This document shows, piece by piece, positions 1-64,000 of a DNA stretch of 64,000 nucleotides; positions within the stretch are counted from its first letter, which is position 1; every line of letters starts with the position of its first letter. The notes beneath the pieces were generated by a model. That model was not told the origin of the DNA, did no database searches, and saw only the letters and a program-made list of their open reading frames with translations. The DNA lies in the NCBI GenBank assembly GCA_035327305.1, contig DAOLDL010000001.1:85561-149560 (forward strand), in the 5' to 3' direction. The stretch is from Kiritimatiellia bacterium (lineage in GTDB: Bacteria > Verrucomicrobiota > Kiritimatiellia > CAIVKH01). The position numbers and the translations under genes were made by a program.

Positions 1-472
1 CCAGGCCATCGATGCCGGCCTTCGCCGCGCCAATCGCTTCATGATTGGGCAGTCCGATACCGGTTGCCACCGTGGAAAAAAATACCATGGAACCGCCAGA
101 CCCGAACATGGCTTTTGCACCATGCTTTAAAATGAGAAATGAACTTATAAGATTTGTAGTCAGTGTCGATGTGAATTCCTCAAGCGTCGTAATATGCGCG
201 GGTTTCAGAAGCATCGAACCGACAGCGTGAATAATGCCATCCACTCGACCATGGGTCTGCAAAGCTCTATCCATTAAATCAGCAACACTGGCTTCATCGG
301 TCGCATCACATTTTATTTTCAAGGTGTTGTATTTCGCGGCAACGGAATCAAGTTTTTCCTGATTGCGGGATGATAGAATGAGCCGGAAATTTTGCTGACC
401 CAGTAATTCGGCGGTCGCGGAGCCTATACCGCCACTGGCCCCGATGATCAAGATTACAGGGGCGCCGCTCAT
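1..472 (-). CDS. Short-chain dehydrogenase/reductase (SDR), 5' part; runs off the window start (not in ORF track)
   Basis: Manual translation from ATG at 472: MSGAPVILIIGASGGIGSATAELLG (Rossmann GxxxGxG) ... DGIIHAVG ... FSTVATGIGLPNHEAIGAAKAGIDGL (catalytic Tyr position is His/Ile-like, K retained). Confidence 0.85.
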   Translation of the reverse strand, partial: MSGAPVILIIGASGGIGSATAELLGQQNFRLILSSRNQEKLDSVAAKYNTLKIKCDATDEASVADLMDRALQTHGRVDGIIHAVGSMLLKPAHITTLEEFTSTLTTNLISSFLILKHGAKAMFGSGGSMVFFSTVATGIGLPNHEAIGAAKAGIDGL

Positions 473-477
473 GGACG

Positions 478-2451
478 TCACGCGGAATGATGTTGATCCG
501 TTGACTTTACCAGGACCAGATGATGATTATCAAGCGTCCGGGTGGCAAATGCCGCTTCACAATATGAAAAGTAATACTTCCACGTCCGGTAAAATACATC
601 ATCAAAACCCATGCGTGTCAGTTCGTCGCGCTTACTGTCCAGGCGACCACTCCAATGTCTAAGGGTCGTTGCGTAATGCACGCCTATGGTTTCAGCCTTT
701 GCTATCAGGAGTTTGGAGCTTGCGGACATTGCCATTGTTAACGCTTCGACAGAGGGTAAATGGCCTCCCGGGAAGATATGTTTTTGAATCCAATCCACAC
801 TTTTACGGTAGGCATTGTACCGTTGATGGGGAATTGTGATGACTTGCAACACGGCTAATCCGTCTTGTTTAAGAACATGGTCGATGGTTGAAAAATACGT
901 TTCAAAATGCTCGTGCCCTACGGCTTCGATCATTTCAACGGAAACCACGCGGTCAAATTCTCCTTCGACATCGCGGTAATCGCGAAGCAGGATTGTAACT
1001 TTGTCCTCCAATCGCTCTTTTTTAACCCGGTTTACGGCATAGTCATATTGTTCCCGCGATATGGTGATTCCCGTGACTTTGCACCCGACCGATCGTGCAA
1101 TTTCAATCGCCAGTCCACCCCAACCGCATCCGATTTCAAGCACATGATGATGCGGCTCCAGCCTGGCTTTATCAATCAGCGCATTCATTTTGTTCCGCTG
1201 TGCCTGTTCCAGGTCATCATCCGGCGAAGAAAACACCGCGGCGGAGTAAAGCATGGTAGGGTCGAGGAATAGGCTGAAAAAATCATTGCTCAAGTCGTAA
1301 TGAGCCTCAATGTTCTTGCGGCTTATTCTTTTGGTGTTGGAACGGAGCAAGTGACCGGTTCGGTTGACCAGCCATTTCAGGCGGGACGTGGAATACTCTC
1401 CGTTTTTAAATGAATCACGGTTTGAAATCAGAAAACCCACCAATCCGGTCAGGTCCGGGGTTTCCCATTGCCCGTACATATATGCTTCGCCCAGCCCGAT
1501 ATCGCCATCCAGCAGAACACGCCTGAAAAAAGTATAATCCTTGATGATAATTTGGGCGGTAACCGATACTCCCGGGGATCCATGGGTTTCCTGATTCCCG
1601 TCCGGCATGGTTACGAGCAAGGATCCATGATTGATACGTTTCAAAAGACTGCGAAACAGGCGAATTCCGACCTTTTCGATGATATTTGGTTTGGCAATTT
1701 TAATTGTCATAATGTTGTTTGGCGCTGGTTTTGGAAAATATCGCATCTTTTTTCGAAAATACAAATGAGCGGCGTGAAAATGTATCCGGGGCAGGGTGAG
1801 TACATTTTGGATTGGAAACGACACAAGCGTTTTCAGAACGGATTTTCCGGTAATGGGTGCAGATTCCAAACCAACCAGGCCGCTACGGAAAACGACGACC
1901 CCATCCTTTTCCAGATCCACATGGATTTCCAGCCGGTCCTCATCTTGTTTGATCCGGAAATGATAATTACCTTTACGATCATTAAACGGAGAAACATGAA
2001 ATGTTTTTTGAGACTGAAAACGTAGATCGCCCGGCGGATGTTCCATGGGATCCCGCAATGCATAAACATGCCGTTCGCCAAAGGTATTGTTGACTTCCGC
2101 AACCGCGGCAATGATCCGGCCTCCGGTATCATAGCCAAGGTAAAAGGAAACAGGATTGAAAACATACCCGAACACCCTGGGTACTGTAACGAGAACAACG
2201 TTGCTCACCAGCGGCGAATCGAAGTAGGCGGATATCCCATCAATTAAAGGCTCGGCGCGGCCATTGAGGTAGTCACGGTCGTATAATGATAAAATATTCC
2301 GCTTGTTGTAGCCAATAAAGCGTGAAATATATTTATCATTCTTCAATTGATTCAAATTAAATGCCGCAAAAAAGGCGGGATAGTTAAATTGATGAACCTT
2401 GGGGGCCTCCCGGCGGTGATAAATACGCCCTTTGTATATCCGGCCAATCAC
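478..2451 (-). CDS. Fusion: DUF1365 domain + cyclopropane-fatty-acyl-phospholipid synthase-family SAM methyltransferase
   Basis: N-half has DUF1365 motifs (HRR..P..H.F.Y, PRVFGYVFNPVSFY, AEVNNTFGERH, KTFHVSPF). C-half has Cfa motifs (GLGEAYM, NIEAHYDLSNDFF, VLEIGCGWG, SVEMIEAVG, IQKHIFPGG, WKYYFSYCEAAF). True start is probably GTG at 2451, overlapping the upstream stop (GTGA); the ORF track extends to 2541. Confidence 0.9.
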   Translation of the reverse strand: MIGRIYKGRIYHRREAPKVHQFNYPAFFAAFNLNQLKNDKYISRFIGYNKRNILSLYDRDYLNGRAEPLIDGISAYFDSPLVSNVVLVTVPRVFGYVFNPVSFYLGYDTGGRIIAAVAEVNNTFGERHVYALRDPMEHPPGDLRFQSQKTFHVSPFNDRKGNYHFRIKQDEDRLEIHVDLEKDGVVVFRSGLVGLESAPITGKSVLKTLVSFPIQNVLTLPRIHFHAAHLYFRKKMRYFPKPAPNNIMTIKIAKPNIIEKVGIRLFRSLLKRINHGSLLVTMPDGNQETHGSPGVSVTAQIIIKDYTFFRRVLLDGDIGLGEAYMYGQWETPDLTGLVGFLISNRDSFKNGEYSTSRLKWLVNRTGHLLRSNTKRISRKNIEAHYDLSNDFFSLFLDPTMLYSAAVFSSPDDDLEQAQRNKMNALIDKARLEPHHHVLEIGCGWGGLAIEIARSVGCKVTGITISREQYDYAVNRVKKERLEDKVTILLRDYRDVEGEFDRVVSVEMIEAVGHEHFETYFSTIDHVLKQDGLAVLQVITIPHQRYNAYRKSVDWIQKHIFPGGHLPSVEALTMAMSASSKLLIAKAETIGVHYATTLRHWSGRLDSKRDELTRMGFDDVFYRTWKYYFSYCEAAFATRTLDNHHLVLVKSTDQHHSA

Positions 2452-3716
2452 AGCGATACTCCAAATTCTTTGGCAACCATGACGGCCGATCGAACCGCGT
2501 CTTCGTGAAAGCCGTAGCCAAAATAGCTTCCGCAGAACCATGTCCGGTTCTTTCCATTTAGTCCGGGCAATTGATTTTGCGTAGCAACCGCATTCCGGTC
2601 GTAGACCGGGTGCATATACTCGATTTCACGCACGATGGTTCCCGGTTTCGGTTCACGATCAGGATTCAAAGTTACACAATAGGTGTCGTTGGTTTTCAAG
2701 CCTTGCAATAGGTTCATATAATACGTTACCGGCACCGGGGCATCCGGTTTCAATCGATCGTGCTCCATGTAATTCCAAGATGCCCAGGCCTTCTTGTCCG
2801 GAGGAAGAAACGATGTGTCGGTATGAAGCAAAGTCCGGTTTTTCTGGTAACGCCAAGCCGCCAAAAGCCTGGTCTCGTCAGAAGTTGGCTTGTCAAGCAA
2901 GGCAAGCGCTTCATCCGCATGCGTTGCAATTACAACATCGTCAAAATAGTCCGTTTCACCATTGGCATGAATAATTTCCACACCCTTGTCGTTTCGGCGA
3001 ATCGTATGAATACGCGCGCCCAGGCGGATTTGGCCGCAAAAGGACCGGGAAAAAGCCTTTATATACTGATGACTGCCACCCACCACGGTTTGCCACCGCG
3101 GGCGGTTAGCAAGTGAGAGTAGTCCGTGATTTTTCCAAAAGGATAAAAGTGTCCGGGCCGGAAAATCCATTATATCCGCCTGGGTGGCGGACCATATGGC
3201 GGCCGCCATGGGTATGATGTAACAGTTGCGGGTTTGCGCTGATATGTTTCGTGTGTATTCGCCAAGGGTGACATCGCCTACGCGATCATTCATCAAATCA
3301 TTGATGGCTCTTTTGCCAAAGCCGACAATCTCATGCAGGAATCGGTAAAACGATGGGCGAAGCAGGTTGCGTTTTTGAGCAAACAATCCCGACAAATTTG
3401 TCCCGGCATAGTAGAAGCCCGACTTTTGCGAATAGTAGCCGAACGACATGTCGCTGAACCGGACCGGGCAATTCAATTCAGAAAGGAACTTGTGGAGCAG
3501 TGGATACGTCTGATCATTAAGCACAATAAATCCGGTATCAACGGGTGTTCCGGAGTCCGGTCCATCGTCGATGACAATGGTGTTGGTATGACCACCAAGC
3601 CGCCGGGACTTTTCATAGATTGTCACATTTGCGTTTCTCTGCAATAAATGCGAAGCAACAATTCCGGCCACCCCGGCGCCCACCACGGCTATTTTATTTA
3701 CAGAATTCTCGCTCAT
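2448..3716 (-). CDS. FAD-dependent oxidoreductase (amine-oxidase-like; UfaD/Rv0449c type)
   Basis: IAVVGAGVAG dinucleotide fold, LGGHTNT, VDTGFIVLN, DMSF, WASWNY, GSYFGYGFHEDAVRSA; coupled to the DUF1365-Cfa gene. Confidence 0.9.
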   Translation of the reverse strand: MSENSVNKIAVVGAGVAGIVASHLLQRNANVTIYEKSRRLGGHTNTIVIDDGPDSGTPVDTGFIVLNDQTYPLLHKFLSELNCPVRFSDMSFGYYSQKSGFYYAGTNLSGLFAQKRNLLRPSFYRFLHEIVGFGKRAINDLMNDRVGDVTLGEYTRNISAQTRNCYIIPMAAAIWSATQADIMDFPARTLLSFWKNHGLLSLANRPRWQTVVGGSHQYIKAFSRSFCGQIRLGARIHTIRRNDKGVEIIHANGETDYFDDVVIATHADEALALLDKPTSDETRLLAAWRYQKNRTLLHTDTSFLPPDKKAWASWNYMEHDRLKPDAPVPVTYYMNLLQGLKTNDTYCVTLNPDREPKPGTIVREIEYMHPVYDRNAVATQNQLPGLNGKNRTWFCGSYFGYGFHEDAVRSAVMVAKEFGVSL

Positions 3717-3717
3717 A

Positions 3718-4248
3718 TCACATCACGCTACTATTGGCCGTCCAGTTGCTTTTCCACCACTCCAGCATTCTCGAAAACTCCTGGGTAAACTGGGGCGTGA
3801 ATATTTCGTAATCCAACTGACTGCTTATTTCCGCTATTGTCCAAAACCGACCTTCGGATATTTCCCGGGGATCCAGTGAAAATGGTCCTTCGTGGACGGT
3901 GGCAAAGGTTGTGATCTTTTCCGTCTCAATTTGAGATTGCCAGAAGTATGAGTAAGCAAACTTGAGAAGTTTGGGTGTAACGCCTAATTCTTCGCGCATT
4001 TCCCGAACGGCGGCTTTTTCCGCAGATTCGCCCGCGTTGGGGTGTCCACCCACGGATGTATCCCAGCGGTTGGGCTGGACGTCTTTGGCGGCGGAACGTT
4101 TCTGCAGGAATAAACGTCCATCTTGTGAGAATACCAGGACATGTACGGCATGATGAATCAGTCCCGGATGTTTGTGACAGACGGACCGCGGCGCGAAGCC
4201 GATTACTTCGCCTTGGACATTGATTAAATCAAACCATTCCTCTTTCAT
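3718..4248 (-). CDS. NUDIX hydrolase (YfcD/IDI-like subfamily)
   Basis: Nudix box GGHPNAGESAEKAAVREMREELG; LFLQKRSAAKD..P..WDTSVGGH. Start placed at ATG 4248 (MKEEWFDL); the longer ORF overlaps ctaA. Confidence 0.88.
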   Translation of the reverse strand: MKEEWFDLINVQGEVIGFAPRSVCHKHPGLIHHAVHVLVFSQDGRLFLQKRSAAKDVQPNRWDTSVGGHPNAGESAEKAAVREMREELGVTPKLLKFAYSYFWQSQIETEKITTFATVHEGPFSLDPREISEGRFWTIAEISSQLDYEIFTPQFTQEFSRMLEWWKSNWTANSSVM

Positions 4249-4254
4249 GTGCCC

Positions 4255-4263
4255 AGTATAACA
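4255..4263 (-). promoter_or_regulatory. Extended -10 promoter (TGT-TATACT) 6 nt before the NUDIX ATG; leaderless-type
   Basis: Minus strand reads TGTTATACT-GGGCAC-ATG; no Shine-Dalgarno. Confidence 0.65.
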
Positions 4264-4304
4264 TGCTTTTGCGCTATTTTCATCTCTATGATTGATACAT
4301 GGGG

Positions 4305-4334
4305 TTGGATTTTGCCCGGGGTAAAGAGTATGGT
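4305..4334 (+). promoter_or_regulatory. Putative sigma70 promoter of ctaA (TTGGAT-N18-TATGGT), 6 nt before ATG 4341
   Basis: TATGGT-GCGCGA-ATG; divergent from the NUDIX promoter. Confidence 0.45.
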
Positions 4335-4340
4335 GCGCGA

Positions 4341-5393
4341 ATGAATCGTCAAATGGAAATGGTTGATCTTCATCCGGTCCGGATTTGGCTCGGACTTGTT
4401 CTGGGCATGATATTGCTGATCGTTGCCGTGGGGGGAATAACCAGGCTGACGGAGTCTGGCCTGTCAATGGTAACGTGGGAACCTATTCTGGGAATCATTC
4501 CGCCATTAAGCGAAGCGGAATGGGAAAGGCGGTTTGACCAATACCGGCAGTTCCCGGAGTATCAGCAATTGCGCAAGGGAATGACCATGGACGAATTCAA
4601 GGTCATATTTTTCTGGGAGTACTTTCATCGTTTACTGGGACGACTGCTCGGGGTCATATATGCCATCCCTCTATTCTGGTTCTGGCTAAAAAAACACTTG
4701 GATCGCGACCTCAAAATCAAGCTTCTGACAGGACTTTTTCTTGGCGGAGGCCAGGGCGTTATGGGCTGGTATATGGTTAAAAGCGGGTTGGTCAATGATC
4801 CCTATGTGAGCCATTACCGCCTTGCCGCCCATCTGGGGCTGGCATTTATCGTGTTTGGATACTTGTTATGGGTCTTGCTTACCATTCAGGAGCGCAAAAA
4901 CGAATGGCCTCCGGCTTCCCGCAGATCAAAAATCTGGTGCTCGACGCTTGGCCTTTTGCTTTGCGTTCAAATTCTGTGGGGCGCTTTCGTCGCCGGACTT
5001 AATGCCGGCTACTTTTACAATACATTTCCGACCATGCAAGGCCATTGGATCGCCCCGTATTGGAACCAATTGTCGCCCTTGTGGCTGAATGCTTTCGACA
5101 ATCCGATTGCCGTGCAGTGGATCCACCGTACGCTGGGAATATTTCTGACTCTTCTAGCGATGGCGGCATGGGTTGATTTGCGTCGTGATCCCTCCATGAT
5201 TGAACTGCGTCGGACAGGTTTTTCATGGTTCATCGGGACGCTGTTGTTGCAGTTCTGGTTGGGTGTTTTCACATTGGTCCTTTCCGTACCCATCGCACTG
5301 GCGGTTATGCACCAAGTCACGGCTTGTATATTGGTGGGGCTTGCCGTAATCATGAATTACGCGCTATTTTCAACACATGAGAGACATCGGTAA
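4341..5393 (+). CDS. ctaA: Heme A synthase (COX15/CtaA)
   Basis: VGGITRLTESGLSM..W.PI.G.IPP, FFWEYFHRLLGR, GWYMVKSGL, YRLAAHL, QWIHR, AVMHQ; multiple TM helices. Start 4341 preferred over 4299. Confidence 0.93.
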   Translation: MNRQMEMVDLHPVRIWLGLVLGMILLIVAVGGITRLTESGLSMVTWEPILGIIPPLSEAEWERRFDQYRQFPEYQQLRKGMTMDEFKVIFFWEYFHRLLGRLLGVIYAIPLFWFWLKKHLDRDLKIKLLTGLFLGGGQGVMGWYMVKSGLVNDPYVSHYRLAAHLGLAFIVFGYLLWVLLTIQERKNEWPPASRRSKIWCSTLGLLLCVQILWGAFVAGLNAGYFYNTFPTMQGHWIAPYWNQLSPLWLNAFDNPIAVQWIHRTLGIFLTLLAMAAWVDLRRDPSMIELRRTGFSWFIGTLLLQFWLGVFTLVLSVPIALAVMHQVTACILVGLAVIMNYALFSTHERHR

Positions 5394-6285
5394 AATACAA
5401 GACGAAGAAAAAGCAAAACTTTTTTGCGATTACTTGTTCAATCAAGGCATTAATAGCCATGTGGAAAAACATTCGGATGGCGCGTGGGTTGTCTGGGTTG
5501 AGGAAGAGGACCGGTTGGACGAAGCAACTCAACGTCTTGCTGAATTCGAGTCCGGTTTTGACAAGTCCAAATTTATAGAAGGCGCGTCCGGGGCGGATGA
5601 TCGTCGCAAGGCACAGGAAAAAAATAATAAGGAATACGCAAAAAAAATGCGTACTGGCGCGGATGTTTTCAACACGTATGGTATCGCCGGCATGGGAAAG
5701 ATTACGTTTGTGTTGATAGCCTTGAGTGTTATTGCCACTTTGCTGACCAACTTCGGGAAAAATGACAACCTCTTTCAAAGAATCGCCATTGCGGAAACCT
5801 TTACATTGCCCGGTGAGGGCAGGGTGTATTACCGGCATTTGCTGGAAGTGCGAAACGGCGAGGTCTGGCGTTTGGTAACGCCGATATTCGTGCATTTTAA
5901 CCTACTTCACATCCTCTTCAATATGATGTGGTTGCGTGACCTCGGGAGCGCGGTTGAACACTTGAGACGCATCCGGTTCTATCTCCTTTTTATTTTGATT
6001 GTCTCCATCGCTTCCAATGTCGGTCAGTTCTACATGTCCGGCCCGGGTTTTGGAGGTATGTCCGGCGTTGTTTATGCCTTGTTGGGATACGTTTGGATGC
6101 AAAGCCGGTTCAATCCGTGGTCCGGCTTTGTTCTGCACTCCATGACGGTTCAAATGATGCTGGTGTGGTTCTTTCTGTGTTTGAGCGGTTTAGTGGGTAA
6201 CATTGCCAACACGGCTCATGCGGTGGGATTGGCGGCAGGAATTGTCTGGGGTTATATTGATGCCAGACGGCGGGTTCCCGAATAA
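5377..6285 (+). CDS. Rhomboid intramembrane serine protease (GlpG-like) with N-terminal soluble domain
   Basis: WRLVTPIFVHFNLLHILFNM, catalytic GGMSG, ANTAHAVG. Confidence 0.9.
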   Translation: MRDIGKIQDEEKAKLFCDYLFNQGINSHVEKHSDGAWVVWVEEEDRLDEATQRLAEFESGFDKSKFIEGASGADDRRKAQEKNNKEYAKKMRTGADVFNTYGIAGMGKITFVLIALSVIATLLTNFGKNDNLFQRIAIAETFTLPGEGRVYYRHLLEVRNGEVWRLVTPIFVHFNLLHILFNMMWLRDLGSAVEHLRRIRFYLLFILIVSIASNVGQFYMSGPGFGGMSGVVYALLGYVWMQSRFNPWSGFVLHSMTVQMMLVWFFLCLSGLVGNIANTAHAVGLAAGIVWGYIDARRRVPE

Positions 6286-6317
6286 GATTAACAATCGACG
6301 CAGGTGAAGCTATACTA

Positions 6318-7601
6318 ATGGTATCAATTCAAGGGTTATTCGCCATGAATAAATGTATTACTACGGTCGCTTTACTTATGCTGACGTCGGCTCTTTCCAG
6401 TCATGCCGTTGAAGTTACACAGGTGTGGAACACAACCGAGGACATTCAAGACCGAATTGATAACGCATTGCCGGGGGCTGAAGTATTTGTCGAGGCGGGA
6501 TTGTATCGGGGTACCTTGACCATCAAGGATGGTATTACTTTGGTTGGCGCCGGTGATGCCGTTACCACCATCGATGGCGATGGCGCCCCGGAGGTAATAC
6601 TATTCGGGAAAGAATCAGCCTTGATCGGTTTCACCATCAGGGGTGGTGAAGTTCTCGCGGCCAATCGGGGCAATTTTATCGGTATATTTGAATGCACATT
6701 TGAAGATTTCGCTCGTATTGGTATTTACTTTGAAGGCGGGTCCGGTGTTGTCGCCCAGAATATTCTTCGTGGGAATGGGCAATCCACCGCAATATTGAGC
6801 ATATCCGCCAATCCTCTGATCATTAACAATCTAATTGAAAACAATGCCATTGGTTTTCAATGGCATCATCACATGATTCCGACATTACTGGGGAACCTGT
6901 TTCTCAACAACCGGGTTGCAGTCGGTGGCAGTTCCAGTTCAAGCATTGTCATGCGGGGAAATCTGTTTGACGGCAACGCTGTTGCAACCGCTTTTGGTCC
7001 GCTTCCTCCCGGCAACGAAATCAAGTCCGTAGACATCGGGGAATTCGTTTTACAGCGCGGAAGACCGATACGCGGTTATCGCGACCTGATGGATACCACA
7101 TACGTTGAGGTGATCAAGGATCATCCCATTATCGTATACGATCTTCCGCAACAAGCCGGATCATTCAGTGCAATTACCTTGTTCCCGTGGGCAACCTTCA
7201 CCGTGGCCGCCTCGGCCATTGACACCAGGATTGCCTCTTTTGAAGCGTACGACTGGGTGGCTGACCGAGCCTTGAACGCCGTGTACCAACAAGACGATGC
7301 CAATCGTCCGTCGGTACGGGTTTTCAATCCTGAATTGTTGGAGAAAATGCGCGAGCGTTATGTGCTGGAAAATATCTACATTCACCCGGCCTCTTATTAT
7401 GACGATGAAAACGGGTTGCGAATTTTCCGCCGGGTTACAAATGTCGCACAAATCGAAGTCATGATTCCACGTGGTTACCGGGTTGTTTCAAGTAAGCCGG
7501 AGGCTTTGGTTCTTGGAGATCAAAACCGCACCTGGTTAAGTATCCATGATTTGGGTTTCACGGATGTGGAGGTCATCTTGGAAAAAGTCGTCACACCTTG
7601 A
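6318..7601 (+). CDS. Secreted parallel beta-helix (pectin-lyase-like/NosD-like) protein with unknown C-terminal domain
   Basis: Signal peptide (MNKCITTVALLMLTSALSSHA, likely start 6345); IQDRIDNA...V.V.AG.Y; repeated N..I.NN.I..N.IG beta-helix rungs. Confidence 0.6.
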   Translation: MVSIQGLFAMNKCITTVALLMLTSALSSHAVEVTQVWNTTEDIQDRIDNALPGAEVFVEAGLYRGTLTIKDGITLVGAGDAVTTIDGDGAPEVILFGKESALIGFTIRGGEVLAANRGNFIGIFECTFEDFARIGIYFEGGSGVVAQNILRGNGQSTAILSISANPLIINNLIENNAIGFQWHHHMIPTLLGNLFLNNRVAVGGSSSSSIVMRGNLFDGNAVATAFGPLPPGNEIKSVDIGEFVLQRGRPIRGYRDLMDTTYVEVIKDHPIIVYDLPQQAGSFSAITLFPWATFTVAASAIDTRIASFEAYDWVADRALNAVYQQDDANRPSVRVFNPELLEKMRERYVLENIYIHPASYYDDENGLRIFRRVTNVAQIEVMIPRGYRVVSSKPEALVLGDQNRTWLSIHDLGFTDVEVILEKVVTP

Positions 7602-7632
7602 CCTCCAGGCTGAATAAAGCATTGCAATTCGC

Positions 7633-9348
7633 ATGAAACATTGTGTGCTTGACGGAATTGGTCCTTTTTTCCGCCATCACCCGGCCGGGCGCATCAATTG
7701 GTCAAAAATCCCGTTTTCCAGCATCGAGCAGGACGGGGGCATTCCTCAACAAACACATGACCAAATTATCCGCGATTTCGAGGTTGTATGCCGTACCGCT
7801 TCGGAATGGGGTTATAACATCATTACCCTGGATGACCTTGCTCACCTTTCACCGCATGCGGATTATCAGGAGTCCCTGAATCGAAAACTTTCCGACTACG
7901 GCAAACTTTATCGTGAATTGTTTGCCACATCCCGCCGTTACGGGCTGAATGTTTGGATAACGACGGATATCATGTTTTATGAGGCTGGCCGGCGTCCGGA
8001 CTCCGGCAACCAGTTGGAATATGCGTGCTCACGGCTTGCGGAAATCCTCGGGAAAGTGTTTGAGGCATATCCTGAAGTAACCGGTGTGATATTTCGTATC
8101 GGCGAATCCGACGGACATGACGTGCAGGGTGATTTTATCAGTCAAATGATCATTCGTTCGCCTCGTCAGGGGCGGCAGTTGATTGACGCAATTCTTCCTG
8201 TATTTGAGCGATTCAATCGTTTGTTAATTTTTCGCACCTGGTCGGTGGGCGCTTATAAAATCGGTGATTTAATCTGGAACCAAAAGACCTACGACAAATT
8301 GTTTGGCGGTATATCATCCGAACAACTACTCGTATCCATCAAATACGGTGAATCCGACTTTTTTCGATACCTCCGGCTGAATCCTCTGTTTCGCAAATCC
8401 GGTCCGGGAAAAATCATCGAATTACAAGCCCGTCGCGAGTACGAGGGATTTGGTGAATACCCGTCGTTTATCGGGCGCGATTTCGAGCACTATCGAAACG
8501 AAGTTAAAACGATGCCGGATGTCATGGGTTTTTCCGTGTGGTGCCAGACCGGTGGTTGGTCCTCGTACCGGCGATTGACATTTCTTGATAAAAACGCCAT
8601 CTGGAATGAAATCAACACCTGGATCTGTGTCAAATTGTTTAAGGACGGCCTGACTGCGGAAGGCGCGGTTCGCGGCTATTTCCAGAATTCCAACTTGTCC
8701 GGTCGCTGGGACCAGTTGCTTGAATTGCTGGATCGGTCAGAAACGGTTGTCAAAAATGTGCTCTACCTGGATGACTTTGCCGGTCGCCGGATCTATTTTC
8801 GGCGTCTTCGAATTCCGCCGCTTCTGGCGGTCTATTGGGACCGTATCTTTATCAACGGCGCATTGAGAAAAATTCAACGTTGTTTTGTTTATGATGGCGA
8901 GTTGAAGATTCAGCAGGCAATTGACGGGTTGAAGCAATTGGACCGAATGAAGGAGCTGGCGGCTGTTCTATCCCTGCCGGTTGATGATATTGAATTCGAA
9001 CAGGACACGTTGCGCCTCCTGGCATTGGCCCGTATTTATTACTTTCGCGATGTCGATGAAGAAATACTTTTCCGGTTGACGGAGGCCGTCGCGGAGTATC
9101 AACAACGATACGGTGACCGCGCATATCATGTTTCGCTGGATACCAAGCATTGGAAGATGAGTCGGACGTGGCTCAAACGCGTGTTTTCCATCCTGTTGCG
9201 CGAAAAACGCTCCTACCGATGGTTGGACAGGATCATTACCATCCGCATTTTATCCATGCTTTATGTGATCAGCCGACCGTTCCGCAAGAAATTTGTCCCT
9301 GAATTCGCCCGCAAGCAGGCCATGGGTATTGACGTAATCTTCAGATAG
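7633..9348 (+). CDS. Hypothetical protein with remote GH67-like TIM-barrel motifs and basic/hydrophobic C-terminus
   Basis: 571-aa ORF with codon style like its neighbours; motifs FRIGESDG, FRTW, SIKYGESDFF, ELQARREYEG. Confidence 0.5.
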   Translation: MKHCVLDGIGPFFRHHPAGRINWSKIPFSSIEQDGGIPQQTHDQIIRDFEVVCRTASEWGYNIITLDDLAHLSPHADYQESLNRKLSDYGKLYRELFATSRRYGLNVWITTDIMFYEAGRRPDSGNQLEYACSRLAEILGKVFEAYPEVTGVIFRIGESDGHDVQGDFISQMIIRSPRQGRQLIDAILPVFERFNRLLIFRTWSVGAYKIGDLIWNQKTYDKLFGGISSEQLLVSIKYGESDFFRYLRLNPLFRKSGPGKIIELQARREYEGFGEYPSFIGRDFEHYRNEVKTMPDVMGFSVWCQTGGWSSYRRLTFLDKNAIWNEINTWICVKLFKDGLTAEGAVRGYFQNSNLSGRWDQLLELLDRSETVVKNVLYLDDFAGRRIYFRRLRIPPLLAVYWDRIFINGALRKIQRCFVYDGELKIQQAIDGLKQLDRMKELAAVLSLPVDDIEFEQDTLRLLALARIYYFRDVDEEILFRLTEAVAEYQQRYGDRAYHVSLDTKHWKMSRTWLKRVFSILLREKRSYRWLDRIITIRILSMLYVISRPFRKKFVPEFARKQAMGIDVIFR

Positions 9349-9387
9349 TGGCGTCCCCCGGCCAAATCTCGTCCGAAAAAATCATTT

Positions 9388-12300
9388 TTGATGCGGAATC
9401 ACTTGGATATGGCATCAACCCGGGTTATACTTGACGGTTCGCGTATGAATCAGCCCATGGAACAAAATTCGATTTCTGCAAAAAGTGATCACGGTCCTTA
9501 CATAAACCGCGATTCACTGCAGAAGTGGTCCGGTCCGCATCAATACCAGGAAGGCAAGCGGCTTTTTGAAGTTGGAGCAGTGTCGGGATTGGAGCGTGAA
9601 GGCGCTATTGTTAAAGGTAATTTGAATTACGGGGCGAGGGAAATGTTGACCCGGTTCAAATTGTTGAAGGACGGATCGATAGAAAATCTTTGCCCGTGTC
9701 GGGACTCCCGTGAGCGTGGGTTGGTCTGTGCTCATGCTATCGCGCTGGGGTTTGCTTATGTTCAGATTCATGCAGATAACCGGACTGACCGTTCAATGCG
9801 AATCCAACGTCGCCGCGACAAACATGCCCGTACCGGGGTGGAGTACGGCTGTATCCGGCGCAACCCACCCGGATCTGCTCATGCGCAACCGGCCAGGCTT
9901 CGCATAAAACTTGAAAGCGGTTGGCTGGCCACGGCGCCAGTCGGTGTTTTGCCCGTATCCGTTTGGGTTCACTACCGGGATAAAAAGGTCCGCATCGATA
10001 AGGCGCCGGTGGAAACTCCTTTCACATTCGTGCCAACGCATGAGGAATTGCTTTACTGTCTGGAAGACATTGCCGGAGTTCCACTTAAGGGACAGACGAC
10101 AGTAAGAGTGGAAGATTTTATCGAATTGCTCGAACAAACCCCTCCAGAGACTTTGTTTGACGCCGATTCACAATCGCAAGTTCGTCTCGACAACTCTCCG
10201 GTTGTGCCCATGTTGCTTACGACCATGGACAAGGATACCGGCGACCTGATTTTGGAACTACAGGTCGAATGGCCGTCAGGAAAAAAAGACGTGCGAGTGA
10301 TTCTGCCGGGCAACAATTCCGCATGGGTCTACGCCATGTCCACGATACGCCCCCTGGCATCCGCGCTCCCAAAGGATCTCCATTCCTTGTATGAAGCGCC
10401 ATTGCGCATTAAACGCGAAGAGTTGATTCATTTCCTTTACCAACGTTTGCCTCAACTGGACAAGGTATGGCTGGTTGAGCACAAGTTTCCCCATGATAAA
10501 ATCAAATGGGCGACCGGCAAGCCGGACTTCCGTGTCATTCTTTCCGGTGATTACGAACGCATGCGTATTCTGTTGCATGCGGATTACGATGGCATGCCGG
10601 GACCTCTTGCCGGATCTCCGGACACTGCGCCTCCCTACAGTGTGCCGGCCCGTGATAACAACTTGCTTTACCTGAAGCGTGATCATGCCCGAGAAAAAGA
10701 GGCGCTGGAGTGGTTGCATCTCCATGTTTCAACCTACGTGAGGGAAAGCGGGGAAGTCATCGTCGATGGCGCTCAAGCCATTATGGATATTTTAGGCCGG
10801 GTCATTCCGGTTATCAAAGGCCGCGGCTGGCAAATCGAATTTGAAGGTTGGCTGGAGGCATTAAAACAGGGCGTTTCCTGGATTGTGCCGGAAATTGAAT
10901 GCCGCGCACCCGGTGGGGAGTCATGGTTTGATTGCACCGTTACCTTTCGTGACACGGATGGACAATCGCTTGATCCGGCGCTGATACAACAGGCGTTGCT
11001 CAAAGGCGACGGGTGTGTGCGTCAGGGTGAAAAAATATGGCTGATGGATCGCCATAACATGCAGACGCTTCAGGACATTCTCGATGAATGCGACCACAAG
11101 GGTTCTTTAAGTCAAAGCCGGCACCGCCTCGACAATATTCATGCGGGCTACTTGCGAAATGCGATCTCGTCGCTGTCCAATGTCAAATGGAATGGCAATG
11201 AGGCTTTTTCAAGTTTGGCCGTCGCACAAAACCGTGAAGTCAGCATGATGCCGGTTACGCTTTCCGAGTCGCTTGACAAAATCATGCGCGGATACCAGAA
11301 AGAAGGTGTCTCCTGGTTGCGGTTTCTCGAACAATGCGGGTTTTCCGGTATTTTGGCCGATGAAATGGGGCTGGGAAAAACCATTCAAACCCTCGCGTGG
11401 TTGACGTTGGAGCGAACAGACCAGCGGGCACGTGGCAAACCGGCCATTGTGGTTTGCCCGACCAGTCTGCTTGATAACTGGGCGGATGAGTCCCGTCGCT
11501 TTACCCCGCAACTGCGTATTCATGTTGTTCATGGGCAGGACCGGAAAAAAACGTTGGGCAAATTAAGCGAAGCCGATCTGGTTATCACGTCCTATGCGCT
11601 TCTGCGCCGCGACATCGAGCACTATCACCGGCAGGAATTTTCCGTGGCGATTCTCGATGAAGCCCAGCACATTAAAAACCATTCCACCCAAAACGCCCGG
11701 GCCGCGAAAAAACTACGGGCGGTTCACCGCCTGGTATTAACCGGCACGCCGGTTGAAAACGGGGTGGCCGATTTGTGGTCGATCCTCGATTTTCTTATGC
11801 CGGGATATCTGGGTCACCATCAACATTTCCGACGCATGTATGAAATTCCCATTGCGGCTGGAACTGCCATTTCTCAACAGGTTCAACAGCGATTGCGCCA
11901 GAAAGTGCATCCTTTTCTTCTCCGGCGATTGAAGCGTGATGTTGCGAAGGAACTTCCGGAACGCATTGATCGGGTGGCTTATTGCACCATGACGGCCGAT
12001 CAACGCGCAGTGTACCGCCAACTGCTGGAAAGCACTTCCCGACAAATTGTCGGCATGGTCAACACACAAGGGTTTACACGCTCCCGGTTCATGATCCTGA
12101 AAACCCTTACCCGGTTGCGCCAGGTGTGCTGTCATCTTGATCTGTTGAAAATGCCCGAGTTGCACTCAAAAAATCCCTCCGGGAAGCTTGATCTGTTCAT
12201 GGAGCTATTGGACGAGGCGCTTGACGGAGGGCACCGGATTCTTGTGTTCAGTCAGTTCGTTTCCATGCTTCACATCATTCGCAACGAACTTTCCAAACGG

Positions 12301-12687
12301 AAAATTCCAATTTGTTATCTCGACGGTTCGACGATTCACCGATGGGAAGAGGTTCAAAAATTCAACGAAAACCAATCTATTCCGGTTTTCCTGATCAGTT
12401 TGAAGGCGGGCGGAACAGGCTTGAATCTCACTGGCGCGGACATGGTCATTCATTTCGATCCATGGTGGAATCCTGCCGTGGAGGATCAGGCAACCGATCG
12501 GGCGCACCGTATCGGACAGCACAAAACCGTGTATAATGTGAAATTAATCACCCGGGACAGTATTGAGGAAAAAGTGCTGGATCTGCAGAAACGAAAACGC
12601 GCGGTAATTGACGCGACACTTTCATCCGATGCGGATATTGTACGCAGTTTGTCCTGGGAAGATGTTCAGGAGTTGTTGCAGTTATGA
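9388..12687 (+). CDS. SWIM zinc finger + SNF2-family (SF2) helicase
   Basis: CPC...C.H SWIM motif; ILADEMGLGKT, ILDEAQHIKN, LTGTPVEN, LISLKAGGTGLNL, DPWWNPAVEDQATDRAHRIGQ. Exact start uncertain (9388-9458). Confidence 0.93.
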   Translation: MMRNHLDMASTRVILDGSRMNQPMEQNSISAKSDHGPYINRDSLQKWSGPHQYQEGKRLFEVGAVSGLEREGAIVKGNLNYGAREMLTRFKLLKDGSIENLCPCRDSRERGLVCAHAIALGFAYVQIHADNRTDRSMRIQRRRDKHARTGVEYGCIRRNPPGSAHAQPARLRIKLESGWLATAPVGVLPVSVWVHYRDKKVRIDKAPVETPFTFVPTHEELLYCLEDIAGVPLKGQTTVRVEDFIELLEQTPPETLFDADSQSQVRLDNSPVVPMLLTTMDKDTGDLILELQVEWPSGKKDVRVILPGNNSAWVYAMSTIRPLASALPKDLHSLYEAPLRIKREELIHFLYQRLPQLDKVWLVEHKFPHDKIKWATGKPDFRVILSGDYERMRILLHADYDGMPGPLAGSPDTAPPYSVPARDNNLLYLKRDHAREKEALEWLHLHVSTYVRESGEVIVDGAQAIMDILGRVIPVIKGRGWQIEFEGWLEALKQGVSWIVPEIECRAPGGESWFDCTVTFRDTDGQSLDPALIQQALLKGDGCVRQGEKIWLMDRHNMQTLQDILDECDHKGSLSQSRHRLDNIHAGYLRNAISSLSNVKWNGNEAFSSLAVAQNREVSMMPVTLSESLDKIMRGYQKEGVSWLRFLEQCGFSGILADEMGLGKTIQTLAWLTLERTDQRARGKPAIVVCPTSLLDNWADESRRFTPQLRIHVVHGQDRKKTLGKLSEADLVITSYALLRRDIEHYHRQEFSVAILDEAQHIKNHSTQNARAAKKLRAVHRLVLTGTPVENGVADLWSILDFLMPGYLGHHQHFRRMYEIPIAAGTAISQQVQQRLRQKVHPFLLRRLKRDVAKELPERIDRVAYCTMTADQRAVYRQLLESTSRQIVGMVNTQGFTRSRFMILKTLTRLRQVCCHLDLLKMPELHSKNPSGKLDLFMELLDEALDGGHRILVFSQFVSMLHIIRNELSKRKIPICYLDGSTIHRWEEVQKFNENQSIPVFLISLKAGGTGLNLTGADMVIHFDPWWNPAVEDQATDRAHRIGQHKTVYNVKLITRDSIEEKVLDLQKRKRAVIDATLSSDADIVRSLSWEDVQELLQL

Positions 12688-12917
12688 GTGAACTCGATAA
12701 AAAACTTCGAAAATGGTACATTGGCCTTCGTATTCTTTCGTATGTGCTCGGATTCACCGGCGTGGTCATTATGACCATGGCGCGCGGTTTCGATGAACCG
12801 GCCCGAACCATTTGGATACAACGGGCATATTTGTGCGTGGGTGCGATGTTTGCCATATTTATCGCGAATTACTTGTTGCTGGCCCTCAAGTCGTGGCGAA
12901 AAAGAACGCACGTGTAA
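12684..12917 (+). CDS. Small two-TM membrane protein
   Basis: 77 aa, two hydrophobic segments, ATGA overlap with the SNF2 stop. Confidence 0.6.
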   Translation: MSELDKKLRKWYIGLRILSYVLGFTGVVIMTMARGFDEPARTIWIQRAYLCVGAMFAIFIANYLLLALKSWRKRTHV

Positions 12918-12936
12918 CCGTGCGTCTGCTTCCGAC

Positions 12937-13815
12937 ATGAACCAGGCTCCGTATTTGTACCGGCAAAGCATTCGCCGGGGAGCCATGTTTCTGCTCTGCT
13001 CATCCCTGGTATTCTCTTTCGTGGGGGCAATGGTCAAATCCCTCACTTCAGAATTACCGGTTGCCATGGTGGTTTTTTTCAGAAATGGGGCGGGACTTAT
13101 TTTCCTGCTCCCGTGGATTTTACTTAATAAAAAGCACACGCTCAAAACGACGCATCTTGTCGACCATGCGGCGCGTGCGGTGTCCGGTGTGCTGGCCATG
13201 TATTTCTTTTTTCACGCAATTGCCAACATGCCGTTGTCAGAGGCCATATCACTGAACTTTACTTCACCCCTGATCATTCCCGTCATGGCTTATATCGTGT
13301 TGCGCGAAACCATTCCCGCCAGAATGTCGGTATTGCTTTGCCTGGGTTTTGCCGGTGTGCTGTTGATTGTCAAGCCGGGAGCAGGCGTATTTAACCCCGC
13401 CGCATTGTCCGGTGTAGCCTCCGCCTTTTTCGCGGCATTTGCCCTCGTTAACATCAGGAAATTGACCCGCACGGAACCCGCGATGCGTGTGGTATTTTAT
13501 TTCGCCCTTATTGGTTCCCTCATAACGCTCCCGGCCATGCTCATCGTCTGGCAAAACCCCACTTCAATTCAATGGGTTCTTCTGGTCGGTGTTGGTTTAT
13601 TTGCCACGGTCGGGCAATGGTTGCTCACCCGCGGTTATGCTTCGGGACCGGTGGGACAGGTCGGCATATTTCATTACAGCGCCGTGGTATTTGCCGGCAT
13701 GATTGACTGGATAATCTGGAGCGATGCGCCTGACGTGTGGTCGATGGCCGGGGTGTTGTTAATTTGCGCCGCAGGTGTCATCGCCATGCGCATTTCACGC
13801 GTAAAGGTAATTTGA
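12937..13815 (+). CDS. DMT/EamA family transporter
   Basis: Ten TM segments with internal duplication; VVFFR, EAISLNFTSPL, GQWLLTRGY. Start 12937 or later. Confidence 0.88.
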   Translation: MNQAPYLYRQSIRRGAMFLLCSSLVFSFVGAMVKSLTSELPVAMVVFFRNGAGLIFLLPWILLNKKHTLKTTHLVDHAARAVSGVLAMYFFFHAIANMPLSEAISLNFTSPLIIPVMAYIVLRETIPARMSVLLCLGFAGVLLIVKPGAGVFNPAALSGVASAFFAAFALVNIRKLTRTEPAMRVVFYFALIGSLITLPAMLIVWQNPTSIQWVLLVGVGLFATVGQWLLTRGYASGPVGQVGIFHYSAVVFAGMIDWIIWSDAPDVWSMAGVLLICAAGVIAMRISRVKVI

Positions 13816-13819
13816 ATTT

Positions 13820-14503
13820 TCAAATCAGCGCGTCGGCCAGTAAATTGCCAAGCGCCAGGGCATGAGAAGCCGAAGGCTCAACGACAAAAGGAAAATGAAT
13901 CACCGGGGCGCCTTTGGATATCAACGCGATGTGTTCCAGGTTATCGCTTTTAATCAGGGTGTCCTCTTCGGTTTCCGCGGGCGCAGTATCGTTTGCAACG
14001 ATGGCACATGGGGAGTGACCGGCACGCAACAATTCCCGAAGCGTGAGCGCTGTATGATTCAACGTGCCCAGGCATGTGCGGGTGACCAGAACCGGACGCG
14101 CTTCGCTGGATGTCAACAGGTCAAGCATTGTCAATTGAGCATCCAGCGGTGTGAGCAAACCGCCCGCTCCTTCAATAATCAGGACATCCACCTGCCGCGA
14201 TAACTTGTCTATGTACTCCAAAACTTTTTCCAATTCAATTTTCCTGCCCGCAAGGTGGGCCGCCAGATGCGGCGATGCAGGCAGGGGAAAGTCATAAAGA
14301 GGGCGTGGAATATTAATGTCCGCACATCCGGACAATTTTCCATAAGCGGATGCATCATCCATTCCGCAATCACTGCCGGTTTGAATTGGTTTAATGGCAA
14401 GACCCATGATATCACGCTGGCGAAGCGCCGCCATCAGGCAGGATGTGACCCATGTTTTACCGACTCCCGTGTCGGTTCCGGTAATAAAGAATCGCTTCGC
14501 CAC
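13820..14503 (-). CDS. bioD: Dethiobiotin synthetase
   Basis: FFITGTDTGVGKT, KPIQTG, PASPHLAA, IIEGAGG, LGTLNHTALT. Confidence 0.95.
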   Translation of the reverse strand: MAKRFFITGTDTGVGKTWVTSCLMAALRQRDIMGLAIKPIQTGSDCGMDDASAYGKLSGCADINIPRPLYDFPLPASPHLAAHLAGRKIELEKVLEYIDKLSRQVDVLIIEGAGGLLTPLDAQLTMLDLLTSSEARPVLVTRTCLGTLNHTALTLRELLRAGHSPCAIVANDTAPAETEEDTLIKSDNLEHIALISKGAPVIHFPFVVEPSASHALALGNLLADALI

Positions 14504-16365
14504 TAGTTACTTCCTCCGGCTGGCATGTGTGATTTAAAATCGTAAATTGACCAATGATGATCGGGCGGAAATCCAAGTTGTTCGGATATATTTTCACCGG
14601 TTTCCAGAAATTGTTTCATGGCCTCATTCATGCTTCGCAGTCTGCCGCGTGTAACCATCATGAATCTAAATTCTCCACGCTTGACCATTTCACTCAATTC
14701 ATCGCCGGATCGTTCATATCGGTTAAGATATTCATTATAATAGGGTATTGCCGATCGGTTGAAGTGCGTGGCAATCAGGGAACAACCGTTCATGGTCGGC
14801 ATGGCCGCGAGATATCTGGTGTCCGGTTCCTTTTCCATCATATATTCATAAATGTGTTGAAGACCGGAAACTCTTCCGGCGATGTATGCGTTTGCTGTTG
14901 CCGAATAGGATGGATTCAATTCGCCCTTTCTTTTCAATTCGAGAAATATCGCGCCGGGTATTACCCCTTCAGACTGCCTGGCTTTTACACAAATCCATGA
15001 CACGTTAAAAAGAATCGATAGCAGAACGGCCATAGATCCGAAAACCAGCGTATTTTTGGCGAGAGGTCTTTCCTGGATACTCCGGTAAATAAGACAGGTT
15101 GAGGCGGCAATGACCATGATGCAGGCGGGGGCCAGCCAGTCACCCACCGTATCTAATTTTACGAGGGTGAACAGCATCCATAATACGGAACCATAAATGC
15201 CAGCCAACGCCAGAAATCTTGTCCGCCTTTTATCGGAGCCAATACCAGCCAATCCAATGCCGGCAAATACCGCATACGGCGTTGCCATAAGTTCCAGGTA
15301 ATGCGGAGGCGCCATTCGGGAAAAGCTGAACGCAAGAAGGCCCAACAACAGCCAGGCGAACCAAAAGGACGCGGCAACCGGAAGGGCTTTTCGGTTGGCA
15401 TTTGCGAATGATAATACGATGCCCACCAAAACAAGCGGCAATAAATAAGAAATCATGGAGCCGGGAAACTCGCCGAATAGTCGTTTCCATCCGTTCAGCC
15501 CCCCGTATAAAACTCCTTCAGCAATTTCGATTCCCGTGGATGTCAAAATGGTGGCCGGTCTGAAACCAGTATCATTGGACATTCTGGCCAAACCGTTATG
15601 AGCCAGGGTTAATTCCAACATGCGGTTGCCGTCGGTGTTCATGACGCGAGGTCGCTGATCTTCAGGTGTCATGTCCACGGCGACAATCCATCCGAATGCC
15701 AGCACGAGGAAGAACAGCAGGGGAGGGATATAGTTCAGCAGTAATTTGGGTTTGCGCCATGGCATTCCATAGACCGCCAACAGGACAAGAGATGGCATCA
15801 TGACCGACATGGCGAGACCCTTGACGTTAAAAGCCAGTCCGCAGAAAAAAGCGGCCAGCCAAATGCGACTGAACTTTCCGTGTTTGAGATATGCGGCAAG
15901 ACAACATGCCGCGATGAGCACAAACATCGGCAATAGAGCATCCACCTTGTTGCTTCTCGCAACCAGAACGGCATTTGGCATGAATGCCAGTATGCCTGCC
16001 GAACATGTGGCGGCAATCCGGTTGCCATCAAGAAGCAGGATAAGACGATAAACCAGAGCAACGGAAACCATTCCGGCGATGGCTTGCGGCAACATCAATG
16101 CAAACCCATCGTATCCGAAAAGATGCGCGGATAAGGTTTGGAACCAGAACCCCAAAGGAGGTTTATCAAACATGTAAGTGCCTTGGGGATCCCAGGCGAC
16201 AAAGAAAAAATGCCACCAGGATTGCATCATGCTTCGGACATTTCCACTGGAGGAGGGGCACCCGAATCCATTCCCGCCCAGCTGATGAAATCGGGGAAAG
16301 TACGCGGCAACCAACACAATCAATAAACCGGCATGACGGCCTAAAAATTCAAGTGTGCGTTTCAT
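14503..16365 (-). CDS. GT-C fold membrane glycosyltransferase (GT39/ArnT/PMT-like; YkcB-type)
   Basis: VRSMMQSWWHFFF..WDP....DKPPLGFW, LPQAIAG, LAFNVKGL, HNGLARM; about 12 TM helices plus a C-terminal periplasmic domain. Confidence 0.8.
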   Translation of the reverse strand: MKRTLEFLGRHAGLLIVLVAAYFPRFHQLGGNGFGCPSSSGNVRSMMQSWWHFFFVAWDPQGTYMFDKPPLGFWFQTLSAHLFGYDGFALMLPQAIAGMVSVALVYRLILLLDGNRIAATCSAGILAFMPNAVLVARSNKVDALLPMFVLIAACCLAAYLKHGKFSRIWLAAFFCGLAFNVKGLAMSVMMPSLVLLAVYGMPWRKPKLLLNYIPPLLFFLVLAFGWIVAVDMTPEDQRPRVMNTDGNRMLELTLAHNGLARMSNDTGFRPATILTSTGIEIAEGVLYGGLNGWKRLFGEFPGSMISYLLPLVLVGIVLSFANANRKALPVAASFWFAWLLLGLLAFSFSRMAPPHYLELMATPYAVFAGIGLAGIGSDKRRTRFLALAGIYGSVLWMLFTLVKLDTVGDWLAPACIMVIAASTCLIYRSIQERPLAKNTLVFGSMAVLLSILFNVSWICVKARQSEGVIPGAIFLELKRKGELNPSYSATANAYIAGRVSGLQHIYEYMMEKEPDTRYLAAMPTMNGCSLIATHFNRSAIPYYNEYLNRYERSGDELSEMVKRGEFRFMMVTRGRLRSMNEAMKQFLETGENISEQLGFPPDHHWSIYDFKSHMPAGGSN

Positions 16366-16768
16366 TTTTCCCGGTGAATGGAAGTTTTAATGTTGCCTCA
16401 TATTTTACATGAATAAAAACAATGCAAGCACCCACTGTGTCGGCAATCCAGTCGTATATGTCAGCAACGCGGTTATCAACCATGGATTGGCGCCATTCGT
16501 CGGTTATACCATATAATGATGAAAATAGTACGGATAGCACGGCTGATTTAACGGGGGGGATTCCGCATGAACGAAGAAATGCGTACATAAACGACGAAAG
16601 GATGGCATAAATGACGGCATGAACGATTTTGTCGAAATGGGGCGGCAACCATATTCCCGGATCCGGCGTCTCCGATTTACCGCTCATCCAGAAGATCAGT
16701 CCGCACCAGGTTACTACCGGAAACCAGCCCAGATACTTGTAGTTACGAAACAACGTTGACATCAACAT
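16349..16768 (-). CDS. VanZ family membrane protein
   Basis: DKIVHAVIYAIL, YGITDEWRQSMV.NR.AD..DW.AD.VG. Confidence 0.85.
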   Translation of the reverse strand: MLMSTLFRNYKYLGWFPVVTWCGLIFWMSGKSETPDPGIWLPPHFDKIVHAVIYAILSSFMYAFLRSCGIPPVKSAVLSVLFSSLYGITDEWRQSMVDNRVADIYDWIADTVGACIVFIHVKYEATLKLPFTGKNETHT

Positions 16769-16814
16769 ACCCGACTTATAACTGACAAATTATGTTTTTC
16801 CAATAATCATCAAA

Positions 16815-16823
16815 TGGTAGAAT
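16815..16823 (+). promoter_or_regulatory. Extended -10 promoter (TGG-TAGAAT) 6 nt before ATG 16830; leaderless-type
   Basis: TGGTAGAAT-ACCGCC-ATG; no Shine-Dalgarno. Confidence 0.65.
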
Positions 16824-16829
16824 ACCGCC

Positions 16830-17678
16830 ATGACAAGGTCTATATTGCTGTTCGCCCTGTTGATTTTTCATTTTCAATCCGTGAATGCGGAAGATGCCGA
16901 TGTCATGCGTACCGTGATATATCCCATCACGTTTGGAGATCCTCAAGCGCTTGAAGAAATCAGCCGCGCGATTGTCGGCGAAGATGGACACCTGACTCTT
17001 GATCTCAAAGGAAACCGCCTGATCGTGGTAACCACATCAGCCAAGCACCGGCAGTTGGATGAAGTATTCGGTACTGCTGAAACCGCGGTGGACAACGTTC
17101 GCATCCAGGTTGAATTTATTCATCACTCCGTCGAGCGGGACCGCGGTGCCGGGATCAAGGGGCACGGTGATATTGTGGTGGGAGGAGGGGGGACATCCGG
17201 TAAAATTGTACTGCATCCGGAAATTCGCGATTCGCGGACTGAAACAAGCGGCAACGTCCGGCAGTTGTTGTTGGTTGCCAGTGGACGCGAAGGGTTCCTG
17301 CGGGTTGGAGAAAGCGTGCCGTACATTGAATGGATATCTGAATACAGTTGGCGGGGCGGATATACGGAATCGCGCATCCTATGGCAGGAAGCAGGATCTT
17401 TCCTGGTGGTGACACCTACAATCATGAGGGATGGCAAAACCATCCATATCAAAATCACGCCGGAAATTCGCGGGCTGGTGGATGGTAACCCATTGCGCGT
17501 GAAATATACGGCACTTGCCACTGAAGTTTTCACCGCTGACGGTCAAACCATTCAACTTGGCGGATCGGGAAAGAATCAGGAGTTCTATTCGCGATTTCTC
17601 GTTGGCATGAACAGAAGCGGTTCAACAAGCGCGATCGATATTAAATTGACCCCGCAAGTTGTAAAACCCGCGCCCTGA
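16830..17678 (+). CDS. Short secretin-like protein (NolW/Secretin_N domain + truncated secretin beta domain)
   Basis: Signal peptide; IYPITFGD..L....G.....D...NRLIV N-domain; GREGFLRVGESVPY; GSFLVVTP; T.V....GQTIQLGG. Confidence 0.65.
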   Translation: MTRSILLFALLIFHFQSVNAEDADVMRTVIYPITFGDPQALEEISRAIVGEDGHLTLDLKGNRLIVVTTSAKHRQLDEVFGTAETAVDNVRIQVEFIHHSVERDRGAGIKGHGDIVVGGGGTSGKIVLHPEIRDSRTETSGNVRQLLLVASGREGFLRVGESVPYIEWISEYSWRGGYTESRILWQEAGSFLVVTPTIMRDGKTIHIKITPEIRGLVDGNPLRVKYTALATEVFTADGQTIQLGGSGKNQEFYSRFLVGMNRSGSTSAIDIKLTPQVVKPAP

Positions 17679-17771
17679 CCGGAAGGCACTGTACCGGTGT
17701 TGTGTCGGGCGGCCGGGACCTCCTTTTCTTTTCCTTGCTTTCCACCAACAAGTTGTAGATATTCAAGGGTA

Positions 17772-17922
17772 GACCTTCGGGGCAGGGTGATCTCATGCTT
17801 GCATGGGAAATTCCCGATCGGCGGTGTAGCCCGCGACTCCCGGTTGTTTAAACCGGGATTGAGCCAGTCAGGTGTTCGCATCGATCTGGAGCCGACAGTA
17901 TAGTCTGGATATAAAGAAGGTT
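17772..17922 (+). promoter_or_regulatory. FMN riboswitch (RFN element)
   Basis: CTTCGGGGCAGGGTGA...AATTCCCGATCGGCGGT, AGCCCGCGAC, GAGCCGACAGTATAGTCTGGAT..AAGAAG; P1 ACCTTC/GAAGGT; directly upstream of ribBA. Confidence 0.95.
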
Positions 17923-17971
17923 CGCCACACCGTAGGTGTATTCTGCCCCGATATGGTCGTTTGAGAAGTTT

Positions 17972-19210
17972 ATGCAAACGACACAACAGCAAACAGTAAA
18001 ACGGAATTCAATTCCCGGTTTCGAAAAACTGGAACAAGCCATAACTGCTTTCGGTCGGGGTGAAATCGTCATCGTCACCGATGATGCCCGCCGCGAAAAT
18101 GAAGGCGACTTCATTGTTGCCGCCGAAAAAATCACGCCGGAAGCCATCAATTTCATGACAATACACGGCCGTGGGTTGATCTGCATCGCCATGGATTCGG
18201 CACGATTGCGGAAACTCGGACTGTCTCGAATGATGTCGCATGGCGATGGTGATCAATACCGCACGGCATTTATGGAGTCCGTGGACGCGCGCATCGGTGT
18301 CACCACGGGAATCAGCGCGTTTGATCGCTCCCGCACGATACAAGTTCTCATGAATGATCAATCTACGGCGGCAGATTTAAATCGGCCGGGACACATGTTT
18401 CCCCTCGAGGCCATGGCGGGCGGCGTCTTGAAACGCGCCGGTCATACTGAAGCTTCAGTGGATCTTTGCCATCTGGCCGGACTGAAGCCGGGTGGTGTTA
18501 TTTGCGAAGTGCTGAATGATGACGGCACCATGGCGCGTTTTCCGGATTTGACCAAATTGTCCAAGAAACACGGGTTGCACATGATCGCCATTCGCGATTT
18601 GATCCATTACCGGTCGCTTCGTGAAAAATTGATCGAACTCGACACGCAGATAAACCTCCCCACGGAATTCGGCATGTTCAAGATGTCGATGTACCGTTCA
18701 TTGATCGACCAGAAAACCCATCTTGCCCTTGTTCTTGGCAGGCCGCACGAACTGGATAATCCCCTGGTTCGCATTCACAGTGAATGCCTTACCGGTGATG
18801 CTTTCGGTTCATTGCGTTGCGACTGCGGCTCGCAGTTGCGCGAAGCTCTTCAATTGATCGGAAAATCCGGCAGTGGAGTCCTGATCTACATGCGGCAGGA
18901 AGGACGCGGAATAGGACTCGAATTCAAAATCCGCGCCTATGCATTGCAGGAGCAGGGCATGGATACCGTGGAAGCCAATGAACAGCTTGGGTTTGAGGCA
19001 GATGAGCGGGATTACACCATTGCCGCGCAAATTCTGGTTGATCTCGGTGTGAAAAAACTGAACTTGATAACAAACAATCCTCGCAAAATTGAGGGGCTGG
19101 AGCGATTCGGAATCGAAGTTAGAAGCCGCACCCCCCTGATTCTGCCCGGTACGGAACACAGCGAACATTACCTCAATACCAAGAAGAAAAAGCTCGGGCA
19201 CATGCTTTAA
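17972..19210 (+). CDS. ribBA: Bifunctional DHBP synthase / GTP cyclohydrolase II
   Basis: DDARRENEGD, RAGHTEASVDL, VRIHSECLTGD.FGSLRCDCG, QEGRGIGL. Confidence 0.97.
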   Translation: MQTTQQQTVKRNSIPGFEKLEQAITAFGRGEIVIVTDDARRENEGDFIVAAEKITPEAINFMTIHGRGLICIAMDSARLRKLGLSRMMSHGDGDQYRTAFMESVDARIGVTTGISAFDRSRTIQVLMNDQSTAADLNRPGHMFPLEAMAGGVLKRAGHTEASVDLCHLAGLKPGGVICEVLNDDGTMARFPDLTKLSKKHGLHMIAIRDLIHYRSLREKLIELDTQINLPTEFGMFKMSMYRSLIDQKTHLALVLGRPHELDNPLVRIHSECLTGDAFGSLRCDCGSQLREALQLIGKSGSGVLIYMRQEGRGIGLEFKIRAYALQEQGMDTVEANEQLGFEADERDYTIAAQILVDLGVKKLNLITNNPRKIEGLERFGIEVRSRTPLILPGTEHSEHYLNTKKKKLGHML

Positions 19211-19219
19211 AGGTGAAAC

Positions 19220-28618: not shown

Positions 28619-29157
28619 TACCGAACTCCGATTCCGAAAACCTTATCCCTTAAATGACGTAACATCGGGGTAAGTAGTAATGTTAGAATAAGCGCCAATG
28701 GAACGGCCAGTATTGACCAGGCAACGATTCCGCGAAGCGCCACCCAGCCGAGTTCATTTGCGGCGGACCAGAAGTCCGTCGCAAATGCATTGGAAATTTC
28801 CACCAAAGACAAAGGAAATTGTTCACGAGCAAAAATGATATTTCCCAATCGCAGGAAAGGAATAATCAGGAGTATTTGAAGAGGATAAACCAGCCAGTTG
28901 ACGGTTTGAATGGCGATGTGATTCAGCTTGAAACGGATGGCAATCAGGCCGCACAGCAACATGGTCGTTCCCAGTATGGGAAAAATGCCCAATACACCGC
29001 CCCAGGCAAGGCTCTGGGCCAACTTCTCGGGTGTGGCGCCTTGTATCAGTTGCGACACCAGAGGCTTGACGACCCGGCGGTGCCATAGCGATGGGGGTTT
29101 TCCCAATGGTGCAGATGCCACTCCGCAAACTTCTATTGTCGGTTGTGTTTCGGTCAT
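28618..29157 (-). CDS. DUF2062 domain membrane protein
   Basis: TPEKLAQSLAWG..LG.FP.LG.T, LN....QTVNWLVYPLQ. Confidence 0.8.
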   Translation of the reverse strand: MTETQPTIEVCGVASAPLGKPPSLWHRRVVKPLVSQLIQGATPEKLAQSLAWGGVLGIFPILGTTMLLCGLIAIRFKLNHIAIQTVNWLVYPLQILLIIPFLRLGNIIFAREQFPLSLVEISNAFATDFWSAANELGWVALRGIVAWSILAVPLALILTLLLTPMLRHLRDKVFGIGVR

Positions 29158-29163
29158 CCCGAA

Positions 29164-29172
29164 ACAGTACCA
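29164..29172 (-). promoter_or_regulatory. Extended -10 promoter (TGG-TACTGT) 6 nt before the DUF2062 ATG; leaderless-type
   Basis: Minus strand reads TGGTACTGT-TTCGGG-ATG. Confidence 0.6.
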
Positions 29173-29298
29173 CAGGGCTAACGATTAACAAGTGGGGGGA
29201 TGAAATGTTCATCAAGCATCCTTGTTCGGGAATCCCGGCATACACCACAATCATGAACATGTTGAACTTGCCGGAAGCCTTGATCCGTTGTCGTGAAG

Positions 29299-30648
29299 TC
29301 AACCAATTCTGGCGCGTACCAATATAAAATATGCGGCCATGGCAATGGCCATAATATACATCGGCCATTTTACATCGCGCAGGCGACCGGAGGCTATTTT
29401 CAGCACAGGATAACCGACCAATCCCAATGCCAATCCGTCGGCGATCGAATAGGTAAGTGGTATGCCAACCATGATCATGAATGCCGGCAACGATTCGGTG
29501 ATGTCATCCCAATCAACATTTCGAATGCTACCGGCCATAAAAACGCCGACGATAACCAGGGCGGATGCCGTTATCGGGGGGAAGGATGCCACCATGGCAA
29601 TCAGGGGGGCAAAAACGATCGACAGCAGAAACATTGCGGCCACGACCACGCAAACCAGACCGGTGCGCCCGCCTTGTTCGACACCGGATGCGCTCTCGAT
29701 ATAACTTGTTACGGTGCTTGTTCCCAGCATGGCGCCGGCCATGGTACCTACGGCATCAGACACAAGCGCGCGTCCAGCGCGAGGTAATTCACCGTTCTTC
29801 ATAAATCCGGCGCGCTCTGATACACCGGTCAACGTCCCGACCGTATCAAATAGATCGGTAAACAGGAACATGACAATAAATGGGATGCAGGCAATGGTAA
29901 GCGCGCCCGCGATATCCAGTTGAAAAACTGCCGGACTCTGAATGTCCGGCAAACCAATCCACATGCCCGGCGGCACCACTTGTCCCATGGCAATGGCCAA
30001 TACGGAAGAAAAGAGCATTCCGATCAGGATCGATCCGGGAATGCGGTATGCATGCAAAATGCCGATAACCAGCAATCCGAAGGTAAAGATCATGGGTCCG
30101 ACACTTGTGATGTTTACATTCAATCCAACCAGGGTTCCTGGTTTTTCCACGATTATTCCGCCATTACGAAGTCCGATGAACGTGATAAAGAGTCCAATCC
30201 CGGCGGCAATTCCACTTCTCATGCTTGGACTTAATGCACGGAGAATGGTTTGCCGGACTTGAAATAAAGACAGAATGAGGAAAGATAAGCCGGACAGGAA
30301 AACGAGACCAAGCGCGACTTGCCACGCATTTGAGATGCCGATTGCGCTTAATCCCATCACGACCGACACAAAAAGGTGATTGTTACCCATGCCTGGAGCC
30401 TGTGCAATAGGGTATCGGGCAAACAAACCCATGATCAGAGTGGCCAGGGCAGTGGAAATGGATGTCGCCAGCATTACGGCCTGCGGGTCCAGGCCGGTAG
30501 GTTTGCCGGAGAAGTCCGTTCCCAGTACGGCGGGATTGACAAATATAATGTAAGCCATTGTCACAAATGTCGTAAGGCCGGCAATAACCTCGGTACGCAC
30601 GTTTGTGTTGTTTTCCGCCAGTTTGAAAAAATTATCCAATTTAGGCAT
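29299..30648 (-). CDS. NCS2/AzgA-family purine permease (PbuG-like)
   Basis: TNVRTEVIAGLTTF.TMAYIIFVNP, APGMG, FDTVGTL, TSYIESASG...GGRTGL, TYSIADG. Start ATG 30648. Confidence 0.92.
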   Translation of the reverse strand: MPKLDNFFKLAENNTNVRTEVIAGLTTFVTMAYIIFVNPAVLGTDFSGKPTGLDPQAVMLATSISTALATLIMGLFARYPIAQAPGMGNNHLFVSVVMGLSAIGISNAWQVALGLVFLSGLSFLILSLFQVRQTILRALSPSMRSGIAAGIGLFITFIGLRNGGIIVEKPGTLVGLNVNITSVGPMIFTFGLLVIGILHAYRIPGSILIGMLFSSVLAIAMGQVVPPGMWIGLPDIQSPAVFQLDIAGALTIACIPFIVMFLFTDLFDTVGTLTGVSERAGFMKNGELPRAGRALVSDAVGTMAGAMLGTSTVTSYIESASGVEQGGRTGLVCVVVAAMFLLSIVFAPLIAMVASFPPITASALVIVGVFMAGSIRNVDWDDITESLPAFMIMVGIPLTYSIADGLALGLVGYPVLKIASGRLRDVKWPMYIMAIAMAAYFILVRARIG

Positions 30649-30886
30649 AACTCCAACTCCTGTGCGAAGATGCCGAATGAAATGAGGTTGTTCAAGTTGA
30701 ACTTGCGCACGACATGACGGAGCGCTATTCACATTCAAACCTGGTAAATCGAGCCGACAGACCCTTCATTTATCAGGCATCTGCATACCTTTTGAAGTTT
30801 TTGCATGTATGCTTTTTGTTTTGCCCGAATCGACCTGTTCGTATAGCCTTTTTCTTTTTGCAAACGAACAGAAAGATAATTGTGTT

Positions 30887-31849
30887 ATGAGGATTTTATC
30901 TGGAATACAACCGTCGGGTAAATTGCACATTGGCAACTACTTCGGCATGATGAAACCCGCCTTGGAATTGCAGGTCCAAGGCGAAGCGTTTTTGTTTATT
31001 GCCGATTACCATGCGTTGACTTCGGTCAAGGACCCTCAAGCTTTACGTGAAGCCACGCGTGACGTTGCCCTGGATTTTCTGGCCTGCGGACTCGATCCCA
31101 AGCGAACCGCTTTTTATCGCCAAAGCGATATTCCGGAAGTCACCGAGTTGACCTGGTTGTTGTCAGTCGTGACCCCGATGGGGCTTTTGGAGCGTTGTCA
31201 TTCGTATAAGGATAAAACCGCACATGGCATCGTGCCCAGTCACGCCTTGTTTGCGTATCCTGTTTTAATGGCCGCCGATATCTTGAGCGTAAATGCGGAT
31301 GTCGTTCCGGTCGGACGTGACCAAAAGCAACACATAGAAGTGACGCGGGATATTGCCAACAAGTTCAACATCCTTTATGGGCCGGTTTTCAAAATACCCG
31401 AACCACGCATTCAGGACAGCGTAGCCGTCGTTCCCGGCACGGACGGGCAGAAGATGTCCAAATCGTACAATAATACGATCGAGATATTCGGAAAGCCGAA
31501 TCTTGTGCGTGCGGCCATCATGCGTATTGTTACCGACAGCAAGACTGTAGATGAGTCGAAAAATCCGGAGGAATGCAACGTCTTCAAATTGTACCGGCTT
31601 TTCGCGACACCGGAGCAGGAACAGGATATGGCTGATCGCTACCGTCGCGGCGGCATGGGTTATGGCGATGCGAAAAAGGCGTTGTATGAATTGTTCGAGG
31701 CGCACTTTGAACCGTTTCGCAAAAAACGCGAGGAGCTGGAAGCCAACCTTGATTATGTGGAAAGCGTTTTGAAGGAAGGCGCGCTCAAGGCGAGAAACGA
31801 AGTGCGCGATGTCCTGCAAAGCGCCCGCCGCGCGGTAGGTCTCGAATAA
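30887..31849 (+). CDS. trpS: Tryptophanyl-tRNA synthetase
   Basis: MRILSGIQPSG.LHIGNY, YPVLMAADIL, VPVGRDQKQH, KMSKS. Confidence 0.97.
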   Translation: MRILSGIQPSGKLHIGNYFGMMKPALELQVQGEAFLFIADYHALTSVKDPQALREATRDVALDFLACGLDPKRTAFYRQSDIPEVTELTWLLSVVTPMGLLERCHSYKDKTAHGIVPSHALFAYPVLMAADILSVNADVVPVGRDQKQHIEVTRDIANKFNILYGPVFKIPEPRIQDSVAVVPGTDGQKMSKSYNNTIEIFGKPNLVRAAIMRIVTDSKTVDESKNPEECNVFKLYRLFATPEQEQDMADRYRRGGMGYGDAKKALYELFEAHFEPFRKKREELEANLDYVESVLKEGALKARNEVRDVLQSARRAVGLE

Positions 31850-31850
31850 T

Positions 31851-32579
31851 ATGACCGCCACCGATCCCTACAAAGTTGAACTCGATGTATTCGAGGGTCC
31901 GCTCGATCTTCTGCTTTATCTGATCAAGCAGGACGAAATCGATATTTATGATATTCCGATAGTGCGTATTACCGACCAGTATATGCAGTACCTGGATGTG
32001 ATGAAAATGCTGGATCTGAATATCGCCGGTGAATTTATCGTCATGGCGGCAACATTGATGATGATCAAGAGTCGCATGCTGTTGCCGGTTGAAGAGAGGC
32101 CGGAAATGGAAGACGAAGAGGATCCGCGTTGGGATCTGGTTCGTCAGTTGGTTGAGTATAAGAAATTCAAGGACGCGGCGTCTCATCTCGGAGAGCTGGA
32201 AGTGCGCCAGGAAAACATGTTTGCCCGTTCCGGCGAGGGTATACTTCTGGGGCCGGAGCCGGATATTGCCTTGGAGGATGTCAGCATATTCGATTTGATT
32301 ACGGCATTTAATGAAGCGCTGAAGAAAGCGCCGCGTGAGGAATTGAAGGAGATATTCGCGGAGCAGTTTACCGTTGCTGAAAAAATCGACCACATCATGA
32401 CCCTTATGCGAGATCGCGGTCGCGCCAGTCTTTCCCGATTGTTGTCCGGTATGCGTCACCGGTATGAAATGGTCTGCACGTTTCTGGCAATTTTGGAATT
32501 AATCAGATTAAAGCAGGTGAGGGCGCGTCAAAGCGATCATTTTGGGGATATTGACCTGGTCCCGTTTGAAGAAGAATAA
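31851..32579 (+). CDS. scpA: Segregation and condensation protein A
   Basis: FEGPLDLLLYLI, IT.QY, AGEFIVMAATL..IKSRMLLP, FLAILEL. Confidence 0.96.
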   Translation: MTATDPYKVELDVFEGPLDLLLYLIKQDEIDIYDIPIVRITDQYMQYLDVMKMLDLNIAGEFIVMAATLMMIKSRMLLPVEERPEMEDEEDPRWDLVRQLVEYKKFKDAASHLGELEVRQENMFARSGEGILLGPEPDIALEDVSIFDLITAFNEALKKAPREELKEIFAEQFTVAEKIDHIMTLMRDRGRASLSRLLSGMRHRYEMVCTFLAILELIRLKQVRARQSDHFGDIDLVPFEEE

Positions 32580-32594
32580 CGAGGATGGAGTGGA

Positions 32595-33518
32595 TTGACT
32601 ATGTCGGATACAGCTGTTTTACCGGAATTGAAGCAAATCATCGGCGCCTTGCTGTTTGCGGCCCGCGAACCCATTGCAATAGATGTCATTCATAAAACGC
32701 TTCGCGACGCCGCCAAGCAATACGAAGGGCCTGTGCAGGATTTCGGGAAAGCCGGCAAGGAGGACATCGAGGCGGCGATCAAGGAATTAAATGACGAGCT
32801 GGTCCGGGCCAAGGTTGGGATTCATGTTGGCGAAGTGGCCAATGGATTTCGACTCCAGAACGATTTGAATTGCGGAATATGGATACGCCAGATGCTGGAA
32901 AAGGGCCGCAGTAACCGGTTGAGCAAACCGGCGCTTGAAACACTCGCCATCATTGCCTACCGCCAGCCTTGCACACGGGCGGAAATCGAATCGGTGCGCG
33001 GCGTTGCAGTTGATGCCATTCTGAAGAATTTGATGGAAATGCAATTGGTTAAAGCCGCCGGTCGCAGTGAACTTCCCGGGCGTCCCTGGTTGTTTGCGAC
33101 AACGCAGAAATTCCTGGAATATTTCGGTCTGAAAAATGTCCAGGACCTTCCGGGAATAGAAGAGTTACGCCGCATGGAAAAGGCCCAGGCAGAAGCCAAG
33201 CGCAATGAAGCCATTGAAAAAGCAGTTGCCGAAGAAGAAAAGAAACAATCAGAACTACCCCTCAATGAAAACGAACATGCCCTTGCCGATGATCCTGTAG
33301 CACAGGTTGATGACGACATCCGCAATAATGAGGAGAAGCTTCAGGATGCAGAGGCGATTGATAATGTCGAAGATCCGGATGAAGAGGAGTACGATGATGA
33401 GGACGACGACGAAGAATACGACGATGAAGAGTATGATGACGAAGATGAAGATGACGATGAAGATTGGGACGAAGAAGTAGAGGATGATGAGAGCGATAAG
33501 GACTCCAGTCGCGGCTAA
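32595..33518 (+). CDS. scpB: Segregation and condensation protein B with long acidic tail
   Basis: LSKPALETLAIIAYRQP.TRAEIESVRGV, PGRP.LF.TT..FL.YFGL. Confidence 0.95.
   Translation: MTMSDTAVLPELKQIIGALLFAAREPIAIDVIHKTLRDAAKQYEGPVQDFGKAGKEDIEAAIKELNDELVRAKVGIHVGEVANGFRLQNDLNCGIWIRQMLEKGRSNRLSKPALETLAIIAYRQPCTRAEIESVRGVAVDAILKNLMEMQLVKAAGRSELPGRPWLFATTQKFLEYFGLKNVQDLPGIEELRRMEKAQAEAKRNEAIEKAVAEEEKKQSELPLNENEHALADDPVAQVDDDIRNNEEKLQDAEAIDNVEDPDEEEYDDEDDDEEYDDEEYDDEDEDDDEDWDEEVEDDESDKDSSRG
33361..33500 (+). repeat. Low-complexity GAY/GAR tract encoding the Asp/Glu-rich ScpB tail
   Basis: EEEYDDEDDDEEYDDEEYDDEDEDDDEDWDEEVEDDE; imperfect EEYDD repeats. Confidence 0.85.
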
Positions 33519-33520
33519 TC

Positions 33521-34306
33521 ATGAGCAAAACGCTTGATCAATTAAGGGCGGAAATTGACCGGTTGGATGATCAGATTATCCGGCTGTTAAATGAACGTGC
33601 CGAAAAAGCTGTGGAAATCGGTCATATCAAAAAGAAAACCGGTGACGAACTCTATGTGCCGTCTCGCGAGCGAACCGTTCTCAATCGCCTGATGAATCTC
33701 AATCAAGGCCCGCTTTCCCATCGATCCGTTTGTCGTATATACCGGGAAATCATGGCTTCCGCGCTGGCTCTTGAACACAAGGAACACATTATCGCCGGCG
33801 GAACAACTCGTTCCAATCTGACTCATGCCGTTCATTTCCTTTCCGGTGTACATGCAGAGGCGACTTATTATTCTGCGTTGGACCAGTTGGTTGGGGCATT
33901 TGCCGGAAATCGGGACGCGTTGATGGTGATTACGGACGAATGGCGAAACAAAATCCAGGGATCCGCTCAAGCGCAGAATGCATGGAATTGGTTTGGTTGC
34001 TGGAGTATCGTTTCTCCAGAAACGGGTCAGGCCGTGCGCTATCATGTTATTGGCCACACAAAGGACCATGTGATGGCGGGGCGGCCTGCCGTGGTGTATT
34101 GTTTGTATGAAAAAGATAGATTTGATCCGGGTCATGACAGTGCGGAGTGGTGTAACTTGCCGGTGGCATCCATGGAGTTTACGGCGTTGCTTGATCAACC
34201 GGATCAGGGTTTGCTGAAAATAAACCTCGACGTCTCCACGAAAGATATCGATCGGAATTTTACCACGCAAATTGCCGGAAAATGTCTGGCCGTTTGGGTC
34301 GCATAA
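33521..34306 (+). CDS. Chorismate mutase (AroQ) fused to a degenerate, internally deleted prephenate-dehydratase/ACT region
   Basis: LRAEIDRLD....LLNERA...G.IK....Y.PSRE..V, REIMASALALE as in PheA; the rest aligns only weakly; 261 aa. Confidence 0.8.
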   Translation: MSKTLDQLRAEIDRLDDQIIRLLNERAEKAVEIGHIKKKTGDELYVPSRERTVLNRLMNLNQGPLSHRSVCRIYREIMASALALEHKEHIIAGGTTRSNLTHAVHFLSGVHAEATYYSALDQLVGAFAGNRDALMVITDEWRNKIQGSAQAQNAWNWFGCWSIVSPETGQAVRYHVIGHTKDHVMAGRPAVVYCLYEKDRFDPGHDSAEWCNLPVASMEFTALLDQPDQGLLKINLDVSTKDIDRNFTTQIAGKCLAVWVA

Positions 34307-34318
34307 GGATTTAGCTTC

Positions 34319-35440
34319 GTGAACAATTTAAATTCCATAGCAAAAAAATGGGTGGATGGTTTGACGATGTATCAACCGGGAAAACCCATTGAAGAAGTGG
34401 CCCGCGAACTTGGACTTGGAGATCCGGAGGGCATTATCAAGCTGGCCTCAAACGAAAATGCGCTAGGTCCGTCGCCGTCAGCCATTGCCGCTATGCAAAA
34501 TGCGGCGGCGCAAATGCATATTTATCCGGATGGCGATAACTTCCAGCTTCGCAAGGCGCTTTCAAAAAAAATCAGTATCCCCGGCAATCAGATATTTATC
34601 GGTCATGGCAGTAATGAAATCTTACAGTTGCTTGCCCATGTTTTTCTGGATCGAGATTCCAATGTTGTGGTTTCAGATCATGCATTTGTGGTTTACCGGC
34701 TGGTCGCCGCATTGTACGAATCTCCGGTCATCAGTGTACCTATGACCGATTTCCGGCATGACCTGACCGCCATGCGCAATGCCATTAATGAAAAAACCCG
34801 CCTGGTTTTTATCAGCAATCCTAATAATCCTACCGGCACAATGGTCGACGGGCGGGAAATCGACGCATTTATGCGTGATATTCCGTCAACTACCGCAGTG
34901 GTATTCGATGAGGCATACATTGAACTGCTACCACCGGATCTCCAGCCCGATACGGTGCGGTATGTCCGCGAAAACAAAAACGTTTACGTGTTGCGAACGT
35001 TTTCCAAAACTTACGGTCTGGCCGGACTTCGCATCGGTTATGCCCTGGCTCCCGTTGAAGGAGTGAATCTTTTACATCGGGTCCGACAGCCATTTAATGT
35101 CAATGCCATGGCCCAGGCCGCCGCCATCGCGGCATTGCAGGACGATGATTTTGTCTTGACCACCCGTAACGTCCTTGCCCGAGGAATGAAAGATGTCTGC
35201 CAATGTTTTGACGAGCTTGGCCTCTTCTATATTCCGTCCGTGACTAATTTTGTTCTGGTAAAGGTCGGCAATGGCAAACGAGTTTTTGAAGAACTGCAAT
35301 TGCGTCGGGTTATCGTGCGGCCGGTCGATGTTTATCAACTGCCCGAATATGTTCGGGTTACCATCGGAACCGAAAAAGAAAACAAGCGATTCATCCAGGC
35401 GTTCCGCGAAGTTATTCATCAGGGAGTATGCCCGGTATGA
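34319..35440 (+). CDS. hisC: Histidinol-phosphate / aromatic aminotransferase
   Basis: [41 protein letters not shown]; GTG start. Confidence 0.95.
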
Positions 35441-36300
35441 ATGTGCCATACAAGCTAGCCGGACGGACAGAGCACCCCTCTGATACCATCATCCCCATAC
35501 CGGTGGCTCCGGCATTTGGAAAAAATATCATGCTGGGCGGGTCCAGCGGAATCGTCGTTGTCGCCGGCCCCTGCTCGGTTGAATCTCGCGAAATCATGTT
35601 TCAAACCGCGGAAGCCATTAAAGCTTCTGGGGCGACATTGCTTCGCGCCGGCGCGTTTAAGCCGCGGACATCCCCATATTCTTTCCAGGGGTTGGGGGTG
35701 GAAGGATTGCGCATTCTCATGGATGTGCGTGAACGATACGGCTTGCCGTTCGTCACGGAGGTAATGGATACGCGTGACGTTGAAATGGTGGGGGAATTTT
35801 CCGATGTTCTGCAAATCGGCGCGCGAAATACGCAAAATTATTCCCTGCTGAAAGCGGTCGGTCGCGTCAAAAAACCGGTGCTTTTGAAGCGAGGCATTGC
35901 TGGTACCATCGATGAATTGCTCATGAGCGCCGAATATATCATGAGCCAGGGAAACCCACATGTGATTTTATGCGAAAGAGGAATTCGCACGTTTGAACGG
36001 GCAACGCGAAATACCCTGGACTTGAACGCTGTACCGGTATTGAAATCCCTTTCGCATCTTCCCGTCGCGGTGGATCCCAGCCACGGCACGGGATTGACTT
36101 CGCTTGTTCCGGTCATGTCGCAAGCCGCAGTGGCCGCCGGCGCAGATGTGCTGTTGGTTGAAGTTCATCCGGAACCGGCTAAAGCAACATCGGATGGCGC
36201 TCAGACACTGGACTTGAATCAGTTTGCCGAAATGATGAAACGACTTAACAAAGTGGCCGCGGCAATCGACCGGACCATGCAAACCTGGAGTGGCCCATGA
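35428..36300 (+). CDS. aroF: DAHP synthase type I-beta, catalytic barrel only
   Basis: [56 protein letters not shown]. Confidence 0.93.
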
Positions 36301-37178
36301 ACGATGTGACCATTCTGGGTTTGGGACTGATGGGCGGGTCGCTTGGATTGGCGCTCAAAAGCCGTCAGCCTCACGTCACGGTTCATGGTTTTACCCGGGA
36401 CAAAGCCAGAAGCGAAGTCGCCTTGAAACGAAGGGCCGTCGATGTGGTTTACGATTCAGCCGTTGATGCAGTCTCCAACGCGGATATTGTAGTGCTGTGT
36501 GCGCCGATATTATCCATTCCCGCACAATTGGATTCAGTGATCAACCATTTGAAACCAGGGGCAATCGTTACAGATGTGGGCAGTACTAAAGCGTTCATTC
36601 AGCGGGAATGCCGCGCACGTTTGGATAAACGACAGGCATTGTTTATTGGAAGCCATCCAATTGCCGGGTCTGAACAACAGGGGATAGACGCCGCCCGGCC
36701 GGATTTATATGATAATGCGATGGTTGTGATCACGCCCGACGCGAACGATCCTGCGGATAAAGTGTTGGAAGTAGAGACGTTATGGTCTGTTGTCGGGGGG
36801 CGAGTATGCCTGATGACCCCGGAAGAACATGACCAGGTTCTTGCCACAACCAGTCATTTGCCGCATTTAATCGCCAGTTTATTGGCATTTACGGTCGGCC
36901 GTCCGGGATTACGAAGTGATTTGGGGGCTTTTTGCGGGACAGGTTATCGCGACACGACCAGGGTAGCCGCCGGAGGCATTGATATCTGGATGGATATAGT
37001 GAAATCAAACAAATTATCAATTGTTCAGGAATTGTCTGAATATCGGGAAAATTTGACGAACTTTATCGAAAAGTTGGAACAGGACGAATTTTCTGTTATA
37101 GAGCAGATTCTGAACGGGGGAAAGACCTCGCGCAAGGCATTTACAGAATATGGAAATCAAAACAATAGCGAAGAATAA
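36297..37178 (+). CDS. tyrA: Prephenate dehydrogenase
   Basis: [47 protein letters not shown]. Confidence 0.93.
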
Positions 37179-37191
37179 CGGGATATCGCAC

Positions 37192-38508
37192 ATGCCGATT
37201 TCAGCCATCGTTCATCCCGTCGATAAAATCGGCGGCGATGTTCGAGTACCGGGTGATAAAAGCATTTCCCACCGTGTGGCGATGCTGGCGGGTATGGCCA
37301 AGGGCACTTCGGAAGTGGAAAACTATCTTCAGAGCGAAGATTGCATCAATACACTTAAAGCCATGGAAGCTCTGGGCGCGCGTTCGTTCGAGACGCCCGA
37401 CGGAAAATTGCACATCCAAGGCACAGGTGGAAAATTCATGGAACCGGCCGGCGTGCTCGATATCGGGAATTCAGGAACAAGCATGCGGTTGTTGACAGGA
37501 ATTCTTGCCGGTTCTGCGATTACTGTCGAGTTGACCGGAGACGATTCCTTGCGTTCGCGACCAATGAAGCGAATCAAAGAACCCCTGGAAATGATGGGCG
37601 CCAAAGTTGAGCTGACCGGGGAAAAGGGTACCGCACCACTTAAAATAACCGGTGGAAAATTAAAAGGCATTGATTATTTATTGCCGGTCGCTTCCGCGCA
37701 AGTGAAGTCATGCATTATGATGGCCGGCCTGTTTGCCGAAGGCATTACCAGAGTTACCGAGCCGGTACATACCCGCGATCACACGGAACGTTTGCTCGCC
37801 GAGCTTGGACTGCCAATCACCGTCAAAGGACTTCAAGTCGAAATCAAGGGACTTGGTTCAAAGGGACCGGCCATTAACGCTCGACCTTTCATCATCCCGG
37901 GTGATTTTTCTTCCGCTGCATTTTGGATGGTCGCAGTGGCCGCGCGTCCGGGCAAATCTGTTACGATTCGTAATGTGGGATTGAATCCGCGGCGGACGGC
38001 GTTGCTCGATGTATTGAAACAGGCCGGCGCTTCAGTATCGATCAAGCAATACAAAGGCACCAATCATATCGAACCGGCCGGTGATATTACGGTCAAAGGC
38101 GCCAAGCTGAAACCTTTCGAAGTGGGGGGCGACGCCATTCCGAATTTAATTGATGAATTACCGATCATTTTCGTTTTGGCGTCGTTGATTGATGGAAAAT
38201 CAGTTATCCGGGACGCCCAGGAATTACGTGTTAAAGAATCCGATCGCATTGCCACCATGGCTGGAAATTTACGCCTGATGGGCATTGATGCAGTGGAACA
38301 GCCTGACGGAATGATCGTAAACGGCGGAAAACCGATTGTGCCGGAATGCTCGGTTCGAAGTTATGGTGATCATCGTATCGCCATGGCCATGGCCATTCTC
38401 GCCACCTATGCGCAAGCGCCGATCATAATTCAAAATGTGGCCTGTGTTGATACATCATATCCCGGATTCTGGGATCATTTGCGGGGGCTGGGTGGCCATG
38501 TCGAATAA
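37192..38508 (+). CDS. aroA: EPSP synthase
   Basis: PGDKSISHR, GNSGTSMRL, SAQVKS, RDHTERL, PGDFSSAAF, LRVKESDRI, DHRIAMA. Start 37192 or 37150. Confidence 0.96.
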   Translation: MPISAIVHPVDKIGGDVRVPGDKSISHRVAMLAGMAKGTSEVENYLQSEDCINTLKAMEALGARSFETPDGKLHIQGTGGKFMEPAGVLDIGNSGTSMRLLTGILAGSAITVELTGDDSLRSRPMKRIKEPLEMMGAKVELTGEKGTAPLKITGGKLKGIDYLLPVASAQVKSCIMMAGLFAEGITRVTEPVHTRDHTERLLAELGLPITVKGLQVEIKGLGSKGPAINARPFIIPGDFSSAAFWMVAVAARPGKSVTIRNVGLNPRRTALLDVLKQAGASVSIKQYKGTNHIEPAGDITVKGAKLKPFEVGGDAIPNLIDELPIIFVLASLIDGKSVIRDAQELRVKESDRIATMAGNLRLMGIDAVEQPDGMIVNGGKPIVPECSVRSYGDHRIAMAMAILATYAQAPIIIQNVACVDTSYPGFWDHLRGLGGHVE

Positions 38509-39187
38509 CCGCGATGCCATTGTTATAGCCATTGACGGCCCCTCTGCATCAGGGAAATCCACGGTAGCGAGACTGGCGGCTCAAAAGTTGGGCTTTAATT
38601 ATGTGGATTCTGGTTCGTTTTATCGTGGAATCACATGGAAAGCGCTTCGCGAAGGCTTGGATACTTCCGACAGTCAGCAGGTTGTCGCTTTGATCAACCG
38701 GATAGATTTTGTGTGTTTTTTGCAAGATGGAGCAGTTGAATTTTCCATTGATGGCGAAGAACCGGGTGAGCAAATTCGCTCTCAACCGGTTCAGGAACAT
38801 GTTAGTGACATTGCCGCAGTCCCTGAAGTCAGGGTGTTCCTGGTGAATATGTTGCGGGAAACGGCCCGTTTTGGTTCGCTTGCCATGGAGGGCAGGGACA
38901 TAGGAACCGTGGTTTTTCCCGACAGTCCCTTTAAGTACTATCTGGATGCCGATCCGGAAGAACGAGCGCGGCGCCGTTATAACGAATTGGCCAAAAAATC
39001 CGAATACAACGATGTATCCGAGGTTTATGATTCACTGGCCCGGCGCGACCACAAGGACACCACGCGCAAGGCCGCGCCTCTGCAAATCGCTCTTGGCGCA
39101 AAAGTGATCGACTCCACACGCATGAATGCCGAACAGGTTGTGGATGTGATACTGGAAGATATACGACTCGCTGGTGCCAAAGCATGA
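38498..39187 (+). CDS. cmk: Cytidylate kinase
   Basis: IAIDGPSASGKST, YVDSGSFYR, EGRDIGTVVFPD. Confidence 0.96.
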   Translation: MSNNRDAIVIAIDGPSASGKSTVARLAAQKLGFNYVDSGSFYRGITWKALREGLDTSDSQQVVALINRIDFVCFLQDGAVEFSIDGEEPGEQIRSQPVQEHVSDIAAVPEVRVFLVNMLRETARFGSLAMEGRDIGTVVFPDSPFKYYLDADPEERARRRYNELAKKSEYNDVSEVYDSLARRDHKDTTRKAAPLQIALGAKVIDSTRMNAEQVVDVILEDIRLAGAKA

Positions 39188-39840
39188 CGGAACCGCAACC
39201 CAGTTACTCCGCTTGGGTATATAAGACTTCCCGTGTTTTACTGCTTTGCTGGTTGCGATGGAAATTTAAATTAAAAGTCAGTGGCGAAAACAATGTGCCG
39301 GAGCAGGGGGGAGTGATAATTGCTTCCAATCACGCCAGCTATCTTGATCCGCCTTTGCTTGCCTGCCCTTTGAAACACCGGGTCGTGCGTTTTATGGCGC
39401 GAGACACATTGTTTATCAATCCCATGGCCCGTTGGTATTTTTTCCGGACCGGCGTGGTGCCCTTGTCACGTGACCGTGGCGATGTCGGGGCAATCAAATC
39501 CGCCATTCAACTTCTCAAACAAGGCCAATGCGTCGGCCTTTTTCCTGAAGGTACCCGAACATTGGACGGCAATTTGCAGTCAGCCAAGGGTGGGATAGGT
39601 TTTTTAATTGCCAAAGCTGAAGTTCCGGTCGTTCCGGTTTACATATCCGGTAGTTTTGAAGCCTATCCAAAAGGCTCAAAAAAAATGAAATCTCATCCCA
39701 TCACAGTTCAATACGGTCCGGCGATTCAACCGGACGAATTGGACATAAAGAATGAGCGGGGCAAGACCGACTTTGATGCGATCGGACGCCTGATCATGGA
39801 CCGGATTGAATTGCTGAAAAATACGCCATTTCCCACCTGA
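39184..39840 (+). CDS. plsC: 1-acyl-sn-glycerol-3-phosphate acyltransferase
   Basis: NHASYLDP, FPEGTR, VPVVPV.I.G. Confidence 0.92.
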   Translation: MTEPQPSYSAWVYKTSRVLLLCWLRWKFKLKVSGENNVPEQGGVIIASNHASYLDPPLLACPLKHRVVRFMARDTLFINPMARWYFFRTGVVPLSRDRGDVGAIKSAIQLLKQGQCVGLFPEGTRTLDGNLQSAKGGIGFLIAKAEVPVVPVYISGSFEAYPKGSKKMKSHPITVQYGPAIQPDELDIKNERGKTDFDAIGRLIMDRIELLKNTPFPT

Positions 39841-40059
39841 TCTTTCTTTCGGACCCACAATAGGCTGGCGAATTGTAGTTCTAACATCTTTTCCATCATG
39901 AAGATGCACCAGTCTTACATTATCTGAATAATACCGCTTGACCCATGTTGATATGGTGTCCTAGCCTTTTGTACGGTAAATTCCATGCCATTAAACAGTT
40001 AGGGAAACGGGGGATAAGACGATGAATGTTTACGTGGGCCTCTTAACGGGATATTCGGT

Positions 40060-40749
40060 ATGACTACCTCTGCTTGGGTCGTCATTGTTGCCGCAGGCAA
40101 AGAGGAAATGTTGGGTCCGGAAATTGCCACGGCATTCCTTAATCTGCAAAATCAACCGATATTATCTTACAGTCTAACCGCCTGTGAGCATTGCCCTGAT
40201 GTGGAAAATGTGGTGATTGTAGCGCCACGTGAACGGTTGGAGCATGTCGTGTCCATTGTTCAACTCTTTGGCTGTCACAAGATTCGGAAAATTGTCCCTG
40301 GTGGCGCAACGCAATTGGCATCGTTCCAGAATGGAATGAAATACGTGGATGAAAATGCCCGTGTGGTCGTAATGCATGTAGCTTCCTGTCCCGGTGTCTC
40401 GGTCAAAGATTTGACTGAAGTCACCAAGGCGGCAAAAAAACATGGAATTGCCGTGACCGGAAAACCGATCACCGATGATATTGTTCTGACCGACAAGAGT
40501 CATGGAGTCGGTGAATATCTGGCCGCAGGATCGGTTTGGCGTTACGGTTCGCCGATGGCATTTACTTCTACAGCACTGCAGAAAGCGCTTAAAGCGGCGA
40601 CAAAAAAGAAAAAGTCATTGAAGACTTTGCTGGAAGTGGTCGTCACGGCAAATCAAAAGCCCACGCTGGTTGAAACGGAACGTGTCATCAATAAAATTGG
40701 CACCCTGGAACAGTATCGTATGATCGAGCGCATAGGTCTTCACGATTAA
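40060..40749 (+). CDS. IspD/TarI-like nucleotidyltransferase fold protein, degenerate active site
   Basis: VIVAAG, PILSYSL, IVPGGATQLAS..NG, V.MH....P, Y.SP..F; signature GxGxR and K are absent. Confidence 0.7.
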   Translation: MTTSAWVVIVAAGKEEMLGPEIATAFLNLQNQPILSYSLTACEHCPDVENVVIVAPRERLEHVVSIVQLFGCHKIRKIVPGGATQLASFQNGMKYVDENARVVVMHVASCPGVSVKDLTEVTKAAKKHGIAVTGKPITDDIVLTDKSHGVGEYLAAGSVWRYGSPMAFTSTALQKALKAATKKKKSLKTLLEVVVTANQKPTLVETERVINKIGTLEQYRMIERIGLHD

Positions 40750-41252
40750 TCGCCCCAGTTGTGGGCGGGATGCCTGATTATATCCAAAGGTTCAATCAGG
40801 GTAATCAACCATTCGCCTCCGGATTTTGTCCAGACGATTCGAAATGTGCCGATGTATTCATCACGAGTCCCTTGGTATTCGATAAATGCCTCCAGCGTCA
40901 AATCCACCAGAATCTGATCATCATTGAGTCGTGTGACATTTCTTCCCCGGCTGGAAACATCAAGCTTTGACAGACGCACGCGTGCTTGTTGCAAAAGTGT
41001 TGTTGCATCAGATTTATTCAGACGACGCGTTGTTGGATAACCGGGGATGATTACGGCGTCGGGCGCAAAATAGGAAACCACGTTCAAAACCCTCGCGGAG
41101 GCAAGGGCCAGATTTTCCGGACCTTTTTTATTCATCGTGGAAAGCATGGCCTTGGTTCTTTTTTCAACTTTCCGCAACTCATTTGGCCAGAAATAAACAG
41201 CAATGGCAATTACCGCCAGCGTCATGATGATTTTTTTCAGAGGAAATTGCAT
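40746..41252 (-). CDS. Membrane-anchored NTF2-like/DUF4440-type protein
   Basis: N-terminal TM; C-terminal beta strands ending FRIVWTKSGGEWLI. Confidence 0.55.
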   Translation of the reverse strand: MQFPLKKIIMTLAVIAIAVYFWPNELRKVEKRTKAMLSTMNKKGPENLALASARVLNVVSYFAPDAVIIPGYPTTRRLNKSDATTLLQQARVRLSKLDVSSRGRNVTRLNDDQILVDLTLEAFIEYQGTRDEYIGTFRIVWTKSGGEWLITLIEPLDIIRHPAHNWGD

Positions 41253-41259
41253 GATCAGA

Positions 41260-41760
41260 TCATTTCATCAAAGGAATGAGTTTTCCAACTATATCTCTTG
41301 AACTGACAAAACCCAAAGTATGATCGCTGAATTCAGTACGACGATTGTCCCCGGCAATGAAATAATAACCCTCGGGAATATCCATGGATGATAGTTGCCA
41401 ACGCCCAATCTCGTTCAGATAAGTTTCCGTCAGTTCGCGGCCGTCGATTATAAGTTGTCCGTTTCGGAATGATATGTTTTCACCGGGCAACCCCAGAACA
41501 CGTTTTACATAATACGCTCTTCGTCCCGGCATTCCGACTGCGACCATGTCACCACGATCCGGATGCTTAAACATATAGGTGGTTAACAACACAACATGAA
41601 TGGAACCATTCTTCAGGGTGGGGTCCATGCTGACGCCTCTGACTTTGACTGGCCGTATAACAAACCCGAAAACGACAAGGCAAAGAACGACAAGAATTGC
41701 GGAACGGATCAAGGTTCGCTTCGGGTTTCGACCAATCAAAAGTTGCTTGATCCTTGTCAT
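41260..41760 (-). CDS. lepB: Signal peptidase I (single TM, short type)
   Basis: V.GVSMDPTL (Ser), YVKRVLGLPGE (Lys), YFIAGDNR..S.D. Confidence 0.9.
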   Translation of the reverse strand: MTRIKQLLIGRNPKRTLIRSAILVVLCLVVFGFVIRPVKVRGVSMDPTLKNGSIHVVLLTTYMFKHPDRGDMVAVGMPGRRAYYVKRVLGLPGENISFRNGQLIIDGRELTETYLNEIGRWQLSSMDIPEGYYFIAGDNRRTEFSDHTLGFVSSRDIVGKLIPLMK

Positions 41761-41805
41761 TTAAATTAAAATACACCACAATTCCGTTACGTTCAGGATT
41801 AAACC

Positions 41806-42108
41806 ATGACCGGATCAAAAGAAATATCAGGAATGCGAAGGCTGTCTGCAAGTTTTGAGGGGACTGTGCAGGGAGTGGGATTCCGATTCACGACGGTTGA
41901 AATAGCCCGTAACCACGAAATTGCGGGTTATGTGCAGAACCTGATGGATGGTTCCGTAAAAGTGGTTGCCGAAGGCGCCGAATCTGAATTATTGAATTTT
42001 CTTCGCGAATTGCGCGAAGCGCACATTTACCGTTACGTGACCCGCGAAGATTTACACTGGTTAACGACCTCCGGTGAATTCGAAGGCTTTGTCATCCGCT
42101 ATGCTTAA
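41806..42108 (+). CDS. acyP: Acylphosphatase
   Basis: GTVQGVGFR, GYVQNL.DG.V.VVAEG. Confidence 0.93.
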   Translation: MTGSKEISGMRRLSASFEGTVQGVGFRFTTVEIARNHEIAGYVQNLMDGSVKVVAEGAESELLNFLRELREAHIYRYVTREDLHWLTTSGEFEGFVIRYA

Positions 42109-42193
42109 ACTCCTCTTTTGAATCAATCCGCTTCAGATTGTTTTTGAACATTACCGCCGGTTTTGCGTATACTATCCCCAAAAGTTGACTTGT

Positions 42194-42916
42194 ATGAAGT
42201 ATGCCATTCTTGGGGATATTCACGCGAATCTGGATGCACTGGATGCCGTGTTGGAAGATGCTAAATCTCAAGGCGTTACGCATTACGCGTGCGTCGGGGA
42301 TATCGTGGGCTATAATGCCAATCCACTGGAATGCCTTGAAAAAATAAAAGTGCTTTGCCCTGTGTCGGTTCGTGGAAATCACGATCACTATTGTGCGTAC
42401 GACGAGAATCTCGACAATTTCCACCCTTTGGCCGCCGATGTGGTGGCCTGGACAAGACGCCAACTGAACCCCGAACAACTGGAATATCTAAAAAACCTCC
42501 GGTATATCGCGCGGGTGGAAACCTTTACCATGGTTCACAGCACTCTGGATACACCGGAAGGGTGGGGATACGTTTTCGACAAATTGGAAGCTGAAGCCAA
42601 TTTCAGCTACCAAACTTCTACGGTCTGTTTTTTTGGCCACACCCATGTCCCGTTGGCATTTGAAAAAACTGACACCATCAGGTTCGGTTTATATTCAAAA
42701 ATCCGGATAGGTGTAGGAAAGAAGTATTTTATAAATGTTGGAAGCGTGGGCCAGCCTCGAGACGGGGATTCGCGCGCCGCGTATGTTGTCTATGATATGA
42801 TTAACAACCTGGTAGAATTGAGAAGAATTCCCTACGACATACAATCGGCGCAAAAGAAAATCATCGATGCCGGTTTGCCTTCCCGGCTGGCCGCACGACT
42901 TGCCGTGGGAAGATAA
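42194..42916 (+). CDS. Metallophosphoesterase (YfcE/MJ0936-like)
   Basis: GDIHAN, GDIVGY, GNHD, HS, GHTH, NVGSVGQPRD; candidate promoter TTGAAC-N18-TATACT at 42144-42173. Confidence 0.92.
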   Translation: MKYAILGDIHANLDALDAVLEDAKSQGVTHYACVGDIVGYNANPLECLEKIKVLCPVSVRGNHDHYCAYDENLDNFHPLAADVVAWTRRQLNPEQLEYLKNLRYIARVETFTMVHSTLDTPEGWGYVFDKLEAEANFSYQTSTVCFFGHTHVPLAFEKTDTIRFGLYSKIRIGVGKKYFINVGSVGQPRDGDSRAAYVVYDMINNLVELRRIPYDIQSAQKKIIDAGLPSRLAARLAVGR

Positions 42917-42925
42917 GGAACCTGC

Positions 42926-43765
42926 ATGTACCGTATTTGTGTTATTTCCATATTTGCCGTCACCACGCTTTTGGTGACTACCGCATGGTCGCATGCCCAA
43001 TTGGAATTGAGCATGACATTGTCGCATGCCACCTATTTGCAATATGAACCGATAGTGGCAAGAACTACTGTTCGCAGTAAAATGGGACAGCCAATGGTTT
43101 TGAATTCGCGACCGGAAGGTCCTACCTTTTATTACGAAGTCAAAGATGCTTACGGTTTCATACTTGAACCGCTGGGTCCGCGGGCAATACCGGAACCCAT
43201 CATGGTGCCGCCGCAATCGTCGTTGGTTTTAACCAATAACATCCTGTCGCTTTTTCCCATGGCAAAAACGGGTTTTTACAGCGTGGAACCATGTATTGAT
43301 TGGCGGGGAAAAACCTACCGAGGTCAGAAACTGCATGTGGAAATCGTATCAGGACGTGAAGTGATCCGGACGGCCGGTATTGCCGCCTCCGATCAAACCA
43401 GCCGCACGTATCTGATCCTGCATGTAAATAGAGGTCATCAGGACCAGATTGCATTACGAATTGACGATGATGAGCGCAATTTGTGTTTTGGCGTTTTTCC
43501 TTTGGGTCGAACGATCATCAACACTACACCTGAACTGGCAGTGGATATAGACGGAAACGCCCATGTGCTATTTCAGGCCGCGCCGAATATCTACGTACAC
43601 GCCAAATATTCGCCTTTCGGAACGCTCATTGAGCAGGAATCATACGGCCAGAATTTCAGCAAAGTACGATTGCAGACCAGGGTGAACGGCGGAATTGAAG
43701 CGGTGGGACAACCGGTTGAGCGGGGTGGACCACGAATGATAAACAGCATCATCAACAACCGCTGA
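42926..43765 (+). CDS. Secreted hypothetical protein
   Basis: Signal peptide ending AWSHA; beta-rich; no recognisable family. Confidence 0.65.
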   Translation: MYRICVISIFAVTTLLVTTAWSHAQLELSMTLSHATYLQYEPIVARTTVRSKMGQPMVLNSRPEGPTFYYEVKDAYGFILEPLGPRAIPEPIMVPPQSSLVLTNNILSLFPMAKTGFYSVEPCIDWRGKTYRGQKLHVEIVSGREVIRTAGIAASDQTSRTYLILHVNRGHQDQIALRIDDDERNLCFGVFPLGRTIINTTPELAVDIDGNAHVLFQAAPNIYVHAKYSPFGTLIEQESYGQNFSKVRLQTRVNGGIEAVGQPVERGGPRMINSIINNR

Positions 43766-43801
43766 CATGTCTTTCCAGGTTGGAAATCAATTTATCCACG
43801 G

Positions 43802-43831
43802 TTGACAGCACGATACGCCTGTTGATAGCTT
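43802..43831 (+). promoter_or_regulatory. sigma70 promoter of tRNA-Leu
   Basis: TTGACA-N18-TAGCTT with TG at the extended -10 position. Confidence 0.6.
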
Positions 43832-43842
43832 TCACGGCTGGC

Positions 43843-43929
43843 GCACCCGTGGTGGAATTGGCAGACACGTAAGATTCAGGTTCTTATGCCAGCGATGGCG
43901 TGGAGGTTCAAGTCCTCTCGGGTGCACCA
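43843..43929 (+). tRNA. tRNA-Leu (anticodon CAG), CCA encoded
   Basis: Acceptor GCACCCG/CGGGTGC, D-loop GGAATTGGCAGAC, anticodon arm TAAGA-TTCAGGT-TCTTA, long variable arm, T-loop GGTTCAAGTCC, ends ACCA. Confidence 0.97.
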
Positions 43930-43963
43930 CTTGCAATACCCTGCGCTTCCTTTACAGTTATTT

Positions 43964-44239
43964 ATGAAGGAAAAAAATGTCCGATCAATTGCCTGGTTTG
44001 TCACGCTGGTAATTTTCTTTCCCTTGTGGATTGCCTCCCAAGCCTTCCTGGATTTCATCTTGCGACTGACAAAAGAACATTGGGATATTGCATGGCCGGC
44101 ATGGTTTACTGGAATATTGTCCATCCTTGTGTTTGGCGGTGTTTTACTTGGACTGGCCTATCGTACGGCGGCCATCATGCATCGAAAATATCCAGATTCA
44201 CCTCCCCGTGATGCCGCTTGGGATCGTCAGGGGTGCTGA
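43964..44239 (+). CDS. Small two-TM membrane protein
   Basis: MKEKNVRSIAWF...; two hydrophobic helices; TTGCAA-N16-TACAGT upstream. Confidence 0.55.
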   Translation: MKEKNVRSIAWFVTLVIFFPLWIASQAFLDFILRLTKEHWDIAWPAWFTGILSILVFGGVLLGLAYRTAAIMHRKYPDSPPRDAAWDRQGC

Positions 44240-45150
44240 TCGTGTATCAAAAAATGTCCATCGAGCCATTCAATGGTTAAATCATCGCATCGCACCTTGG
44301 ACCATTCAAAATCCGCAACAAGTTCCCGGGGGTGGCATGGTTGTGCCGATGGATTCAGTCCGCACCAATGTGATATAAGTCCGCATAGAGCGCTTGCTGA
44401 AAAGTGATTTTTCAATTCCGGAACACTTACCGAGCCGTGAAACTTGGCCAATTTCCCACCGGCATGGTCGAGTAATAGAAAGTGATGCCGATAGGCAAGC
44501 GCCGGAAATCCAAGTAATTGCTGAATTAACCTTTGCGTAGGCGCGCTGTGAATCAGGTCCCGGCCACGTATAAGTTTAACCAACGGCATTGATGCATCAT
44601 CAACGACACATGCCAGATGATAGGCGATGGCGCCATCCCTTCGCAAAGCCACTGGATCACCCATGTCGTTTACCGGGTGCTGTCGGATGACGATCCCGCT
44701 ATTATCAACAATTTCCACGGGATCATCGGGAAGCATTATCCGAATCGATTCCTTGCTGTGCCGCCAACCTCCGGGCGGAAGTTTTCGCATCCGGCAGTGA
44801 TTGTCATAAGCAAATCCGCCATCCGGTGATCGAATCGCCATGGACTTCAAGCGTGTACGTGAACACGCGCATGGATATAGAAGTCCTCGTTTCTCAAGTT
44901 CGTCCAGCGCCGCATCATGGCGGGAGCGGTTGTGCGACTGATAAACCAAAACATCCCAGTCCAAGCCAAACCATGACAATTCATCCATAATGGCTTTTTC
45001 ATACGCAGGTTTGCTTCGATCGGGATCGATATTCTCCAGGCGGAGTACAAATGGAAGCCGTTTGGATCTTGCATATAGCCAGCACAACAAGCCGGCCATG
45101 AGGGTTCCCGGATGTGCATGCCCGGTTGTGGATGGCGCAAATCGAATCAT
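44227..45150 (-). CDS. gluQ: Glutamyl-Q tRNA(Asp) synthetase-like protein
   Basis: RFAPSTTGHAHPGT, LRLENID, YPCACSR..YDNHC zinc site, RRDG..AYHLACVVDD, RGRDL, KLAK; no anticodon-binding domain. Confidence 0.82.
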   Translation of the reverse strand: MIRFAPSTTGHAHPGTLMAGLLCWLYARSKRLPFVLRLENIDPDRSKPAYEKAIMDELSWFGLDWDVLVYQSHNRSRHDAALDELEKRGLLYPCACSRTRLKSMAIRSPDGGFAYDNHCRMRKLPPGGWRHSKESIRIMLPDDPVEIVDNSGIVIRQHPVNDMGDPVALRRDGAIAYHLACVVDDASMPLVKLIRGRDLIHSAPTQRLIQQLLGFPALAYRHHFLLLDHAGGKLAKFHGSVSVPELKNHFSASALCGLISHWCGLNPSAQPCHPRELVADFEWSKVRCDDLTIEWLDGHFLIHDQHP

Positions 45151-45286
45151 GAGTAAATTCAGTGTTGCAACATAATCACTGTAAATCAGGATATCAACCA
45201 CGGTTTGATTGTATAGCAACTTTCGTTAAGCGAATTTAATGGCGGGTGACTTAATGCGGCTTTTGTGGCTTACATAATGTGAAAGT

Positions 45287-46087
45287 ATGTTAATCTTGCA
45301 TCGCGTAATAGTTCGTCTTATGCACCGAATAATTCCATTGCTGATCCTTATTACAATGCATCCTGGATTGGATTCGATCGCGCAGGATATCCAGGCAAGG
45401 GAGGGCGTTGTGCTTTTGCATGGACTTGGCCGCTCCAGTGATAGCATGAAAAAAATGGAGTCGGCCTTAAGGAAGGCTGGGTTTGTGGTGTATAACGTGA
45501 ATTACCCGTCCCGTACGGCATCCATCGAAACGCTGGCCGACAAGGTTATCACTTCAGCTTTGCAGAACGACCAGTTCGACGATTGCTCAACAGTACATTT
45601 TGTTACCCACTCGCTGGGTGGAATTCTGGTACGAAGCTATGTTGCGCGACATGACACTGCCCGGATCGGACGTGTGGTGATGCTGGGTCCACCAAATCAG
45701 GGAAGTGAAGTCGTAGATCGAATCGGAGCATGGCCGGTTTTTAAGTCGATCGGAGGATTGGCCGGTCAGGAGCTTGGCACGGGCGATAATTCAACCCCCA
45801 ATCACCTTGGACCAGTGGCTTTTGAACTTGGAATCATAGCCGGTGACCGATCCATCAATTGGATCAACAGCCTGATGATCGACGGCAAAGATGACGGAAA
45901 GGTTTCGGTCGAACGAACCAAAGTCGAGGGTATGACCGGACACATGGTGATCCATGCGACACATCCGTATTTAATGAAAAACAAGCAAGCCATTATGAAC
46001 ACGATTCACTTTCTTAAAACCGGAACATTTACTCCTCTTCCACCGGTGGATAAGAAAAAAGGCGGAATGGTCAAAGACGGCGTTTAA
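45287..46087 (+). CDS. Secreted alpha/beta hydrolase (lipase/esterase-like)
   Basis: VVLLHGLGR, FVTHSLGG, MLGPPNQGS, DDGKV, HPY. Confidence 0.88.
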   Translation: MLILHRVIVRLMHRIIPLLILITMHPGLDSIAQDIQAREGVVLLHGLGRSSDSMKKMESALRKAGFVVYNVNYPSRTASIETLADKVITSALQNDQFDDCSTVHFVTHSLGGILVRSYVARHDTARIGRVVMLGPPNQGSEVVDRIGAWPVFKSIGGLAGQELGTGDNSTPNHLGPVAFELGIIAGDRSINWINSLMIDGKDDGKVSVERTKVEGMTGHMVIHATHPYLMKNKQAIMNTIHFLKTGTFTPLPPVDKKKGGMVKDGV

Positions 46088-46134
46088 TCGCCATTTGTTG
46101 AGTCTCGAAATATTCAAGATGCGATTGGCAGGTC

Positions 46135-46170
46135 TTGATACTTCCGATATATACAATTATAAATATCGGA
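46135..46170 (+). promoter_or_regulatory. ModE-box operator overlapping a putative promoter
   Basis: TCCGATATATA-CAATTA-TAAATATCGGA (46143-46170) matches CGNTATATA-N6-TATATANCG; TTGATA-N17-TATAAA overlaps it; directly before modE-modABC. Confidence 0.85.
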
Positions 46171-46524
46171 ATGAGAGTTCAACTCAAAGTGGTGCTGGCT
46201 GATCGTCGGCACAATGAGTTTTGCGGGCCTGGTCTTATACAGCTGCTCAAAGGTATCCGTCGCAGGGGATCCATTCAACAGGCCGCGAAGGAAATGCGCC
46301 TGTCTTATGTAAAGGCGCTTAAGATACTAAGTCGTCTCGAAAAGGCGCTGGGTCAACCCGTCCTGATCAGGCACAAGGGAGGCGCGACACGCGGAAACTC
46401 CACTCTGACACCGTATGCCCTGCGTTTCATGCGTGACTTTACTTCATTAACCAATGATATCCAGCGAACAGTGACCGCTTCATCCAGGGGTTTCATTAAA
46501 AAGTACAAAAAGGAAAATGCATGA
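46171..46524 (+). CDS. modE: ModE-type winged-helix regulator (no TOBE/Mop domains)
   Basis: GPG.IQLL.GI...GSI.QAAKEM.LSY.KA, HKGGATRG...LT; 117 aa from ATG 46171. Confidence 0.85.
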   Translation: MRVQLKVVLADRRHNEFCGPGLIQLLKGIRRRGSIQQAAKEMRLSYVKALKILSRLEKALGQPVLIRHKGGATRGNSTLTPYALRFMRDFTSLTNDIQRTVTASSRGFIKKYKKENA

Positions 46525-47285
46525 AATGCCTTGGCCTCAAAGTATTACTCATTCTTTTGATGTTTGGTATCGATGCGCGCGCCGGTGACCGCATCACCAT
46601 AGCCGCCGCATCCGATCTGCGTTATGCGCTTAACGATATCGTGTCACTGTTCCAGCAACAATACCCCTCTGCCGGGATCGACGTAATCTTTGGATCGTCC
46701 GGCAAAATAACCACCCAGATCGTGAACGGCGCTCCGTACGATATCTTCTTCTCCGCCGATGTCGAATTCCCAAAGCGCCTGCATCGTGACGGGTTAACCG
46801 CAACGGAACCGAGTGTGTATGCCATCGGACGCATCGTATTGTGGAGCAAGCGGCACAACGCTTCAGTCATGACGCTTCACGACTTGGTCGACCCGTCGAT
46901 TCGCCGCATTGCCATTGCACAACCAATGCACGCTCCATACGGACAACGCGCAAAGGAAGCGCTTATGGCCGTCGGCATCTGGAATGACATCCAATCCAAA
47001 CTCGTTTTTGCGGAAAATATAGCGTCTGCCGCGCAGATGACGGAGTCCGAGGCGGCGGACGCAGGAATTATTGCGTTGTCGCTTGCACTTTTCCCCGATC
47101 TCGCAAGGCACGGTTACCATTTGATTGATGACGCCCTGCATCAACCGCTGACGCAAGGTTATGTAATCACCAAGTACGGGAAGGACAATTCATTGGCGCA
47201 CGAATTTGCGCGTTTCATGACGCAGGAGGCGGCCATAACAATCATGGAGCACTATGGCTTTGTCTTGCCGGGAAGGCATCCGTGA
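46521..47285 (+). CDS. modA: Molybdate ABC transporter substrate-binding protein
   Basis: IAAASDL, FGSSG, DIFFSAD, APYG..A, FAENI. Confidence 0.95.
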   Translation: MKCLGLKVLLILLMFGIDARAGDRITIAAASDLRYALNDIVSLFQQQYPSAGIDVIFGSSGKITTQIVNGAPYDIFFSADVEFPKRLHRDGLTATEPSVYAIGRIVLWSKRHNASVMTLHDLVDPSIRRIAIAQPMHAPYGQRAKEALMAVGIWNDIQSKLVFAENIASAAQMTESEAADAGIIALSLALFPDLARHGYHLIDDALHQPLTQGYVITKYGKDNSLAHEFARFMTQEAAITIMEHYGFVLPGRHP

Positions 47286-47321
47286 AGGAACAGCACCGCA
47301 ACTGATATCGACGGAGATGAC

Positions 47322-48008
47322 ATGTTCAATCTGGCGCCATCCGACATAATAGCCATTCAGCTCACGTTAAAGCTTGGTTTGTACACCACGTGTATTCTTC
47401 TGGTGATCGGTACACCCCTTGCATGGTGGCTTGCCAACGGGCGTTCTTCTTTGCGCATTGCTGTCCAATCGGTCGTGGCCCTGCCGCTCGTGTTGCCGCC
47501 CACGGTATTAGGATTTTATCTTCTGCTTCTGCTTGGACCGCGCGGATGGGTTGGAAGTACACTCGAAGCAATGGGGTTTACGCACCTTGCATTTACATTC
47601 ACCGGTATTCTGATCGGATCGGTTTTTTACTCCATGCCATTTGCGATACAACCCCTGTACCAGGCTTTTTCGTCGCTCGGCCGCCGACATGTTGAAGTGG
47701 CCGCTTCGCTTGGTGCGGGACCCATTGATCGTTTTTTTACGGTGATTCTGCCACTGACACGTGGCGGTTTTATCGTTGCCGCCACGTTGAGTTTCGCCCA
47801 CACGCTCGGCGAGTTCGGCGCAATCCTGATGATTGGCGGCAGTATTCCGGGACGGACAAAAGTATTGTCGGTCTTGATTTACGATCATGCCGAGGCAATG
47901 AACTACGCGGGGGCGCATAAATTATCCATACTGCTACTGTCCATAGCGTTCATTGTACTTTTTATCGTGTATGCCGTTAACCGTCGTTTTGATTCCATTC
48001 GGCCATGA
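47322..48008 (+). CDS. modB: Molybdate ABC transporter permease
   Basis: LPLVLPPTVLGFYLL, YSMPFA.QP, FAHTLGEFG...MIGG.IPG.T. Confidence 0.96.
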   Translation: MFNLAPSDIIAIQLTLKLGLYTTCILLVIGTPLAWWLANGRSSLRIAVQSVVALPLVLPPTVLGFYLLLLLGPRGWVGSTLEAMGFTHLAFTFTGILIGSVFYSMPFAIQPLYQAFSSLGRRHVEVAASLGAGPIDRFFTVILPLTRGGFIVAATLSFAHTLGEFGAILMIGGSIPGRTKVLSVLIYDHAEAMNYAGAHKLSILLLSIAFIVLFIVYAVNRRFDSIRP

Positions 48009-49120
48009 ACCTTGAAATTACCGCTCGATTACACGTTGGTTCGTTTACACTCGATGTAAACAGTTCCTTCCCACTTCAGGGTGTAACGGCGCTGTTCGGG
48101 CGATCCGGTTGCGGGAAGACGACACTGCTCCGTGTCATTGCCGGTCTGGAGCGACCGCGCAATGCGATTGTGCGTTATGGTGAGCAGATATGGCAGGACG
48201 AGAATTTGTTTGTTCCTCTGGCCCGACGTCGGATCGGATTGGTTTTCCAGGAGCACAGTTTGTTGCCGCATCGCAACGTGCGTGGAAATCTGGAATACGG
48301 TTACCGCCGAACACCGCCGGCTCTCCGCCGTCTGCACCTGGATAATGTATGCGACCTGCTCGGAATTGGTAACTTGCTTGACCGGCGGGTCGATCAATTA
48401 TCCGGGGGACAACGCCAGCGTGTTGCGCTGGGGCGAGCATTGCTGTGCAGTCCGCAAGTGCTATTGCTTGATGAGCCTCTCGCGGCGCTTGATACGCAAA
48501 CAAAACGCGAGATCATGCCGTTTCTCACCCGGTTGTCCCGTGATGCCGGCGTGCCCATCCTCCTTGTCACCCATGTTCCCGACGAAGTAGAACGGCTTGC
48601 TGATCGTGTCGCGTTTATGCGAAATGGCCGCGTGGAGCGGGTGGAGGATTTGCGCGATGCGCTCACGCGTCCCGACTCCTTGTTATTTGACGAAGAAGGG
48701 CCAGTGTCAGTTTTGGAAGGAACGTTATCCGGTCCCGACAGGGATGGGCTGTGCCAAATCGATTGTGAGGGTGTGATGTTGCGCATTCCCGATCCGGGGG
48801 GGATCACAGACAAGTGGCCTAGGCGTTTACGTATTCGTGCTCGTGATGTGATCCTGGCAGTGGGCGATCCCAAAGGAATAAGCGTTGTCAACCATTTGCC
48901 GGTGGAGATTGAATCCATTTATCCAGGACCACGCGGTGAATGCCTGGTGGTAACCCGTCTCGCCAACGGACAGAAACTGCTGGCGCATATTACCACTGCT
49001 TCCCAACACCGCCTCGGTCTCGTAGCCGGAGGACAATGCATTGCCCTTATCAAATCACTTGCAATGCATGTGGCATCCTCATCGTCGGGTCAATCGGGTC
49101 AAACCATGCATACTGAATAA
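48005..49120 (+). CDS. modC: Molybdate ABC transporter ATP-binding protein
   Basis: GRSGCGKTT, LSGGQRQRVALGRAL, LLLDEP, C-terminal TOBE region. Confidence 0.96.
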   Translation: MNLEITARLHVGSFTLDVNSSFPLQGVTALFGRSGCGKTTLLRVIAGLERPRNAIVRYGEQIWQDENLFVPLARRRIGLVFQEHSLLPHRNVRGNLEYGYRRTPPALRRLHLDNVCDLLGIGNLLDRRVDQLSGGQRQRVALGRALLCSPQVLLLDEPLAALDTQTKREIMPFLTRLSRDAGVPILLVTHVPDEVERLADRVAFMRNGRVERVEDLRDALTRPDSLLFDEEGPVSVLEGTLSGPDRDGLCQIDCEGVMLRIPDPGGITDKWPRRLRIRARDVILAVGDPKGISVVNHLPVEIESIYPGPRGECLVVTRLANGQKLLAHITTASQHRLGLVAGGQCIALIKSLAMHVASSSSGQSGQTMHTE

Positions 49121-49187
49121 TGTTCCCTGGGTAGGTTGGATATTGAACGCTCGATCGGGGGCTGAATTCCGATTCTTTGGACAACAA

Positions 49188-49216
49188 TTGACCAAATCAA
49201 AGCCATTTCTTACTAT
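49188..49216 (+). promoter_or_regulatory. sigma70 promoter of the allB operon, leaderless-type
   Basis: TTGACC-N17-TACTAT-AAACAA-ATG; no Shine-Dalgarno. Confidence 0.8.
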
Positions 49217-49222
49217 AAACAA

Positions 49223-50566
49223 ATGGATTCATATTTGATCCGCAGTCGTCACGTTGTGCTTCCGGGTGAAGTTATCTCCGGAAGCATTCATGTGGCAGGG
49301 GAGAAAATAGCGGGAATATTCAGGGAAAATCAACCATTGCCGACCGCGCCAGTCATCGATGTTGGAGATGACTGGATATTGCCCGGGCTGGTGGATACGC
49401 ATGTCCATATCAATGAACCCGGCCGGACGGAATGGGAGGGGTTTCATACCGCGACAGCATCAGCCGTGGCCGGCGGCATTACCACGCTGGTTGACATGCC
49501 GCTTAACAGCAGTCCGGTTACCACCACACTGGAAGCATTTGAAATAAAGCTTGCGGCCGCCCGGGCGCCGGGTCAATTGGCCGTTGACTGTGGATTTCAT
49601 GCCGGGCTGATCCCGGGTAATGAAAAGGATATTCCCTCCTTATTGAAAAAAGGCGTTCTTGGCGTCAAAGCTTTCATGGTTTATTCAGGCATCCCGGATT
49701 TTCCAGCGGCAACTCAAAAGGAATTGGCGGCGGTTATGCCAGTGCTTGCCAAGCATAACGTCCCATTGCTTGCTCATGCAGAATTGGACGGACCGGTATT
49801 GGTGCCCGACGGAGATGATAGAAGTTATCGACGCTATCTCGCCTCGCGGCCATCCGAGTGGGAGGTGGATGCCATCGGGATGTTGATTGCCTTGTGTCGT
49901 GAAACACGTTGTCCAATTCACATCGTTCATCTCGCCACCCGTGATGCCCTTGAATTGATTCGCGAGGCAAAAGCGGAAGGACTGCCGCTCACCGTGGAAA
50001 CGTGTCCGCATTATTTATATTTTTGTGCGGAGGAAATCCCGGATGGCAAAACACAATACAAATGCGCTCCGCCTATAAGGGAAAAGGAGCATCGGGAGGC
50101 ATTGTGGAATGCATTGCTGTCGGGAGAAATTGATATGATTGCTTCCGATCATTCGCCTTGTCCGCCATCCATGAAAGAACTGGAAAGTGGTAATTTTGCC
50201 AAGGCATGGGGCGGAATATCATCCCTGCAATTGGGTTTGCCTATAATCTGGACTCAATGTCGCAAACGCGGGATTCCGTTGGAAAATATCAGTGCCTGGA
50301 TGAGTAGGAATCCGGCAATATTAGCAGGTTTGTATCCGCAGAAGGGCGTGCTTGAAGCGGGTTCAGATGCGGATTTTGCGATCTTTGACCCGGAAAAAGC
50401 TTTTACTGTCGATGCAAACCGATTGGCTCACCGACATAAAATCACGCCTTATGCAGACGAAAAACTTTACGGCCAGATTAAAAAAACATATCTTCGCGGT
50501 CGTGTTGTATATGACGCAGAACAGGGTGGTTGCGAATATTTGGGGCGAATTATCCTCCATCCGTAA
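49223..50566 (+). CDS. allB: Allantoinase (metal-dependent amidohydrolase)
   Basis: PGLVDTHVHINEPGRTEWEGF, GGITTLVDMPLNS, GVKAF, HAE, VETCPHYL, KCAPPIR, SDHSP, WGGISSLQLGL. Confidence 0.95.
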   Translation: MDSYLIRSRHVVLPGEVISGSIHVAGEKIAGIFRENQPLPTAPVIDVGDDWILPGLVDTHVHINEPGRTEWEGFHTATASAVAGGITTLVDMPLNSSPVTTTLEAFEIKLAAARAPGQLAVDCGFHAGLIPGNEKDIPSLLKKGVLGVKAFMVYSGIPDFPAATQKELAAVMPVLAKHNVPLLAHAELDGPVLVPDGDDRSYRRYLASRPSEWEVDAIGMLIALCRETRCPIHIVHLATRDALELIREAKAEGLPLTVETCPHYLYFCAEEIPDGKTQYKCAPPIREKEHREALWNALLSGEIDMIASDHSPCPPSMKELESGNFAKAWGGISSLQLGLPIIWTQCRKRGIPLENISAWMSRNPAILAGLYPQKGVLEAGSDADFAIFDPEKAFTVDANRLAHRHKITPYADEKLYGQIKKTYLRGRVVYDAEQGGCEYLGRIILHP

Positions 50567-50598
50567 CGGTTCAATAGTTTAATCCCAGGGGTGCTACC

Positions 50599-51591
50599 AT
50601 GAGTCACAATGCTAATAATACGGCTTCGTTTGCCGGCTTCATTGACCTTGCATCAGAAAAAATCGGAGGCAAAACCTTGTCCGCCAACGATGAGTTCTTC
50701 GCCGAGAAGGAGAATCTTCTCAAAGAAGGTCGTGGAATATTCATCGCGGACAAATTTACCGACCGCGGCAAATGGATGGATGGTTGGGAAACCCGTCGCA
50801 AGCGGACGCCCGGTCACGACTGGTGTATTGTCGAGCTTGGTTTGCCCGGAGTAATTCACGGTGTCGATATCGACACGAACCATTTTCTCGGCAACAACCC
50901 GGCATTTGCATCAATTGACGCGGCCATGAGCGCACATGGTGAATGGACGGAAATACTTCCTCGGTCGCCATTGAATCCCGGAGCACAAAATCTGTTTGCC
51001 ATTGGAAGCCGCACACCGTGGACGCATCTTCGATTGAACATTTATCCGGACGGCGGTGTTGCCCGTTTTCGGGTATACGGGGATGTTTACAAGGATTGGA
51101 CCAATGCCGACCCTGCTGAAACCATAGATCTGGCCGCGTTGGCCAACGGCGGCAAAGCGGTCGCGTGCAGTGACATGTTTTTCAGCTCCATGCACAATCT
51201 GATCATGCCGGGTCGCGCCGCCAATATGGGGGATGGCTGGGAAACAAAACGCCGCCGCGGCATGGGTTATGATTGGGTGATTGTCAAGCTGGCCCGGCCC
51301 GGTATCATAAGCCAGTTGGAGGTGGACACCAATCACTTCAAGGGAAATTATCCCGATGAGTGTTCGATGGATGCCTGTCTGGCTCCCGATGAAAACATCG
51401 ATATTCTGACCTGGAATGATGTTGAGTGGGTTCAAGTCTTGCCGCGTACAAAGTTGCAAGCGCACCATCAACATTATTTCGACCGCGACTTGAAAAACAA
51501 GGGGCCCTTTTCGCACGTCAAACTCAATATTTTCCCCGATGGCGGCATTAGCCGGTTGCGGGTATTGGGGAATGTCGCCGCGGGTATCTGA
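50599..51591 (+). CDS. alc: Allantoicase
   Basis: Two repeats with DGWETRRKR.PGHDW and DTNHF.GN, RLNIYPDGGVARFRVYG. Confidence 0.96.
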   Translation: MSHNANNTASFAGFIDLASEKIGGKTLSANDEFFAEKENLLKEGRGIFIADKFTDRGKWMDGWETRRKRTPGHDWCIVELGLPGVIHGVDIDTNHFLGNNPAFASIDAAMSAHGEWTEILPRSPLNPGAQNLFAIGSRTPWTHLRLNIYPDGGVARFRVYGDVYKDWTNADPAETIDLAALANGGKAVACSDMFFSSMHNLIMPGRAANMGDGWETKRRRGMGYDWVIVKLARPGIISQLEVDTNHFKGNYPDECSMDACLAPDENIDILTWNDVEWVQVLPRTKLQAHHQHYFDRDLKNKGPFSHVKLNIFPDGGISRLRVLGNVAAGI

Positions 51592-51596
51592 CGTTC

Positions 51597-52103
51597 ATGA
51601 ATATTGCGGAATTAAATAATCTGGATGTCCGCGACGTCGAGGAACATTTTCTTCGATGTTGCGGTTGTCGCGAATGGGCAAGGAAAATGGCTGAAGGTCG
51701 CCCGTATCAATCGGTTGATGCGGTTTGTGCGGCGGCGGATCGCACATGGGATGCGTTGAGTCAGGATAACTGGCTGGAAGCGTATACGGCACATCCGCGA
51801 ATTGGCGATATTAACAGCCTGCGCAAGAAATTTGCCAACACCAAGGAATGGGCATCCGGGGAACAATCCGGAGTTCAATCCGCCACAGATCAAGTGATCC
51901 AGGCTTTGGCGGATGGGAATAACGCATACGAAAAAAAGTTTGGCTTTATATTTATTGTTTGCGCCACCGGAAAAAGCGCGGATGAAATGTTGTCTTTGCT
52001 GACGGTGCGGCTGAACAACAACCGCGACCAGGAAATTGCCAATGCCGGTGAAGAGCAAAAGAAAATCACTCGCATACGCATTGATAAATGGTTGAAGGAT
52101 TGA
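51597..52103 (+). CDS. uraD: OHCU decarboxylase
   Basis: CCG..W, RPY, LEAYTAHPRIG, EQSG, N..YEKKFGFIFIVCATG, EQ.KIT.IR. Confidence 0.94.
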   Translation: MNIAELNNLDVRDVEEHFLRCCGCREWARKMAEGRPYQSVDAVCAAADRTWDALSQDNWLEAYTAHPRIGDINSLRKKFANTKEWASGEQSGVQSATDQVIQALADGNNAYEKKFGFIFIVCATGKSADEMLSLLTVRLNNNRDQEIANAGEEQKKITRIRIDKWLKD

Positions 52104-52129
52104 AACGCGATGGAGAAAGGTAATCGATT

Positions 52130-53575
52130 ATGACACAACGTACCCTATCGGCCAAAACGCTTGGCGACGTACTTTCCGGATTGAAAAAGGCAAACGACAG
52201 GTTCGCCGTTTGGTATCCCGGTGAATCTCCGGCCCGCCAACCGGTTCAAACCGTTTATGGTGGCGCCCACTTGTTCAAAGCCGAAGCGGCAAGAAGACTG
52301 GGAGATGTGGCGCTGAAAAGTCTGGCGGAAAATGCCCCGGACTTTGCCACATTTGCCCGGGCGCTTAAGCTTCCCGGTTGCGAGAGACTGCCGAAAAATG
52401 CCGCCGGACTCAAAAAATTTGTAATCGACATTAAACGCGATGAGGCGAAGGTAAAGAAATCCAATCCCGAGGGTTGGCTTCTTTATACGGTTTATGAGCG
52501 CGTGGTCGAAAAATTAAAGCGCGAGCCGGTGGAGGATTTCCGCATTGATTTTGAAGACGGTTATGGAAACCGTCCTGATGCCGAGGAAGATCGTCAGGCC
52601 GCCATTGCCGCCGCGGAAGTTGCAAAAGGAATGAAGTTGGGTTCGCTTCCTCCATTCATTGGAATTCGCATCAAACCGTTTACCCAGGAATTGAAAAAGC
52701 GCGCGATAGCGACGTTGGATATCTTTGTAACGGAATTGATCAAGCTTACCGGCGGGAAATTGCCGGAGAACTTTGTTGTAACGCTTCCCAAAGTCACTTT
52801 GCCGGAACATGTAACGGCCGCGGTTCGTTTGTTCGAGGAACTTGAGCGCAAGCTCAAGTTGAAGAAGGGTATGCTGAAGTGCGAATTGATGATTGAAACG
52901 CCGCAATCCATTATCAATCACGAAGGCAATTGCAATGTCTCGCTATTGGTAAAGGCGGCTGAAGGCCGTTGCACCGGCGCTCATTTCGGCGTCTATGATT
53001 ACACCGCATCCTGCAGTATTACCGCCGCGCACCAGCGCATGAACCATCTGGCCTGCGATTTTGCCCGCCACATGATGAAGGTGTCATTGGCCGGAACGGG
53101 AATATGGATTTCCGACGGCGCGACCAACATCATGCCGGTGGGACCGAACCGGGCTGAACCGGGCAAGAAGTTGTCGCCACGCCAAGTTGCAGAAAACCGT
53201 GAAGTCGTGCATCGCGCATGGCGCATCATGCTTGAGCATGTCAATCATTCACTTGAACAGGCATACTACCAGGGCTGGGACCTCCATCCGGCGCAATTCT
53301 GCATCCGCTATGCGGCTGTTTATTATTTCTTCCTGAATGGATTAACCGAGGCGTCGGTACGTCTCAAGACCTTTATCGAAAAAGCCGCGCAGGCGACGCT
53401 GATTGGCGATGTTTTTGATGACGCGGCCACGGGGCAGGGACTGTTGAATTACTTCCTGCGCGGAATCAATTGCGGGGCAATCACCGAGGAGGAAGCACGG
53501 ATGACCGGTTTGTCCATTGAGGAACTTCACGCCCGGTCGTTTGTTAAAATACTTGAAGCACGTTGCATGAGGTAA
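52130..53575 (+). CDS. Malate-synthase/CitE-fold (HpcH/HpaI aldolase-citrate lyase superfamily; DUF6986-like) protein
   Basis: RQPVQTVYGGAHLF, DFRIDFEDGYG, LPKV, MIETPQS, HFGVYDY, SDGATN, QGWDLHP. Confidence 0.75.
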   Translation: MTQRTLSAKTLGDVLSGLKKANDRFAVWYPGESPARQPVQTVYGGAHLFKAEAARRLGDVALKSLAENAPDFATFARALKLPGCERLPKNAAGLKKFVIDIKRDEAKVKKSNPEGWLLYTVYERVVEKLKREPVEDFRIDFEDGYGNRPDAEEDRQAAIAAAEVAKGMKLGSLPPFIGIRIKPFTQELKKRAIATLDIFVTELIKLTGGKLPENFVVTLPKVTLPEHVTAAVRLFEELERKLKLKKGMLKCELMIETPQSIINHEGNCNVSLLVKAAEGRCTGAHFGVYDYTASCSITAAHQRMNHLACDFARHMMKVSLAGTGIWISDGATNIMPVGPNRAEPGKKLSPRQVAENREVVHRAWRIMLEHVNHSLEQAYYQGWDLHPAQFCIRYAAVYYFFLNGLTEASVRLKTFIEKAAQATLIGDVFDDAATGQGLLNYFLRGINCGAITEEEARMTGLSIEELHARSFVKILEARCMR

Positions 53576-53579
53576 GTCT

Positions 53580-53930
53580 ATGAAACGTTCTCCCATCACC
53601 ACGCATGTCCTGGATACGGCCACCGGATCGCCTGCGTCAGGCGTTCCGGTACGTTTGTACTACGAAGAATCGCCTGATAAATGGATGATACTTGCCACGG
53701 GAATAACCAACGATGACGGTCGGGTGGGGGAATTGCTTCCTGTCGACCATTCACTCAAGCCGGGCAAATACCGGATGCGGTTTAACACCGAAGAGTATTT
53801 CATGGCAAATCAGGTCACCGGATTTTATCCGTATGCCGATGTTGTATTTGTCATTACTGATACCAGGCCGCATTACCACATTCCCCTGTTGTTGAGTCCG
53901 TTCGGGTATTCGACATACCGGGGAAGTTGA
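53580..53930 (+). CDS. uraH: 5-hydroxyisourate hydrolase (transthyretin-like)
   Basis: ITTHVLDT..G.PA, TNDDGR, HYHIPLLLSPFGYSTYRGS. Confidence 0.96.
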   Translation: MKRSPITTHVLDTATGSPASGVPVRLYYEESPDKWMILATGITNDDGRVGELLPVDHSLKPGKYRMRFNTEEYFMANQVTGFYPYADVVFVITDTRPHYHIPLLLSPFGYSTYRGS

Positions 53931-53949
53931 TTGTAGCACTGCATTCCCG

Positions 53950-54768
53950 TTACCACGGTTTCTTTTTGCAATTGGAAAGTCCCTGGCGACGCCAGGCATC
54001 AGGACTGATGCCCCGGATCTGACTGAAGACGCGACAAAAGTCGCTTCCGCTGGAGAATCCACAATCGCGGGCGACGCCATCGATTTTTGCCGAGGAATTC
54101 ACCAGCAGGTCCATGGCGCGTTCTATCTTTATATTGGTGAATGTGCGTTGCGGGCTTTCCCCGCGAACGAGATGAAAAAGCCGGCGAAGATGCCGAACAG
54201 ATAAATTGGCCGAACGTGCGACATCTTCCAGCTTGGGACGTTCCGCCATGTGCTCCAGATACCAGGCAATGCAAGCATCGACCTTTCTTGCATTGAAATC
54301 GACATCTTGGGGGATGGGTTTGAAATCCATTCCGGCAACCGCCATCAGACAAAAATCCAATAATGCGCGATTGAATATCAGCATACTTTCCTCGGTTATT
54401 TTCTGATAATGACGGACAAGTATACCTGTGTCCCGTGATAGTTGCTGACATTGCTGACGGGACAGCGATGCGGTTAAATATCCCGTTTGATCCACCAGTT
54501 TCCGGATCAAAGACGGAACGGAAGAAAAATGGAAAACCGCAATTTCACATGCGTCATTTTTCCAGCCATGCCAGCCGTGAGGTGTTTCGGGTGGGAACAC
54601 CCATAACGTGCGGGTGCGGAAGGGTTGATTTGTGTCCGGTATCGTATAATCGAATACCGGACGGCACTTGCCCGATAATACAAAGAAAAACTCCCAGTTT
54701 AAACGCCGATGCACATACATCGGGGTTATTCCAAACCGGCGTTCCCCATGATTCACATACCGAAGCAT
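53950..54768 (-). CDS. AraC family transcriptional regulator (cupin + two HTH)
   Basis: H....WEFFFVLSG cupin; LEDVA...LS.RHLRRLF; A..LL......I..VA..CGF...S.F.R.F....G.SP..WR. Confidence 0.92.
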   Translation of the reverse strand: MLRYVNHGERRFGITPMYVHRRLNWEFFFVLSGKCRPVFDYTIPDTNQPFRTRTLWVFPPETPHGWHGWKNDACEIAVFHFSSVPSLIRKLVDQTGYLTASLSRQQCQQLSRDTGILVRHYQKITEESMLIFNRALLDFCLMAVAGMDFKPIPQDVDFNARKVDACIAWYLEHMAERPKLEDVARSANLSVRHLRRLFHLVRGESPQRTFTNIKIERAMDLLVNSSAKIDGVARDCGFSSGSDFCRVFSQIRGISPDAWRRQGLSNCKKKPW

Positions 54769-54861
54769 CCGGATAGAATTATCCTGTATGGCCGAAAATG
54801 TAAAGTATGCGTCCTTACTTTTCTCTATATGAAAATACCTGAAGTCGGTATGTTAATGCCC

Positions 54862-57800
54862 ATGAGTGACAGATCGATGCTATTTCGGGGCGGCATTTTG
54901 TTGTTGGTTGTAATGGGTGGAAGTTTCAATCTTTCACCGGCGCTAGCCGATCCACATACCATTTTCGGCGGAGTAGTGGTCATTGAAGTCGAATCCTTTC
55001 ACACCAATATTTCGCCCCGAGGCGCTCATTCGTGGGTTTTCACCAACAGCATCAGCTCCTACAGCGGAAACGGCTACATGGAAGCAATGCCCAATAACGA
55101 TGCGATCATTCAAACCAATCTTTCCGCAAACAGCCCGGAGTTGCGTTACGACGTTCTTTTCAGAAGTAATATGATTCATCATGTATGGGTCAGGGGATGG
55201 GCAAATTCCGGCGCAGACGACTCCATACATTTTGGTGTAAGCAGTTCACCAAATCTGGCAACGCCTTTGACATGGCCCGCGACCGGTGAATGGTACTGGA
55301 CAAATCTACATCATGCGACATCCGGTCAAGTTACCATGATGCCGGGAGCGACCGGCATTGTTTCGTGCAGTATCTGGATGCGCGAGGATGGCGCAAGAAT
55401 AGATCGTTTTGTACTGACGACCAATGCGGGTTTCCGTCCGCGCAAAGGCAACGCATGGCATATTCCACCCAATCAACAACCGTTGGGGCAACATGCCATG
55501 CGCACTCCATTTATGGCCATATTCACCAATACGCCCGTGACAATATTCAGTGGAAGTCAATTTCAAGGCGCTGGGAATCCTGGAAATCAATTGCAAGTCG
55601 GCAGTACAATATTCTACAGGTCATCGACCAGCACGGTGTGGAAATCGGTTGCCATGACATTTCACAGTGAAAGCGGGAATGACAAATTTTACTCCGGAGT
55701 GATTCCGCCCGGTGAGTTCAACGAAAATGATCATGTTGATTACTACATTCAAGTTCCCTTCAGTGATTTTCTTCCGACGTATTTGTACACAGCGGGAGGA
55801 GTGGCGCAGTCCACGGAATTCGAGGAAGTCGCAAGAGCCAATCCATACCGTTTCAAGGTATTGCCGATGCCTGATGCCGGTTATTCCTCCCCTCCGGATT
55901 GGCGGGACATTAACATTTACCAGATTTTTACGGATCGTTTTTATGATGGCGATCCGTCAAACAACAACAGTCACCCGGAGTCGCCATACAACCCCGCCGT
56001 AAGCAACCGCATTCATGGCGGTGATTTCCGTGGAATTGAGAAAAAGCTGGATTACATAAAAGCGCTTGGAGCAAACGCAATTTGGATCAAACCGATTCAT
56101 TTGAATGCGGTTCACTCCGCTTATCATGGATATGGAGCCCAGGATTTTTATCAGTTGAATCCGAATCTTGGAACCATGGCGGACTTAACCAGCATGGTGG
56201 CGGCGGCTCATGCCCGGGATATTCGCGTTATTCTTGATATCGTATGCAATCATCAGGGGCGGCGTATTTACAGTACGGATCCCGGATGGCCTACGTATAA
56301 TGCATCCGGATACAATCTTGCCTGGACCAACGAAACAGCCTATCCGACGCCATTTAATTCGCTGACGAATTTTCACAATTTCGGGCGAATTGGTAATTTC
56401 GATGATCCAAATCAGCTTGTATTGGGTGCGCTTAGCGGCCTTGACGATCTCAAAACCGAGACACATTACGTGCGCACCAACATGGTTGAAATATTCAAAT
56501 ACTGGATTCAGATGGCGGATTTTGACGGCTTTCGTATCGATACGGTCAAACATGTGGAAATTGGATTCTGGCGTTTCTTCAACAATGAGATCCGTTTGTT
56601 CGCCAAAGCCATGGGAAAAACCAATTTCATCCAATTTGGCGAAGTGTTTCATTCAGCGGAAAGCACGGTCGGATATTATACCGGAACACAATCCGGCGGC
56701 GCCTATGCGAACGATACGGTTCTGAATTTCCCGCTATATGAAAGGATGAACAGCGTATTCGGCAATGCATCGGGGAACACCAAACAGATTGAAGATCATT
56801 ACACCGCCATTCCCCCCAATTTTCATCCTGACTCGCACATGCGATTGATCAACTTTATCGACAACCATGACGTCATTCGCTTCATGCATTCCAGCAAGGC
56901 GAATAACAATACCAACAAGCTGGCTCTCGCGCTTTCCTTTCTGTACACATCACGAGGAATTCCATGTCTGTATTATGGGACGGAGCAAAACTTCAACGGG
57001 GGCAATGATCCGGGCAATCGTGAAGATATGTTCCACGGTCAGTACGAGCAGGGACCATCGCTGGGAGACAATTACAACATGTCGGGCGGATCATTTTTGC
57101 ATGTGGCAAAGATGAATAACTTCCGGCGGTTGTATCCATCGTTGTTGCGTGGACAACATTTGAACCGTTGGAACACACCTGACGGACCGGGAATATTTTC
57201 CTATGCCCGACGTCAGGATGGACAGGAAATACTTGTGATCCTGAATACGGCATCCGGCTTGCGATCACTTACGAACCGTGCATCGTTTTATGCGCCTGGT
57301 ACGGAGATGGTGAATTTACTAAACACCAATGAAATCATCACGGTCAATGCGATGACCAACACACCGGTGATACACGTGCCGGCATTTTCCGCAAAAATGT
57401 TTATCGCGAGAAATCAGTGGTTGCCACTCGATCCGTTGGTTCAAGCATTTTTACCCGGTCATGATTCGACCGGCCATTCCGTGACCAGTCCGGTAACGCT
57501 TCATTTCAGCAAACCCATGAATACCAATTTGACGGCTGGAGCATTTTCAATACAACCGCCGGTTATGGGGCGAATCGAATGGTCAAACTCCGGTACGACG
57601 CTGACCTTTACCCCGGAAGGAGCGAGTCGATTTTCCGGTGAAACGACATACACCGTGAATGTGTATGAAGCGGCGGCGGACATTGTAGATGGACTGAACT
57701 TCTACGCTCCGTTCGAAGCGAAGTTCAAAACCGAGGCAATTGCCGATAGCGATAATGACGGTATACCAGACTGGTGGATGATCGAGAAATTTGGTGCGGC

Positions 57801-64000: not shown

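Follow-up and report, generated by a model that had tools for sequence, protein, structure and literature searches.

A DUF6986 barrel protein coupled to allantoicase is a candidate non-orthologous ureidoglycolate lyase in bacteria

The degradation of purines is one of the major routes of nitrogen in soils, sediments and oceans. Along this pathway allantoicase forms (S)-ureidoglycolate and urea; several large phyla have no gene assigned to the subsequent conversion of ureidoglycolate to glyoxylate. One ureidoglycolate lyase, AllA, is a beta-barrel protein. In zebrafish, a malate-synthase-like protein (DrMSL) was experimentally proven to be a ureidoglycolate lyase without malate-synthase activity (PMC10120013). 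DrMSL belongs to the malate-synthase family proper, is ~62 kDa in size and peroxisomal, and its group was reported from eukaryotic sequences only; it co-evolves with allantoicase, keeps the glyoxylate site except for Arg276Ile and Trp365Met, and has an activity that is independent of Mg2+ (PMC10120013). Furthermore, yeast DAL7 is a malate synthase encoded inside the allantoin cluster (PMC13751858).

We analyzed a 64,000-nucleotide stretch of a Kiritimatiellia genome (the window), in which a gene for a DUF6986 protein, P0001, lies in a tightly packed operon of the order allB-alc-uraD-DUF6986-uraH (Table 1). The gene runs from an ATG start to a TAA stop and encodes 481 aa. Its ATG is located 26 nt past the uraD stop and is preceded by a GGAGAAAGG ribosome-binding site, and the uraH ATG follows 4 nt downstream of its own stop; the reading frame and both neighbors thus confirm the insertion between uraD and uraH that a preliminary description of this DNA had noted. 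PuuD (C96) and urease were also found in the genome, and because urease is present, a urea-releasing route would give usable nitrogen.

Table 1. Features of the purine operon and its surroundings, with positions in the window.
Feature	Position	Strand	Basis
modE-like regulator and molybdate transporter modABC, immediately preceding the purine operon	46135..49120	+	
Allantoinase, AllB type (Amidohydro_1 and ALN composite domain)	49223..50566	+	Pfam
Allantoicase, two Allantoicase repeats; proposed substrate supply	50599..51591	+	Pfam
OHCU decarboxylase (uraD)	51597..52103	+	Pfam
DUF6986 protein, malate-synthase/malyl-CoA-lyase-fold (beta/alpha)8 barrel, candidate ureidoglycolate lyase	52130..53575	+	Pfam, alignment, predicted model
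5-hydroxyisourate hydrolase (uraH, transthyretin family)	53580..53930	+	Pfam
AraC-family regulator (cupin and HTH_18), convergent on the operon end	53950..54768	-	Pfam

P0001 is a full-length member of DUF6986 (PF22484), with a score of 596 bits against a cut-off of 27 (E 3e-179) and residues 18-474 spanning profile positions 1-408 of 408. It matched no NCBIfam model, a sequence search for solved-structure relatives found none, and literature searches on DUF6986, PF22484 or 'phosphoenolpyruvate kinase' with urate found nothing relevant. The malate-synthase profile MS_TIM-barrel (PF01274) matched below its cut-off (21.4 bits, cut-off 26.4) and over residues 216-318 only, as did HpcH_HpaI (PF03328; 16.4 bits, cut-off 25) over the same residues. 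Alignment of the P0001 family with six canonical malate synthases by hhalign gave a probability of 65% (E 6e-5), and the identity of P0001 to canonical malate synthases is ~15%, in keeping with the earlier remark that this 481-aa protein does not resemble AceB or GlcB overall.

An AF2 model of P0001 built from 79 sequences (pLDDT 96.2) showed a (beta/alpha)8 barrel; it superseded an earlier model from 15 sequences, which was poor (pLDDT 74.7). The closest structure to the model was malyl-CoA lyase 4l9y (Z 28.5, rmsd 2.3 over 291 of 314 residues), CLYBL matched with Z 27.5 and malate synthases with Z 21-24.5, and all close structural neighbors were acyl-CoA enzymes. Thus, the sub-threshold Pfam matches, the hhalign result and the model agree with the malate-synthase/CitE fold proposed in the preliminary description. 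The model shares its barrel and C-terminal helical lid with CitE/HpcH/malyl-CoA lyase, and across malyl-CoA lyase, CitE and CLYBL (PF03328 clan; 4l9y, 5vxc) the likeness (Z 27-28.5, rmsd 2.3-2.4 over ~290 residues) extends to a common DxED, E, D metal-site pattern. These enzymes cleave a malyl moiety, which is isosteric with ureidoglycolate, to glyoxylate; however, they are ~300-350 aa in length and require an acyl-CoA, whereas DUF6986 adds an N-terminal helix and a helical insert of ~80 residues (53-131) that malyl-CoA lyase lacks. With malate synthases A, G and H (PF01274), DUF6986 shares colinear motifs and a C-terminal helical domain, but it is shorter, falls below the family threshold and has lost the arginine of the GRWDY motif.

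The sequence motifs listed in the preliminary description are all present in P0001, namely DFED (140-143), IET (255-257), G.YDY (287-291) and GWDLHP (382-387), and each is invariant or nearly so among 79 diverse DUF6986 members. DFED, LPK, IET, [WY]DY and W..HP are colinear with malate synthase and lie at the ends of successive barrel strands; E256, D290 and D140/E142/D143 align with the Mg2+ and DFED motifs of malate synthase and are conserved in at least 77 of the 79 members. The predicted metal and substrate site comprises D140, E142, D143, R180, K221, E256, D290, W383 and D430/D431. The GRWDY arginine, which we take to be Arg276 in E. coli MSA numbering, occurs in all six canonical enzymes of the alignment but in none of the 79 DUF6986 members, where the aligned position (288) is T, V, A, L or P in 79/79 and V in P0001. 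The FDDAAT segment of DUF6986 resembles the MEDAAT of malate synthase and offers a candidate catalytic acid, while hhalign placed the MEDAAT aspartate opposite E455; judged by motif likeness and deeper conservation, we favor D430/D431 over E455 as the putative acid. Identity within DUF6986 exceeds 60% across phyla, and many residues besides the metal site are invariant.

Genomic context was compared at 80 homologous loci (L004-L083), with neighbors counted within 10 kb. The DUF6986 homologue was accompanied by uraH at 49 of the 80, uraD at 48, allantoicase at 43 and allantoinase at 42, and many of the loci without these neighbors are truncated. Whole operons that encode every step to ureidoglycolate occur as well, for example XDH-XDH-PuuD-allB-alc-uraD-uraH-DUF6986 (L081, L050 and L078), and the purine linkage recurs with differing gene order in about ten named lineages. 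The preliminary description had made its proposal depend on enrichment of homologues in purine-catabolism neighborhoods, and the enrichment is strong. AllA, gcl and malate synthase were absent from the annotated recurrent neighbor families of these loci.

The association with allantoicase also holds genome-wide, even where the two genes are unlinked. Allantoicase is rare (11/401, 29/301 and 17/331 genomes sampled across three phyla; 0/14 control genomes), and a high-scoring DUF6986 protein was found in 10/10 allantoicase-positive genomes of the phylum of the source genome, 26/28 of Acidobacteriota and 16/16 of Bacteroidota. Overall, DUF6986 was present in 52 of the 54 allantoicase-positive genomes in the samples of these phyla, counts that omit the centre genomes and that overstate significance, since related genomes are non-independent. 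Conversely, 38 of 40 genomes with DUF6986, from about ten named lineages, carried allantoicase. One of two exceptions (G455) has an allantoicase gene interrupted by stop codons, and in G584 the DUF6986 and allantoicase genes are both fragmented. Members outside a purine context do occur: a Spirochaetales genome has a DUF6986 gene with no allantoicase and no purine genes nearby, a divergent subgroup ('type 2') adjoins radA, and distant members lie in housekeeping regions (e.g. by tsaD/tsaE) or phage-like surroundings, so that the family is not wholly devoted to ureidoglycolate cleavage. Altogether, linkage and co-occurrence uphold the general claim of the preliminary description, that of an uncharacterized enzyme with the malate-synthase/CitE fold and a link to the final part of the allantoin pathway.

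A search for AllA (PF04115) found none in the source genome, which is 95% complete, and none in the DUF6986-bearing genomes of Bacteroidota (0/17) or of the source phylum (0/10). Other samples contained weak, unlinked matches (8/40 and 5/26 genomes), and because such AllA-like matches occur in ~15% of genomes, the exclusion is not strict. AllA itself occupies the same slot beside allantoicase on an Acinetobacter plasmid without DUF6986, where it directly follows alc. In the clades sampled, we found no allantoicase-positive genome that uses AllA and is without DUF6986. We had considered complementarity with AllA within clades, but no sampled allantoicase genome of Acidobacteriota, Bacteroidota or the source phylum clearly uses AllA; true complementarity therefore rests on the Acinetobacter plasmid together with the textbook cases, Pseudomonas and yeast DAL3. 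The distributions of DUF6986 and AllA are thus close to complementary, AllA being absent or weakly matched in DUF6986 genomes. Mutual exclusion with aceB/glcB, which the preliminary description had suggested looking for, does not hold: DUF6986 co-occurs freely with canonical malate synthase, which was found in 16/30 genomes with a DUF6986 orthologue and 109/271 without, and in one genome (G506) the two genes are 7 kb apart. Neither canonical malate synthase nor a true gcl was found in the source genome, and a glyoxylate-consuming role would therefore also fill a gap there.

From the gene, its operon, the fold, the motif conservation and the phyletic coupling we infer a substrate and a chemistry, and we consider DUF6986 to be probably a bacterial, non-orthologous ureidoglycolate lyase that converts (S)-ureidoglycolate to glyoxylate and urea (EC 4.3.2.3). 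The preliminary description had left the choice between this activity and a non-orthologous malate synthase or malyl-CoA lyase; the absence or weakness of AllA favors the lyase, whereas the lack of malate-synthase exclusion and the loss of the GRWDY arginine disfavor malate synthase. DUF6986 would probably be a Mg2+-dependent lyase of the malate-synthase/malyl-CoA-lyase superfamily that completes the urea-releasing pathway of purine breakdown and replaces the cupin-type AllA in these lineages. XDH, PuuD, UraH, UraD, allantoinase and allantoicase would deliver the substrate, and urease would then free the nitrogen. Ureidoglycolate (HOOC-CH(OH)-NH-CO-NH2) may be viewed as an aza-analogue of the malyl moiety (HOOC-CH(OH)-CH2-CO-SCoA), so that a retro-Claisen machinery would break a C-N instead of a C-C bond. 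E256 and D290 would hold a metal to which the substrate binds through its carboxylate and 2-hydroxyl, R180 and the DFED loop would lie close by, and the urea would be protonated on leaving by a conserved acid (D430/D431 or E455).

The proposed reaction is identical to that of DrMSL, and DUF6986 is likewise a malate-synthase-superfamily barrel, coupled to allantoicase, that keeps the metal and glyoxylate motifs and has an aliphatic or small residue in place of the GRWDY arginine. Compared with DrMSL, DUF6986 is much more diverged (~15% identity and a score below the Pfam malate-synthase threshold), measures 481 aa, carries the 53-131 insert and keeps the matching tryptophan (W383), which is methionine in DrMSL; the retained tryptophan counts against the lyase reading. 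The same reaction is also that of AllA/DAL3; however, AllA is ~160-170 aa long, P0001 has no PF04115 match at E <= 0.01, and its structural matches are TIM barrels. We lean slightly toward a wider reading, in which DUF6986 is a third, bacterial ureidoglycolate lyase family. On this reading it would derive from the malate-synthase/malyl-CoA-lyase barrel, separately from the eukaryotic malate-synthase-like enzyme and with the same change of the GRWDY arginine, and allantoicase would as a rule be paired with it in Acidobacteriota, Bacteroidota, Verrucomicrobiota/Kiritimatiellia, Cyanobacteria and others.

An enzyme acting on glyoxylate and acetyl-CoA is less likely than a ureidoglycolate lyase. 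DUF6986 would then convert purine-derived glyoxylate to malate, as with DAL7, either as a malate synthase that has diverged strongly or as a malyl-CoA lyase run synthetically, and ureidoglycolate would decay by itself or by a secondary activity of allantoicase. The nearest structures, all of them acyl-CoA enzymes binding either glyoxylate or an oxo-acid, are consistent with this, as are the aligned malate-synthase motifs with a candidate acid in FDDAAT against MEDAAT, the missing malate synthase and gcl of the source genome, and the precedent of a malate synthase in the yeast allantoin cluster (PMC13751858). However, the GRWDY arginine is lost throughout the family, the Pfam thresholds for malate synthase and HpcH are missed, and canonical malate synthase is not excluded, even within 7 kb. 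The coupling is, moreover, specific to allantoicase and near one-to-one, whereas a general glyoxylate sink would be expected also with isocitrate lyase, glycolate and amidohydrolase-type ureide routes, and almost all these allantoicase genomes would be left without any ureidoglycolate lyase. We therefore regard glyoxylate disposal as distinctly unlikely.

Genomic coupling indicates pathway membership and not the reaction, and DUF6986 might act on allantoate or another ureide, convert ureidoglycolate to a different product, or catalyze two reactions, first the elimination of urea and then a condensation of the glyoxylate, still bound, with a second substrate. The unusually high conservation, which extends to many invariant residues outside the metal site, and the helical insert would suit such a role. 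In Paenarthrobacter ureafaciens, a plasmid encodes a distant member flanked by a PuuE-like deacetylase and an NCS1 permease, and the genes given for this region in the incomplete plasmid gene table include no allantoicase. On the other hand, every other step from xanthine to ureidoglycolate already has a recognized enzyme in these operons, the fold and site fit a metal-bound 2-hydroxy- or 2-oxo-acid, as ureidoglycolate and glyoxylate are, and the zebrafish precedent makes a simple lyase reaction sufficient; another substrate or product is an unlikely reading, albeit one that we give some weight. A housekeeping enzyme that merely lies near the operon is a very improbable explanation: the source database names ('phosphoenolpyruvate kinase', 'citrate lyase beta'), the subfamilies in housekeeping synteny after radA or by tsaD/tsaE and the Spirochaetales copy point that way, but the names have no support from any NCBIfam model, the linkage appears in varied gene orders across lineages, and co-occurrence with allantoicase persists without linkage.

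If DUF6986 is a ureidoglycolate lyase, these phyla would no longer have a 'missing last step' in their urea-releasing catabolism of purines, the misleading database names would be corrected, and the metabolic models of Acidobacteriota, Bacteroidota and PVC bacteria would be completed. DUF6986 would also be a second, independent malate-synthase-type barrel switched from C-C to C-N cleavage, and a second case would be useful for understanding how this type of active site is retuned.

Several other leads were examined and set aside. A novel urate oxidase in the missing uricase slot was dropped, as the genome encodes PuuD, and homologous clusters contain either PuuD or classic uricase. Neighbors annotated as alanine dehydrogenase, which hinted at glyoxylate transamination, proved to be PntA, beside PntB, and the housekeeping or phage-like context of 'type 2' and distant members gave no functional lead. 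A recurrent 288-aa 'neighbor' at 13 loci is most likely an antisense ORF artefact over uraH/uraD that arose from crude gene calling. In the window itself, modABC beside the purine operon fits the requirement for molybdenum of xanthine dehydrogenase, whose genes lie elsewhere in the same genome (C2, C73), and the AraC-family gene at the operon end is a possible regulator of the operon.

We confirmed the reading frame proposed in the preliminary description, which has an ATG start and a TAA stop and encodes a 481-aa protein (P0001) within a compact operon transcribed from one strand (table). The gaps to the neighbouring genes measure 26 nt on its 5' side, where a GGAGAAAGG ribosome-binding site lies, and 4 nt on its 3' side. 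Molybdate-related genes lie immediately 5' of the operon, and the Moco-biosynthesis genes moaC, moaE and moeA were seen within the homologous clusters of three other loci (L036, L045 and L067); molybdenum supply appears to be co-located with purine catabolism. On the other side, the real start of the GH13 alpha-amylase-family gene is probably further downstream than that of its longest ORF.

Purine operon of the window and its flanking genes
Feature	Position	Strand	Remark
modE-like regulator gene and modA, modB, modC (with TOBE domain)	46135-49120	+	directly upstream of the purine operon, co-directional
Allantoinase	49223-50566	+	operon member
Allantoicase	50599-51591	+	operon member
OHCU decarboxylase (uraD)	51597-52103	+	operon member, 5' of the DUF6986 ORF
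DUF6986 ORF	52130-53575	+	between OHCU decarboxylase and HIU hydrolase
HIU hydrolase (uraH)	53580-53930	+	operon member, 3' of the DUF6986 ORF
AraC-family regulator gene	53950-54768	-	downstream of the operon, convergent
GH13 alpha-amylase-family protein, 1145 aa (longest ORF)	54709-58146	+	60-nt overlap with the 5' end of the AraC-family gene, which is divergent from it

P0001 belongs to Pfam DUF6986 with a full-length match (PF22484; E 3e-179), its Pfam matches to MS_TIM-barrel and HpcH_HpaI fall below threshold, and neither an NCBIfam model nor a solved structure related by sequence was found for it. By descent, the protein is outside AllA and outside the malate-synthase and CitE Pfam families, and DUF6986 is a separate, uncharacterised family within the malate-synthase/CitE superfamily. 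Our literature search found no paper naming it. Homologue names were all automatic (for example 'citrate lyase beta subunit', 'aldolase/citrate lyase family', 'phosphoenolpyruvate kinase'); some proteins are 'phosphoenolpyruvate kinase' at NCBI and 'citrate lyase beta subunit' at JGI, and neither of these two names is backed by an NCBIfam model or a paper. The best 120 matches were unusually conserved (62-84% identity), and the few of these close homologues with source labels came from Kiritimatiellia, Bacteroidota, Acidobacteriota, Cyanobacteria and Spirochaetales. An exhaustive HMMER search gave 2386 clusters (50% identity) at E <= 1e-3 and 613 at E <= 1e-30.

An AlphaFold2 model of P0001, built from 79 diverse DUF6986 members, was very confident (pLDDT 96.2, pTM 0.93) and consists of an N-terminal helix, an eight-stranded (beta/alpha)8 barrel, whose strands 1 and 2 are separated by a helical insert of ~80 residues (53-131), and a C-terminal helical domain. 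When compared with the PDB by VIA-align, the model matched malyl-CoA lyase 4l9y (Z 28.5, rmsd 2.3 Å over 291/314 residues), human CLYBL (Z 27.5), Haloferax malate synthase (Z 24.5), E. coli malate synthase A (Z 23.1) and malate synthase G (Z about 21). The four motifs that had been noticed initially (DFED, IET, G.YDY and GWDLHP) all occur in P0001 and vary hardly or not at all across the family. In a profile-profile alignment with six canonical malate synthases, drawn from genomes that also carry DUF6986, the conserved blocks fell opposite one another: FRIDFEDG opposite FMADFEDS, LPK opposite YLPK, MIET opposite LIET, GVYDY opposite GRWDY and QGWDLHP opposite GTWVAHP. Among the 79 members, essentially no variation is seen in the predicted metal ligands E256 and D290, in W383 or in R180, located where the third barrel strand ends, and the residue opposite the GRWDY arginine is T, V, A, L or P, never Arg. 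We take residues E250, D278 and D447 in malate synthase A from E. coli to be E247, D275 and D443 of the aligned malate synthases; with this offset of 3-4, Arg276 would be the GRWDY arginine.

Allantoicase was rare in the sampled genomes, being found in 11/401 of the window's own phylum, 29/301 Acidobacteriota, 17/331 Bacteroidota and 0/14 controls. With the centre genomes set aside, a high-scoring DUF6986 accompanied it in 10/10, 26/28 and 16/16 genomes of the three groups, respectively. The full table for Acidobacteriota showed both genes in 27 genomes (among them the unpublished genome G463, without which all conclusions drawn here stand), allantoicase only in 2, DUF6986 only in 3 and neither in 269. 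G455, one of the two with 'allantoicase only', has an allantoicase with stop codons (G455:C21:7896-8840) and no DUF6986 was found in it, and in G584 both genes are fragmented (G584:C1:611303-615853), which looks like joint decay. Across ~ten named lineages, 38 of 40 DUF6986 genomes contained allantoicase, unlinked pairs included.

Around the homologues at 80 genome_contigs loci (L004-L083), uraH, uraD, allantoicase and allantoinase lay within 10 kb at 49, 48, 43 and 42 loci, respectively, many of the remaining ones being short contigs. De novo clustering added PuuD urate oxidase (28 loci), xanthine dehydrogenase (XDH) subunits (27 loci), classic uricase (5 loci), XdhC and Moco-biosynthesis genes, and Bacteroidota and Ignavibacteria-like genomes have whole operons, for example XDH-XDH-PuuD-allB-alc-uraD-uraH-DUF6986. 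The annotated recurrent neighbour families included no AllA, glyoxylate carboligase or malate synthase. A role as a new urate oxidase was ruled out because PuuD or uricase is already present, also in the window's genome, where a 442-aa PuuD-type enzyme is found at a contig edge (G000:C96:3-1331). The PuuD homologue is shorter at 28 related loci, with just ~270 aa that make up the Urate_ox_N membrane part (e.g. L083:11674-12492). In Pyrinomonadaceae and Blastocatellia, a ~558-aa gene that weakly matches Peptidase_M49 (DPP III-like) lies 3' of DUF6986, on the same strand in 27/27 loci with a median spacing of 35 bp (L042:11823-13496; e.g. L012, L032, L048), and stays there even when the purine operon lies at another site. 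This could reflect a functional partnership or mere lineage synteny.

Experiments by Percudani and colleagues identified the zebrafish 'malate synthase-like' protein as a ureidoglycolate lyase, which converts (S)-ureidoglycolate to glyoxylate and urea and is devoid of malate-synthase activity; its glyoxylate site is kept save for Arg276Ile and Trp365Met, its acetyl-CoA site is lost, it co-evolves with allantoicase, and its group was reported as eukaryote-only (PMC10120013). On the mapping given above, DUF6986 likewise is without the Arg276-equivalent GRWDY arginine, whereas it keeps the Trp that the zebrafish enzyme has replaced by Met. The usual ureidoglycolate lyase, AllA, was not found in the window's genome (95% complete) or in allantoicase genomes of Bacteroidota (0/17) and the window's phylum (0/10), and other sets gave weak, unlinked matches only (8/40 and 5/26); on an Acinetobacter plasmid without DUF6986, AllA lies directly 3' of allantoicase. 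From the operon, fold, motif conservation and co-occurrence observed here, we infer the substrate and chemistry of P0001, and of the three options offered in the preliminary description (non-orthologous malate synthase, malyl-CoA lyase, new ureidoglycolate lyase) we favor the third, with moderate confidence, as its function. Malyl-CoA lyase releases glyoxylate by cleaving a malyl moiety, of which ureidoglycolate is the aza-analogue; E256 and D290 would hold a metal that binds the substrate carboxylate and 2-hydroxyl, R180 would polarise the substrate, and a conserved acid (D430/D431 of FDDAAT, or E455) may protonate the leaving urea. The genome encodes urease, so that this urea would be usable.

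An enzyme joining glyoxylate and acetyl-CoA would fit the structural neighbours, which all use acyl-CoA, the window's genome, which has neither malate synthase nor a true glyoxylate carboligase, and the precedent of yeast DAL7. However, in the mutual-exclusion test suggested at the outset, exclusion with aceB/glcB did not hold, as canonical malate synthase was present in 16/30 DUF6986 genomes (G463 again among them, with the same outcome without it) versus 109/271 others of the same sample. It was also found in 8/40 DUF6986 genomes of a mixed set and, in G506, 7 kb from DUF6986. Together with the absence of the GRWDY arginine and the high specificity of the link with allantoicase, this makes the acetyl-CoA reaction improbable; a bifunctional enzyme, or a different reaction linked to the pathway, is slightly less so.

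The P0001 orthologue group is unlikely to have a function unrelated to purines, although the wider family includes members outside purine contexts. A Spirochaetales copy resides in a genome without allantoicase, and distant members occur in housekeeping regions. A divergent subgroup (42-50% identity, ~445-470 bits), found only in allantoicase-negative Acidobacteriota (L096-L103, in G663, G715, G512, G609, G600, G731, G636 and G681), lies in most loci directly 3' of radA and near ispD/ispF, pyrimidine-nucleoside phosphorylase, a PnrA-like binding protein and ppk, and probably has a different function. In two allantoicase-negative genomes, G548 and G618, a 54-57%-identical DUF6986 adjoins phage-like genes (L105:4362-9257; L106:7974-11498), of which a portal gene was scanned in L105 only and a capsid-like gene in L105, with a homologue in L106. 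Finally, on plasmid pCZY of Paenarthrobacter ureafaciens (L121, 6650-10785), a distantly related DUF6986 (33% identity) has on one side a gene of the polysaccharide-deacetylase family, to which PuuE allantoinase belongs, and on the other an NCS1 nucleobase/allantoin-type permease; the genes listed near it include no allantoicase, and the arrangement is possibly another ureide or hydantoin route.
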